From the NCBI RefSeq assembly GCF_000143415.4, contig NW_003314361.1:186001-250000 (forward strand): DNA of 64,000 nt. Reading direction: 5' to 3'. Shown one piece after another: positions 1 to 64,000 of the stretch. Position 1 is the stretch's first letter; every line of letters starts with the position of its first letter. The stretch is from Selaginella moellendorffii (Eukaryota; Plantae; Lycopodiophyta). The notes beneath the pieces were generated by a model that was not told the origin of the DNA, did no database searches, and saw only the letters and a program-made list of their open reading frames with translations. The translations under genes and the position numbers were made by a program.

Positions 1-2697
1 CGTCCACCCGCAAAGTCGTTGCTCCAAACGTTCTCCACCACTTCCAAGGAGACGCTCTTCCCCGACGATCCGTTTCGACACTTTCGCAACAAGCCGTCGC
101 ACCGCCAGGCCATCATGCTGATGCAATACTTTTTCCCCATTCTCGACTGGCTTCCAAAGTACAAGCTCGGCTTCCTCAAGAATGACTTCATCGCTGGCAT
201 CACCACAGCAAGCCTGTCAATCCCCCAGGTAACTTTCCATCACGTAGCCATTCTTCCAGCTGCTAAAGAGCTTGTCACTGTCTGTCAACCGCAGGGAATC
301 GCTTATGCCAAGCTCGCAAACTTGCCACCAGTTGTAGGACTATGTAAGTGACGTCCTTTCTCTTTGCACTGGCCCGAGTAAACTAACGCTGGAAACTTTG
401 CTTTGAAGATTCGTGCTTTCTCCCGCCGATGGTGTATGCCATCTTTGGCAGCTCCCGGGACTTGGCCGTAGGACCAGCTGCGGTCATCTCCATTGTGCTG
501 GGAACTCTCATCCGAGAGGACCTCGGACCCGAAGTAACGGACCCGCGAGCACACTTGAGCCTCGCTTTTACTTCCACCTTTTTTGCAGGCCTCTTCCAAT
601 TCTCGCTGGGATTTCTCAGGTCAGCCTTCGGTTTCTCGTGTCTTTGTCTGTGCTCGAGGAACACTGCTGTAAAATTTTGTTTTGCTTGGTGGCAGGCTTG
701 GCTTTGTCATTGACTTCCTATCGCACGCAGCGACTGTCGGGTTCGTAGCCGGGGTGGCGGTTGCTGTGTGCCTTCAGCAGATGAGAGGCATCCTCGGCAT
801 CCAAAACTTCACCAAGAAATCGGACGTTGTCTCCGTTTTACATTCCATCTTCCGTGACCCAGCACATGTAAGGTGTCAGCTCGCCTGTCGCAATACGTCG
901 GAAGGATGAGCCTCGAAAAAGGATATACTAGAGCAAGTACTGACGACAGCCGGCTTGTTTCGTGTTGGTATTGTGTTGGCAGTGGAACTGGCGAACCGTT
1001 GTGATTGGGATCTGCTTCCTCACCTTCCTTCTGGGAATGAGGCAAATCGTAAGTTGACAGCCAGGAAGAGAAAAGGAAAAGAAAGCTAACGACGTGGTGC
1101 TTGTCTGTGCAGAGCAAAAGGAACAAGAAACTCTTCTGGCTTTCAGCTATCGCACCTGTAACATCGGTGTTCCTGGCAACGGTGTGTGTGTTTGCAACGC
1201 ACGCCAACGAGCACCTCAGCATTGTAATCTTTTCTTTCGCTCGCTCTTGCACCGTAAGTTACTTGCTTGTTCGTAGGTAGGACAGCTCAGGAAAGGGATC
1301 AATCCTCCATCCTTCAAGGAGCTACACCTGACCGGGCCTCTGGTATCAAAGGCAATGAAAAACGGGGTCATTGTAGCAATCATCGGTCTCATGGTACGTA
1401 CCAAAGTGGCTATCACGGATCATGGTTGACTGAAGAGTTTGTGTCCACAGGAAGCTATTGCAGTGGGACGAACATTTGCATCGATCAAGAACTATCATAT
1501 CGACGGCAACAAGGAGATGATCGCTTTTGGAATGGTGAACATGACGGGGTCTTGCATGTCCTGCTACATCACGACTGGTTAGTCATGCAAGGAAAAAAAG
1601 AGAACTTACACTTCGCTGATTGATGCTGATCGATCATATAACTTCCAGGAGCAATGTCGCGAACGGCAGTGAACAACAGCGCGGGATGTAAGACGTCGCT
1701 GTCGTGCATTTTCATGGCGCTCATCGTCATGGTAACACTTCTCGCCTTGACACCGCTCTTCCACTACACGCCCAACGTCATCCTCTCTGTAATAATCTTC
1801 TCCGCTCTCATCACACTCATCGATCCCGTGGAAGCGTACCACATCTGGAAGGTTGACAAGATCGACTTTCTGGCCTGCCTGGGAGCGTTTCTCGGCGTCT
1901 GCTTCCAGTCCATTCAGCTGGGATTACTCATAGCGGTGAGTCCACCAAAAGCATGCAAAGAAGTACCATGATTTTGTGGAACTTTTAACTTCCAGGTTGC
2001 CATCTCCATAGGAAAGATTTTGCTGCATGTCAGCCGGCCACACACAGCAACGTTAGGCAAGATTGCTGGCACCAGCATCTATAGGAGCATCGAGCAATAC
2101 CCCAAAGCTGTAAGGATCCCGGGAGTTCTCATAGTTCGCATAGACGCGTCCATTTACTTCTCAAACTCCAACTACATACGAGAAAGGTTAGTTAGTCCTC
2201 CTGTTACACAAAGTCTAAAAGGCGTGTGTAATCTATCCCCAGGCTGACGAGATATATAGAGGAAGAGCAAGGGAGAGACAAGCTTCCGGGTGAAAGCGCA
2301 TTAAAATACCTCATACTCGACCTCACACGTACGCTCATCACACATTCTTAACCTTTCTCTCTGTCTCTCTGATGTAACACTCACCCATGATCAGCGGTCA
2401 TGACCATCGACACGTCTGGGCTTCACGTCCTGGGAGAGATTCTCAGAAATCTAAACTTGATGGAAATGCAGGTGAATCTTTCTCTCTTTTTCTTCTCTCA
2501 AAAGCTAAAGTTAAAAAACAATGCAGCTGGCTCTAGCGAACCCAGGGGCAAACCTCATAGAAACTCTACACAAGTCGGGTTTCGTGGAGAAGCTGGGCGA
2601 GCAATGGGTGTTCCTGACAGTGGACGACGCAGTGGAGTACTGCTCAGTCAATTTGCAAAAGATGAAGGAGATGCCAGAAGTGACCATACAAAGATGA
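1..2697 (+). CDS. SULTR: Sulfate transporter (SULTR/SLC26, STAS domain), copy 1; 5' end lies outside the window; multi-exon
   Basis: Exons encode ETLFPDDPF, PQGIAYAKLANLPPVVGL, GSSRDLAVGP, EAIAVGRTFA, NYHIDGNKEM, SRTAVN and STAS motif IDASIYFSNSNYIRER; GT-AG introns; stop TGA at 2695-2697. Confidence 0.95.
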
Positions 2698-4573
2698 TGG
2701 GAGGAAAAAAGAAAAAGGACTGATTGAGAAATAGAGGAGAGATCGACACCAAAGTTTTGGGGACTGACGAACAGTCAACAAAGCAAGCAAAGTAGCTCGT
2801 ACCTTGGAGGGCGCCCAAGTTGAGCACCGAGTGGAATGGGGGAATGGAAAATGGAACCCTTGTTTTGGTAGTGAAACTTCTAAGTTTAGAAGACACTAGA
2901 TAAACATAAAGAAGAATCCCACTCTGGATTGTTCTTCCCGCAGTGTGGGTGTGTGTGCGTCCCTGGCCTAGCCTGCTTTGAATCTCAATCTTCGTGTTCT
3001 TCTTTGCGAAAAGATTCCAATCTCCTTTTGAAAATGCAGCCGGGCGATCGAGCTTTTTTTCTCTTCTTTCTTCTTTTTTACTGAAGTACACTGTCCTGTT
3101 GTGGCATGCTCAGCCAATTGTTCTCCCCTGCAGGCATTGTTCCCCACCAATGACCAACCTTTTCCACATATCAACTTGCTTTTGACATCAAATGTCAAGC
3201 TTCTCTTTCCCTCTTCTGGAGCGATTGATTGATGGAAGCGAGTGCAAGCCGACGTCACCAGGAAGAAATAATGATCTGACCAACACATCCGAATCGAGGC
3301 CAAGCTCGATCTCGAGAAAGAGGTCGTCCGGAAAGCTTCTTTCAGGAGCATACAATATATCAAAAAATGGAGGGAGGGTGGGTGCATAATTTGCTCATGT
3401 GATTGTCGTTTCCATTGCTGGTCGACTTGGGCTCCAACCAATGCCACTCAAGAAGAAATCCACAGGTGAGGAATAAATATCATGGCAGATCTCTCTGGGG
3501 GTGAGTGGCAAAACACACGATTTTTATTACTCCAATTGAAGAAGCACGTCTGCCCATGAATCCAACTATGTCATGCTTTCTTGCTCTTCTATTACATATT
3601 ACATGATCAGTGCACCACCTCCATGCATGAGTTTTTTAATCTATATCCAGAAGCCATGGAGGCAGAGCCCATTTAAAGCACGAGAGAATCTCCCTCACAC
3701 AGGAGCCTTAATCGTTTCGTTTGCGTGACTGGGGAGAAGTTCCGAGGCGTGGCACCGTAGAGTTGTCCGAAATTAAATTGAAAGCGCAAGGTGGTGATCG
3801 TGTTGAATCAAACTGGTTGTGAAAAGGATGATCTCAAAAACATTGCCTTCACCGACCAGCGGAATCGAATATGTTCGTGACCACGGACACTGGTGCATGA
3901 GCCTAGAGACATCTCGAATCTTCAAAAAAATTGCATCTGCGATCGACACCTCCCGCTCTCCTTTTCTCTAGCGCTGGCCAGCGATCGGACCCAGCGCTTT
4001 ACATGTATGCATAGATAAGATTGGAATTTTTACGGCTGATCGCCGAGCTCATCGCGTAAAGCACTGGAACATGGCAAACAGGAGCTGTTGTGTCGCCCAA
4101 GCGCATAACCCAAATGCCCAAAGAACCACCTGAAAAACAAGGAAAAGAAAGATGATCGATCGAATATGCGTGAGAATATTGGAAGAGAAATATGTGGAGC
4201 GTGTACTTAAGTACACACTTTGAGCCGAGGTGGCGGTCCACGCGGGTCTCGGTGGTCCTTGTGAATCTATCATATGTATAATGGGGGTGAGCTTGGAAAA
4301 AAGAATGGAGGCTAAGTTAGGCGCTCCCTTTCTCGATTCTGGGAATGCGGGCAGCATTTCTGGGTGATATAGGAATCCCGTTGGAATCCCCTGCCTATAA
4401 AGGAAAAGATCCTCGTCTCGACTCGCTATGATTTTGCCTTTTGAAAGATCATTCCTCTCAGCTCCAAGCTAGAGCTCTAAGCTCAATTGGTTCTCTTCTA
4501 ACTAGTTATAGCAAGAGACCTCGAGAGGTTTGTGTTCTTTGATCAATAGTGTTTTTACCACCAATTGGCGACC

Positions 4574-7518
4574 ATGGATGAGCACAAGATTGACGAGCAG
4601 CAACAAGCTGGGCAGCTGGAGAGCTACCAGAACAGATCAGGGGAGAGCCGCGGAGGCGTGGAACAGTCCTTGTCCCGGATCGTGTCGGGTTCGTCGGAGC
4701 GATACATCGTGCAGCCGGGCTCCATCAATGTGCACAGCATGCAGGAGGTGCAGCGAGCGCCGCGCAAGAGCGCGTTCCGGAAATTGTCTTCGGCGTCCAG
4801 GGAGACGCTCTTCCCGGACGATCCCTTCCGCCACTTCAAGAACCAGCCACCCGTCACCAAGCTCGCCATGGCTGCCCAGTACGTCTTCCCCATCCTCGAG
4901 TGGCTGCCCAAGTACAAGCAAGCCTACTTCAAGAGCGATCTCATCGCCGGGATCACCATCGCCAGCCTCTCCATCCCACAAGTAAAGCTTCTAAGTTCTA
5001 TCTAGCTACTCTGAATCTTTCACTCCGATGATCTGGAAACAGGGAATCGCGTACGCAAGGCTCGCGGGTCTGCCTGCAGTGCTGGGGCTATGTAAGAAAG
5101 CACACACAAGCTCTTCGTCATGCTCCAAAGTTGATAATCGCTTTTGTCCTTGTAGACACTTGCGTCGTCCCGCCCGTGATCTACGCACTCTTCGGGAGCT
5201 CCAAGGATGTGGCCATGGGTCCCGAGGCGGTGTTCGCGCTGCTGCTGGGAAGCCTGGTGCGATCGGAGCTGGGCGCTCACAACGAGAGCGTCGAGGACCA
5301 TCTCCGCCTCGCCTTCATGGCCGTCTTCTTTGCCGGCTTGTTCCAGGCGATGCTCGGCTTCTTCAGGTAAAGTACAAGTAGGGCTCTTCTTCCTTGCGAT
5401 AGGTGATCACATTCGCACCATGTCAGGCTGGGCTTTGTCATCGATTTCCTCTCCCACGCCACCACCGTGGGCTTCATGTCGGGGGCGTCGCTGGTGGTGG
5501 CGCTCCAGCAGTTCAAAGGCATTCTCGGGCTCACGCACTTCACCAGGAAGTCTGATATCGTCTCGGTCGTGCACTCCATCTTCCAGCACCCCTCCCAGGT
5601 CGGTTTTCCTTGTGAGATCTCCTACCTAGAGAAGCTTCAACTTGTTCGTCTTAACGTTTGATGGGCAGTGGAACTGGAGGACCATCGTGTTTGGCGTCTT
5701 CTTCATCTCGCTGCTGACGACGGCCAGAGTGATTGTAAGTTTGGCTTTGCGTGCGATGATCTTGATGGCGATCACATATAAGACACATATATAAGTCAGC
5801 TGGCGTTGTTTGCAGAGCAAGCGAAAAAAGCGTCTGTTTTGGGTGTCGGCAGTGGCCCCCGTTACATCCGTCGCCCTCTCCACGCTCATCGTCTTCCTCA
5901 CGCGGGCCGACCACCACAACGTTGGCATCGTAAGTTCTTCCTTCCCGAGCAGTAGTAGTAGTATAACTCCTCGGGCAAACTCTATATATACAGGTCGGGA
6001 ACTTGAGGAAGGGATTGAATCCGCCATCTCTACGCTACTTGTCCTTCCACGGCCCATTCCTCGTCAAATCTGTCAAGATTGGGATGGTGCTTGGCCTCGT
6101 GGGACTCATGGTAATTCTTGTCAATCGCTTTGGTAACTCGGAGGCTTGGTGTTGAGTAATTCATTCAGAGAAACATGCTTGCCTTGGCAGCAAGTCATCC
6201 TGGTGGGCCGAACGTTTGCGTCGCTTAAAAACTACCACATTGATGGGAACAAGGAGATGATCGCCAGCGGCATGATCAACTTGATTGGCTCCTGCTTGTC
6301 GTGCATGGGATCATCTGGTAAGACTAGAGCATCTTTACGCATGATCGAAGCATAACTTTCATTGTTGATGCAGCGGCGATGTCCCGGACCGCAGTGAACC
6401 ACAACGCCGGCTGCAAGACACCGGTTTCTAGCATTGTCATGTCGGCTCTAGTCATGGTGACCCTTGTGGCACTCACGCCGCTCTTCCACTACACTCCCAA
6501 CGTTATACTCTCGGTCATCATCTTCTGCGCGCTCGTGGGCTTGATCGATCCGGTCGCAGCTTACGAGATATGGAAGGTGGACAAGATCGACTTCCTGGCG
6601 TGCATGGGAGCATTCTTCGGTGTTATCTTCCATTCCATCCCTCTGGGACTTTCGGTGGCGGTAAGCTTGAGTTCCGAAGAACTCATGTTTGAGAAAGGAA
6701 TGCTCGTTATCCGAAACTAACGCGATCGAGACCATGGCTCGCAGGTTGGCATCTCTGTGCTCAAGGTACTGCTGCACGTCACCAGGCCTCATGCTGCGAT
6801 CCTGGGAAAGATTCCGGGGACGAGCATCTATCGGAGTATCGAGCAGTATCCACAGGCCATTCGAGTACCGGGGATCTTGGTCGTCCGCATCGAAGCCGCG
6901 ATTTACTTCTCCAATGCCAATTACGTCAGAGAAAGGTAAATTCACTTTCGCGTAGGTACGGTGTTTTCGATCAAGCCTTTGAAACGGGAGAACAGTGACA
7001 AAGCTTGTTTCTTTCATGGTGGCTCTCAGGATCATAAGATGGATAGAGCAGGAGACGAATCTCGCAAAGGCCTCGCCTCTCAGATTTCTCGTAATCGATC
7101 TCTCTCGTAAGCTTCTTTCTGTTCTTGCGCATGTAACACTATTGGACGCCGTGTTTCAGCTGTCATGAGCATCGACACGTCGGGAATCCACGCCTTTGTG
7201 GAGATCCACAGGGCGCTCAAGGCGTCAGACATTCAGGTAGAGGGATTCGTTGAATCACCTTTCTTTTTGTCTTTCTTTTGACATGGATTTCCATCTAATG
7301 CGCAGCTAGTTCTAGCGAATCCTGGAGCCGAAGTGATTGAGAGGCTGCACAGGGGTGGCTTTGTCGATATCTTGGGACAGCGGTGGATCTCCTTGACTGT
7401 GGACGACGCGGTTCACTACTGCTCCATGCAGCTCCCACGAGACAATAACGTAGACAACCACGAGGACGTCAGCGAGTGCGATGTTATCGTCCAGATCATA
7501 CCAAAGTTTGGCCTGTGA
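4574..7518 (+). CDS. SULTR: Sulfate transporter-like (SULTR/SLC26), tandem copy 2, with altered anion-site residues
   Basis: Same exon layout as copy 1; MDEHKIDE...ETLFPDDPF, QGIAYA, GPEAV, QVILVGRTFA, STAS; ends IIPKFGL*. Confidence 0.93.
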
Positions 7519-7658
7519 TCTCCTTTCGCCTGTACACTACTTAACACCCAATAACTTATTCGCTGTATATTCCTTGCCCGATCTATACAGAAGAGAGAGT
7601 TTCGTGTGAGTCTTGTTAGCTCCTAGGGCTGGGAGAGAGAGCTCCAGGAGGGCGCGGA

Positions 7659-10600
7659 ATGGAGGAAGCGGTGGCAGCGCTATCCACATTTTCTTTGGAG
7701 GTAAGCGCAAGCGCCTTGTGATTCCATGGATGAAAACAGAGCTTTGCCGCTGCTCCAGGGCAACCAGCCGGACATTCAAGGGCTTGCTGTCACGCTTCTC
7801 ACTGGCAAGAATGCGTCTCAAAGTCCTCTCGGTAATACACGATCGCATTCTACTTAGTACTAGCTAGGGAGTATGGATCTCTCGCTCGCTCACTCGATGA
7901 AAAAACCTGGCAGATTACGAGGATGTTGCTGCTTACCAGCTACAACTCACGGAAGACTCCAAGTCGATCAATCAGCTGGTTTGTTGGTTTTCTCTGGACG
8001 ACTTCTTACTTATATCGAGATTTACAGAATGTGCTGGTGGAGCAAGGCAACGAGATGGTTTCTATCCTCTATACGTATCGCAGCTGTGTCAAGGCTCTTC
8101 CACAGGTAGCTATTGCAAAGTTTGTTCCAAGACTCTCTCGACTTGCTCGACTCACTTGGCTCTCTTCTTATAATGGATCGGTAGCTCCCCGACTCCATGA
8201 AACAGAGCCAGGCAGATTTGTACCTGGAAACGTACCAAGTGCTCGACATTGAGATCGGTCGCTTACGTGACATCCAGCGCTGGCAAACAACAGCCGCGTC
8301 AAAAGTATGATATGATTTTTCGAGTGCTTCTGTAAGTGCTCATTATTTTCACAGCTCGCAGGCAATATGCAAAAGTTCTGTCGGCCGGAGAGAAGAATTA
8401 ATGGTCCAACCGTGACACATATGTGGTATGTGATACTTCATTGTTTTTCGTTTTGCATCACAACTTCCAAGCATACAGGTGTATTCTAAAGCTTCTCGAT
8501 GTTCTTTTGCAACTCGACCATTTGAAGAATGCAAAAGCAAGCATCCCAAATGATTTTTCGTGGTACAAGAGGTGAGATCACTATTAATTGCGTTCTTTCT
8601 TTTTCCCTGCCGCTGGACTATTTGATTTCACAGGACGTTCACTCAAATAAGCACCCAGTGGCCGGATACGGATTCCATGAGAGAAGAACTGGATGACCTG
8701 CAGGTATCTCTACTTTTTCTCCATACCTTGAGGTTTATAATTGTGCAGATTTTCCTGAGTACAAGATGGGCCATCTTGCTTAATATACAGGCAGAACTTT
8801 TCCGAGTGAACAAGTATGCTTTGTTCGCCTTTCCGTTTTTCTTACATGAGCTTGAACAGCTTGGAAGACCTCCTTCAAGTTTTGATCAACTTCTGCCTGG
8901 ATGCATTGGAGTCCGACCATGTTGTCCTTTACTCCGAGAGGCATGTATTGCTCAGGGTGCTACCCGTTCTGGTGGTTCTCGCCATTTCCTCTGAGAAAGA
9001 AGGCGACTCAACATTCAAGAAGATCAAAATAAACAGGCTCATCCGGGTGTTTCGGGTACATTTCATTTCCAGTTTCCTTCTGATAAATGATTTGTTTCTG
9101 TTGTTAGAGTGATCCGGTAATTCCCGCATTTCCAGATCTTCACCTTTCGCCTGCAAGCATGCTGAAAGAACTGTCGCCTTACTTTCGGAAAGTTGCGGCT
9201 CAAAGCAGACTGACGTCGTTGCCTGCACCCCACGAACTTGCTCCCCGTGAAGCTTTAGAATATCCTTTCTCTGGTGGCCATGTTTTTATTTTCTTTTTGT
9301 CGCCTTGACGAGGAGAACGTATCAGAAAGAGTACCTGATCATACATCACATGCCTGCCATTCGCTTCGCTCATGACGAGTTCTGCTTGCATTTTGCTGCT
9401 GCGATAAACAAGGTAAGAAGCTCATTGTATGTGTCGAGTAATATTCCGACCATTTTTTATTCTTTGCAGCTCCAACTTCTAAAGTGTGCCAGAAACGTAG
9501 ACGAGGCTCTCAGTACCAAGATCAAGGAGGATGTCTACATGGCAATTCTTGAAGGCTTTCAGTGTCTTAGTGAATGGACAGGCCGCGTGTGGGAGCAGTG
9601 TGCTTGGAAGTTCTCCAGACCTTCAAAAGAAGCCACTCCATACGACGAGGATGTCTCAGCTGTTGTCACAGACTATGAGAAGGTATGGCTGGCATGTCGA
9701 TTAAGATGCTACGTTTTGAGCGTTTGGTTTTAAGGTTGTACGCTGCAACTATTCCCCCGAAGAAAGGAAAGCTATGGTGGAGCTGATAAGCTATATCAAG
9801 GGTGTTGGCTCCATGCTGGAGCACGTTGATACTCAAGTTGCCGAGACAGTGTGCGAAGTCATACATTCGCAATTGCAAGACTTTGTGCAAAACAAGCTTT
9901 CCTTGATGCTGCGAACTTCCATGAAGAAAAAGAAAGAACTATCTCGGTAAGGACATTATTACATCAAAATAACTGGTGCGCATTGTTGTTTTGATCTTAG
10001 AATCGTTACTGAGATGAGGACCATCGCAGCGGACTGGACAAATAGTAATGGTGATCAAGAGAAAGGATCTTTCAGGAAGACGAAAGATGAAACTGATAGA
10101 TTTCCAATCACGGTTCGGGCTACAGCTCCTACGGCTGCCCAGGTTTGTAGCCTTTCGGCATTCTCTTTAAATCTATTTGACTTTTCTCCTTTCAGCTTCA
10201 TTGCCTGCAATTTCTGATCCACGAACTTATCTCTGGGAGTCCCAAGAAAGCTGCAGTATTTTTCGGAAGTAACGAAACTGAGATCGCATCAGCCGACATG
10301 AAACAACTCGACTTGTTCTTCAACAAGCTGGCGTTTTACCCCTACATCCTCGATTACAAAGGTGAATTTATGCATTTCATTCTCTGCATGCTTCCTAAAA
10401 CATGATAATTCAGCTACGATTTTTCATGTCACCGATCTCGGATTTATCTGGTTCCGTGAGTTTTATCTGGAGACTTCTCGTGTAATACAGGTACTCGCTG
10501 TCAAGTATTCTACTGACGTTACTGGTTCTTTGAATGCATGTTACAGTTTCCTATCGAGTGTTCTTTTCCGTGGATGCTGGTGGATTATATACTAGAATCT

Positions 10601-13214
10601 CAAGATGCTGCTTTACTCGAGAGCGTCTTGGTGCCATTTGATATTTATAATGACTCTGCAGAGCATGCGCTCCGTAGGCTCAAACAACGGTTTCTATACG
10701 ATGAGGTCGAGGCCGAGGTAAGTAGATTACACAAGCACGCTGGATTTACTGCCAAGTCGTCGTCTGTTACAGGTTGATTTGTGCTTTGATCAGCTGGTTT
10801 TTAAATTGAGTGAGCACATATTTTCCTACTACAAAAGTCGGGCTTCAAGGTGTGTGTGCCGGCAGCGTTAGATTTGTTGCGTAATTTACCACGTCTGTTC
10901 AGCAAGCAACTTGATGCAACGTTCGTCGCCAGTTCCGAACTTCAGGACAAATTCCGGGTATTTCCAAAACGTTACGAGCCATTGTTTCAGATGCGGCGAG
11001 TTCAGGTATTGTAATGTCCATTTTCAACTATATGTTGGCATGCTCACGTTGAACACAGATATTGGGACGGGACATAGACCTTACTTTTCTCATTGAGCAG
11101 CGACTAAACAAGATTTTCCGCGAAAATCTTGACTTTTTACTTGAGCGGTTTGAATCCCATGACCTCTGCACCATTGTGGTACGTTTAACACTTCGACTTG
11201 TGACGTTGTTCCTAACCAACTTCACAGGAGCTCGACCATTTAATTGAAATTCTCCGAGCTACGCATTGCCTTCTTGCAGATCAGCTCACTCTAGATCCAT
11301 TCAATCTGATCCTGGAGGAAATGATGGAGAATATTTCAATGGTGTCCTTTTCTTCTAGACTAGCATCGCAGGTAGAGCTCATGCTACTCGATTTCTAAAT
11401 GATTTTCCTTCTTAGATATTCTCGGAGATTCAAAATGATGTTGTTCCGAACTTCATTTTATGCAACTCAAGCTTAAGGCTCATCAGGTCACCTAAGGCCT
11501 GCCAGCGAGTCTTTCGACGTGCTCCAGTTCCCCACGCGGATTACAGTTTCCTTTGTGGCACTCCGGTAAGGTTGCTGATTGTTTTGATGTTGAGTTGACA
11601 TTCTGTTTCTTAGGACTTGAACATGGCACATGCCATGTACACCGATCTTTTCAGCAAGTTCTTTGGATTGCCTCACATGCTGTGCATAGTCAAGCTGCTG
11701 GGTTCTCGCTCGCTACCTTGGCTTATCCGAGCTTTGTTGGATCACCTTTCTCAAAAGGTCAGTGTGTGGTTTTCATTTGATCCGAGTGTTTTATTGCGTG
11801 TGCCTTTGAACAGATCACGTCGTCTCTAGATTCCAGTGTTGGTGATCTTCGTGGAGCCATGCCCAAGGCTATAAACCTCCCGACTCCAGAAGCTGGTGTT
11901 GCGGGTGAGCTACTGAGTTTGCTGGAGTTGTTATAATATTTGTTTCTTTGTGCAGGGGCAATGAAAATCCTGAAGGAGCAACTTCAGTGGGTAACAAGCT
12001 ACGAAGGGAAAGTTAACTTTATAGAATGTCTGAAGGAAATTGGAACGTTGCTCTTCCTTATGTCGTTGCTGGATATGGCAATGGTATGGTGCTGCATTTC
12101 ATTTCTTCCTTTTTTCTTGACAAAGCTTTTTGTTTTCTGGCAGAAAGAAACCGAGACGAGTCAGATGGTACAAGTAGCACCTTGGCTGGGCATTGCTCCG
12201 GGACCGAATGGCCTTCAGAGATACGCTGCTGACGCCACAGATAGCCCCTTTCTGGCTCTTTTTAAAGAGGCCGCCAGTGCGTGTGCAGCACATCCACTGT
12301 GCTTGTCGCCATCTACGTTCGTTGCAATGGGGAAGCAAGCTGAAGTTACAGGTTTGTTGTCGTCCAAGCTTGCTAACGCTAACTTAATATTCATCACAGG
12401 CTCGCTGTACATGAAAAACATCCAAACTGGTAGCGTCCTTGAGTACACACTGGCGTATCTGAGCGTTGTACTCGATAGCTTTCGGGAGAAATGGAGCTCC
12501 CCATCGAAGACGGGGCTCATCGAAATCACAACATCCAAGGAGTACCATCGCATATACAGTGGCATTCAATTCGTAAGCTTGATGCTTTTGTGTGTTTTTT
12601 TCTTTTCCTGTTCTGTTAGGATCACTGTAAACTGAAGTGCATGCACAGGTGTTTTGTGGCGAGTCACTTGCCGAGGCCGGCCCCAACTTTGAGTGTTTTG
12701 GTGACTCGGTGGCTTGGGGTGGCTGCGCTATTGTATACTTCCTTGGGCAGCAGCAACGCTTTGAGCTATTGGACTTCATTTATCATCTGTTAAGTGTAGA
12801 AGAAGCCGAGTCCGCCATCCATCACGACAGATCAAGGAAGCCAGCTCTAGTGTATGGTCCTTCATATGGACAGGTATCTTTACTTCGTATGATTATTTTT
12901 GTGAAAGGTTTACGATCATGGCATGGCTTTGTGCAGGAGCTGGAGGACTTTCTGGATAATGCAAGAAGAGCAAGGGGTCTAAATAATCACGTATTCTCAC
13001 TACTGAGAGCCCGCTCTCCTCAAGAAGACAAGTCGGCGTCCATGATCAAGCAGAGCGGGAGCGTCGTGCACAGGGTCAAGTATCCAAACACTCCTTCGGC
13101 CTTTGATTCGCTCCCTCTCAAAGGTAAGCAATAGCAAAGTGATTTTGTGTTTGAGTGCAATTTTTGAAAAACTTTCCAGGGCAGGGAGCCGAGGCTCCAA
13201 GAGCTACAACATAG
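7659..13214 (+). CDS. PIR: PIR121/SRA1/CYFIP subunit of the SCAR/WAVE complex; many exons
   Basis: MEEAVAALSTFSLE start, YTYRSCVKALP, WFREFYLETSRVIQFPIECS, QRFLYDEVEAE, FGDSVAWGGC; last short exon inferred from splice sites. Confidence 0.95.
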
Positions 13215-15245
13215 TTAAGCACCAGCAAGGCAGTGCAAGAGGCTTATCCCAGGCCTAAACAGGCGAGCTGCTTGTTAAGCATCTCCTGCTCGCCTCCCCC
13301 CTGCAACTCCTGCTCATAGCACCAGTAAGTGCATTGCAATCGTAAGCAAATGTATCAGATCCTTCTCCCATCTTGAGAAGTAGAGGCCCCAGCTCACATT
13401 TCCCAATGACCACAGCAATCGCCTTGTCACTCGCCGCCCCTCTCGCTCAAGGTGGTATTTGTTCCGTGGGTGTAGGAGCAGCACACCAAGCTCAATAACG
13501 CCTTGTCGTCCAAGTCCGCGGCGCTATAACTGACACGGGCACGCTGCCATGCCGAGCACTGGCTCCGTCACGTTTTGGCACAGTGTTATGGTCGGCTCCG
13601 ACAAGTGCTGCTCAATCTCCCGCGAGGCATCTGCAAAACATTTATCATGCTTGGTGTGGAGCTCTAGATATCCGTACCTGGCAGCTTGAAGCCCCGAGGG
13701 AAATCAGCATTGAGAATCCGCCGTCGGCGTGGTTTGGAAAGATGGGAGCTCCCCAAATTCTTCCTGTAGCGCAGCTCCTGCCGTAGAACCATGTCGGTTT
13801 AACAAGATCAGGCACACACCTCCACAATGTAGGAGATTGACACCCGTGTTTTTCAGGACCGGCAGCAGCGGCTTGAGCATCTGGTAGCCTCCAAGCTGCA
13901 CGGCAGCAGATGTCGTCCAGCATCCAGCTGCACTCTTCCTGCTCCTCCTCCACCTGCAAGCTCACCGCGGCCAACAAGTTCACGAAGCTCTTTTCCAACC
14001 TCAGCCTTCGCTTTGCCTTTGGCAGGCTTATCATCCACACCTCGCACTTGGTCGCAACGCGGTCGGTGTCATTGTCTACGAGCCCGACCTTGCCTCTTCC
14101 AGCAGCGAGTGTCCGGTCAAGATCAGCAACTACTATTTCATGTTTCATGAAATAGTCATCTGCTTCGGATGCAGGTTGTCAGATTTGTCTCGAACTGCCG
14201 CGGAGTGCTGCTCCAGCCTGTGGGGTGACAAATGCTTTACACAGTCGTTAGAGCCATGGTCGAGCAAATCAATGTGTTTTACAGCCGGCTAGGATGGCCG
14301 CAGTGTAGAAACTCAGATCATCCTTTGGACATATCAATGTCGCTCGAGGAAAGTGGCACCACCTGCGAGCTGGAGGTAACGTTGAGCACGAAGGAGAGTG
14401 CCAGGTGAAGCATGGGCATGGCTGGCGGCAACGTCTGCCCCTGGTTACGATCAGCCACCTCCTTGCTGGGAGCATAGCAATGCTTGTTAATACTTGACAC
14501 AGGACAGAAGATAGTAGTAGGAGGCATGTATAGAAGAGCCGGCACACCATCTCGGTCACGTCGAAGGCGTCACTTTGCTGCTGCAGTTCCACCATTGTCT
14601 TGGCTTGGATCTCAACCGCGGCAATAGTTGACGGCTGAGAGAGCGAATGGCATAAATAAAAGCGATCAGTGAACCTTCAGGACGGTAGTATCGAATATCT
14701 CTAACCAAAGAGTGAAAATTCATGCAAGGAAGGTCGCCGAGAGTCCAGCCGCGGCTGCTACTGGAGATTCTTGCTTACACGATGGAGCTGTGACATGATG
14801 TCGATCAACGCTGGATGTTGGAGAAGCAAGCAATGTCGGCAACTGGCCAGTGCCAGGATCCTCGTAGCGGCAAAGGCTGAGATGCTGTGCTGCCGGTCGG
14901 GACGTGCAGCCACATGTAGAAGAGCGCCAGCAGGCAACCATGGAAGGGAACAGATGAAGCAAGTCATAGGATCCTTTCACGGCATAGATAACAAATAAGT
15001 GGATTGTATGGCAACACACATGGGCTCCCTTGTCCGTATTAGTTCCCAGGTTATGGAGCGAGTGCGGGAGCGTCAAAGGCGCAGGTTCTTCTATGTGGAC
15101 GGCTGTGGAATCGATATTGACGTAACCACCTTTCATCACGAGTTTTTGACTAAGAGACCAGCATCTAGCACGAGCGTCCACTCTCCCTCCCGTGTTTGAG
15201 CGGGCGAGGAAGATAAACTTGAGGCAGCACACAAGTTACTTCAAG

Positions 15246-15331
15246 CATCCAAGCTTTGCTAAACCCTTCCATCCACGAATTCTAATCGTCACATCCAAGC
15301 TTTGCTAAACCCACGAATTCTAATCGTCACA
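15246..15331. repeat. Short imperfect tandem duplication (CATCCAAGCTTTGCTAAACCC...CCACGAATTCTAATCGTCACA x2)
   Basis: Two adjacent copies; the second lacks about 8 nt in the middle. Confidence 0.85.
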
Positions 15332-15699
15332 AGCAAAAGCTCCTCACCATCACACCATCCCTATGGACTCAATACAAAAAAGAGAAGGAAGAGGAGGAAT
15401 TTTTTTCAGCCATGCAAGTTAATAAAGGCTAGCTTAGCTCTAGGATGCTGAGAGGGCTCCAGCGAGAAGAAACAAAAACTCCATTATTTTTATTTTTATT
15501 TTTATTTTTTTGTGATGGAGCCGGATGAACATGTACAGTAGTTGTACAGTCCTTTTCAAACATGCTTCTATTTTGTTTACATTTTCCTGCTTCCTTTTTC
15601 TCCGTTTCATTTCTTTCCCGAACAATCGACTACGAAAATTTTCCTTGATTTCAATTTATACAGACAAATTTCTCGAGACGGAACCCAGCACGTAGCGAG

Positions 15700-16419
15700 C
15701 TAGGAGCTAGCGTAGCGGCCGACCTGGTGTGGCCATGCAGGCGAGAAGACTGGCGACAAGAGCGGCAAATCCTTGAACAGGTCGTGCTGCAGGAGAAAGT
15801 TTGGCGTGGGGATTGGCGACGACCATCCCAGTGATCCGCCCGCCGGAGTGGCTGCCAGACTCGCGTTCATCGAATCCCCCGTGCCTACTGACAAATTGAT
15901 GTGCTCGTCGCTGCTATGGCTAGCGAGGAGAGGGCTTTTGAAGGATCCTAGACTAAGATCGTCCGTCACAGCCAATCCTTGAGAGGAGGAGTGATCATCA
16001 TTATGGGGAGCGTCATCCATCTCTTCTGGCAGATTCGGCCTGGTGGGCTTGTACACACCACCTGGGTGATCATCACTGGCGTTGGAATGCGCGAGCCTGG
16101 ATTTAAACTTCTTGGAGGAGGAGGAAGAGAAGGAGGAGGATACCTTGGTGGATTTCGTGGAGATGGTCTTCTTGCAGCGAAGGCGCGTGTCGGAGGAACC
16201 CGTCAGGCGCTGGACGAGCTCCATGAAATCCTGCGTGCTCGTCTGGATCACCTTGGGCGAGTATGTGTGAATTATAACCGGCCCGCGACGAGCCCCCGGC
16301 AGCGGCGGCTTGGAGCGCCTGGGCGAGGACACAGCCTTGTTCTTGGAATTCCTTGGATCTCTGGAGCTGGAGGAAGAGTCATCGCTGCCACCAGCGATCT
16401 TCAGCGGGGGAGGCCGCAT
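15700..16419 (-). CDS. VQ motif-containing protein (MKS1-like), intronless
   Basis: PVIIHTYSPKVIQTS followed by FMELVQRLTG (FxxxVQxLTG); SP-rich C-terminus. Confidence 0.92.
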   Translation of the reverse strand: MRPPPLKIAGGSDDSSSSSRDPRNSKNKAVSSPRRSKPPLPGARRGPVIIHTYSPKVIQTSTQDFMELVQRLTGSSDTRLRCKKTISTKSTKVSSSFSSSSSKKFKSRLAHSNASDDHPGGVYKPTRPNLPEEMDDAPHNDDHSSSQGLAVTDDLSLGSFKSPLLASHSSDEHINLSVGTGDSMNASLAATPAGGSLGWSSPIPTPNFLLQHDLFKDLPLLSPVFSPAWPHQVGRYASS

Positions 16420-17354
16420 GGCTGAATCGACGCTGAGCGGTGGCCAAAACCTTGGAGTAGCGGATCAAATCAAATCGCCTCGCGAAGGAAAAGAAATAAA
16501 GATTGGCTAGAATAGCGCGTGAGACTGCGACAGCGCAAGGCGATGAAATGCGACTTAACAACACTACGCGAGTGATCAGCTGCGTTTTTAAGCCGGTTTT
16601 GCCCACTGTTCCTTCCACGAAACTTCCTTCTCTCCGCGCTGGCGGCGCGGCGGCGGAGCTGGTGGTGGCGGCGGTGGTGGCGCTGGTGGTGGCGCTGGTG
16701 GTGGCGCTGCTAGCGCCGGCGAAGATCCTCCATTTAAGAGCTCGATCGGATCGATATGGATGGAAGTTATGAGATGTATTAGCGATCGATACAAAGAAAA
16801 AAAAATGGTTTTCCAAGTCAACACCAAGAGGATTACGTGCGTGCATGAACTCATGCATGCGTTGGACGGAGCGGATATTCCAGCGATTCCGTGCGCGTCA
16901 TCTCTTTTGCACAGATTCTTGCAAAAGATGGCGGGCGGGAGGAGGATGCTCGTGCACTCCAAGTGTTTGACAAACAAGACCTGCGCACCATCTCGGGATT
17001 TGTGGAGAATATACAAGGAGAGAAAAAAGAAAGTTATTTGTCTCGTAAGAAAGGAACCAGGAAAAGATAATCTAGTACCTCTCGAGAATTCTCATTGATC
17101 TATCATTTGGTAATTGGATCCAGCGCAGCCCAGCGACAAAATAGAAGCATGCAAAGGTAGTGGGGAAAAGCTTAGATCTTGTTTGAAACGAAAAGATTCT
17201 ACCACTTTCCGCAAGGATACATGAATCGCGAACGAGGGAGCGAGCTTTTGGTTGCTTCCTTGCGGTGCACCTGATGAAACTTCGGCTACGCACACGGAGA
17301 ACGGCAGATCAACAAAAGAAGACCTTGACACAGTGACCGAGCTTCGAGTAGCAT

Positions 17355-18650
17355 TCAATCGCCAGCGGCAGACAAGACTGCTTTGGTCGTCGTCCTCGTC
17401 GTTGTCGTCGCCGTCGCCACCGTCGACTCAGTGGATTCGGCACGTCTCTCCTTCTCGGTCTCCACCAGAGCTGCAAAACAAGCGATGCCATCGCCAAGTT
17501 GGTTTGCCCAGCACATAATGACGAAAGCTTTCCTGGAAGTCGCCTGGAGAAGCTTGCTCTCCTTCTTGGTGTCGACCATCTTGAGCTTCTTGGACTCGTC
17601 GATGGAGGCTTCCAGCATTCGTTGGAGATCGGCCAAGGCACGTACCACCGCGGGCCTTCCAATCCGGAGAAGTGCCGCTGTATCATCGCAGAGCAACAGA
17701 CTGAGCTGGCTGCCACCCGCGTGCCTGAAAGCCGGCAAGCACACGGCCTCTGAGCAGTAGCATATCACCTCGGTGACCGTCTAGAACTTTGGACGTCGCT
17801 AGCAAATCCATGGCCGCGTCCAGCGGACTGTCCTTCCACTCGCCATTGTAAAGCCGCATCACGAAGCAGTAGCTGTAAAGGAGATCGATGAGGTGCACCG
17901 GGCGTAGCGGCGAAGGATCAAGTTTAGAGAGGTGACGTAGCGGCGGTAGAGCTTGCGATGGAGGAGGAGGAGCTTCACTTGTTCGTCTTTGCTCGTCGAG
18001 TCGAGCGGTTGCAGGAGACTGTTACCTTGAGAGCCGAGAGTCAAGGATTTGGCACCCGGTTTTAGCCACCAGGGCTCCCATGGCTCGATAAGGTGGCACA
18101 GCTATCCGCTTGCCACAGCTCGTTGAAACGCTTTTAGTTCGTCCAAGGATAAATCAGCCACTGTGACCTCGGCTCCTAGGAAGAAGAAAAATGAAAAGAA
18201 AGAGTGAGTGAATGAATCGAAGAACACGCGAAGAACTTACCAGCAATTAATTTGTGCAAGGTCTCGTCCGAGATGAAAGTCTCCTCCTCTTCTGTGCCAC
18301 CATGCCAAGTTAGAAACTCTATCCATCCAGGGAAAACTCTGGTGCCAGACCATCGTTAATGGATTCCTTTCCTTCCTCGCTTTGCCTTTGCAATGCTTGC
18401 AGAATTTTTTGCTTCGTCTCCTTGGACACCTCCACATTCTTCATCTCCGCGAGAACGTTGTCGCGAGAGAAGGCTTCTGTGCACTGCACACTGTGGCCCT
18501 GTCACACCAGAAACACCACGAATTCCCTCACCTTGTAACACTGGAGCGAGCAATAGTGAAGATTGCAGCGGGGGCACGTGTAATTCGCATAATGCTTCTG
18601 GCAGCTGCGAGAAGAAAACGAGAATGTAAGCAAAACCGATGACGCGCCAT
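17355..18650 (-). pseudogene. ZNHIT2: Decayed copy of ZNHIT2
   Basis: Compared with the copy at 19877-21252: deletion of the exon-1 3' end and donor site (first Cys lost, ~18640), deletion in the intron 3' region (~18500), and a frameshifting ~20-nt deletion at ~17781. Confidence 0.88.
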
Positions 18651-19017
18651 TTCCTTCCCATCGAGCCGTACGACAACGAATCCATAAATCTTTAGGAAAC
18701 CAATTTGCATCCATTATATTGGTGGCGAAGCTGTGCCTCAGTTCCTGATCAAAGCACACCTATCTGTATTCTTATCTCGCGCTCTGTCTCTCATCCGAGG
18801 AAGAAGCAGTTCCCGGGTAGGGCGAGCACATTAGTTGCCAAAAGAACCTGACTTGATCCGACAGCTGCCAACAGTTGGATCAAGTTAACGGGTGAGCCAC
18901 ATCCCGTTAAGGAGGAGTGTTTGATCGCATGTGCGGCAGCAAGCTGCAAATTACATCCTCGGGACGTTGCACGTCCCAACACACTTAGATTGCAACTGTA
19001 AGCTTGGGAACACCGCG

Positions 19018-19315
19018 GCATGGATTGCGACATAGGATGGAGCGATTCCAGCTCCAATCTCAACGCTACGTACTCCACATCCGATATTATGCTGCTCCTC
19101 AGCTCCAGGCACTGGAAGAAGCGATCCGGCCACAAGAAGTTGCCAAGAATCTCCAATACCTCATGATCTTGCCTCCTAGATGCTCTAGATCCCTAGCTGC
19201 CGTCCATCTCCGCCTGCTCCCATCTGGCGCACCTCGAGGTGAAAGAATTTGAGCGAGAAGACCGCGTTGAAGGGGATCAGTCCGAATTATGGAAAAGCAG
19301 AGAGTGGGCATCAAG
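19018..19315 (-). pseudogene. Inverted, deletion-riddled fragment of the O-fucosyltransferase gene at 50064-51263
   Basis: Translates to MPTL, RRWTAARDLEHL, EILG, FLWPD, FQCLELRSSIISDVEYVA.RLEL, PSYVA, matching source ~50295-50723. Confidence 0.92.
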
Positions 19316-19876
19316 TGATGAGCTGCGTTTTAAGCCGGTTTTGCCCACTGTTCCTTCCCTTCCCTCCGCCCTGGCGGCGCGGCGGCGGCGCTGGTAGTGG
19401 CGTTGGTAGTGGCGCTGCTAGCAAGATCCTCCATTTAAGAGCTCGATCGGATCGATATGGATGGAAGTTATAAGATGTAAAAAAAAAATTGGTTTGCAAG
19501 TCAACACCATCCTTTCGAGATGAGGGGATGATTGATGTATGCCTCTGATGTTATTGGATTCAATTCAAACCTCGTCGTTTTCGCAGTTTAATGGACGGGG
19601 ATCCCACCACGGAAAAGGCAGAAGAGAAAAAAGAAACTTTTTCGTCTCGATATGATCTATCATTTGGTAATTGGATCCAGCGACAAAATAGAAACACGCA
19701 AAAGTAGTGGAAAAAAGCTTAGATCTTGTTTGAAACGAAAAGATTGATTGAGCGAGGGAGCGAGCTTTTGGTTGCTTTACTTTGCGATGCACCTGATGAA
19801 ACTTCGGCTACGCACACGGAGAACGGCAGATCAACAAAAGAAGACCTTGACACAGTGACCGAGCTTCGAGTAGCAC

Positions 19877-21252
19877 TCAATCGCCAGCGGCAGACAAAAA
19901 TGCTTTGGTCGTCGTCCTCGTCGTCCTCGTCGTTGTCCTCGCCGTCGCCACCGTCGACTCAGTGGATTCGGCACGTCTCTCCTTCTCGGTCTCCACCAGA
20001 GCTGCTAAACAAGCGACGCCATCGCCAAGTTGGTTCGCCCAGCACATAAGGAAGAAAGCTTTCCTGGAAGCCGCCTGGAGAAGCTTGCTCTCCTTCTTGG
20101 TGTCGACCATCTTGAGCTTCTTGGACTCGTCGATGGAGGCTTCCAGCATTCGTTGGAGATCTGCCAAGGCACGTACCACCGCGGGCCTTCCAATCCGGAG
20201 AAGTGCCGCTGTATCATCGCAGAGCAACAGACTGAGCTGGCTGCCACCCGCGTGCCTGAAAGCCGGCGAGCACACGGCCTCGGAGCAGTAGCATATCACC
20301 TCGGTGACCGTCTCGGGTTGAGCCGACTGCGATAGAACTTTGGACGTCGCTAGCAAATCCATGGCCGCGTCCAGCGGACTGTCCTTCCACTCGCCATTGT
20401 AAAGCCGCATCACGAAGCAGTAGCTGTAAAGGAGATCGATGAGGTGCACCGGGAGTAGCGGCGAAGGATCAAGTTTAGAGAGGTGACTTAGCGGCGGTAG
20501 AGCTTGCGATGGAGGAAGAGGAGCTTCGCTAGTACTCTCTTGTTCGTCGTTGCTCGTCGAGTCGAGCGGTTGCACGAGGCTGTTACCTTGAGAGCCGAGA
20601 GTCAAGGATTTGGCACCCGGTTTTAGCCACCAGGGCTCCCATGGCTCGATAAGGTGGCACAGCTCTCCGCTTGCCACAGCTCGTTTAAACGCTTTTAGTT
20701 CGGCCAAGGATAAATCAGCCACTGTGACCTCGGCTCCTAGGAAGAAGAAAAGAAAGAGTGAGTGACTGAATCGAAGAACACGCGAAGAACTTACCAGCAA
20801 TTAATTTCTGCAAAGTCTCGTCCGAGATGGAAGTCTCCTCCTCTTCTGTGCCACCATGCCAAGTTAGAAACTCTATCCATCCAGGGAAAAATTTGCTACC
20901 AGACCATCGTTAATGGATTCCTTTCCTTCCTCGCTTTGCCTTTGCAATGCTTGCAGAATTTTTTGCTTCGTCTCCTTGGACACCTCCACATTCTTCATCT
21001 CCGCGAGAACGTTGTCGCGAGAGAAGGCTTCCGTGCATTGCACACTGTGGCCCTGCCCGAAAGAATCAACAGTCACACCAGAAACACCACGATATCCTCA
21101 CCTTGTAACACTGGAGCGAGCAATAGCGAAGATTGCAGCGGGGGCATGTGTAATTCGCGTACTGCTTCTGGCAGCTGCGAGAAGAAAACGAGAATGTAAG
21201 CAAAACCGATCGCAAAGACGAGCCCTTACATGCGACACACTAGACGCGCCAT
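19877..21252 (-). CDS. ZNHIT2: Zinc finger HIT domain protein 2 (ZNHIT2-like); 4 exons
   Basis: Spliced N-terminus MARLVCRICQKQYANYTCPRCNLRYCSLQCYKGHSVQCTEAF (zf-HIT); IEPWEPWW and LLYSYCFVMRLYNGEW. Confidence 0.88.
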
Positions 21253-21353
21253 TTCCTTCCTCAAGAACCCTAAAACCCAAATATGCTGAGAATGGGATTC
21301 GAACCCATCAAGTAAAAGCGTTTAAGATAGAGGCAGTTTTTTTAGGTTTTGCT

Positions 21354-24041
21354 ATGGACTACCAGTCACTACTAAAGGTACTGTGGTCTGCTCTTCCTCG
21401 CCGAAAGTGTGCCACGGGAGGCAAGGTTGATGGAAGCAGATTCGCCATGCCCACCTCCTTGCGAGTGGAGGGCGCTGGAGATCTCGCCCTCCCTCTCTCC
21501 GGCGATGGCTTTCTCAAGCTCAAGGCCGTGGCGCAGCAAGCATCCTATGGAAAGGGCGAGGAAACCTTGCTCGACACAGACGTGCGCGGCGCATGGCAAG
21601 TGGAGGCATCCAAGGTGTGTTGCCCACAGATCCCAGACTTTTTCTCGAAGGTAGTGCTCGCCATGGCCAGTCCCGTGATCGAGGAGCTGGGGATTGATGC
21701 GGCTGCGCTTGGGTTGGACGTGAGACTGTATACGCTGCTGTTGTATGAGCAGGGTGGACACGTCAAGTTCCACAGGGATACTGAGAAGGAAGATGGCATG
21801 TTTGCGACGATGATCTTGCAGCTTCCAACGCAGTCCGGCCACGAGGGCGGTAAGCTGGAGATTCGTCACGGCAAGAAGAAAAGTGTCACTTTTGATTTCT
21901 CTGGTGCTGATTCGAGGACGGGGTACTTCCAGACGGCTTTCTTCTGCGACTGCGAGCACAAGCTGGCCGAGGTGACGAGCGGGACAAGGCTCTGCCTGGT
22001 GTTTAGCCTGGTGCGGAAGTTCATGGATGTGGATGCTTGCAAGGTTCCACACTACTTGTCAGCTCTCGGGAGCGTCCAAGGCCAAATGAAAGAATGGACC
22101 GAGAATGTGAAAGGCACCTCGTCACCGATCCTCGCAATTCCGCTGGGTCACAAGTACTCGAAAAACAGCTTGAGCTTTGCGGGGCTCAAGGGACACGACA
22201 GGGTTGTGGCGGCGCTTGTGCTGAGCTGCAAAAGCTTTCTCGACGTTTATCTCTGCATGCTCGTCAAGCAGACGTGCACCTCGAACGTGATTTATAACGT
22301 ATGCGAGACTGACTTGTACAGTGTGACGAACTGGACAGCGATAGACGATAAAAAACTCGAGCACTTCACAAGTAGTAGCCTGTCTATAAAGGATCAGGTT
22401 GTGAGGGACGAAAGCAACGAGAATGATCCTTTTGGCAACTCACCAGATAAGAATGTGACACACTATGGCGACAATGGCAGCTATACAACCTCATTTTATC
22501 ACACTGCTGCCTTAGTAGTGTGGCCCAAGGATTGCAGAATGGAGGCGCTGTGCGCAACACAACCAGTCAGATGTGTAGTGAACTGGCTTGAGGAGCAGCA
22601 CAAGCGTGAGCCTGGCCGGACGAGTGGGGATTTAGAGCGATACGTGGATGCTCTATCAAACTCCCAGGATACGAGTTTCGATGAAATTCTGCTAGAGTTT
22701 TGCATCAAGCACGACTTTCGCGATGCTGCCTTTTCGATCATGAAGAAGTGGGGGTTGGAGCTCATGGAAACAGCAGCGCAGGATATGGTTGCTACGGTAC
22801 AAAAGTATGGATGGGATGAATGCTACAGCGGGGTGATTGAGGGGCTCTTGCAGGAGGAAGATAAGAAGCACGGGATTGTAAGCTTTGCCGAGCATCTGAA
22901 CGCGAATGGCTTGCAGGAGGCGGGTGTATTTTTTGCACAGAAGCTCTTGGCGGAGGAGAGAGTCTGCGAGAGCAGCTTGTTCTTGGCACGTTTGCTGGGC
23001 TTCTTCGTCAAGTGTGGACGTGAAGATGATGCATGGAAGATTTTGGGTGTCGCACCCCCGCTTCCAAATAGTTGCTTAGTCCAGGTAGTCAAAAAGTGGG
23101 GAGAGACGAGCTTTCCTCGCATCGAAGAGTTCTGGGAGAAGACATTGACAGAGCAAGAGGTTTTGTGGAAGCGAGAAGCAGAGAAGCCCAATGGAGGATA
23201 TGAGTCTATTTCCAGCGAAACAAAAAAGATGGAAAAGCTGGCTGCACTCCAGCAGGAAGGAAGGAGAAGTTTTCTGAGAAGGGTCGCGGCATTTGTTGTG
23301 GAGCTCGAGTGTCGAGGGTGTCACGATGCTGCAATGGCCTTGGCAAAGAAGAGATTCATCAAGGATATTGACTTCGAACAAATCTATGGCGGGCTAAGGG
23401 AAATCGAGAGTGCGGATGCGCTTGTGTTGCTCTTGGGTCTGGACGAGAAGTTTCATAACACTGTGAAGAAAGTGAATGACCAGGGGCTAAGAGATACTGT
23501 GGTGGAAGTGAAAAAAGCAGCAGGGCTGTTTGGCTTGAAGAAGGATGAAAAGATGACGCAGCTCTTCTCGGAACTTCTGTCACGAGCACTGGTATATGAT
23601 AGTCACAACAAGGAACTGGCTGAAGTTGCAATTTGGCTGGGCAATGAGGAAATGGTGGAGAGTATAGTAAAGCGTGTGAGAAATGGTGATTTTAAACTTT
23701 TGGAGAAAGAACCTTTCGAGAAAGAACTTTTGGAGTATGGCAGCTTGTATTGTAAGAAGACATGGGACGACATTGCTAGCTTGATTAAGATATCCAAGAG
23801 ATGGGACGATGTTGCTAGAGACGGGTTGAAGAAGGTGATCAATGCTAAAATTTGCTACTATGAAGGGGTGAGTAGTAGCAATGATGTGGATGAAGATGAA
23901 GATGAGGAGGAAGAGAAAAGAAAGAAACGCCGAAAGCTAAACCCAAGGGTTGAACGTGTTAAGTATGAGCAAAGTAAAGAAAGCTCAGGTTCCGATATCG
24001 ACAGGCTGCAGAAGCTCTTGGTTGATTTGGATTGTCTCTAG
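21354..24041 (+). CDS. Intronless ~895-aa 2OG-Fe(II) oxygenase-domain protein with helical C-terminus, acidic tract and basic NLS-like motif
   Basis: AQQASYGKGEETLLDTDVRGAWQ, LLLYEQGG..FHRDTEKEDGMFATMILQLP, HEGGKL, AFFCDCEHKLAEVTSGTRLCLVFSL (HxD...H...R), LGHKYS...LKGHDR; EEEKRKKRRK. Confidence 0.85.
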   Translation: MDYQSLLKVLWSALPRRKCATGGKVDGSRFAMPTSLRVEGAGDLALPLSGDGFLKLKAVAQQASYGKGEETLLDTDVRGAWQVEASKVCCPQIPDFFSKVVLAMASPVIEELGIDAAALGLDVRLYTLLLYEQGGHVKFHRDTEKEDGMFATMILQLPTQSGHEGGKLEIRHGKKKSVTFDFSGADSRTGYFQTAFFCDCEHKLAEVTSGTRLCLVFSLVRKFMDVDACKVPHYLSALGSVQGQMKEWTENVKGTSSPILAIPLGHKYSKNSLSFAGLKGHDRVVAALVLSCKSFLDVYLCMLVKQTCTSNVIYNVCETDLYSVTNWTAIDDKKLEHFTSSSLSIKDQVVRDESNENDPFGNSPDKNVTHYGDNGSYTTSFYHTAALVVWPKDCRMEALCATQPVRCVVNWLEEQHKREPGRTSGDLERYVDALSNSQDTSFDEILLEFCIKHDFRDAAFSIMKKWGLELMETAAQDMVATVQKYGWDECYSGVIEGLLQEEDKKHGIVSFAEHLNANGLQEAGVFFAQKLLAEERVCESSLFLARLLGFFVKCGREDDAWKILGVAPPLPNSCLVQVVKKWGETSFPRIEEFWEKTLTEQEVLWKREAEKPNGGYESISSETKKMEKLAALQQEGRRSFLRRVAAFVVELECRGCHDAAMALAKKRFIKDIDFEQIYGGLREIESADALVLLLGLDEKFHNTVKKVNDQGLRDTVVEVKKAAGLFGLKKDEKMTQLFSELLSRALVYDSHNKELAEVAIWLGNEEMVESIVKRVRNGDFKLLEKEPFEKELLEYGSLYCKKTWDDIASLIKISKRWDDVARDGLKKVINAKICYYEGVSSSNDVDEDEDEEEEKRKKRRKLNPRVERVKYEQSKESSGSDIDRLQKLLVDLDCL

Positions 24042-24253
24042 AAATTGCATTTGAGTCATATTTTCATTATTTATTACATATAAATAGCCGGAGATAATCG
24101 CAGAGATATTGCAGAGTGGAGGCGCTGAGACTGGCTCGAGGAGCATGAGCCTGGAGCGATAGTTTTCTAAAAACAAGAAAACCTCAATCTTGACACGAGG
24201 ACTTCTGTATATATAATATGTACACAGCTCAGCTCTATAAGAAACGTAATCTT

Positions 24254-24948
24254 TTAGAACACAAACGTAGAGCTGGAAGCGGATCTATGAGATTGATCGT
24301 CAGTCTTGAGTGCCTCCGTGACTTTAAACTGCGACTCATACTTGAACTGGGAGGCCCTGCCGACCACAGATTCCAGCACCGGTCGCTCATTAAGAAATGC
24401 CAGATCTGTTTTTGTCCACCTGCAAGAAGAGGATACCAAAACATCCATCCAGTCAAGAAGAAACCTTTCGAGAGGCAACGTTGCGTTACCATGCGGCAGG
24501 AGCGGAGCCGACTAGAAGCTCCGAATGAACTTCGGCCTCCGCCTCGCGCCCGTTGAAAGTCTTGCTCTTGAGGACTTCCTTGTGCGGAGAAAGCTGAAGA
24601 ATTCTGGCGCACTCGCTCGCCATATGATCATCATCCTGGCTCGAAAAGGTACTGCTCTTCTGGATCGTCTTCTTTGCCTGCTAGACAACAGCTTAGGAGT
24701 CACGAAACAACGAAAGCCAAACGCTTACGAGGTTCAGTGCTGGCACATTTGGAGTTCTAGCTTGGGGAGAGCTCTGATCCGCCTTCTTGACACGCCAGTA
24801 GGAGTCAATTTCCTCTTTGGTGAGGGACAAGTTTCGCTCAAATCCTGTCCAAAACATCCCGGCTTCTGAGGACAAGGCGATACGGCAGTAAAAATCACTT
24901 ACTTTTCTTGGTGCGAGGAGAGTTCCAGCCAGCCATGAGAGACCCCAT
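24254..24948 (-). CDS. Small conserved plant protein of unknown function (MGSLMAGW...SLTKEEID...AFLNERP family); multi-exon
   Basis: Exon 1 MGSLMAGWNSPRTKK, then SLTKEEIDSYWRVKK, and final WTKTDLAFLNERP...YESQFKV; family recognised from memory. Confidence 0.8.
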
Positions 24949-25549
24949 CTCTGAGTTAGATCTCCACTAAGTCAGGAAGGAGCAGTGAAGTGGAATCCCA
25001 AAAAAAAACCCTGGTGATGGACAACAGAACCTCGCATTCGATATTTTCCGATGCACAGGATAAGCAAAGTATGGCGAATATCCGGCGGCTAGTCGCATGC
25101 AGCAGCCGCACTCGTGTCAAGTCCGGAATATCCTGCCTGCACTGTGACAATGCGGATTTTATATGCCGACCTTATCCGGGTCAAGAGCAACGAAAAGGAC
25201 GCACAGGTGTGTTGGCTTAGCAGCGCTTCGCCACCTTGGAAAAAATCAAGCTCAAGAAGCTGTCAGCTCGAATGGGAATAAAAACTTCATGACACAGTCT
25301 CTCTCACTGTTTGTTTCCTTTGGGGGACAGCACCTAAAAATCAATGAAGGTTGGTGGCTACGTGCTAACTTTTCTATCCATCCAGATTATTTCGCAAATG
25401 TCTCTCTTCGCTTTGAAAAGTCGTATTTACTGCTTTGCGGTGGTAAGAAAGAATGACGTCAATGAGCTGCCATGGCCGTGTTTACTTAGAATCCGCAATT
25501 TTTATTTTCTCATGAATCGTTTCAACACTTAATCCCTGTCCGACCCAGT

Positions 25550-27122
25550 CTAGATTGGATTGGAGGTTAGCTTGATGGGAAGGCCCTTGAGTGGTGCTGC
25601 CAGTGGAGCCATTTGCACGATCTCGTTCGGGTCACACAAGCTCCACTTGAACCTGGTGACAATGTGGTACAAAAACACGCAGTCTTGGACCTTGGCAAGC
25701 TCGTAACCGGGGCACATCCGAGGCCCTCCACCGAATGGGATGTACGAGTAAGGAACCGGGCCCGTGCCGAGGAACCTGTCCGGCTTGAAGCTCTCGGCCT
25801 CAGGGAAGAACTTCTCTTTCTTGTTGCTCTGGTACATGGATCCAAACAGCTGTTTTGACATGGTTTGGAGCACAGATCGGGGTGTGAGAAGAGGAGGATC
25901 TAGAAAGATAGAAATGAAGAACGAACCTGCCATCCTTGTGGAACTGTGTAGCCATCCATCTCAAAGTCCACAATAGCCCGACGAATAACTCCACTGGTGG
26001 GTGGCACGAAGCGCATGCCTTCTTGGACCACTCTCCAGGTATACTTCATGCGCCGGACATCAGCAATGGAAAGTGGCTCTCCAGCCTTTTTGGAAGCAGC
26101 AATTTCCAAATGTTCTACAGAGAGAGTGTCAGTCCACGGAGGTCAGTCAATGATAGTCAACCTTTACGGAGCTCGTCGTAGCAGGATGGATTCTCCGCGA
26201 TGTATTTGATGGCTATGCCGAGGGAGCTGGAGCTCGTGTCGTGGCCTCCAAGAACCAGCATCAGGATGTTTTGCTTGATCTCCTCGTCGGTCATGCCCCG
26301 CCCATCTTCGCCCTTGGTGACCAGCAGCACCGACAGGAGATCTTGCTGCGCGGACGCCTTCCCGCTCTGCAAATCCAGCCGCCGCTGCTCGATCATCCGG
26401 TCCAGCTTCGCCATGATCTCCCGGCGGCCAGCCATGGCCTTGGAGAACGCCGTTCCCGGGAAATCGATTGGGAGCTCGAGCAACGCGTGAAGGACGACGC
26501 GGAAGGGATCCAGGAGCTCCTGCTGCTCCTTCTCGTCGGCCACGCTCAGGAAGAGATCATAGATGACAGCAAAGAGCGCCTCCTTGACGGAGTGATACGC
26601 TTTGATCTCACCACCCGCGATCCAATTCTCCTCGACGTGCTTCTGGATCGTAGCGTGCGTTCTTCCCACGTACCGCTGCAGCGCCTCGGGGCCCAGGAAC
26701 GCGAGCAGGATGTGGCGGAAGCGCTTGGCCTCGTCGCCCTCCATGAAGAAGAGCGATCGCTCCCCGACGAGCTTCCTCATGGAGCTGGGCCAGGAGCCAC
26801 GGACGAGCTTGTTGTGATTGGTGAAGATGAGCTTCAATCCATCGGGGGGATTCACCACCACCGTGGGCGATCCAAACAGATGGGTCTTGAAAACCGGGCC
26901 ATACTTCTTCTCCCGCGACTCGAAAAACTCCCACGGCTTGTTGGTCTTCATGGAATGGAGCAAATGCAGCGTCTCTCCGACAAAGGGGAGTCCCAAACTC
27001 CCAGGAGGAAGGGGCTTGGCGTACCTCTTCTGGGTCATCCACCTCCATACCAAGATGGCCAAGAACACACCAGCCAGTGACACCAAAACTGGCGCCGGAT
27101 CAAGGATGCTGAACGAATCCAT
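25550..27122 (-). CDS. CYP716: Cytochrome P450, CYP85 clan, CYP716/CYP725-like; 3 exons
   Basis: PPGSLGLPFVGET, KYGPVFKTHLFG, GGHDTSS, EGMR (ExxR), FKPDRF, YSYIPFGGGPRMCPG. Confidence 0.88.
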
Positions 27123-27239
27123 CTCGTTTGAGCTCGAGTCGTCGAAGTGGGTTTAAGTATTGGCTCGAAAGCTGAGGTACTCACCATTCTCCTCGACTGT
27201 TGTAGTTGTTTCTAGTCCACTCCCGCCAACTAGATGTAA

Positions 27240-30159
27240 ATGGTTGACAGAGGGCTCTCACCTCTAGGCTCTATCATCTTTTCGGCTCGCCATGCCGGCT
27301 CAAAGCCCAGCAGCGCCCTCGATCGAGATGTACCGCAGGATGGAGCGACTTGGGCTGCGACCCAATGCCTCGCTCGTCGTCGCCGCGCTCCGGGAATGCG
27401 GCAGGCTCAAGCATCTCCACACCGGCAGGGAAATCCACCGCTCACTTCAGTCCCAGTCCCACGATTCCGGTGTGGCTAGCAGCCTGGTGGAGATGTACGT
27501 GAGGTGTGGAAGCATGGCTGATGCTCGCTGCGTCTTTGAGGGAATGCTTGAGACGAGCACGGCCCTGTGGAACCTTATCATTGGCGGCTATGTCGACAGT
27601 GGCGAGGCCGAGGTTGCGCTAGAGATCTTCGCTCGAATGCTGCGAGGAGGAGAAGCTGGTGATCGAGCTCCAAAGGCGAATCATGTCACGTACCTTGCGG
27701 CTCTGAAGGCGTGCGTGAGGCTGGCCGAGGAAGAACAAGGCGCTCTCGTGACGGGCAAGACGGCGATCATAAAACCCGAGTCCCTGGCAAGAGGGAGGAT
27801 AATTCACTCCCACGCTCGCAGCAGTGGTCTGGACAGGCACAGCTTCGTGGCTAGCAGGCTTGTCTCGATGTACTCCAAGTGTGGAAGCATGAATGATGCT
27901 CGTCAAGTCTTTGAAAGCATGGTGGAACGTGACTCGGTGTCGTGGAACTGTATCATCTTGGGCTATGCCGAGTGTGGAGACGGAGAGCTGGCTCTAGAAT
28001 TTTTCTCGCAAATGCTACAACAAAAACAAGGTGGTGAGAACTTGAAGACAACATCAGTCACGTACCTCGCAGCTCTCAAGGCCTGTGCGAGTTTAGCAAG
28101 CGGAGAAACCCCGCAGCTCGTCGATGGAGAGCTCCTTAAGCCGAAAACCTTGGAATCTGTGAAAAAAGTCCACTCGCAAGCCACAGCCGACGGCCATGCC
28201 TCGGAAGTTTTCGTTGCCACCAGCCTCGTTGACGTCTACTGCAAGTGTGGGAGCTTGCGTGAAGCTCGGCTTGTCTTCGACACTGTTCCCAATCCCACGC
28301 TAATTACCTGGACAACCACCATCCTCGGCCATGCTGATAACCACGAAGGCGACCTCGCGCTGGAGCTGTACCAGAGGATGCTAGAGCGCGGCCTCACTCC
28401 AAACTATGTCACGTATGTTGCTGCTCTCAAGGCCTGCTCGAGCTTGGCGGACAAAGAAGCTGCCGTTCCAATGGAAGGCAAAGTGGTGAAGCTGGGAGCA
28501 CTGGCAAAAGGCCGAGAGATCCACCGTCACGCTTGTCAAAGTTTTCGTCAGGCGCAGCTACACATCTTTGTGGCCAACAGCTTGGTCGACATGTACGCCA
28601 AATGCGGAAGCCTGGAAGAGTCAAGGACAGTGTTTGAGAGCATTCCAAAAAAGAGTGTGGTATCTTGGACGGGGATGATCCTTGGCTATGCTGAAAATGG
28701 AGATGGAAAGACGGGGCTGGAGCTCTACAAACGAATGCAAGAGGAAGGATGCGCGGCAGATGCTATAGCGGTAGTAGCTGCAGCAAAAGCGTGCTCGAGC
28801 ATGGCAGCCAAGGAAGAAGCACGAATGGTAGAAGGCAGGAGGATCAAATCGAAAAGTCTAGAGAAAGCAAAGGAGATTTACCTCCAAGCGAGAGAGTACG
28901 TCGAGTTGGACTCTTCCGTGGGTGCTAGCCTTGTTGATATGTTCGCCAAGTGTGGTAGCACCACTGACGCTCGAGAAGTGTTTGAGAAAATGCCGCGTCG
29001 AGAAGTAGCGTCATGGAACTGCCTCATCATGGGCCATGCCGAGAGTGGCGAAGCCAAGATAGCTCTGGAGCAGTACCAGCGAATGATCGAGGACGATAGA
29101 GTAGTAGCCGATGGTGTGACTTACGTTGCAGCTCTCAAGGCCTGTGCGTGTCTCAACGGTGGAAAAGATGGCGATGGCAGCCTTGAAGTTAAGTTGCAGG
29201 CAAGTAAAACCATTCATGCCCGAGCTGTTCGTGCTGGTTTCGAGCTCCACGCTCTGGTAGCGAATACTCTGATCGATACTTATGCCAAGGCCGGGAGTAT
29301 GAGCGATTCCTGGAGAGTCTTTGAGAGTATGGAGAGTCAGAGCGCTGTATCTTGGACCGCCATAGTCTCGGGCTACGTACGCGCTGCCGACGGGAAACTG
29401 GCCCTCGAATCATATCGGCTGATGATGGAAGAACTGGACGGGGTCAAGTTGGATGCTGCGAGTTTCATAGCTGCACTTAAGGCGTGTCGGGCGGAGGCGG
29501 CTGTAGAAAGCGGAAGAACAATCGAAGCCCAAGCTCGTGCTGCTGCTGCTTCATTGATACCGACCGTGGCGAATTGCTTGATCGACTTCTACGGCAAGTG
29601 TGGCAGTATGGTCGAGGCTCGCCAGGTTTTCGACTCGATGAACAGCAGCGACCGGCAATTGATAACTTGGAACTCGTTGATCGACGGATACAGCCGCCAG
29701 GGGGACTTCGATCGAGTGCTCGAACTTTTCGAAGAGATGCAAAGGCAGCTGTTCGAGCCAAACGATGTAACTTTCGTATCCATCCTTGCAGCTGCTAGTC
29801 ACGCTGGCCTTGTTGATCGGGGTAAGGAGTGCTTCGAGTCCATGTCTTCCAGACATGGTATTGTTCCCGGCGTGAAGCATTACGCATGCATGGTGGACTT
29901 GCTAGGCCGCGCAAATCGACTGGACGAGGCACTAGAAACTGCGAGCAGCATGCCTTACACGTCCAACTCCGTTGTCTGGATGGCACTCTTGTCCGCCTGT
30001 CACAAATGGAAAAATGTGAGAATCGGACAAGTTGCGTTTGAATCTCTACTCAAAGTTGAAAGAAATCCTGTTGCTGCTTGTGTGCTAATGTCCAACCTGT
30101 ATGCTGTTGTTGGAATGTGGGAGGAGAGCCGAGCGGTGAAAGAAATGAGAGTGACATAA
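27240..30159 (+). CDS. PLS-class PPR protein with E domain and no DYW, intronless; probable 4-nt frameshift near the 5' end (long ORF 27292-30159)
   Basis: Repeated LVDMYAKCGS...VFESM...VSWN...ALE motifs; SHAGLVDRG, HYACMVDLLGRA, WMALLSAC. Confidence 0.9.
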
Positions 30160-30182
30160 ATTAAAAGACAGTTCATACCCTT

Positions 30183-32751
30183 TTATGTGCATTGCAGGCT
30201 TCTAAGCGCAACAATGTCGAGAGTGAGCGACACCTTAAATTCGGTGTCGTGTCCCAGACCATGAACGGGAACCACTACCAATGCTGGGAAATGCGCTTCG
30301 AAGAAACTCCTCACCGCTGTTTCGTCAAAACGAGTTTTCTTTCCCACGAAGTAAACGCGAAACGCCTGCACGTGATCACCATCAATTCAGACAAAGAGCA
30401 AGCCAGAGAAACTTACCGAAATGTCCGACCATTGGAGATCTGCGTCTTTTAGAATGCTGGCAACTAGCTCCACCAGCCAGGAAAAATTGCTTGAAAGTGG
30501 CGATGACGATCTCACAGACACCAGTGCCCGGCAAATATGCCCCGGAATGGAGAAGCAGTCCGACGAGCAAATCCCCTCCGCAGGAGCTGGCAGTGCATGC
30601 ACAAGCTTTTTCGTCATCCCAGAAGCCTCGACGTCACTGGCCTCGTTGCTGGACAAACAAGTAAGTAGAGGCTCGACTTCAACACTTGAGCTGCAAGCAA
30701 CAAGTGAGAAAATGCGAAATAAAAGTAAGAGCAGAGGCAAAGTCTTACCCCTTTGGTAAACTAGAGACGAGGACGTAGAAAATGATCGGCAGCACAGCAC
30801 CGTCGCCGAAGAACGTTGTACATTGGCTCTCCACCTCCTCCCTCTGCTGTTTGTTCAGGGAGAGGCTGCAGTAGACTGTGATGAAGATCGTTGATGCCGA
30901 TCCGAAACTTTCTGCAACAGCTCGAGCGTTCTGTAGACACTGAAGCGTCTCTGCAGCAGGTCCGTCCGTCACCAAGGCCATGGTAGGAGGATCGAGTCCA
31001 ATCTGACCTGCCATAAAAAGAATGTTTCCGTGCAAGGTGGCCTATGCAAGACCAAGCTGTGAACTAGAGAAAGGAGAAACAAGAGAGTACCTGGCTATAG
31101 GGGCCAATGCAGCTAGGTGCCCAGCAAGAGATGCTCTGGACATGCAGTACTTTCTTGGACGTGTTCCGCGCAGCAAACACCTCTACCATCACATCTCCCA
31201 ATCCACAGGCGGCCAAAGGAACTTCTACTGTGGACCTCGAAGGAACGCCCCGTGGACAATCCGCTTCCGTGATGTGTTGAGAGTACATGCTGTTTATTTG
31301 GGCGAAGTCCTTCATGCTCTCGACGTAGAGATGTATATAGAGCACAGCGTCCCAGCCTAAGTCTTCTTTGGCTAGGAGCTCGAGTGTCAAGTACAGCAGC
31401 CGAGACAGATCTTCTCCAGCACCTATAAAGGAAACTACCATTTATGAAATCACATGTAGGCAATTCTGAAAGCGGACCTTTATGTGTTTTTGTTGCCAGC
31501 CAACAGCTGATAGTCACGTAATCCTCGGTCTTTGAGACACGGCACTCTCCAGTTGCTTCATCGTACGTCCATGACTGCTGCTTCTTTAAGCACTGACTTC
31601 GTTCAACTTCATCGGCTACCCAATACACCTTCCCGGTGTCTCTGTTATCTTCCAATCCCTTGTGTTCTACGTGGAACCGTTTGGGATGAAGGAATCCAAC
31701 CTGGACGATGGAGCTTGTGGACACAAGGACAGTACTGGACTCATCCAAAACAATCCGGCCATTCTAGATTGGTGAAAAAAACGAACAAAACAGTCAGTCA
31801 GTTGAGCGTGAGAAATACACTGCATACCTTGAAAAGCGGGCAATCGAGAGTAAGGCTTTCGTACTCGCCACCCTCACCACAGACATTGGCACCGAACTGT
31901 CTACAGGAAGAAGAACATAGAAGCGTATGGATGTCAAGTGTGCAACTATACATACTCATGAAGCTGTGTAAGGACCGGAAATACAGCAGAGAGCTCCATC
32001 CCGAGGTGTATTTGAGGTTGCAGACCCATAGAGGCTACCTGGCCACACAATAAAGGTATAAATACAACATTGCATTGAGAATGACAAGTTCACCTTTATC
32101 AAGATTGCCGAGATTCCACTGTCAACCATTTGCTGCAAAAGCTCAGTCTGGTCCTGCTTCCAGAGATAAGCAAGAGACACGAGCCCGAGTCGGGAACAGA
32201 CGTTTTCCACTCGCAAACGCTGGTAGTCGGACGCAATGGCACCGGACGAGACCGCATCAACCGAAGGTATTCTGCTCTTCACATGTCTTAGCAGTACTTC
32301 CAGATCCTCGACTTCATCCCCGTTTGTTTCTGAATATTTGAGGTCAAAAGCTCTGAAACTCCAGACTTAGAAAATGCAACCACAAAATGCAATAAGAGCT
32401 TTACGTACTTGGGCTTTCCCTGTATTCGCTTTCGAAACAATGGCAGTCCCATGCATTGCGCATACGCCTCCACGATCTGATGACCAACCTGCAAAATCAA
32501 TGACAAGAGTGGACCAAAACGAAAAACCCAAGAACAAGGAGTACCGTTTGATACATGTAACTGTCCAGTTCATCGACGGAGTCACACTCGGGAACTAGAT
32601 TCGCCAGTGCAACAATCTAAGAAACCATTCAGCTCAAATCTCCAATCGAATCTAACAAACAAAGAAGAGGTACCTCGTGTCCAAAGTGAATGCAACGCAT
32701 CATCGCATAGCAGCTATCCTTGCCTCCACTTACCAGCGCGACCACCTTCAT
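30183..32751 (-). CDS. DPH6: Diphthine--ammonia ligase with C-terminal RidA-like domains; multi-exon
   Basis: MKVVALVSGGKDSC, DSYMYQTVGH, SSGAIASDYQRLRVENVCSRLGL, VCGEGGEYESL, LHVQSISCWAPSCIGPYSQ, AGQIGLDP. Confidence 0.95.
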
Positions 32752-32874
32752 GGCTGCTGCTGCTGCTGCTGCTACTCCTGCTCCTGCAAGGTTAGGGCTC
32801 CTCCACAGCAATGAAGTATGAGACAAAATAGAGGCCCCTTGAATTTCCAACGAGATAAAAAGCACATTCCTTCG

Positions 32875-33444
32875 TCAATGAGTCAAGCTCCAGCAACAGC
32901 AGGCTGTGGAGTCAACTGGAGTTTCAAACCAGCGATTCCAAGCGGGCTCTTGCTGCTGCAAAGACGGCCTGGAAAAAGAACGATTCAATCCCAGGACTTA
33001 CTTCCTATACGAGCAGCACGAAGCGACTTACTTGGTGATGAATGGGTCGGGACTAGACGCCATGAAGTCGATCATCCTGAGAGAAAAAAAAGAGAACAGC
33101 GATGAGGACCTGGATTCGCAGAGAAGAAAATCGAAGAACTGACTCTTTGCAGGCCTTGGATGCCGGAGGAGCAGAATCGAGCAATTGAGATTCCTCCTGG
33201 AAACGCGCAAGAAATTTACAACGGACCAAGAACCAAAATATTCTAGCGGGCAAAATACCTGGAGCAATCGATTCTCCTCCTGGATCTTGTTGAGCTCCAC
33301 GCGGATCCTATGCCTGCCTCGAACATCGGCGACGCCCGCTGCTAATCCAGGAGGTGTTCGCGGCTCCTGAGTCGAGGAAGCGAAATTTCCCTCCATCTCG
33401 TCCAGCGCACTCGCTGCTACCCCTGGATTACGCTCTACCTGCAT
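32875..33444 (-). CDS. Heterotrimeric G-protein gamma subunit; 4 exons
   Basis: GRHRIRVELNKIQEE..LQEE..L......ASKACKE...F....PDPFI, then WNRWFETPVDSTACCCWSLTH*. Confidence 0.85.
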
Positions 33445-33634
33445 TCTTGGGGGCGCAATCCTGGAGATCGATCATCAATCCCAGGAAGCGCTAGCGCGAT
33501 CACCGTTTCCACTACGCCGCGCCCTAATGGGAGGAATCGTGATGTAACGCCCCACTATAGTGGATTCTTTAATGGTCAGCAAAATACCATTTTCTTAATG
33601 GGAAGAGAGGAGCGAATACACGAAAGATCAGAGT

Positions 33635-34975
<1,341 letters not shown>

Positions 34976-35344
34976 TCAGAAAAACAATGGGGGCATATTC
35001 CGGCCAGGAGATGGTATATCGTACCGTGTACGGCATATTCTGGCAGGGGCATCCAGTTACGTTTGAGTGAAAGAAGGGGAAGGGCAAAAGCCTTTGTGGA
35101 GGGCAAATGGGAGCGGCTTTGGCGATGGCGACCGTGTAGATCCAGGGAAGAGCGCGCTGGCGATGGCGGTGGCGATGGCGGTGGCGATGGCGCCGGCGGC
35201 GCTTGCCTAGGAGGAGGCGCCTCCCTCATCGGCCGCAGAGATGCATGATTCTTTCGGTGGAGTTTGTTCGTCCCGGGAGCGGCTCTAGGTTAGTGGAGAG
35301 AAATCGGCATTCGCAGCGGGAGGCCCGGATCTCCTTAGCGGGGT

Positions 35345-36749
<1,405 letters not shown>

Positions 36750-38035
36750 AGAACACACAGCCACACAGCAAGAAAACAAGGAGAAAACCAAGAAAAAAAA
36801 GGAGTGAGAGAGGGAGAGAGAGAGAGAGACCACAACTACAAACATCTTCGACATCAACGACAGCTAGTCTTGTTCGCGAATTCGGTTCGGATCGGAGCTA
36901 TGCGTAGCTTTATACAAACAACACCACAGTTGATTTTGCATAAAAAGCTGTTTTTTTTTTTTAATTCGTGCTTTCGATGGTTTTCGTTAGTATCCGAACG
37001 GACGACCCTCAGAACTTGCTGATTCCATCAAACTCAATCAGATTAATTGTGTTATTATAAACATGTTTATAATTTATAAACATAATGACGTTGCTCAAAG
37101 CGTTCTAGTGGCACAAAAAGGTTATGAGGAAAATGGAAGAAAAAATTAGAGATGAATTGAGCAAAGGCAAATGATCCTGTAATGGTATAGAAACATAGAA
37201 GAATTGTGGTGTGTTTTGTGAATCCGAACGTGACTTTATAACTGAAACAAGTGTTATAAATGTCTGAAATGAGGGATATAATAAACTGAGGGCCTGGGCA
37301 CTTGGCCATCGGTATAAGCTTCCAAGAACCAGATTGTAAATGCATCCCTCACTTCCTACAAAATGCAAAATTGCCTCCAGCAGCCACCACAAACTCACAA
37401 TCGTTGTATAGCAATAGGCTTGGCCTCAGATGCCATTACCCGCCAGGTGCCAGGTACACAAAAGTGATAATGCCATCAGGGTCTGAAGTTACCAGCATCA
37501 GCTTTCCAATCACACAGCGCTTAAAAAAGGTGGTGCCAAACCTCCACAAGAAATGTTATTGTGCAAGTATTTATGCAAGGCTAAGGTAGAGTCTTGAGTG
37601 TAGCCTTTGGATCGTTGAACGACTTGAGCGGCCAGATGTTGTTGGAAATGGCAACAAAGTTCAATTCGCCAACCTGGCAACAGAGGCCCAACTTGATCAA
37701 CTCGAGTTATACAAGTGCAGCAACAGGCGGTTGTCATGAGCGATCCTGGCAAGCCCACAAGTGTCGAACCTGGTGTTACCATTGCCGAAGACTGAGATTG
37801 TAAACCCTAAAATATGCTACAGGCAGTAATGTAAACCTGTGGTTAAGGATTGGAGCTGTTTAAGAGAAAGATGAGCCGTGATGCACCACTGCTCTGTGGT
37901 CTGCGTTGAGCTGGATTGCTGCGCGCCATGTTTTGGAGGCCAAGCGGCTGGGCATGCTGGGGACAAATCATTGTATTTTTCTTTCCGGATAATGTAATTG
38001 GATTTCCCCTTAAAGTTTATTCTGGCTGCCGGCAA

Positions 38036-38239
38036 GAATATATCAATATTCTAGGGATATTCATCCTCTTTCTTTTTAAACCGCAAAAGATATATGCACC
38101 ATTGGATTGGAGCCACGTTTAATTCTATCAAGAACAGAGAATATATCAATATTCTAGGGATATTCATCCTCTGTTTCTTAAGTTATAAATATACATACAC
38201 CATTGGATTGGAGCCACGTTTAATTCTATCAAGAACAGA
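38036..38239. repeat. Tandem duplication of a ~103-bp unit
   Basis: GAATATATCAATATTCTAGGGATATTCATCCTCT...CACCATTGGATTGGAGCCACGTTTAATTCTATCAAGAACAGA occurs twice in tandem. Confidence 0.92.
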
Positions 38240-38601
38240 AGAAGATAGATTGATAGACAGATAGACGTGAAAAAAGAGAGAAAGCGAAAGAGAATTTCTC
38301 AATGGCCTAAACACCCACAAAGAGATTCTCGTTGTATGGCGTGCCTTGTGTAAATGGCAAACCATTCGTGCAACACATGGCATGCTCCCATTGGTCTAAA
38401 GCGAATATTCCTAATGATGAGTAGTCTTTTGAAGCTGTTTCCATGTGTTAGGGTATATTCAAAGGGATCTAGTGGTTATGTATATGCATGGGTCCAATGG
38501 GATGCATATATGCCTCATGAATGGGTCATTGGACCTCCATGCCATATAAAGTTTGCCATTTAAAGTTTAAAGAGCATTCGTTACTGGCACTCGGAATATT
38601 C
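38055..38601. promoter_or_regulatory. Cluster of six P1BS (GNATATNC) PHR1-type motifs
   Basis: GGATATTC 38055 and 38158, GAATATTC 38403, GTATATTC 38453, GTATATGC 38480, GAATATTC 38594. Confidence 0.6.
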
Positions 38602-39338
38602 CTGCCTTTTCAAATTTTTAAAGTGCCCCCCTTTTCTGTGTGTGTGTGTGTCTGTCTGCGGGTTCGTTGTATCTCTGTGTTTGTGCGCGCTGTGCTCTCC
38701 TATGGCTGCCTCCATGAGCATCTCTGCCCCCACCTCGCGGGGCTTTTGGGACGAGAGTGGAATTTGATGAGGTGGCATGCCACGTGGTATACTTTTATGT
38801 ACTTATAGCATGCCACGTGGACAATGAAGAATAAAAAGAAATAAAGTAGACATTCTAATGCTCCATAACTTCACCACTCTTGAGACTTCATAGGGCTTGA
38901 ATGAGTATTTAAAGCATGCAAACTATTTGCCTAAACTCTGGATTTGGTTTATATGAGCCCTGGAAAAGGATGAAGTTTTGTGTTAAAGGGACAATTGAGT
39001 ATGCTCCACATATGTGACTAACACAATTCATGGAAATATTAGTGCTTGGATGTGATGCAATACCTTCTAGTATATATGCCCCTCCATTTCAAATCAATGA
39101 GCCACATGTATTAATACAATATAGGCTTTGAAGTGTCGAGGACCCTCACTAGATATGCTATTGTCTTCATCTCCAGAAACTTAAAGTATATCTGTGTGCA
39201 AAAAGCAGTTGCACTGTAAAATCCTCTCGAATGCAGAAAAAATTCAAATCCCTGAATAAGAAACTGGCATTACAAACAGAATGCCTCACCTATAGTTCAT
39301 GACTATCGTAGCTTCCACTACTCAACAAACTATTTGAA

Positions 39339-39438
39339 TTGTAACTTGAGAGAATGCTGCCTTCCTCTTCACTCAGCCCCAAATAGAGTTCTATTTGGGG
39401 CTGAGTGAAGAGGAAGGCAGCATTCTCTCAAGTTACAA
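39339..39438. repeat. Perfect inverted repeat, 49-bp arms, 2-nt spacer
   Basis: 39339-39387 is the exact reverse complement of 39390-39438. Confidence 0.97.
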
Positions 39439-40686
39439 GCCCATAGAAATACTTATTGTCAATTCCGTGGAGTTGATTACAGACTCAATTACTGAGTCAA
39501 AGTCGAAAGCACATGTGCTAAAAATTCAAACTGACACTAACCCAAGTCAAAGGAATGGGGATGGCAAGGGCCTTATATAGTAGCCATAAATGCCATCCCA
39601 TGCCATAGCCATGCCACATTGATATCCCCATGGAGTGTTGATTTGGACACATGGCCCCACGTTCATATGGTCGCGTGATGCGCCACGTGTCACGCGACCG
39701 TGGCATGCCGCCACATGGTATACAAATTCCGTGTCATACTTTGCCGCTGCTTGATGAATCGCCTGAGGTACCATTTACCAAGGTTGCTGCTGGGACTGGA
39801 CTGCTGCTGTGGCCAAGGATGTTTGGGAATTGCTGGGCCATGATGGCTGTTGCTGCGAAGACGACCAAGATGGTTGAGGCTGATTCGGATAGTTCCATGG
39901 AGGTGCAGCTTGTGAGAATTATTGTCTACAGATCTTGGTAATGCAGCCATATGCAGCCACTCACTAAAGTGGACCGAACTCCGCTGGTTCATTCTATAAA
40001 GGGCGATTCTAGTGTTTCTTTCGTCCGCACTCCTCAGTGATTCGAGCAAAGATTGGTAGCGAGCGTCGGAGTGCTGGATATAAGGAAGAGTTAGTTTGAT
40101 CTCTTTTGGCAGTGCTGTGTTCGCGAGTGAGAGACACACACATACTCACACTCACAAGAAAAGAGAGAAAAGTGTGTCTAACGCCCAGCTTCTCGACCCC
40201 GCCTTTTCCTGCGTTGCGTTTGGGATCCATCACCTTAGTTGCTCTTGTCGTTTAAAGAGTTACCACCCTGGATGGAAGTAATGTGGAAGTGAAGCAGTGG
40301 TTAATTATTCCCAGAGGCTCGCGCTCGCGCGGTTAAATAACACTCCTTTGTTTTGTTGAGCAACTGCTAGCTTGGACGCTTGCGTGAGTGTTGTTGTCAC
40401 CTTGAACACACACTTTTCTTCTCTCTCTCTCTCTCAAATCCTCTAGAACAAGTTCTTTTCTTCCTTTGCTTCTTAGCCAGAGTTTCATGTCATTGACAAA
40501 AGGAAGAGGAAGAGGAGGAGCAGCACATTTGCTTGCTCTCCAAGCACTAAGATTTCATTCCAAGACCGCTCTTCTGGTGGTCAATTAAAGTTTATGGTCA
40601 TTGGAAAGCTCCTGGAGCTGGAGGGGACATCTTTTGAGTAGAGAGTGAGGATCCTTGGAAGAAGAAGAAACTCTCACTCCACCGCC

Positions 40687-41847
40687 ATGGCCGACGTCGC
40701 GGTCATCATCGGCATAATTGGTTAGTCGATGCAAACGCCTTCAATGCCGCTAAAGTTTGCTTGGAAAATCTCTATTCTCTTTGCCAGGAAACATTACCTC
40801 GATCATGGCGTACGCATCGCCAGTGTAAGTGAATGCTCTGATTCTTCCAGTGGACTTGAGAAGGGACCAAGACTCTAAATCCATTGCTCCATATCCTCAT
40901 CTTCTTATCCTGACCACTTTCATTCCTCCAGGCCTACATTCTGGTACATCTTCAAGAAGAAATCCACCGAGTACTTCTCGGCTCTCCCTTACGTTTGCAC
41001 GCTCCTGACGGTGCTCTTGGGCCTCTACTATGGTTGCATCCGCCCAAACGGCATGCTTATCATCACCATCAACATCGTTGGCATCACCTTCGAGGCCACC
41101 TACCTCGCCATCTTCATCACGTACGCTACCAAGTTTAGCCGGGTGAGATCTATCTCTCATTCTATCTATCCCGTAAATTTTCTTGAATCCAGATCAAGAC
41201 GGTGAAGCTAGTGCTGCTCGATCTGGCGGTGTTTGGCGTGGCGGTGCTTCTCACTATGTTCCTCTCGCATGGCAAGCTCCGGGTGATGCTGGTGGGATCG
41301 ATGTGTTCCGCCGTGGCCATCTCAATGTACGCTGCTCCACTCTCAGTCATGGTAAGCCCAAGATGAAAGAACCAAAGATCTTGGACTAGTACATGATGTG
41401 ACCTTTCTTTGTTCTTGCCAGAGGATGGTGATTCGCACCAAGAATGTGGAGTTTATGCCCATCACGCTCTCGGCCTTTCTCGCCGTCAATGCTTCGCTCT
41501 GGTCGGCCTATTCCTTCTTCTCTCGCGACATCTTCATCGGGGTAATCTCATCGCCTCTCTTGCTTCTTGTCTGCTAAGTTTCGGCATGAATGTAGATTCC
41601 TAGCGCGCTTGGATCGCTCCTCGCCATCGCCCAGGTCTTGCTCTATCTCTTCTACAGAAACGCGAGCAAGAAGCAGAAGAAGGCGGCAGCGACGGATGCC
41701 ACCGACGATCTGGAGATGCAAAAGATCGAGGCCCTCAGCAACATCCCGAGAGCTTGCACTGTAAGCAGCACCACCACCACCATGGAATCAAGACTGGCTG
41801 ACGAGAAGCCAATCAAAAACATGGACGATCAATCCTCTCCAGCTTGA
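40687..41847 (+). CDS. SWEET: SWEET (MtN3/saliva) sugar transporter; 6 exons
   Basis: GIIGNITSIMAYASPVPTFWYIFKKKSTEYFSALPY, MYAAPLSVM, VIRTKNVEFMP. Confidence 0.95.
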
Positions 41848-42229
41848 TCCCCTGGCTTTTACCCAAGAAGAAACGAACAGGAATTCTACCAATCAGTCAG
41901 TTCGCTTAAGAAAGGTGGTGGGTTTGACAGTGTCAGCGAAATCTCCCAGCTTTTAATCTGGATTCACAGTTATATTTAGAATCGAAGGAAAATGTGTTCC
42001 TCCCGGAAACATGCATGTTTTACACCTGTATCCCACGCAACTCGCCGCCATTGGAAATAAAACACGAGGAGCAACGCTCGAGGAAAAACAAACCATACCT
42101 TTCCATCTATGCGAGCTTGCCTCGTTTAAAGCTTTGGAAGTTTATTCTTACTTAGATCAACACAGCCTTTGTTTCCTGGCTCGTCTCGGCTAAAACGAAA
42201 CCACAGGCCCCGCAAACTTAATAGGCCGA

Positions 42230-42730
42230 TTACCCTCGGCTGGACGATACTTCTCTCCGCAAAGCTGGGACTGGAGCTGGAGCTGGAGCAACGAGCCTAG
42301 ATGACGACACCACGAACTTCTTGTCGCCGATCTCGTTGGGTTCTACCGCTATCGCCGGACCGGGGAAAGCTCCAGGGAGGCCAGGAGGGGGTGGCTGGAG
42401 TCGAGGAAGCGACGGAGGTGCACCGGATCTTCCAGTCCCATAACCAGGCCTACTTCCTCCATAGCCTCCACCACCACCATTGTAGCCTCCATAGCCACCA
42501 CCACCATTGTAGGCGCCGCCACCACCGCTGCCGTATCCCCCACCATAGCCGGGCCCTCCCATCCCCGCTCCAGCTCCATACCCGGGGCCGTAGCCATAAC
42601 CCGGCCTCCGAAACATGAGCTCACGGCGGCCACCGCGCGGCTTGGAGCCTACGTCGTTCCCAAACGCTTGGACGAGCAGCAACGAGAGCAGCATCAAGAG
42701 CAGAGCCAGTGTTCTTACGAGCAGTGTCAT
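42230..42730 (-). CDS. Secreted glycine/tyrosine-rich protein with Pro-rich tail
   Basis: Hydrophobic signal peptide MTLLVRTLALLLMLLSLLLVQA, GGYNGGGG repeats, APAPAP; TATA-like TATATAAA upstream at ~42806-42813. Confidence 0.75.
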   Translation of the reverse strand: MTLLVRTLALLLMLLSLLLVQAFGNDVGSKPRGGRRELMFRRPGYGYGPGYGAGAGMGGPGYGGGYGSGGGGAYNGGGGYGGYNGGGGGYGGSRPGYGTGRSGAPPSLPRLQPPPPGLPGAFPGPAIAVEPNEIGDKKFVVSSSRLVAPAPAPVPALRREVSSSRG

Positions 42731-43084
42731 CGTCTCTCCTGAAAGAAAGGAGCAGCGAGCGTTTCAGTGAGTGACTCAAGTCAAGAAAGCCTGTGAACTC
42801 ACCACTTTATATATGGCTCTCGACTGGGAGGTACTGTTTAGTAGATAGACACACCAAGCTTGCTTTTAGTGGATTGGTGCACTCACGCGCAAATTTTTTT
42901 CTGTAAGAGCTGCCGACCTGCCAGACCATGAAATTTGTGTTTCCGAGAGGTTGGAGACCTCTCCCGCGATTCCAAAAGAATACAAACATCCCAGAAACCA
43001 CAACGAGAATCTAGGAACGAACGAACTTATCTTATCCGGGTTTGGGAAAAACAGCAATCCTTAGTTGGATAAGTCAAAACAAGC

Positions 43085-43597
43085 TTAGATCCGGCTGGGG
43101 TACATGAAGACCCGGACTCTTCCACCCTGCGATTGCAATGTAAGAACCAAGATCCACAAAAGAAACGCAGAAAAATCCCCGCGAGAAACTTACCAGAGAC
43201 TTTGGAGGGAGATTCCTGCGGAACTTGGCGCGCACGACGCCGCTGGTCCCGTGAGGCCTCGTCACACGTCCCCACATGCATCGGTAGAGCGAGCCATTCT
43301 TCTTGGTCTTGGCCTTGTAGATGTAGGCGAGCCTCTTGCCTTGGTACCACGCCACTTCCTCCTTGGTGTTCACTCCCTGGATCTGGAGGAGCGAGGTGTT
43401 GGGATACTGGTTCGACTTGGATCTAGCAACAGAGAAAGCACCGTGAATTCCAGCCGCGAATGCGCGACAACCAAAACACTCACCGCTTGTATCCCAGAAT
43501 CGTCGCCGGAACGTAAAGCCTGAAAGATCCAAATCAATCCACACAGCCGCAGGTAAAGATCGCAAGCATCGCACCTGATCGGCTCGCCCTTGCCCAT
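43085..43597 (-). CDS. RPL35A: 60S ribosomal protein L35a (eL33); 4 exons
   Basis: [50 protein letters not shown]. Confidence 0.96.
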
Positions 43598-43741
43598 CGT
43601 CGCCGCCTCGCAAAACACTGAAGAACCCTAAACCTGAACACCAAAATGCTGACCTAGATCCAACGGCGACAAGCAATCTAGATTAGGGCGGCAGAGTTTT
43701 ATGAGGTCCGGCGTTCGAATATAGTCAAGTGGAGTTTTCTG

Positions 43742-45272
43742 TTAATTGAAAGAATGGTTATTATTACAAACACCATTGGACGCGGTCAACTTGTGGTCGT
43801 CGATGACCATCTTGAGGTCGGATTGCTGTAAGGTCTTGGCGGTCAACGCCCCGGCCGGGCTGCGAAGATTCAACCACGCCACGATGTCCGCGAAGACGCG
43901 CTCGATGTTCTCGTCGGATTCACCCACGGTGAGGCCATGCCACATCTCCGGGTAGAGATTGAGCGTCTTGTCAGTGCTCCGCGCGCGCTTGTGTAGCTCC
44001 ACGCTACACGCGGGGTCCGTGACCGTGTCTTCTTTCCCATGAACGACGAGGAATGGAAATGTGACCTGCGTGAAACAGACACGCAGCCAAACCAACGGCG
44101 TCAGCTCGCTAGTCATCAATTCGCAATCCAGCGCTAGTCCATCAATTCCAAACAGTTTCCATCAATCTGCTACTCCAGCATACAGGGAAAGCAATCCAAG
44201 TCGAGGAGAGTGAAGCGCAGTTATGCGTACGTACCTCGTCCAATCTCTGTTCCAGGTCTGTGCTCGCCACCATCATCTGTAGCGCCGTCTGGACCCGCGG
44301 CTTGTCTTGGTATACGTACGGATTTGCTCTTATCTGTTCATGGACGTTTAGTCGTGAGAGAAAAAGGATCACCCATCGATATCATACCTCGTCTCTCTTG
44401 ATGGGGTCCTTGAAGGCGTGGTCAATGATGTTTTTGCTGGGAACAATCTTCCACGACTTGATCAGTGGAGACAGTCGCGTGAGGATGCTCACGATCACTG
44501 GGTGTGGCTTGAGTTTCTCGGAGATCTGTGAGAAAAACAAAGCACAAGAAACGAATGCCAAAAAGTCAGAAACGAGGAACAGTTCGCGAGAAATCGTTGC
44601 CGAAGAAACAGGAACGATAAAGAAACAGTGAAACGATTCGAGCGGAGCGATGGAGAGAGGGGAAGAGTTGACCTTGCACATCGGAGCGACAAGAACGGCT
44701 CCGTTCCAATCCATTGGCTCCTTCCTGTGGATCAAGAGCGCCACCGCTCCACCCATGGATTCGCCATACAGAAACCTCGCCTTGTTCTTGTAATCGGGCA
44801 TCTCTACAGGCGTTCGATCATGAGAAATCGATCCAAGAGCGTTATAGTTACCTCGAATGGATCGAAAGTAGGAGCTGCAATCGTCCACCACGTCCGAGAA
44901 TCTCTCCACAAGGCACACAGCTCCCTCCGATTTGCCGTGGCCTTCATAGTCGATCCCAAAGACCGCGTAGCCTGCCTGTGCCAATCTCGTCCCCGTGCCT
45001 CGCATGAAGATGCTACACTCGACTCCATAGCCTAGCCACGATTCACTCCACTCAGAAAAAAGAAATCAAAAGATTTAAGAACGGACTCACCATGGCAGAG
45101 GAAAACGAGAGCTTTCACTTCCTGGTTGGCAGGAAGCCAGCTACAAGTGAAGAGCTTCACCCCTCTCGCGCTCTTGATGTATCCCTGCCAAACCACAAGA
45201 ATTAGGGGTCGCCCCAGAAAAATCCCATGCTTGTACCGATTGGAATGCAACGCTGCCGCTGGCTACTGCCAT
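43742..45272 (-). CDS. Alpha/beta hydrolase, monoacylglycerol lipase / caffeoyl-shikimate esterase-like; multi-exon
   Basis: VFLCHGYG, DYEGHGKSEG, GESMGG, VHGKEDTVTDP, MWHGL. Confidence 0.92.
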
Positions 45273-45532
45273 GATCGATCGATCTACCTATAGATCGCCT
45301 CGACAATTTTCCGCCCTGTTCTTCGATCAAAGCGCGATTTTGGGTGGGCAAGGTGAAACAGGGGACACCATGCGCGTGGTGAGCAGCAAAAAAAAATCTA
45401 AACAAAAAAGAAAGCCGACGACCGCGACCGATGCGCTCGATCCCGGCGGGGCAAAGAAGAAGAAGAAGAACCCAAATTCAAAGAGAATATTCCCGGGGCG
45501 GTTTCTAGGGTTTGAATGGTTCAATCCATGGA

Positions 45533-47167
45533 ATGGTCGTTAGGAAGCTGCTGAGCGTGGAGGAATGGGCGGGTCTCGTTCGATCTTGCAAGAGCGTCTC
45601 GCAGCTCCGGAGCGTCCACGCTCTCATCACCGCTCGCCACACTCTCTTCAAGGGGAACGCCGGGATATATCTCTCCAATGTGCTCATCCAGATGTATGGC
45701 CGCTACGACAGCGTCGACGACGCGATCCAGGTGTTCGACTCCATCGCCCTCAAGAACAGCCACTCGTGGACGATGATGCTCGCCGCTTGCGTCCACAACC
45801 AGCGCTTCGTGGAGGCGACGCTCATCTTCCGGAAAATGCCCGACCCGGACACTGTCTCGGGGGCGGTGATGATCGGGGTCTTCTCGCGCCGGGGAATGGC
45901 CGACGAGGCCAAACGCACATTCGATCGAGTGCCCAAGAACGTCGTGTCGTGGAACACTCTCGTCGCGGTGTATGCCCAGAGAAGGCATCTGGAGGAGATG
46001 GAGATCCTGGCGGAGAGAATGCCGATGCACGACGGGGTCACCTGGGCCACCATGATCGCCGCCTACAACCAGCTCGGCCTCGCAGCCACTGCCAAGGCGA
46101 TGTTTGACTCAGTTCCCGAGAGAAGCCCACAGTCTTGGACGAGCATGCTCGTCTCCATCGCACAATCCGGCGATCTCGACCAGGCCAAAACCATGTTTGA
46201 CGAGATGCCGGGCCGAGACGTGGTGGCGTGGACCGCGCTCCTCGCCGCCTCCGCCCACGCCGCTCACCTCCGCCACGCAAAAGCCCTGTTTGATCGAATA
46301 CCCATGCGCGACATGGCCGTGTGGGCCGCCATGCTCGTGTCGTACGGCCGGCACGGGTTGGTCAACGCTGCCCGCGACCTCTTCCTGGATATGCCGTCGC
46401 AGGACGAGTACACGGTCAACGCGATGCTCGTGGCATATGCCCAGAACGGGCAGGTGCCGCAGGCGAAGGCCATGTTTGACTGCGGCATGCCGCGGCGCGA
46501 CGTGGTAGCGTGGAATGCGCTCTTTGCGGCGTATGCCCAGGCAAGGGATACACGTGGCGCGCTCTCCATGTTCCAGCGCATGCCCATGTGGGACGTGCTT
46601 ACGTGGAATACCATGCTGGCAGCCCATGCCCGCGAAGGGGATGTTGGCGCCGCCGGCGGCTTCTTTGCGGGAATGCCCGCGCAGGACATTCTGGCGTGGA
46701 ATACCCTCCTGGGGGCGTACGGAGATAGTGGCCATTTCTCCCTCGCCCTCCAGGCCTTCCAGCTCATGGCGCACCATGGTGTACGGCCCGACGACGTGAC
46801 GTTCCTGTGCTTGCTGCTCGGCTGCAACCACGGCGGTACCGTGGCTACCGCGCGGTGCGTGTTCCTGGACATGGTTCGCGACCACGGCATACCGCCCATT
46901 AAGCTTCACTACAGCTGCTTGGTGGATGCATTGGGACGATCTGGGCACTTGGAAGACGCGGAGGACCTGATTGCGAGCATGCCCTTCATGCCGGATGATG
47001 TGGACTGGCACTGCTTGCTCGCGGCTTGCAAAATTCACAGCGACCGCGAGAGGGCGACTCGAGCAGCGCGTCATGCCGTTGGAATCGGGGAAAGCGATCC
47101 CGCGCATTACGTGCTCTTCGCGAGTATGCTCCGGACCAAGCAGCACGTCACTCTTGATTGCGATTGA
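45533..47167 (+). CDS. PLS-class PPR protein with tandem 31-aa SS motifs and E domain, no DYW
   Basis: Repeated A..MFD.MP..DVVAW...L.AYA..G; HYSCLVDALGRSG, WHCLLAAC. Confidence 0.92.
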   Translation: MVVRKLLSVEEWAGLVRSCKSVSQLRSVHALITARHTLFKGNAGIYLSNVLIQMYGRYDSVDDAIQVFDSIALKNSHSWTMMLAACVHNQRFVEATLIFRKMPDPDTVSGAVMIGVFSRRGMADEAKRTFDRVPKNVVSWNTLVAVYAQRRHLEEMEILAERMPMHDGVTWATMIAAYNQLGLAATAKAMFDSVPERSPQSWTSMLVSIAQSGDLDQAKTMFDEMPGRDVVAWTALLAASAHAAHLRHAKALFDRIPMRDMAVWAAMLVSYGRHGLVNAARDLFLDMPSQDEYTVNAMLVAYAQNGQVPQAKAMFDCGMPRRDVVAWNALFAAYAQARDTRGALSMFQRMPMWDVLTWNTMLAAHAREGDVGAAGGFFAGMPAQDILAWNTLLGAYGDSGHFSLALQAFQLMAHHGVRPDDVTFLCLLLGCNHGGTVATARCVFLDMVRDHGIPPIKLHYSCLVDALGRSGHLEDAEDLIASMPFMPDDVDWHCLLAACKIHSDRERATRAARHAVGIGESDPAHYVLFASMLRTKQHVTLDCD

Positions 47168-47225
47168 GAGCGACCAAAACTCTGCGGAAATGGATCGCTA
47201 GGCTTATGGCGGAAGAGAGGAGTCG

Positions 47226-49022
47226 ATGCAACAAGCCGAGGTCTCGGTGTTCGCGAGCTTAGTGAAATCCTGCGGCAACTTCAAGGATCTAAAGCAGGGA
47301 AGACACATCCACTCCCAGATCTTGCAATGGCCGTATTGCCAGAAGAACGTTTTTCTATCAAATCTTCTGGTGGAGATGTACGGCAAGTGCGGGAGCATCA
47401 AGGACGCGCAAATGGTGTTCGATGGCACAGCTCCACGCAACGAATTCTCGTGGACAATCATGATCACCGCATATGCCCAGAATGGGTATCTATCAGAATC
47501 ACGCAGAGTGTTCGACTTGATGCCCGCCGCAAATGTTGTCTCGGCCACCGCAATGATCACTGCCTACAATCAGTACGCCTATCTCCGAGAGGCAAGAGAG
47601 ATTTTCGATGTGATGCCTACGAAGAATCTCGTTACTGGGAACGCAATGGTGGCGGCATATGCCCAGTGTGGGGATCACAAAGGCGCTAGGGAGTTTTTTC
47701 ATGGGATGCCCATTCGGGACGTGATCTCGTGGACGTCGCTCGTTGCCATGTACGCGGAGGAAGGCAGCGTGGAGGAATCGAAGCATGTTTTCGATCGGAT
47801 GCCGCAGTGGAATGTGGTGACGATGAATGCGATCATCCAAGCCTATGCAGAGAGTGGCCGGATTGCCGATGCAGGCAAGCTCTTTCACGAGATGCCGGAG
47901 CACAACGTTGTCTCCTGGACAGCCATGGTCACCTCGTATGCCCAGGATGGGTATCTGGAAGACGCTAAGGCTATGTTTGCGAAGATTCCCCAGTGGAGCT
48001 CCATCACTTGGAATGGGATGATCGCGGGATATGCCCATAAGGGGTATCTACAGAATGCAAAGGGATACTTTGACGAGATGCCCGAGCAGGATCAAGTTTC
48101 GTGGACAACAATGGCGGCTGCTTATGGCGATTGTGGGCTTGTCAACAGCGCCAAGAGCGTGTTTGATTCTATGCCCCTTCACAACGTTGTTGCCTGGAGC
48201 ACCATGGTGGAGGCGTATGCCCACAATGGCTGCTTGGATCAAGCAGGCAGCGTCTTTGCAAGAATGCCGAAGAGAAACCTTGTGTCATGGAATTTGATGA
48301 TCGTATACGCGCAAAAGAAGCACTTGGAGGAAGCAAAATCGCTGTTTGAGGCTATGCCGCAGAGGAACGTTGTGTCGTGGACGGCTCTGCTCGATATACA
48401 TGCGCAAAACGGGCATCTGGTGCTTGTAAAGGAGATTTTTGATCGGATGCCGCAGTGGGATGTTGTCGCATGGACCGCTCTCGCAGGAGCCTATGCTGTT
48501 AGCGGGAGCGTCGATCGAGCAAAAGAACTCTTTGAGAGAATGCCTGGACAGAGCTTGGTCACCTGGTCGTGTATGATAGCATCCTATGCCCAAAATGGGC
48601 ATTGCAACGAGGCTCTGGAGCTCTACCATTTGATGAACCTTGGAGGAATTCCTGTTGACGATGTGGCCTTCATCGGGATTCTCGGCGCTTGCAGCCATGG
48701 CGGCCTCGTCGAGATTGGAAAGCACCACTTTGTATCGATGTGCACGGATCACTGGATTGCGCCATTGGTGGATCACTACTGCTGCATTGTGGACGCGTTT
48801 GGGAGGAGCGGCCGCGTGAGAGAGGCCCAGGAGCTCCTCGAGAGCATGCCCTTTCTTCCCGACGGTGTGGCGTGGACGATCGTGCTGGGTGCGTGTAGAA
48901 TGCACGGGGATGTCGAGAGAGGGGAGTATGCTGCCGATCAGATTGTCAAGCTCCAGCCCGCGAGATCTTCGTGCTACCAGCTGCTATCAAACGCTTACAA
49001 GCAAAGATCCAGCAAGAGGTGA
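47226..49022 (+). CDS. PLS-class PPR protein with tandem SS motifs and E domain, no DYW
   Basis: Repeated FDRMPQWNVVSW motifs; ACSHGGLV, HYCCIVDAFGRSG, WTIVLGAC. Confidence 0.93.
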   Translation: MQQAEVSVFASLVKSCGNFKDLKQGRHIHSQILQWPYCQKNVFLSNLLVEMYGKCGSIKDAQMVFDGTAPRNEFSWTIMITAYAQNGYLSESRRVFDLMPAANVVSATAMITAYNQYAYLREAREIFDVMPTKNLVTGNAMVAAYAQCGDHKGAREFFHGMPIRDVISWTSLVAMYAEEGSVEESKHVFDRMPQWNVVTMNAIIQAYAESGRIADAGKLFHEMPEHNVVSWTAMVTSYAQDGYLEDAKAMFAKIPQWSSITWNGMIAGYAHKGYLQNAKGYFDEMPEQDQVSWTTMAAAYGDCGLVNSAKSVFDSMPLHNVVAWSTMVEAYAHNGCLDQAGSVFARMPKRNLVSWNLMIVYAQKKHLEEAKSLFEAMPQRNVVSWTALLDIHAQNGHLVLVKEIFDRMPQWDVVAWTALAGAYAVSGSVDRAKELFERMPGQSLVTWSCMIASYAQNGHCNEALELYHLMNLGGIPVDDVAFIGILGACSHGGLVEIGKHHFVSMCTDHWIAPLVDHYCCIVDAFGRSGRVREAQELLESMPFLPDGVAWTIVLGACRMHGDVERGEYAADQIVKLQPARSSCYQLLSNAYKQRSSKR

Positions 49023-49553
49023 TGGAAAACCTAGATTCTTTTCTAGAGAATATGCTAATAGAAGATTCTTTTTTCAGGAGAGAATATGCTAGATTCTTTC
49101 TAGTAGCATTTTTTAATGGCAAGAGGAGTGGTGCCAAAGTCCTTGTGCTATTTAGATTCTATTTGCTAGAGTTAGAGTGTTTGTTTATTTATTTCCTTGC
49201 AGCTCTAGAGAATGGAGAATCTTCATGGTTACCAAAGCGCAAATTGTAAGTCTTCTTCAGAGATTTAATCATTTCTTCTGAGGGGAAAGAAAATGAAAGC
49301 AACATTGCATTGCCTTGTTTGTGTCTCAAAATTCATGAAAAACTAACTCAGCCTTTTTTGCCATGTGTTTAATCCAAGCTGTTTAGGAAAGTAAAGTTAG
49401 ATTTGAATATAAGGCCATTACTATAAAAGCCTTGTAATCACCTTTATAGTAGTGAAAATGTGTGCTCTACATGCTTAATGAGAAACTGTGTTCTACCCTG
49501 ACTTGACTCCTAGCAGGTTTGCAACAAGTTGGTGACAAAGGTTTTAGAAGTCA
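49022..49553 (+). pseudogene. Collapsed, AT-drifted relic of the O-fucosyltransferase/GCP5/PCC13-62 block (~49982-55082)
   Basis: Colinear short matches to ~49982-50135, ~51373-51505 and ~54931-55082. Confidence 0.75.
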
Positions 49554-50063
49554 TTTTTGCAACTTTATATTATATTAGTTGTGGAGTATTTATGTCCTAA
49601 GTTAGACATCAGTATGTTAAAATAACACTAAATTCCATTTGACTCTATTTTGCATGCATTGGGATACTAAATGCTTTATGACTATTTCATTATCACTTTC
49701 TTTTGTTCTATATTTTGGTTCTTTTACTTTTAAGTTTAGTTATATTCCTTCATTCAATAGTCTATCATCACCTTTAGCATATGTATCCAAAGATTAAATT
49801 CTTCATAATTATCTTATAATAAATCATTATAAGGTAGAAAGTAAAAACCACATGCATTACACTCTAAAATCTTAAAGCCCAAAGTAAACATGGAAATGTC
49901 AAAAAAGAGGGGAATATGTTGCCAACCACATTGCCAGGGATCTTCATACTACTAACTGCTATCAAACGTAGAAGGGCGAATATGAAAAGCTAGATTTTTT
50001 TCTAGCGAATATGCCAATTGAAGATTAACATGCCAATGAAACACCTAGATTCTTTTCTAGTCA

Positions 50064-51263
50064 ATGGCAAAGAAGAGAGGCGTTGGAGTCCTTGTTCTCA
50101 TCATGGCGCTGTCCGGGTGCTATTTGCTAGGGTTCCAAGGAAAGGATCGCGGGGATCGCATTGGCGGTGGTGCTCGCCATGGCATCGAGCGCGAGCGATT
50201 TCTTCGCGTTCCACAGATTATCTGGGGTCTCAACAACCAGAAGATCGCGCTCGCCCGGGCTGCTCTCACCGCTAGGTATCTCAACAGGAGCCTCTTGATG
50301 CCCACTCTCAGTGCCTCGCTCTCCCATAATTCCTCCTCTCCAGCGCAGACGATCCCCTTCGACGCGGTCTTCTCGCTCGATTCTTTCAACTCGAGGTGCT
50401 CCGGGTTTGTGAGGATCGCGCGCGAGGCAGATGTGCCGGATGGAGCGCCGGCGGTGGAAGTGATCAAGGGAAGCGGGCGGAGATGGACGGCAGCTAGGGA
50501 TCTAGAGCATCTGGAAGAATGTAGGAGGCAAGATCACGAGGTATTGGAGATTCTTGGCAAGAATCCCTTCTTGTGGCCGGATCACTGGGCGGTAAGGGAA
50601 TACGTGACGATCTTCCAGTGCCTGGAGCTGACGAGCAGCATAATATCGGATGTGGAGTATGTAGCATCGAGATTGGAGCTGGCATCGAGCTCTCGAAATC
50701 CATCCTATGTCGCGGTTCACATGCGCATCGAGAGGGATTGGATGATCCATTGCCGGAACACCGAGAAGCGAGCGCTGGAGAAGGAAGGGAAGAAACTCTC
50801 CATCTGTAGCAGCAAGGAGGAGATCATCGATCGCGTGAGGAGGATCGAGAGTTTGAAGCGGCCGGCATTGGTATATCTGGCAGTGGCGGATGTTCTTCTC
50901 GAGGAGGGCGAGAGCTCTCTTCTCCGCGGCTGGGGAGAGGATCTAGTGCCGGTGGAGAAGAAGAAGCTGGGGGTTTTGGATCGCTACGCCAGGCATCCTT
51001 ACTTGATCCAGGCCGCCATAGACTATGAGATCTGCCGCCGAGCCACAGTGTTCGTGGGCAACAGCTTCTCCACTTTCTCCAGCTTGGTGGTGCTCCAGAG
51101 GACTCTCGATGCGCCACACTCTTGCGAATCGTCCTTCGCCTACAATCTTGTGACGGACAAGGGCAGTGCGCGGCCATGGCTGGCCGACCTCTCCAAGGCA
51201 TCGCTGAGCGAGATCTCGTATGAGTCACTTGAGGTTAGCTGTGCTGTGACGCCCGCGCCCTAA
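50064..51263 (+). CDS. O-fucosyltransferase family protein, intronless, N-terminal membrane anchor
   Basis: IWGLNNQKIA, LNRSLLMP, YVAVHMRIERDWMIHC, AAIDYEIC, FVGNSFSTFS. Confidence 0.92.
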   Translation: MAKKRGVGVLVLIMALSGCYLLGFQGKDRGDRIGGGARHGIERERFLRVPQIIWGLNNQKIALARAALTARYLNRSLLMPTLSASLSHNSSSPAQTIPFDAVFSLDSFNSRCSGFVRIAREADVPDGAPAVEVIKGSGRRWTAARDLEHLEECRRQDHEVLEILGKNPFLWPDHWAVREYVTIFQCLELTSSIISDVEYVASRLELASSSRNPSYVAVHMRIERDWMIHCRNTEKRALEKEGKKLSICSSKEEIIDRVRRIESLKRPALVYLAVADVLLEEGESSLLRGWGEDLVPVEKKKLGVLDRYARHPYLIQAAIDYEICRRATVFVGNSFSTFSSLVVLQRTLDAPHSCESSFAYNLVTDKGSARPWLADLSKASLSEISYESLEVSCAVTPAP

Positions 51264-51303
51264 CCCTATCGCCGTGGAGGAGGAGAGCGCGCGCTTCGCT
51301 GCC

Positions 51304-54300
51304 ATGGGCGTGCCCGTGCCGCTCGGTAAGAGTTCGGAGTTTTTTGGAGGCTCTTACACTCTAGTTTTTTTCGCAGCTCTGGAGAATGGATCGATTGGGT
51401 GTCACGGAGAGCTCATCGATCTCCTCAGCAGTGTACGAACCGTGGAGCTACCGTTTGCTGTGCCAAAGCAGCTCTTCCGGGTCACCGAAGCTCAGATTGT
51501 AAGTCTCATTTCTTTGTTTTTCCGATCGTCTTGTAACTTCTTCCATCAAAGGTGAAGGATGTGCTTCACGCACTGCAAGGATCACCTGGCGAGACGATCT
51601 TATGGGACAAAGCCAAGCTCCAGTTCTATTTCAAACTTGGAACACACGTCTCCCATCTCTCGCCATCCAGCTTGCTGGTAATGCTACGGCCATTTCTTTC
51701 TGCGGCGACGAGCTCGAGAAGAGTCCAAAAGTTCGTCTCCAAGGCCTCCATGTCGCTTTCTCATAAGTTCCCGACGTTGGAGGCTTTCGCTAAAGCAGTT
51801 TCTCTGCGGCTTGAGGTGGAGTTTGCTTTTGATTTCGAGGCATTCCTGTAATAATCTGTTCTCTTTGCAGCACATAAGGCGTGCTGTCCTGGAGAAAGAG
51901 ACTGAGGCGGTGCAAGAGCCATCGTCTGTCACTCTATTAAATCTTTCCGAGAGTTTGTCCTGGTATGCATCGCAGACAGTTTTCTGATGACCCTTTACTA
52001 TTTTGCTTCATCTGCAGGGTCAGTTCCGCTTTCAAGTTCCTTGACCACGTCGTGAACAACGCTGTTCCGAATAACTTCTTTACGTATGATGCTGCCAACT
52101 TGTCTACTCACATCCTAACTTTCCTGTTTGACGCTTTGAATAAGTTCTCCTTGTTGAAGGATGGGGAGGTAGGCCTCCGATTCTTCTCTGCATTGGTTCT
52201 AACTTTGCTGCCTGTAGGAAGAAGCATATCGTACGCTGTTGCTGTTGTTCGTCGTGAGCCTGTGGCCTCATGTACAACTCCTCGATACTTGGCTTCAGGA
52301 AGGAAGCTTGTCGGATCCTTTTGGCGAGGTACATTCTGCTCCAAGCGAGCATACTAACGGCTAACATATTTCGGGCAGCTGTTCTTTTATGCCAATGCTT
52401 CGGCTTCAATCCAAGACACTGCATTTTGGCAAACGGGATACTTAGTACGTTATACAGACCAAACCGGGGAGGAGCGGCAGAGTCTTAGCTGTGCTTCATT
52501 TCTGCAACCAATTGCAATGCCGATTCTTTCCGCGGGAAAATCGTTGCAGCTTTTACGGCATTTTCAGAAGGAAGGCGTGGCAAAGGCATCTACTGTACAA
52601 CTGATTCAAGCCCCAGAGACATCTCTGTTCGAGAACTTCTGCCTTTCGTTGAAGAAACTCCTCGTACAAGACAACCTTCCTCCCACCGAGCTGTCATCCC
52701 TGACTAAGATAGCCGCAGGGACTGAAGGTCATATATCCAGTACAATCATTCTGCCTTCATTGGACGACCATGGACTTCGGAATGCAGTGTTTTCGAATGA
52801 TAAGGGCCACGTTGATCGTACGAGTTATCTTCATGGTAGCGGATGCGGGAGTATTTTGCACCGTCAAATGCTGGTGGATGAAAAAGAGTTGAAGCTGGTG
52901 TTCGCAACTCTTGCGGAGATATCTTCAGAAGAGGTAAGAAGTTTGATCGAAATTAGACTGAAACTCATTTCAAGGATCGTGGTGAGTGCACAGGAAAGTA
53001 CCGAGTGCGGAGCGGCTATCTCAATGTTAGAATGGCTACAACGTGTTGACTTTCCGGTAACACCTTCATCAACAGTGATAGTTCAAGAATGCCTCATCAG
53101 CTTGATAACCAAGCAGGTATACGTAGCCTCCACAAGTTTGTAGCTTGGCTAAGCTTTCATACAGGTTAATGCCATAGGTGCACAGTTGCTTGAAAAGCTA
53201 ATGGGAGAATGGCGTCTGATGGAAGAACTATCGCTTCTGCGTTCTCTTTACCTGATGGGCTCTGGTACGGTGTCTAATCTCTCTTCTTAAGAATGTTGAT
53301 GGAAATGTGTTTCTTTCTCTCTTTTTTTTTCTTTCTTTCAGGAGACCTGCTGCAGCAGTTCTCGTTTGTGCTTTTCAATAAACTTGATCGTGGGGAACCA
53401 TGGGATGATTTTTACGAGTTGAACACCATGCTACAGGTGAATGAGTAGTTTTTCCCTCTCTCTTTCTCTCATAGATTCATTTCGCGCTCAGGAATCAGTT
53501 CGAAGCTCTGCGGATGCTGCCATGTATTCCACTCTAGATTCTTTGGTTGTAAAAATGGAATCGCGCGGAACGGCGGAAAGGTCTCCAGTTCATCGTGTGC
53601 AGTTTACTGGACGTAGCCCAGTTTTTGGCATAGATACTTTACAAGACCTCCGTTTTGAGTATAAGGTGTGCTTCGCTTTCCTCTCTAGCATATTTCATTG
53701 TGGCTTTGGCAGGTGGCATGGCCTTTGGAGCTCATCATTGACAGTGATGCAATCAAAAGATACAACCAGGTGCGATGTAAATTTTCTGAGCTTAATAATC
53801 ATTCAATTCAAGTAAAACAGGTGATGTGCTTCCTGCTAAAAGTGAAGAGAGCAAAGCAAGCTCTGGACAAAGCATGCCGATGGACGTGGAAGGTTTGCAT
53901 TTACTTGTTTGAGGGACGCAATTCACTTGAAACGCTTTTGGCAGGGAGACTCTGATAGCCACAAACCACAACTACTTCTACAAATGAAGCTCATGCACTT
54001 CGTAAACACCTTGCATCACTACGTCATGGATCAGGTAAGATCATTTCTATCTTCGAATTGCACGATCTAAGAAGTTTCGTGACAGGTACTATACAGTTCG
54101 TGGCTGGAGCTTTGTGAAGGAATGTCTTCGGCAAGGTCACTCGATGAAGTTATCTCGTGCCATGATATGTACTTGATCTCTATTCAGAGGCAGTGCTTTG
54201 TTGCACCAGACAAACTGGTAAGTATACAAGGCACTGTATCCCTCTCACCTGACGCTACTCCATTCAGTGGACGCTGATTTCGAGCCGTGTGAAGTCGATA

Positions 54301-54646
54301 CTGGGGTTGGCACTGGAATTTTATGCTGTCCAGCGTGGGGTTGTCGGATCAGCAGGCACTGCCCCTCGATCTCAGCTGGAAATTGACAACGTTGCCAAGC
54401 AGTTTGACGAGTGCATTGCGTTTCTTTTGAGGGTACGCTAGCTATAATTCTTACCACGTTCTAATGCTTTCCTCCTGTCTTCAGGTTTTGTCGTTTAAGT
54501 TGAACGTCGGACATTTCCCTCATCTAACGGAACTCATCACCCGAATTAACTACAACAACTACTACCTTTCCGAATCCGGGCAGCTGCTGACACCGATTCC
54601 AGACTTGCAACCGCACAGGCTGAAGAAGAACTTGTTTTCAAAGTAA
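51304..54646 (+). CDS. GCP5: Gamma-tubulin complex component 5; many exons
   Basis: YLMGSGDLLQQF, WPLELII....KRYNQVMCFLLKVKRAK, QRQCFVAPDKLW, VLSFKLNVGHFPHL..L.TRINYN; start codon inferred. Confidence 0.85.
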
Positions 54647-54664
54647 AGGTACGAGGGATGCATT

Positions 54665-55817
54665 TCATGCTTGGCCGCAACCTTCTGACAAGAAGCTTGT
54701 AGCTATAATTCCTAGAGCTCCTACTGGAAAGAAGCCGCCAGGACACGAAGGATTCCCAGTCCGGTAGACAATGGACAGGACTTGCGCCGGGGTGCGAGAG
54801 TACGAAACAGAGTAGTCGTCACCGACGAGGGTGTTTTGGGTGGTCCTGCCTTCGGCTCCAAGACACAGCGGAACGTGAATTCCCTCGTCATTCACGCCGT
54901 AGGAATGGTCTATGGTGCTACGGAAGTTGGAAAGCCTTGCGGTCACCTCTGCAACAGTGAAGCTGTACGGTGAAACTATGCGCTCGGCATGCTCAGTGAG
55001 ATAGGCTCGGATCACTGCGTCCTGCCCCGACTCGACACCCAGCAGGCCTGCAACAAGCTGGTGACAAAGGTTTTGGAAGTCAGCCAGCTCCGGATGTATA
55101 CATCACTTTACCCGCTTGGCCGTGGAGCTCTGGAGATTGGTGTTTCCTCCGACATAACCAGTGAGGCCGATGTAAGGGATCATGTAAGAAGCGAGCAGGA
55201 AGTTTAGGCTGTTGGCGTAGACGTCGAAAGGAGGATTGAGGCTGCCACCCAGGGCTCTGTCGAAGAAGGCCGCCCAGTTTGCACGGCTGAGGTCCAGGAC
55301 AGGACGGCGGAACGCGGCCGAGCCTAGAGTGTCCTTGATGGCCCTGCATGGTTACGTGGGAAAACAAGTGAGAAGAGCTAGCTCGAAACCCCGGCTACTG
55401 CTCGACACGACCCGAGAACTACCTGAGGTGGCCGATCTCCTGGTAGCCAAACTGAGCGGACAAGTCTCTGGTAAACTCATCCAAGTTTGCGAGCTGAGCT
55501 CCTACGGGAGGTGATCCTCCGCCGGAGAGGCCGGGGATGATAACGTCGAGGCCGTGTCCGAAAGCACTCCACAGGAAGAACTCGGCTTCCAGGTACTCGA
55601 CGTTGAGCGCGAGCTGGAGCCCCTCGGCGTCCGCCTCGGGGATGCCAGAGGGAATGTAGGAAGCGTTCTGGGAGACGAGGCAGCCTTCCCAGGTAGAGAC
55701 GGTCGGGGGAGAGCTACCAGCGACGAGCAATGCTGCTGCGAAGAGCAATACTAGCAGCGATGATCCTGTCATCGCAAGAGGAAGAGTTAGCGATGGTAGC
55801 AGCGATGGTCTTGTCAT
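54665..55817 (-). CDS. Desiccation-related PCC13-62-like secreted protein (ferritin-like fold); 3 exons
   Basis: Signal peptide, LALNVEYLEAEFF, QFGYQEIGHLRAIK, AGLLGVESGQDAVIR, YSRTPAQVLSIVY, GGFFP.GA. Confidence 0.92.
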
Positions 55818-56079
55818 TGCAAGAAGAAGAGCTAGCGACGATGATCTTAGAGGAAGGAGGAAGGAGGAGAAGAGAAGCTGGAGATAATTTGACAGGTGAT
55901 GAAACTCTGGAGAGGAGATTTAAATCCATATCTCCATGGACAAAGCTCTCACGCGGCGCGAATGATTTTCATATCTTTGTCCTTGCGTAGGCCGCAATGC
56001 CAAGGAGGTGGAGGCCTTTAAAAATATAGGTTTACCTTTGGCGTTATTCCCATAACATTCTTCTCTCCAAATTCATCCC

Positions 56080-57944
56080 ATGGATGAGTTAGAGGAGAAG
56101 AAGGGGCAGCAGCTATTGGTCCAGCTCCTCTCGTGTGCGCGAAACAATGACGCAGCGCAGCTAGGGCGCCTCCTCCGCGCAGATCCAGCGCTCGTCCACG
56201 CCAAGGATTACGATGGCCGCACCGCGCTCCACATCGCCGCGCTCCACGGCGGCGCCGATGCCGCCCGGCTGCTCCTCGCCGCTGGCGCCAACGTGAATGC
56301 CACGGATCGCTGGGGAAACTCGGTATGTATTGGATTATCTCCTCCCTCGCTCGCGATCCAAGGCTTGCATTCTCGGGATCCCATCCCAGTGTTGCTTGTT
56401 TGACGCGTTGTTTCGCCTTCTTCTTAGCCCTTGACGGATGCCGAGGCTGCTGGGTTTGGGAATTTGGTGAGGCTGATCCAGGATTACGGGGGACAACTCC
56501 TGGTAAGAGCTCTGGGATTGCTCTCGGCATTTTTCTTGTTTTGATAGATCTTGGCAGACAGGGAATAGTGGTGTTACTCCTCCCACTCCACGAAACAGGG
56601 ATTGGGAGATTGATCCAAGCGAGATTGACTTGCGACACAGCACTTTAATTGGAAAGGTAGGAAGATCTCCTCTTTTTTTTCTTCTTCTTCTTTTTGAGCG
56701 GTGGGATTTTTTTTCTTTCCAGGGATCCTTTGGAGAGATTCGCAAAGTCGTATGGAGAGGAACTCCTGTAGCGGCCAAGACAATTCTACCCTCTCTTTGC
56801 AACGACAGAATGGTGGTGTAAGTTTTCTACTAGAGTTCCATCTCTTGACTGACGATGATTTGTTTTTTGTGCTCTGTCCAGCGAGGACTTTCGGTACGAG
56901 GTCCAGCTCTTGGTGAAGTTACGACATCCAAACATTGTCCAGTTCCTGGGAGCCGTCACAAAGAAACCACCTCTCATGCTCATTACAGAGTTCCTCCCAA
57001 AGGTCCGGTAATTGTTCTTCTCGTTCGGTCACAGTCGTAACGTTCTCTAACACGTAGTCACGGTGCAGGGTGATTTGCACAGAGTTTTGAGAGAGAAGAG
57101 GGGCTTACATTCTTCCGTTGCCATCAACTTCGCGCTGGATATTGCACGGTATCTAGCTATGATGCTCCACCTATTTTAACTCTTGTGCCTTTTGTCTCCA
57201 GCGGGATGGCTTACTTGCATCGAGGCCCCAACGTTATCATACATAGAGATCTTAAGCCTCGGTATGTTTGTTATTGATCCTGGCTTGTGGAATTAAAATG
57301 GATGCTTTGCAGCAACATTATCATGGACGAAGGAAGCGAGCTCAAGGTGGGTGATTTCGGCCTGAGCAAGCTTATACGGGGACAGAATCCCCACGACTTT
57401 TATAAGTTAACCGGAGAAACAGGGAGTTGTGCGTGTCTAAGACTCTGTTATAGTTCATACTACTAAAGCTGATTGTGGTTGCAGATAGATACATGGCACC
57501 AGAGGTCTTCAAGCACGACAAGTATGACAAGAGCGTGGATGTTTTCTCCTTTGGCATGATCCTTTACGAGGTAACTCTTTCTCCTGGTGCAAAACGACTT
57601 CACGTCCTTAATGAATTGAATTGGTAGATGTTTGAGGGAAATGCCCCATTCTTCCATATGGAACCGTACTCTGCCGCTTCGACTGTAGCAGACGGAGAAA
57701 GACCCAGCTTCAAAGCCAAAGGATACACGGCAGAGATGAAAGAGTGAGCACATTAATCACTACAGAAGTTCTTCACTGTTGCTCACGCAAAAACTCCTGT
57801 GCTTGTGCTGCCAGGTTGATTGAAAATTGCTGGCAGGACTCACCAGCGCTGCGACCATCTTTCCCCACGATCATAGAAAGATTAGAACGATTGCAAGGAT
57901 CGCAACAAGGACATCACCACCACCACTGGCCATTCGCTAAGTAG
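56080..57944 (+). CDS. Ankyrin-repeat Raf-like kinase (ILK/VIK family); multi-exon
   Basis: DYDGRTALHIAA, NVNATDRWGN, GKGSFGEI..V.WRGTPVAAK, HRDLKP, KVGDFGLSK, YMAPE. Confidence 0.93.
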
Positions 57945-59353
57945 CTGCCAAACACATTTGTGTTGTTCTATGAATCCAAGTATCCCGATCAGGACTGGCT
58001 ACTGCTTATAATGTAGAAGAAATTCAGCAATAGATCAGAACAACTCAAGCAAGATGGTGCAAGCCATTGTTACCGCGACATAAACATGTCTGCTACTTTA
58101 ACCCCTGAACCTTTAGCCCATCCATAGACAATCTCCCACTCGCCATTACCCACGCCGTGTGCGCACGATGGAGAACGTCTCATGATCCCGAAAAAAGCCA
58201 TAGCCTACGCTTGGCCCCTGGCTTCTGCCACCCAATGGGTCCATTGTCTCTGGTGCTCGACAGCTCTACGTTGTGGACAGAGCAATCGACGCTCTTTTTC
58301 CCTACTTTTCCTCCACCGGCAGCTGGCAGCCTCTGTTAGATGTTGAAGAGGAAGCAGATGTGGAGCTTGAGTTAATGGATGCTCACGAGGTGAGGGAGTT
58401 GGAAATACGTACATGCCATCCCATATAATGTTTATCCTCGCAGCTTCTACTTCAACCTCTTGAAGACAGGTTGGTGAAGAAGGGTGGCAAAAGGTAGCTT
58501 CACGTCCCATATACCAGGCAGCGACTTGTTATGGTTCATGGCAGGTTAGGCATCCGCTTGAAGACTCCCGCTTCATTGTGGCTTGGACGGCAGACCATGC
58601 ATGCTGCTTCTGAGTTTGGTGTTCCAAATGTTGTTGTGTGCTCCGGAGCTTGGGGATTTACCTAACTTATGAAAGTTAGAAGTCAGGGTTGGGAACTCCT
58701 CATAGTTTACATGGAACCAAATAAATGGATTCGACCATATTTCATTACACAGGACTAGTTCTACGCCAAGAATGGATTTCTGTAAATTCTAGAACATGCT
58801 AGTCTATCCAATTTGGCGCCAAACATCGCAGATAGATCAGATACTTGTTACAAAATGCAAAGAACAAATTTCAACCCGGGAGACGGGTGTCGAGACTCAG
58901 CTGGTGAAACCAAGGCAGTCTTTGGGTTCTAGTCTTACCCAAAGTCACCACAAATTTAGCAAAGTCCCCGCAAGAAACGAACAAAAATCCTTGACAAAGA
59001 CACACCATGCAAATTTCAAATCCCATGTTCAAATGCGACAAACCTGTCAACTTGAGATTTTAGCTCAAGCTACAAGACTTTAAATCAGTTCGTAACTCAG
59101 AATCAATGAACCCTTGTGTCCAATTTCCACCACCTTCAGTCCTACAACTTATTCATGAAATCAATCGAGATCTCTCCCTTGCACCACGCTTGGCTATTTA
59201 CATCTTAGCACTCATGGGCAACTTACTCAAACACGCGAGCAAAAACAAAAACAAAAACAAAAAAAAAAAAATTATAAAAACTCTTCTTTCCTGCCTCGGC
59301 CTGGCAAAGAGATATTAGTTCTAGAGGGAAAAAACGAACCACCGAGGGAGAGC

Positions 59354-61878
59354 CTACACTCCCGCCTTCTTCACCAGGCCAGCAAAGTATCCATTCTTCT
59401 TCGAGAGCCCCTCGAGCGTCCTTGCTTCCAATTCCGCAATCGACCTCTGCAGCTTCTCCTTCTTGAGAATGTCGTTATCAGTTTCCGGCGCTTTGGGCGA
59501 ATACCTGTACAAACCTGTGCCCGGCTGCGGCGTCGCCGCTTCCACCACCGCGCAGTCCATGCGATTCACCGATATCTCGCATAGCTCGCCCGGGACACAC
59601 TCTCGCTCTCGCGGACCACCTACAACGGACGTGTTGTCGAAGCCATCCTCCAGCTTCGCCCCCGACACCTCGGACACCGTAGCCTCCGACACCGAATCCC
59701 CAACCGAGCTCGTGTGCATGTCAGTCACGCTTGTGTTTATCCCATCGTCCTCTCTCTCCGCCTTGAGCAGTTGCTCCTGCTGCTGCTCCTGCTGCTGCTC
59801 CTCGCTCGCCAAAACCTGGTGTTGCTGCTCCCGTTGCTCCGGGTTTACCACCTCACCGTGCTTCAGGCCCTCGTGAAACGTACCCGACGTGCTGTTGATC
59901 CACTGTGCCACCATGTCCTGCTTGCTAGTCGACGAAGAAACCAACTCCGGATACTCTTCTTCTGCGGGGCTGAAATGGCCGTTGTTGTCGAGCCCGGTGG
60001 TGGGCTCGGGCTCCGAATCGGTATCGGTCGATAGGCAGCCCACCGAAACCTCCTCAAAGCGTCCAAACATCATCCCTTCCCCATGCGTCGAGTCAGTGCT
60101 ATGCATCTCTGTGGCGTTTAGCTCTTCCGCCTCGGCAACTGGACCTGTATCTTCAACACCCTTCTCGTCGTCCGCATCAAATGCGCCGCCAGGCTTCCAG
60201 TCCGGAACCAGGGACAATATCTCCGCGTCAATCATCTCTGCGATTGTGGCTACGTCTTGGTCTGACAGGTCCAACTCGGTTACCATTTCACTGGCAACGC
60301 TGAAAGCGGTATCAGCTTCCAAGTCGAAAGCAAAATGGATGTTTCGCACATGACCTGTGGAGACCGAGAAAGTCAGTTGTCACCTCACAAGAATGATTAC
60401 GTAAAGTATTACCTTGCTCTGATATTCGTAGCCGCAAGAATATGTTGTCCTGTCTCAACTTTCCCTTCACCTTGAAGTCCTTGCTTTTCTGCGTATCATC
60501 CTTGAATTCCGAGTACGGGTTCCTAGAAGGCTTTCTAGATATGTCGTCATTATCTGTTTCCTGTGAGTGGCAACTGTCGAAGCTGCCGTGTGCCTTAATC
60601 TTTTCATTCGGCTTCACTAGCTCTTCCATGTCGTTGACCCGATCTTTGTTAAGACTTGGCAAGGAATCTGCTACGCCGTCCCGATCGCTTTCACACTGAA
60701 GGAATGGATCCTTCAGTAGCTCCCGTGCAGGTAGCCTTTTGGATGCTGTGGCGAGGCACTTTTGAATGAAGCTTCTGACCTCTGGATCCTTGACCTTGTC
60801 AAGGGCGGCAGGCTTTATTCCCTGCATAAACAAATTCGAGAATGAGCTGCCAAGTTTCAATCGTATCGTGCAAGAACTCTCACCGACGACACTTTTTTGT
60901 AAATCTGTGCCGCATTTGTACACTCGCTGTAAGGGTAATCGAAAGTAACGAGCTCCAGCACGCACATGCCAAAAGCGTAGATGTCAACAAGTTCATTGTA
61001 GTCCTCCTCGTAAAGCTCCGGTGCCATGAACTCCGGAGTACCTGGAAAATGCACCGCTTTGATCAGAAAAGAGAATAAAGGACAGAGAGAGAGAGAGAGA
61101 GAATAAAATGCACACCAATCACACTGTGCGCAGCATGAGCCTGACGAAGAATTGTCGCCAGGCCGAGGTCTCCAATCTTGACTTCTCCCTGGTTCCCATT
61201 TACAAAGATATTGTCACACTTTAGATCGCGGTGAATAATGGGAGGATCGTGGCTGTGCAAGTACAGCAGCCCACGAAGGATTTGCCTAGCCCAATTCTTG
61301 ACCGCTTTCATGTCAACATTCTTGTGCTTCTTGCGGTACCTAAGAGACGAAACCAAAAAACAAACACACGCTAAAGCTCAAACTAAAGGATGTGAAGGGA
61401 ACTCACTGTCGCAGTGTGCCGGAGGTGAAAATCTCGGTGATGAAGTTCACATTCTTCGTCCGTGGATCCACCCATGACGTGAAGAACTTGATCACGTTCT
61501 TGTGTTTCAAGCCCCTCAGCAAGTGAACCTCCGAGTAGAGCCGCTCAAGGTCCTCGGGTCTTCCCAAAACATCCTGGACATTCACCTGGTTCCAGGCAAC
61601 CTCGATACCATCCACCTCGTCGAAAGCCTTGTAACTACACACAGATCAAAACCCATTAGGAACGAAAACCATCTCCTCGACAAAAAGGACTTACACTGTC
61701 TTGAAGGCTCCACGACCCAGGACTTCGTTATACTGAGAGAAAAACCACCATGAGCTCTTCCATCTTGCCACAAGTCGAAAAGAAAAAAATTTACCCGGCC
61801 ATAGCGCCCAGTGGGATCGACCTCGACAAACTCGGAATCATCGGCATCGGCGGCGTTGGCCCCTGATTCCACCTCCAT
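59354..61878 (-). CDS. WNK: WNK kinase; multi-exon
   Basis: [81 protein letters not shown]. Confidence 0.96.
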
Positions 61879-62373
61879 GACGCAGCACATCTACGCTGTT
61901 ACAAAAAGGGAGGACACGAGCTCCAGCGGCGTGAGCCGCCGCTGCGGGATTTCAATCGGCCTAGAGGAAGAGGCGGCAGCGGCGATCCGTGGCGGCAATC
62001 AGACATCGCTGGGGCATCCAACGAGACCCTTGAGCTACAGAATCAACCCTAGCCCCCAGATTTCCAGCTCCGACACCTGGATCGCAGGCCCGCGCCCTGC
62101 GCGCCGCCCGATGCCCCTCCACGCAACCCGCGCCGTGCCGCCGCCCTCCTCTAGCGCTCAAGAACACCACAAGGCCGCGGGGAAGGGAAAAGAAAAAGCC
62201 TATTTCGCAAGCAATGGGCAATATAAAACACTCTGGAGCCACTCGCCGTAATAAAAAGGTACAAATGAGATTGCGCCACGTGGAAGACCTATTTCTTGAT
62301 TTTTCTTCGCATTTGATAAGGTTATCTAAACTATACTACCAAACGATAAGGCAAAGCTTTTATATGTGTTTAT

Positions 62374-63510
62374 TTATTTACCTTTGATGTTGTCGAGCTT
62401 CTTGGAGATGACGACCGCGGAGCACGTCACGATGATCCCCAGAGCGAGACCGGATGCCCACGAGTGAGCGTCAAATCTCTCGAACTCTGGAAGACACCGC
62501 GACAGGAAACCTTTGATCATGGACTTGGTCTTCGCGATGGTTCCAGTTCCGCCACCACCGCTACCATGGTAATCGCCTCCATTCGTTGCTATGGATTCCA
62601 CCGGGGGATGAGCGACGTCCACGAGAGGAGGTGGCGGCGGAGGAGCTTCGTGATGATCCAGCGCAATCTCATCGCTGCGTTCCTCGTAGACTTTGGCGAA
62701 ACCTCCCAGTTCTGCTTTTGGATCCTCCCCCGCGATGAAATGCTGTTCTTTGATTTCCTGGGTCGTGTCCTCCACGGGCAGCTTTTCTTCTTCCTTTACC
62801 TCCTCTTCGCGTGAATTATCTTCCTCCTCCTCCAGTTCTCGCAGTAAATTCGATCCCTTCTCGGTCACTGGCACTTGCTCTTCCTTCTCTCGTGGTAGCT
62901 TGGCCTTCTCCTCGATCACTGGCACTTGGTCCTCCTGTTGGGCCTTCTCCTCGGTCACTGGCAGTTGTTCTTCCTGTTCTCGTGGTATCTCCTCGATTGG
63001 GGACACTTGTTCTTCCTGTTCTCGTGGTAACTTGGCTTTTTCCTCTGGCACTTGTTCTTCCTGTTCTCGTCGTAAGTTGGCCTTCTTCGCTGGCACTTGT
63101 TTTTCCTGGATCGCTGGTTCCTCTAAGTTCACAACTTGTTCTTCCTGTCCTCCTTTCTCGATCGCTGGTTCCTGCTCCGGCGGTACTTGTTCTTCCTCCT
63201 CCCATGGTAAGACGGCTTTCTTCTCGACCTCCGGTGCTTTTCCCTCCACCACTGGAGCTTCTTCTTGCTCTTCTTTTGTTTCCTCCAAATTCTCGTCCTT
63301 GTCGACCACCGGCAAGCTCGAATTTCCAATCGCGTCGTCCTCGTTGGAAGCTACATCGGTTTTTCCCGCCTGGGAATCAACGCCGTCGTCCACATTCCCG
63401 CTCCCTTTCTTGGGACCGGAAACCTCTAAATCGGAGATTACCTCGCCGCTCTCCGCGGCCTTGTTCGCGCCATCCTCGATCGATCGAGACTCTAGATTCG
63501 TCGCCTCCAT
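62374..63510 (-). CDS. Acidic Glu-rich repetitive protein with C-terminal hydrophobic helix (likely tail-anchored), intronless
   Basis: Long ORF with REQEEQVP.EEKAKLP repeats; WASGLALGIIVTCSAVVISKK tail; first ATG at 63510 with a telo-box just upstream. Confidence 0.7.
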   Translation of the reverse strand: MEATNLESRSIEDGANKAAESGEVISDLEVSGPKKGSGNVDDGVDSQAGKTDVASNEDDAIGNSSLPVVDKDENLEETKEEQEEAPVVEGKAPEVEKKAVLPWEEEEQVPPEQEPAIEKGGQEEQVVNLEEPAIQEKQVPAKKANLRREQEEQVPEEKAKLPREQEEQVSPIEEIPREQEEQLPVTEEKAQQEDQVPVIEEKAKLPREKEEQVPVTEKGSNLLRELEEEEDNSREEEVKEEEKLPVEDTTQEIKEQHFIAGEDPKAELGGFAKVYEERSDEIALDHHEAPPPPPPLVDVAHPPVESIATNGGDYHGSGGGGTGTIAKTKSMIKGFLSRCLPEFERFDAHSWASGLALGIIVTCSAVVISKKLDNIKGK

Positions 63511-63881
63511 CGCTTCCCTTTCTAAAACCCTAGCTCGCAAAGGAAAGTTTTTTACTTTTTTTAAACGACATTTAGCTAACGCTAACGTAATGGAAGAGAA
63601 AGCGCCGCGTCTTCCAGCATCGCGTCGCCATTCCCGCACAGAATGGGCCACGGTTGATGTCAGCTGAAGTAGTGAAAATTCCGGCTTCTTCAACCCAGCT
63701 ATGGCGGATTTGTGCTTCCCCTTGGCGGCAGGGGTCTTTCGAAGTGTTGCATGATCTGAGGGGCTGCCGCTGCTGCTCCACTAGCATCTACTGTTTGTCA
63801 AATCAAAGCTTCTTTGGGTCCGTTCTTCTTGGATCACATTTGCAAATGTTTTGGGAAATCTATGGATTGCTATAGGAGTAT

Positions 63882-64000
63882 ATGGAGGCCGTGAGGAGCT
63901 CTTACGCTACGACCCTGCGCCAGTGTCGAGATGCGGGGTCACTTCCGCAAGGTAGATCCATTCACCAAAAGATCATGCTCGCTCAACACACTTGTCAAGA
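63882..64000 (+). CDS. 5' end of a probable PLS-PPR gene, running off the window
   Basis: MEAVRSSYATTLRQC...SLPQGRSIHQKI resembles the first L motif of the other PPRs. Confidence 0.65.
   Translation, partial: MEAVRSSYATTLRQCRDAGSLPQGRSIHQKIMLAQHTCQ

Follow-up and report, generated by a model that had tools for sequence, protein, structure and literature searches.

The H+/sulfate symporter AtSULTR4;1 (PDB 7LHV) positions Glu347 of TM8 about 7 Å from the bound sulfate, where Glu347, Thr388 and the carbonyl of Gly389 jointly hold a water molecule (PMC8298490). The E347Q mutant keeps ~40% of transport and almost completely loses its stimulation by a pH gradient (PMC8298490). In the rice phosphate transporter OsSPDT (SULTR3;4, PDB 9U9F) the equivalent glutamate binds phosphate directly (PMC12513419), and in SLC26A11 the electrostatics of the pocket depend on whether the TM8 Glu is protonated (PMC13408680). 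The picture of proton coupling in the SLC26/SULTR family rests largely on this one residue, from mutagenesis of AtSULTR4;1 and SLC26A11. The TM8 Glu is conserved across the SULTRs aligned in two papers (PMC12513419, PMC12666378), one of which covers Arabidopsis and poplar, and the SULTR literature cited here makes no mention of a Glu-to-Gln change in spikemoss SULTRs. The animal SLC26 exchangers and channels (prestin, pendrin, SLC26A9) have a non-acidic residue at the TM8 position and an aromatic residue in TM3. In prestin the TM3 residue Phe137 confines the anion, and both Phe137 and Val353 touch the salicylate ring when salicylate is bound (PMC9584906).

The window analysed here, 64,000 nt of Selaginella moellendorffii DNA, contains two tandem SULTR genes that lie on the + strand and have the same exon pattern. 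They are referred to as copy 1 and copy 2 and are 63% identical across 616 aa. An earlier note on this DNA had claimed that copy 2 is an otherwise intact gene in which the TM8 Glu is replaced by Gln, a new Glu appears in TM3 and the TM10 lead-in is altered. The letters and coordinates behind this claim (GAA at 1451, CAA at 6191, GAG at 5224, and SCMGSSAAMSR in place of SCYITTGAMSR) were all correct on re-reading.

Table 1. Positions of the two SULTR genes, their exons and the pocket residues, numbered from the first letter of the window.
Feature	Position	Strand	Description	Equivalent residues
Copy 1, SULTR gene	1-2697	+	5' end cut by the window start	
Copy 1 exons 1-7	1-228, 295-343, 409-619, 696-867, 983-1048, 1113-1223, 1277-1393	+		
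Copy 1 exons 8-13	1451-1577, 1649-1935, 1996-2186, 2243-2328, 2395-2471, 2527-2697	+		
Copy 1 TM3 Ala	477-479	+	Ala codon in GPAAV	AtSULTR4;1 Val152
Copy 1 TM8 Glu	1451-1453	+	GAA, opens exon 8 (EAIAVGRTFA)	AtSULTR4;1 Glu347
Copy 1 TM10 AMSR	1651-1662	+	Part of lead-in SCYITTGAMSR; in place of SFSR	
Copy 2, SULTR/SLC26 gene	4574-7518	+	ATG at 4574, stop at 7516-7518; 13 exons, 702 aa	
Copy 2 exons 1-7	4574-4981, 5043-5091, 5156-5366, 5427-5598, 5669-5734, 5816-5929, 5994-6110	+		
Copy 2 exons 8-13	6191-6317, 6374-6660, 6745-6935, 7030-7106, 7160-7236, 7306-7518	+		
Copy 2 Glu176	5224-5226	+	GAG in GPEAV, N-terminus of the TM3 half-helix	AtSULTR4;1 Val152, OsSPDT Val169, prestin Phe137
Copy 2 Ala177				AtSULTR4;1 Ala153, OsSPDT Ser170
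Copy 2 alternative acceptor segment	6169-6190	+	22 nt upstream of exon 8; transcript contigs of 3/4 runs	
Copy 2 Gln380	6191-6193	+	CAA, first codon of exon 8 (QVILVGRTFA)	AtSULTR4;1 Glu347, OsSPDT Glu370, prestin Val353
Copy 2 TM10 lead-in	6299-6387	+	SCMGSS-A-AMSR; Ala422 codon split by the intron (6317 + 6374-6375)	
Copy 2 Ser421, Ala422, Ala423				AtSULTR4;1 Thr388, Gly389, Ser390
Copy 2 Met424, Ser425, Arg426				AtSULTR4;1 Phe391, Ser392, Arg393

Gene structure and transcripts of copy 2

The 12 introns of copy 2 all run from GT to AG and measure 53-94 nt, and the frame is open from position 4574 to the stop codon. Similarity searches used the copy 2 exon translations, exon by exon. The Sulfate_transp domain (PF00916) matched exon 3 (E = 6e-16), exon 8 (E = 2e-9) and exon 9 (E = 4e-24). 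The STAS domain (PF01740) matched exons 10 and 13 at E = 6e-4 and 4e-3, which is under the Pfam cut-off; the match is weak because the domain is split across four exons, and the corresponding region can be aligned to the STAS portion of full-length homologues. Every exon of copy 2 is collinear with full-length SULTRs in the alignment. Rfam and tRNA searches of the whole window gave no matches.

The copy 2 stretch is present in 20 public runs from nine studies. The sampled-word share was ~0.4-0.6, which fits the exonic fraction of the stretch. Splicing was determined from transcript contigs placed on positions 4300-7800 and taken from four runs, each of a different study. These contigs carry 12 of the 12 predicted junctions, including 6110/6191, and thereby confirm the splice at 6191 that makes CAA the first codon of exon 8. 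Being contigs, they report the presence of copy 2 transcripts and not their level. They contain six coding variants, four synonymous and two non-synonymous, and no alternative letter at 6191 or at 5224-5226. Sequencing or assembly error was rejected as a source of the changed codons, since four independent studies have identical letters.

In three of the four runs the contigs also use a second acceptor at 6169, with between about one third and four fifths of the depth of the main form. Use of this acceptor shifts the frame, and translation ends 18 codons further on; none of the splice forms therefore brings back the glutamate. A Glu-restoring splice was rejected on these grounds, the frameshifting 6169 acceptor being the sole alternative junction. 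A sizeable share of copy 2 transcripts may be spliced at this site, and the isoform may represent unproductive splicing. The description of copy 2 as otherwise intact was borne out by a 702-codon open frame with 12 GT..AG introns that is spliced as predicted and expressed.

The copy 2 transcript contigs continue into the next gene on the + strand (7600-7800) with a spliced intron at 7699-7756. This arrangement indicates that neighbouring genes are packed very tightly or that their UTRs overlap.

The proton and anion site

The exon translations were aligned with phmmer to the PDB chains 7LHV, 9U9F and 7V73, and residue equivalences were read off the ungapped alignments; the best-scoring solved relative of the copy 2 exons was rice SPDT/SULTR3;4 (9U9F). 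Copy 2 shares with AtSULTR4;1 the SLC26 fold elements, as judged by sequence, a probable STAS domain, and the equivalents of Ala153 and of the residues Gln112, Tyr116, Ser392 and Arg393, which correspond to Gln136, Tyr140, Ser425 and Arg426. It differs at Glu347 (to Gln), Val152 (to Glu), Thr388 (to Ser), Gly389 (to Ala), Ser390 (to Ala) and Phe391 (to Met). The two proteins also differ in family position, AtSULTR4;1 belonging to the SULTR4 clade and copy 2 to the pre-SULTR3 branch. The TM8 change is the same Glu-to-Gln substitution that was engineered in AtSULTR4;1 E347Q (PMC8298490); the engineered change stands alone, whereas the natural one in copy 2 is accompanied by the new TM3 Glu and by the TM10 lead-in changes. 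Since prestin Phe137 and Val353 both touch salicylate, the lost and the gained glutamate of copy 2 are predicted to adjoin on the same face of the pocket.

OsSPDT belongs to the SULTR3 lineage, as does copy 2, and provides a precedent for a substrate change through pocket substitutions. It keeps the phosphate-binding Glu370 and has Ser170 and Ser413; copy 2 carries Gln380, Ala177 and Ala423 at these three sites (PMC12513419, PMC12666378) and is therefore without the phosphate signature. Copy 2 resembles the animal exchangers and channels in having a non-acidic TM8 position, but these distant relatives carry an aromatic residue at the TM3 position that is acidic in copy 2.

Copy 1 retains the TM8 Glu and has Ala at the TM3 site against a near-invariant Val. 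The Ser390 to Ala and Phe391 to Met changes in TM10 are common to both copies, which places this part of the TM10 change in their common ancestor, and the changes confined to copy 2 are Tyr to Met, Thr388 to Ser and Gly389 to Ala. The TM3 Ala and the AMSR motif of copy 1 indicate that the pocket of the pair was already diverging before copy 2 lost its Glu. The earlier note had counted three pocket changes as peculiar to copy 2 and had used copy 1 for comparison. All three changes do lie in elements of the anion and proton site, but the Ser390 and Phe391 substitutions are not peculiar to copy 2. Copy 1 is conventional in keeping the TM8 Glu but not in TM3, where its Ala departs from the consensus Val.

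The pocket columns were compared in a set of ~460 streptophyte SULTR sequences gathered by searches, in which SULTR1-type sequences dominate. Glu occupies the TM8 column (Glu347) in 243 of 244 sequences, and the single exception is a garbled fragment. The TM3 column (Val152) is Val in 212/214, the Gly389 column is Gly in 343/347 and the Phe391 column is Phe in 348/352. Copy 2 reads Gln/Glu/Ala/Met in these four columns (Glu347/Val152/Gly389/Phe391) and copy 1 reads Glu/Ala/Gly/Met. Copy 2 is the sole real exception at both the TM8 and the TM3 sites among ~240 streptophyte sequences. Angiosperm SULTR3;3 proteins typically have Ala at position 390 (PMC12666378). The TM8 Glu that copy 2 has lost is invariant in the other plant SULTRs sampled and is required for pH-gradient stimulation of transport (PMC8298490).

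Family position and rate of evolution

Close relatives of the pair were sought in several ways. A HMMER search with exon 9 against 50%-identity cluster representatives found none above 66% identity over exon 9, and a word search with exon 9 gave fragments only, at ≤68% identity. The best 120 matches of two profile word searches, built from the exons and full-length homologues, contained neither copy 1, copy 2 nor a close orthologue. Offline scoring with the second profile predicted both copies in the top 20, and their absence therefore means that they were probably outside the 8000 scored candidates. The exon and profile searches retrieved no lycophyte orthologue of copy 2 outside this species. 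The closest relative obtained was a Diphasiastrum protein at 55.6% identity. The HMMER search also returned two predicted proteins, P0001 (2626 aa) and P0002 (1730 aa), with 32 and 19 degenerate tandem copies, respectively, of the SULTR TM10-TM12 exon segment. Both resemble an exon fragment that was amplified in tandem in some plant assembly.

A quick maximum-likelihood tree was calculated from 36 rows, in which SULTR3;1 and SULTR3;5 are thinly represented and SULTR4 is absent. In this tree copy 1 and copy 2 form a sister pair (SH-aLRT 100), and the pair groups with SULTR3;3/3;4-type sequences (SH-aLRT 98), separate from the SULTR1/2 group and from a group of bryophyte, lycophyte and charophyte sequences. 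Published trees place two spikemoss genes, Sm184750 and Sm169988 (AC-IIB), at the base of SULTR3 (PMC3355512, PMC12666378). The position of that pair agrees with the position of copies 1 and 2, a comparison made by tree placement alone.

The end branches of the 36-row tree are 0.45 for copy 2 and 0.38 for copy 1, and Tajima relative-rate tests of copy 1 against copy 2 with six outgroups were all non-significant. The two copies differ by a dN of 0.29 and a saturated dS of ~2.2, which indicates an old duplication and a pair under purifying selection; the pairwise dN/dS is a long-term average of both copies and is compatible with recent relaxation in copy 2. Among 126 columns with ≥97% conservation, copy 2 departs from the consensus in 18 and copy 1 in 11. 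The ten deviations found in copy 2 only fall on 6 of 29 conserved columns in TM3, TM8 and TM10 versus 4 of 97 elsewhere (Fisher p = 0.01, a value that is indicative only because the pocket segments were defined after seeing the data). The earlier note had proposed to abandon its reading if a different splice restored the Glu, if copy 2 was silent or if it evolved neutrally. No Glu-restoring splice was found, copy 2 is expressed and its rate equals that of copy 1.

A remodelled site and its interpretation

These results point to copy 2 as a maintained, transporter-like protein whose proton and anion site has been focally remodelled, as opposed to one in decay. They exclude an artefact, a mis-splice or a decaying pseudogene as the main reading of copy 2. 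Judging from its pocket residues, copy 2 probably couples or selects its cargo differently. The preferred reading, to which we give a probability of about 0.4, is that copy 2 is a long-retained pre-SULTR3 (AC-IIB) paralogue in which the protonatable carboxylate would have moved from TM8 to TM3. Proton shuttling at the TM8 position would be lost with Gln380. Glu176 is predicted to lie one residue ahead of the sulfate-binding backbone amide and to adjoin position 380, and it would be the sole carboxylate left at the site. Good anion binding would be expected only with Glu176 protonated or paired with Arg426. Copy 2 would thus stay a proton-dependent anion carrier with its protonatable group on TM3 rather than TM8, and the relocation would probably alter how the carrier responds to pH, how tightly it binds or which anion it prefers. 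On the other hand, a carboxylate buried next to Arg426 could do no more than neutralise the site.

Copy 2 might instead have an uncoupled or exchange mode, like E347Q or the animal SLC26 proteins, with Glu176 only tuning affinity or selectivity, for example toward a less charged or different solute. The E347Q mutant still transports while nearly insensitive to the pH gradient (PMC8298490), the mammalian SLC26 proteins except A11 have a non-acidic residue here and work as exchangers or channels (PMC8298490), and a substrate change is known in the SULTR3 lineage, where OsSPDT carries phosphate (PMC12513419). We consider this mode nearly as likely as the relocated carboxylate. Two points speak against it: the new carboxylate lies exactly beside the lost one, which is unexpected if coupling was simply dropped, and a negative charge in the anion pocket should impede binding unless it is protonated. 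A non-transporting or regulatory protein is a distinctly weaker candidate. Glu176 would then act as a tethered anion or as an Arg426 partner that blocks the site, and copy 2 would have a partner or sensor role as proposed for SULTR3;5 and for other SULTR3 proteins in which no activity was detected. Such a role draws on prestin S396D, in which an Asp in the site mimics bound chloride (PMC9584906), on the several SULTR3 members that transport sulfate poorly or not at all alone (PMC12666378), and on the apparent conservation of the STAS domain and overall fold in copy 2. Copy 2 retains every one of the anion-holding equivalents (Gln, Tyr, Ser and Arg), however, and these would be needless in a pure scaffold or sensor.

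It is very improbable that copy 2 is a redundant duplicate drifting to loss and that its pocket changes are tolerated damage. The presence of a tandem duplicate, the common frameshifting splice isoform and the higher count of conserved-column deviations in copy 2 than in copy 1 are in keeping with drift. Against it stand the 702-codon open frame with 12 precise introns, expression in many runs, and deviations that cluster in the pocket instead of being spread over the protein. The duplication is also old, as the saturated dS indicates, but the copies differ by a dN of 0.29 and evolve at equal rates.

With the relocated carboxylate as the preferred reading, copy 2 might represent a natural relocation of the SLC26 coupling carboxylate from TM8 to the N-terminus of TM3, with a new coupling geometry and possibly a new substrate, and would then be the first plant SULTR known to function without the TM8 Glu. 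We put this broader claim forward as doubtful. Copy 2 is an apparently maintained, expressed protein that is without the TM8 Glu but has a Glu at a neighbouring pocket position. The adjacent copy 1 is a built-in conventional control, and exchanging the two residues between copy 1 and copy 2 would show directly whether coupling, pH dependence and anion choice depend on where the carboxylate sits. Copy 2 also bears on the first steps of pocket diversification in the SULTR3 lineage, from which a phosphate transporter later arose.
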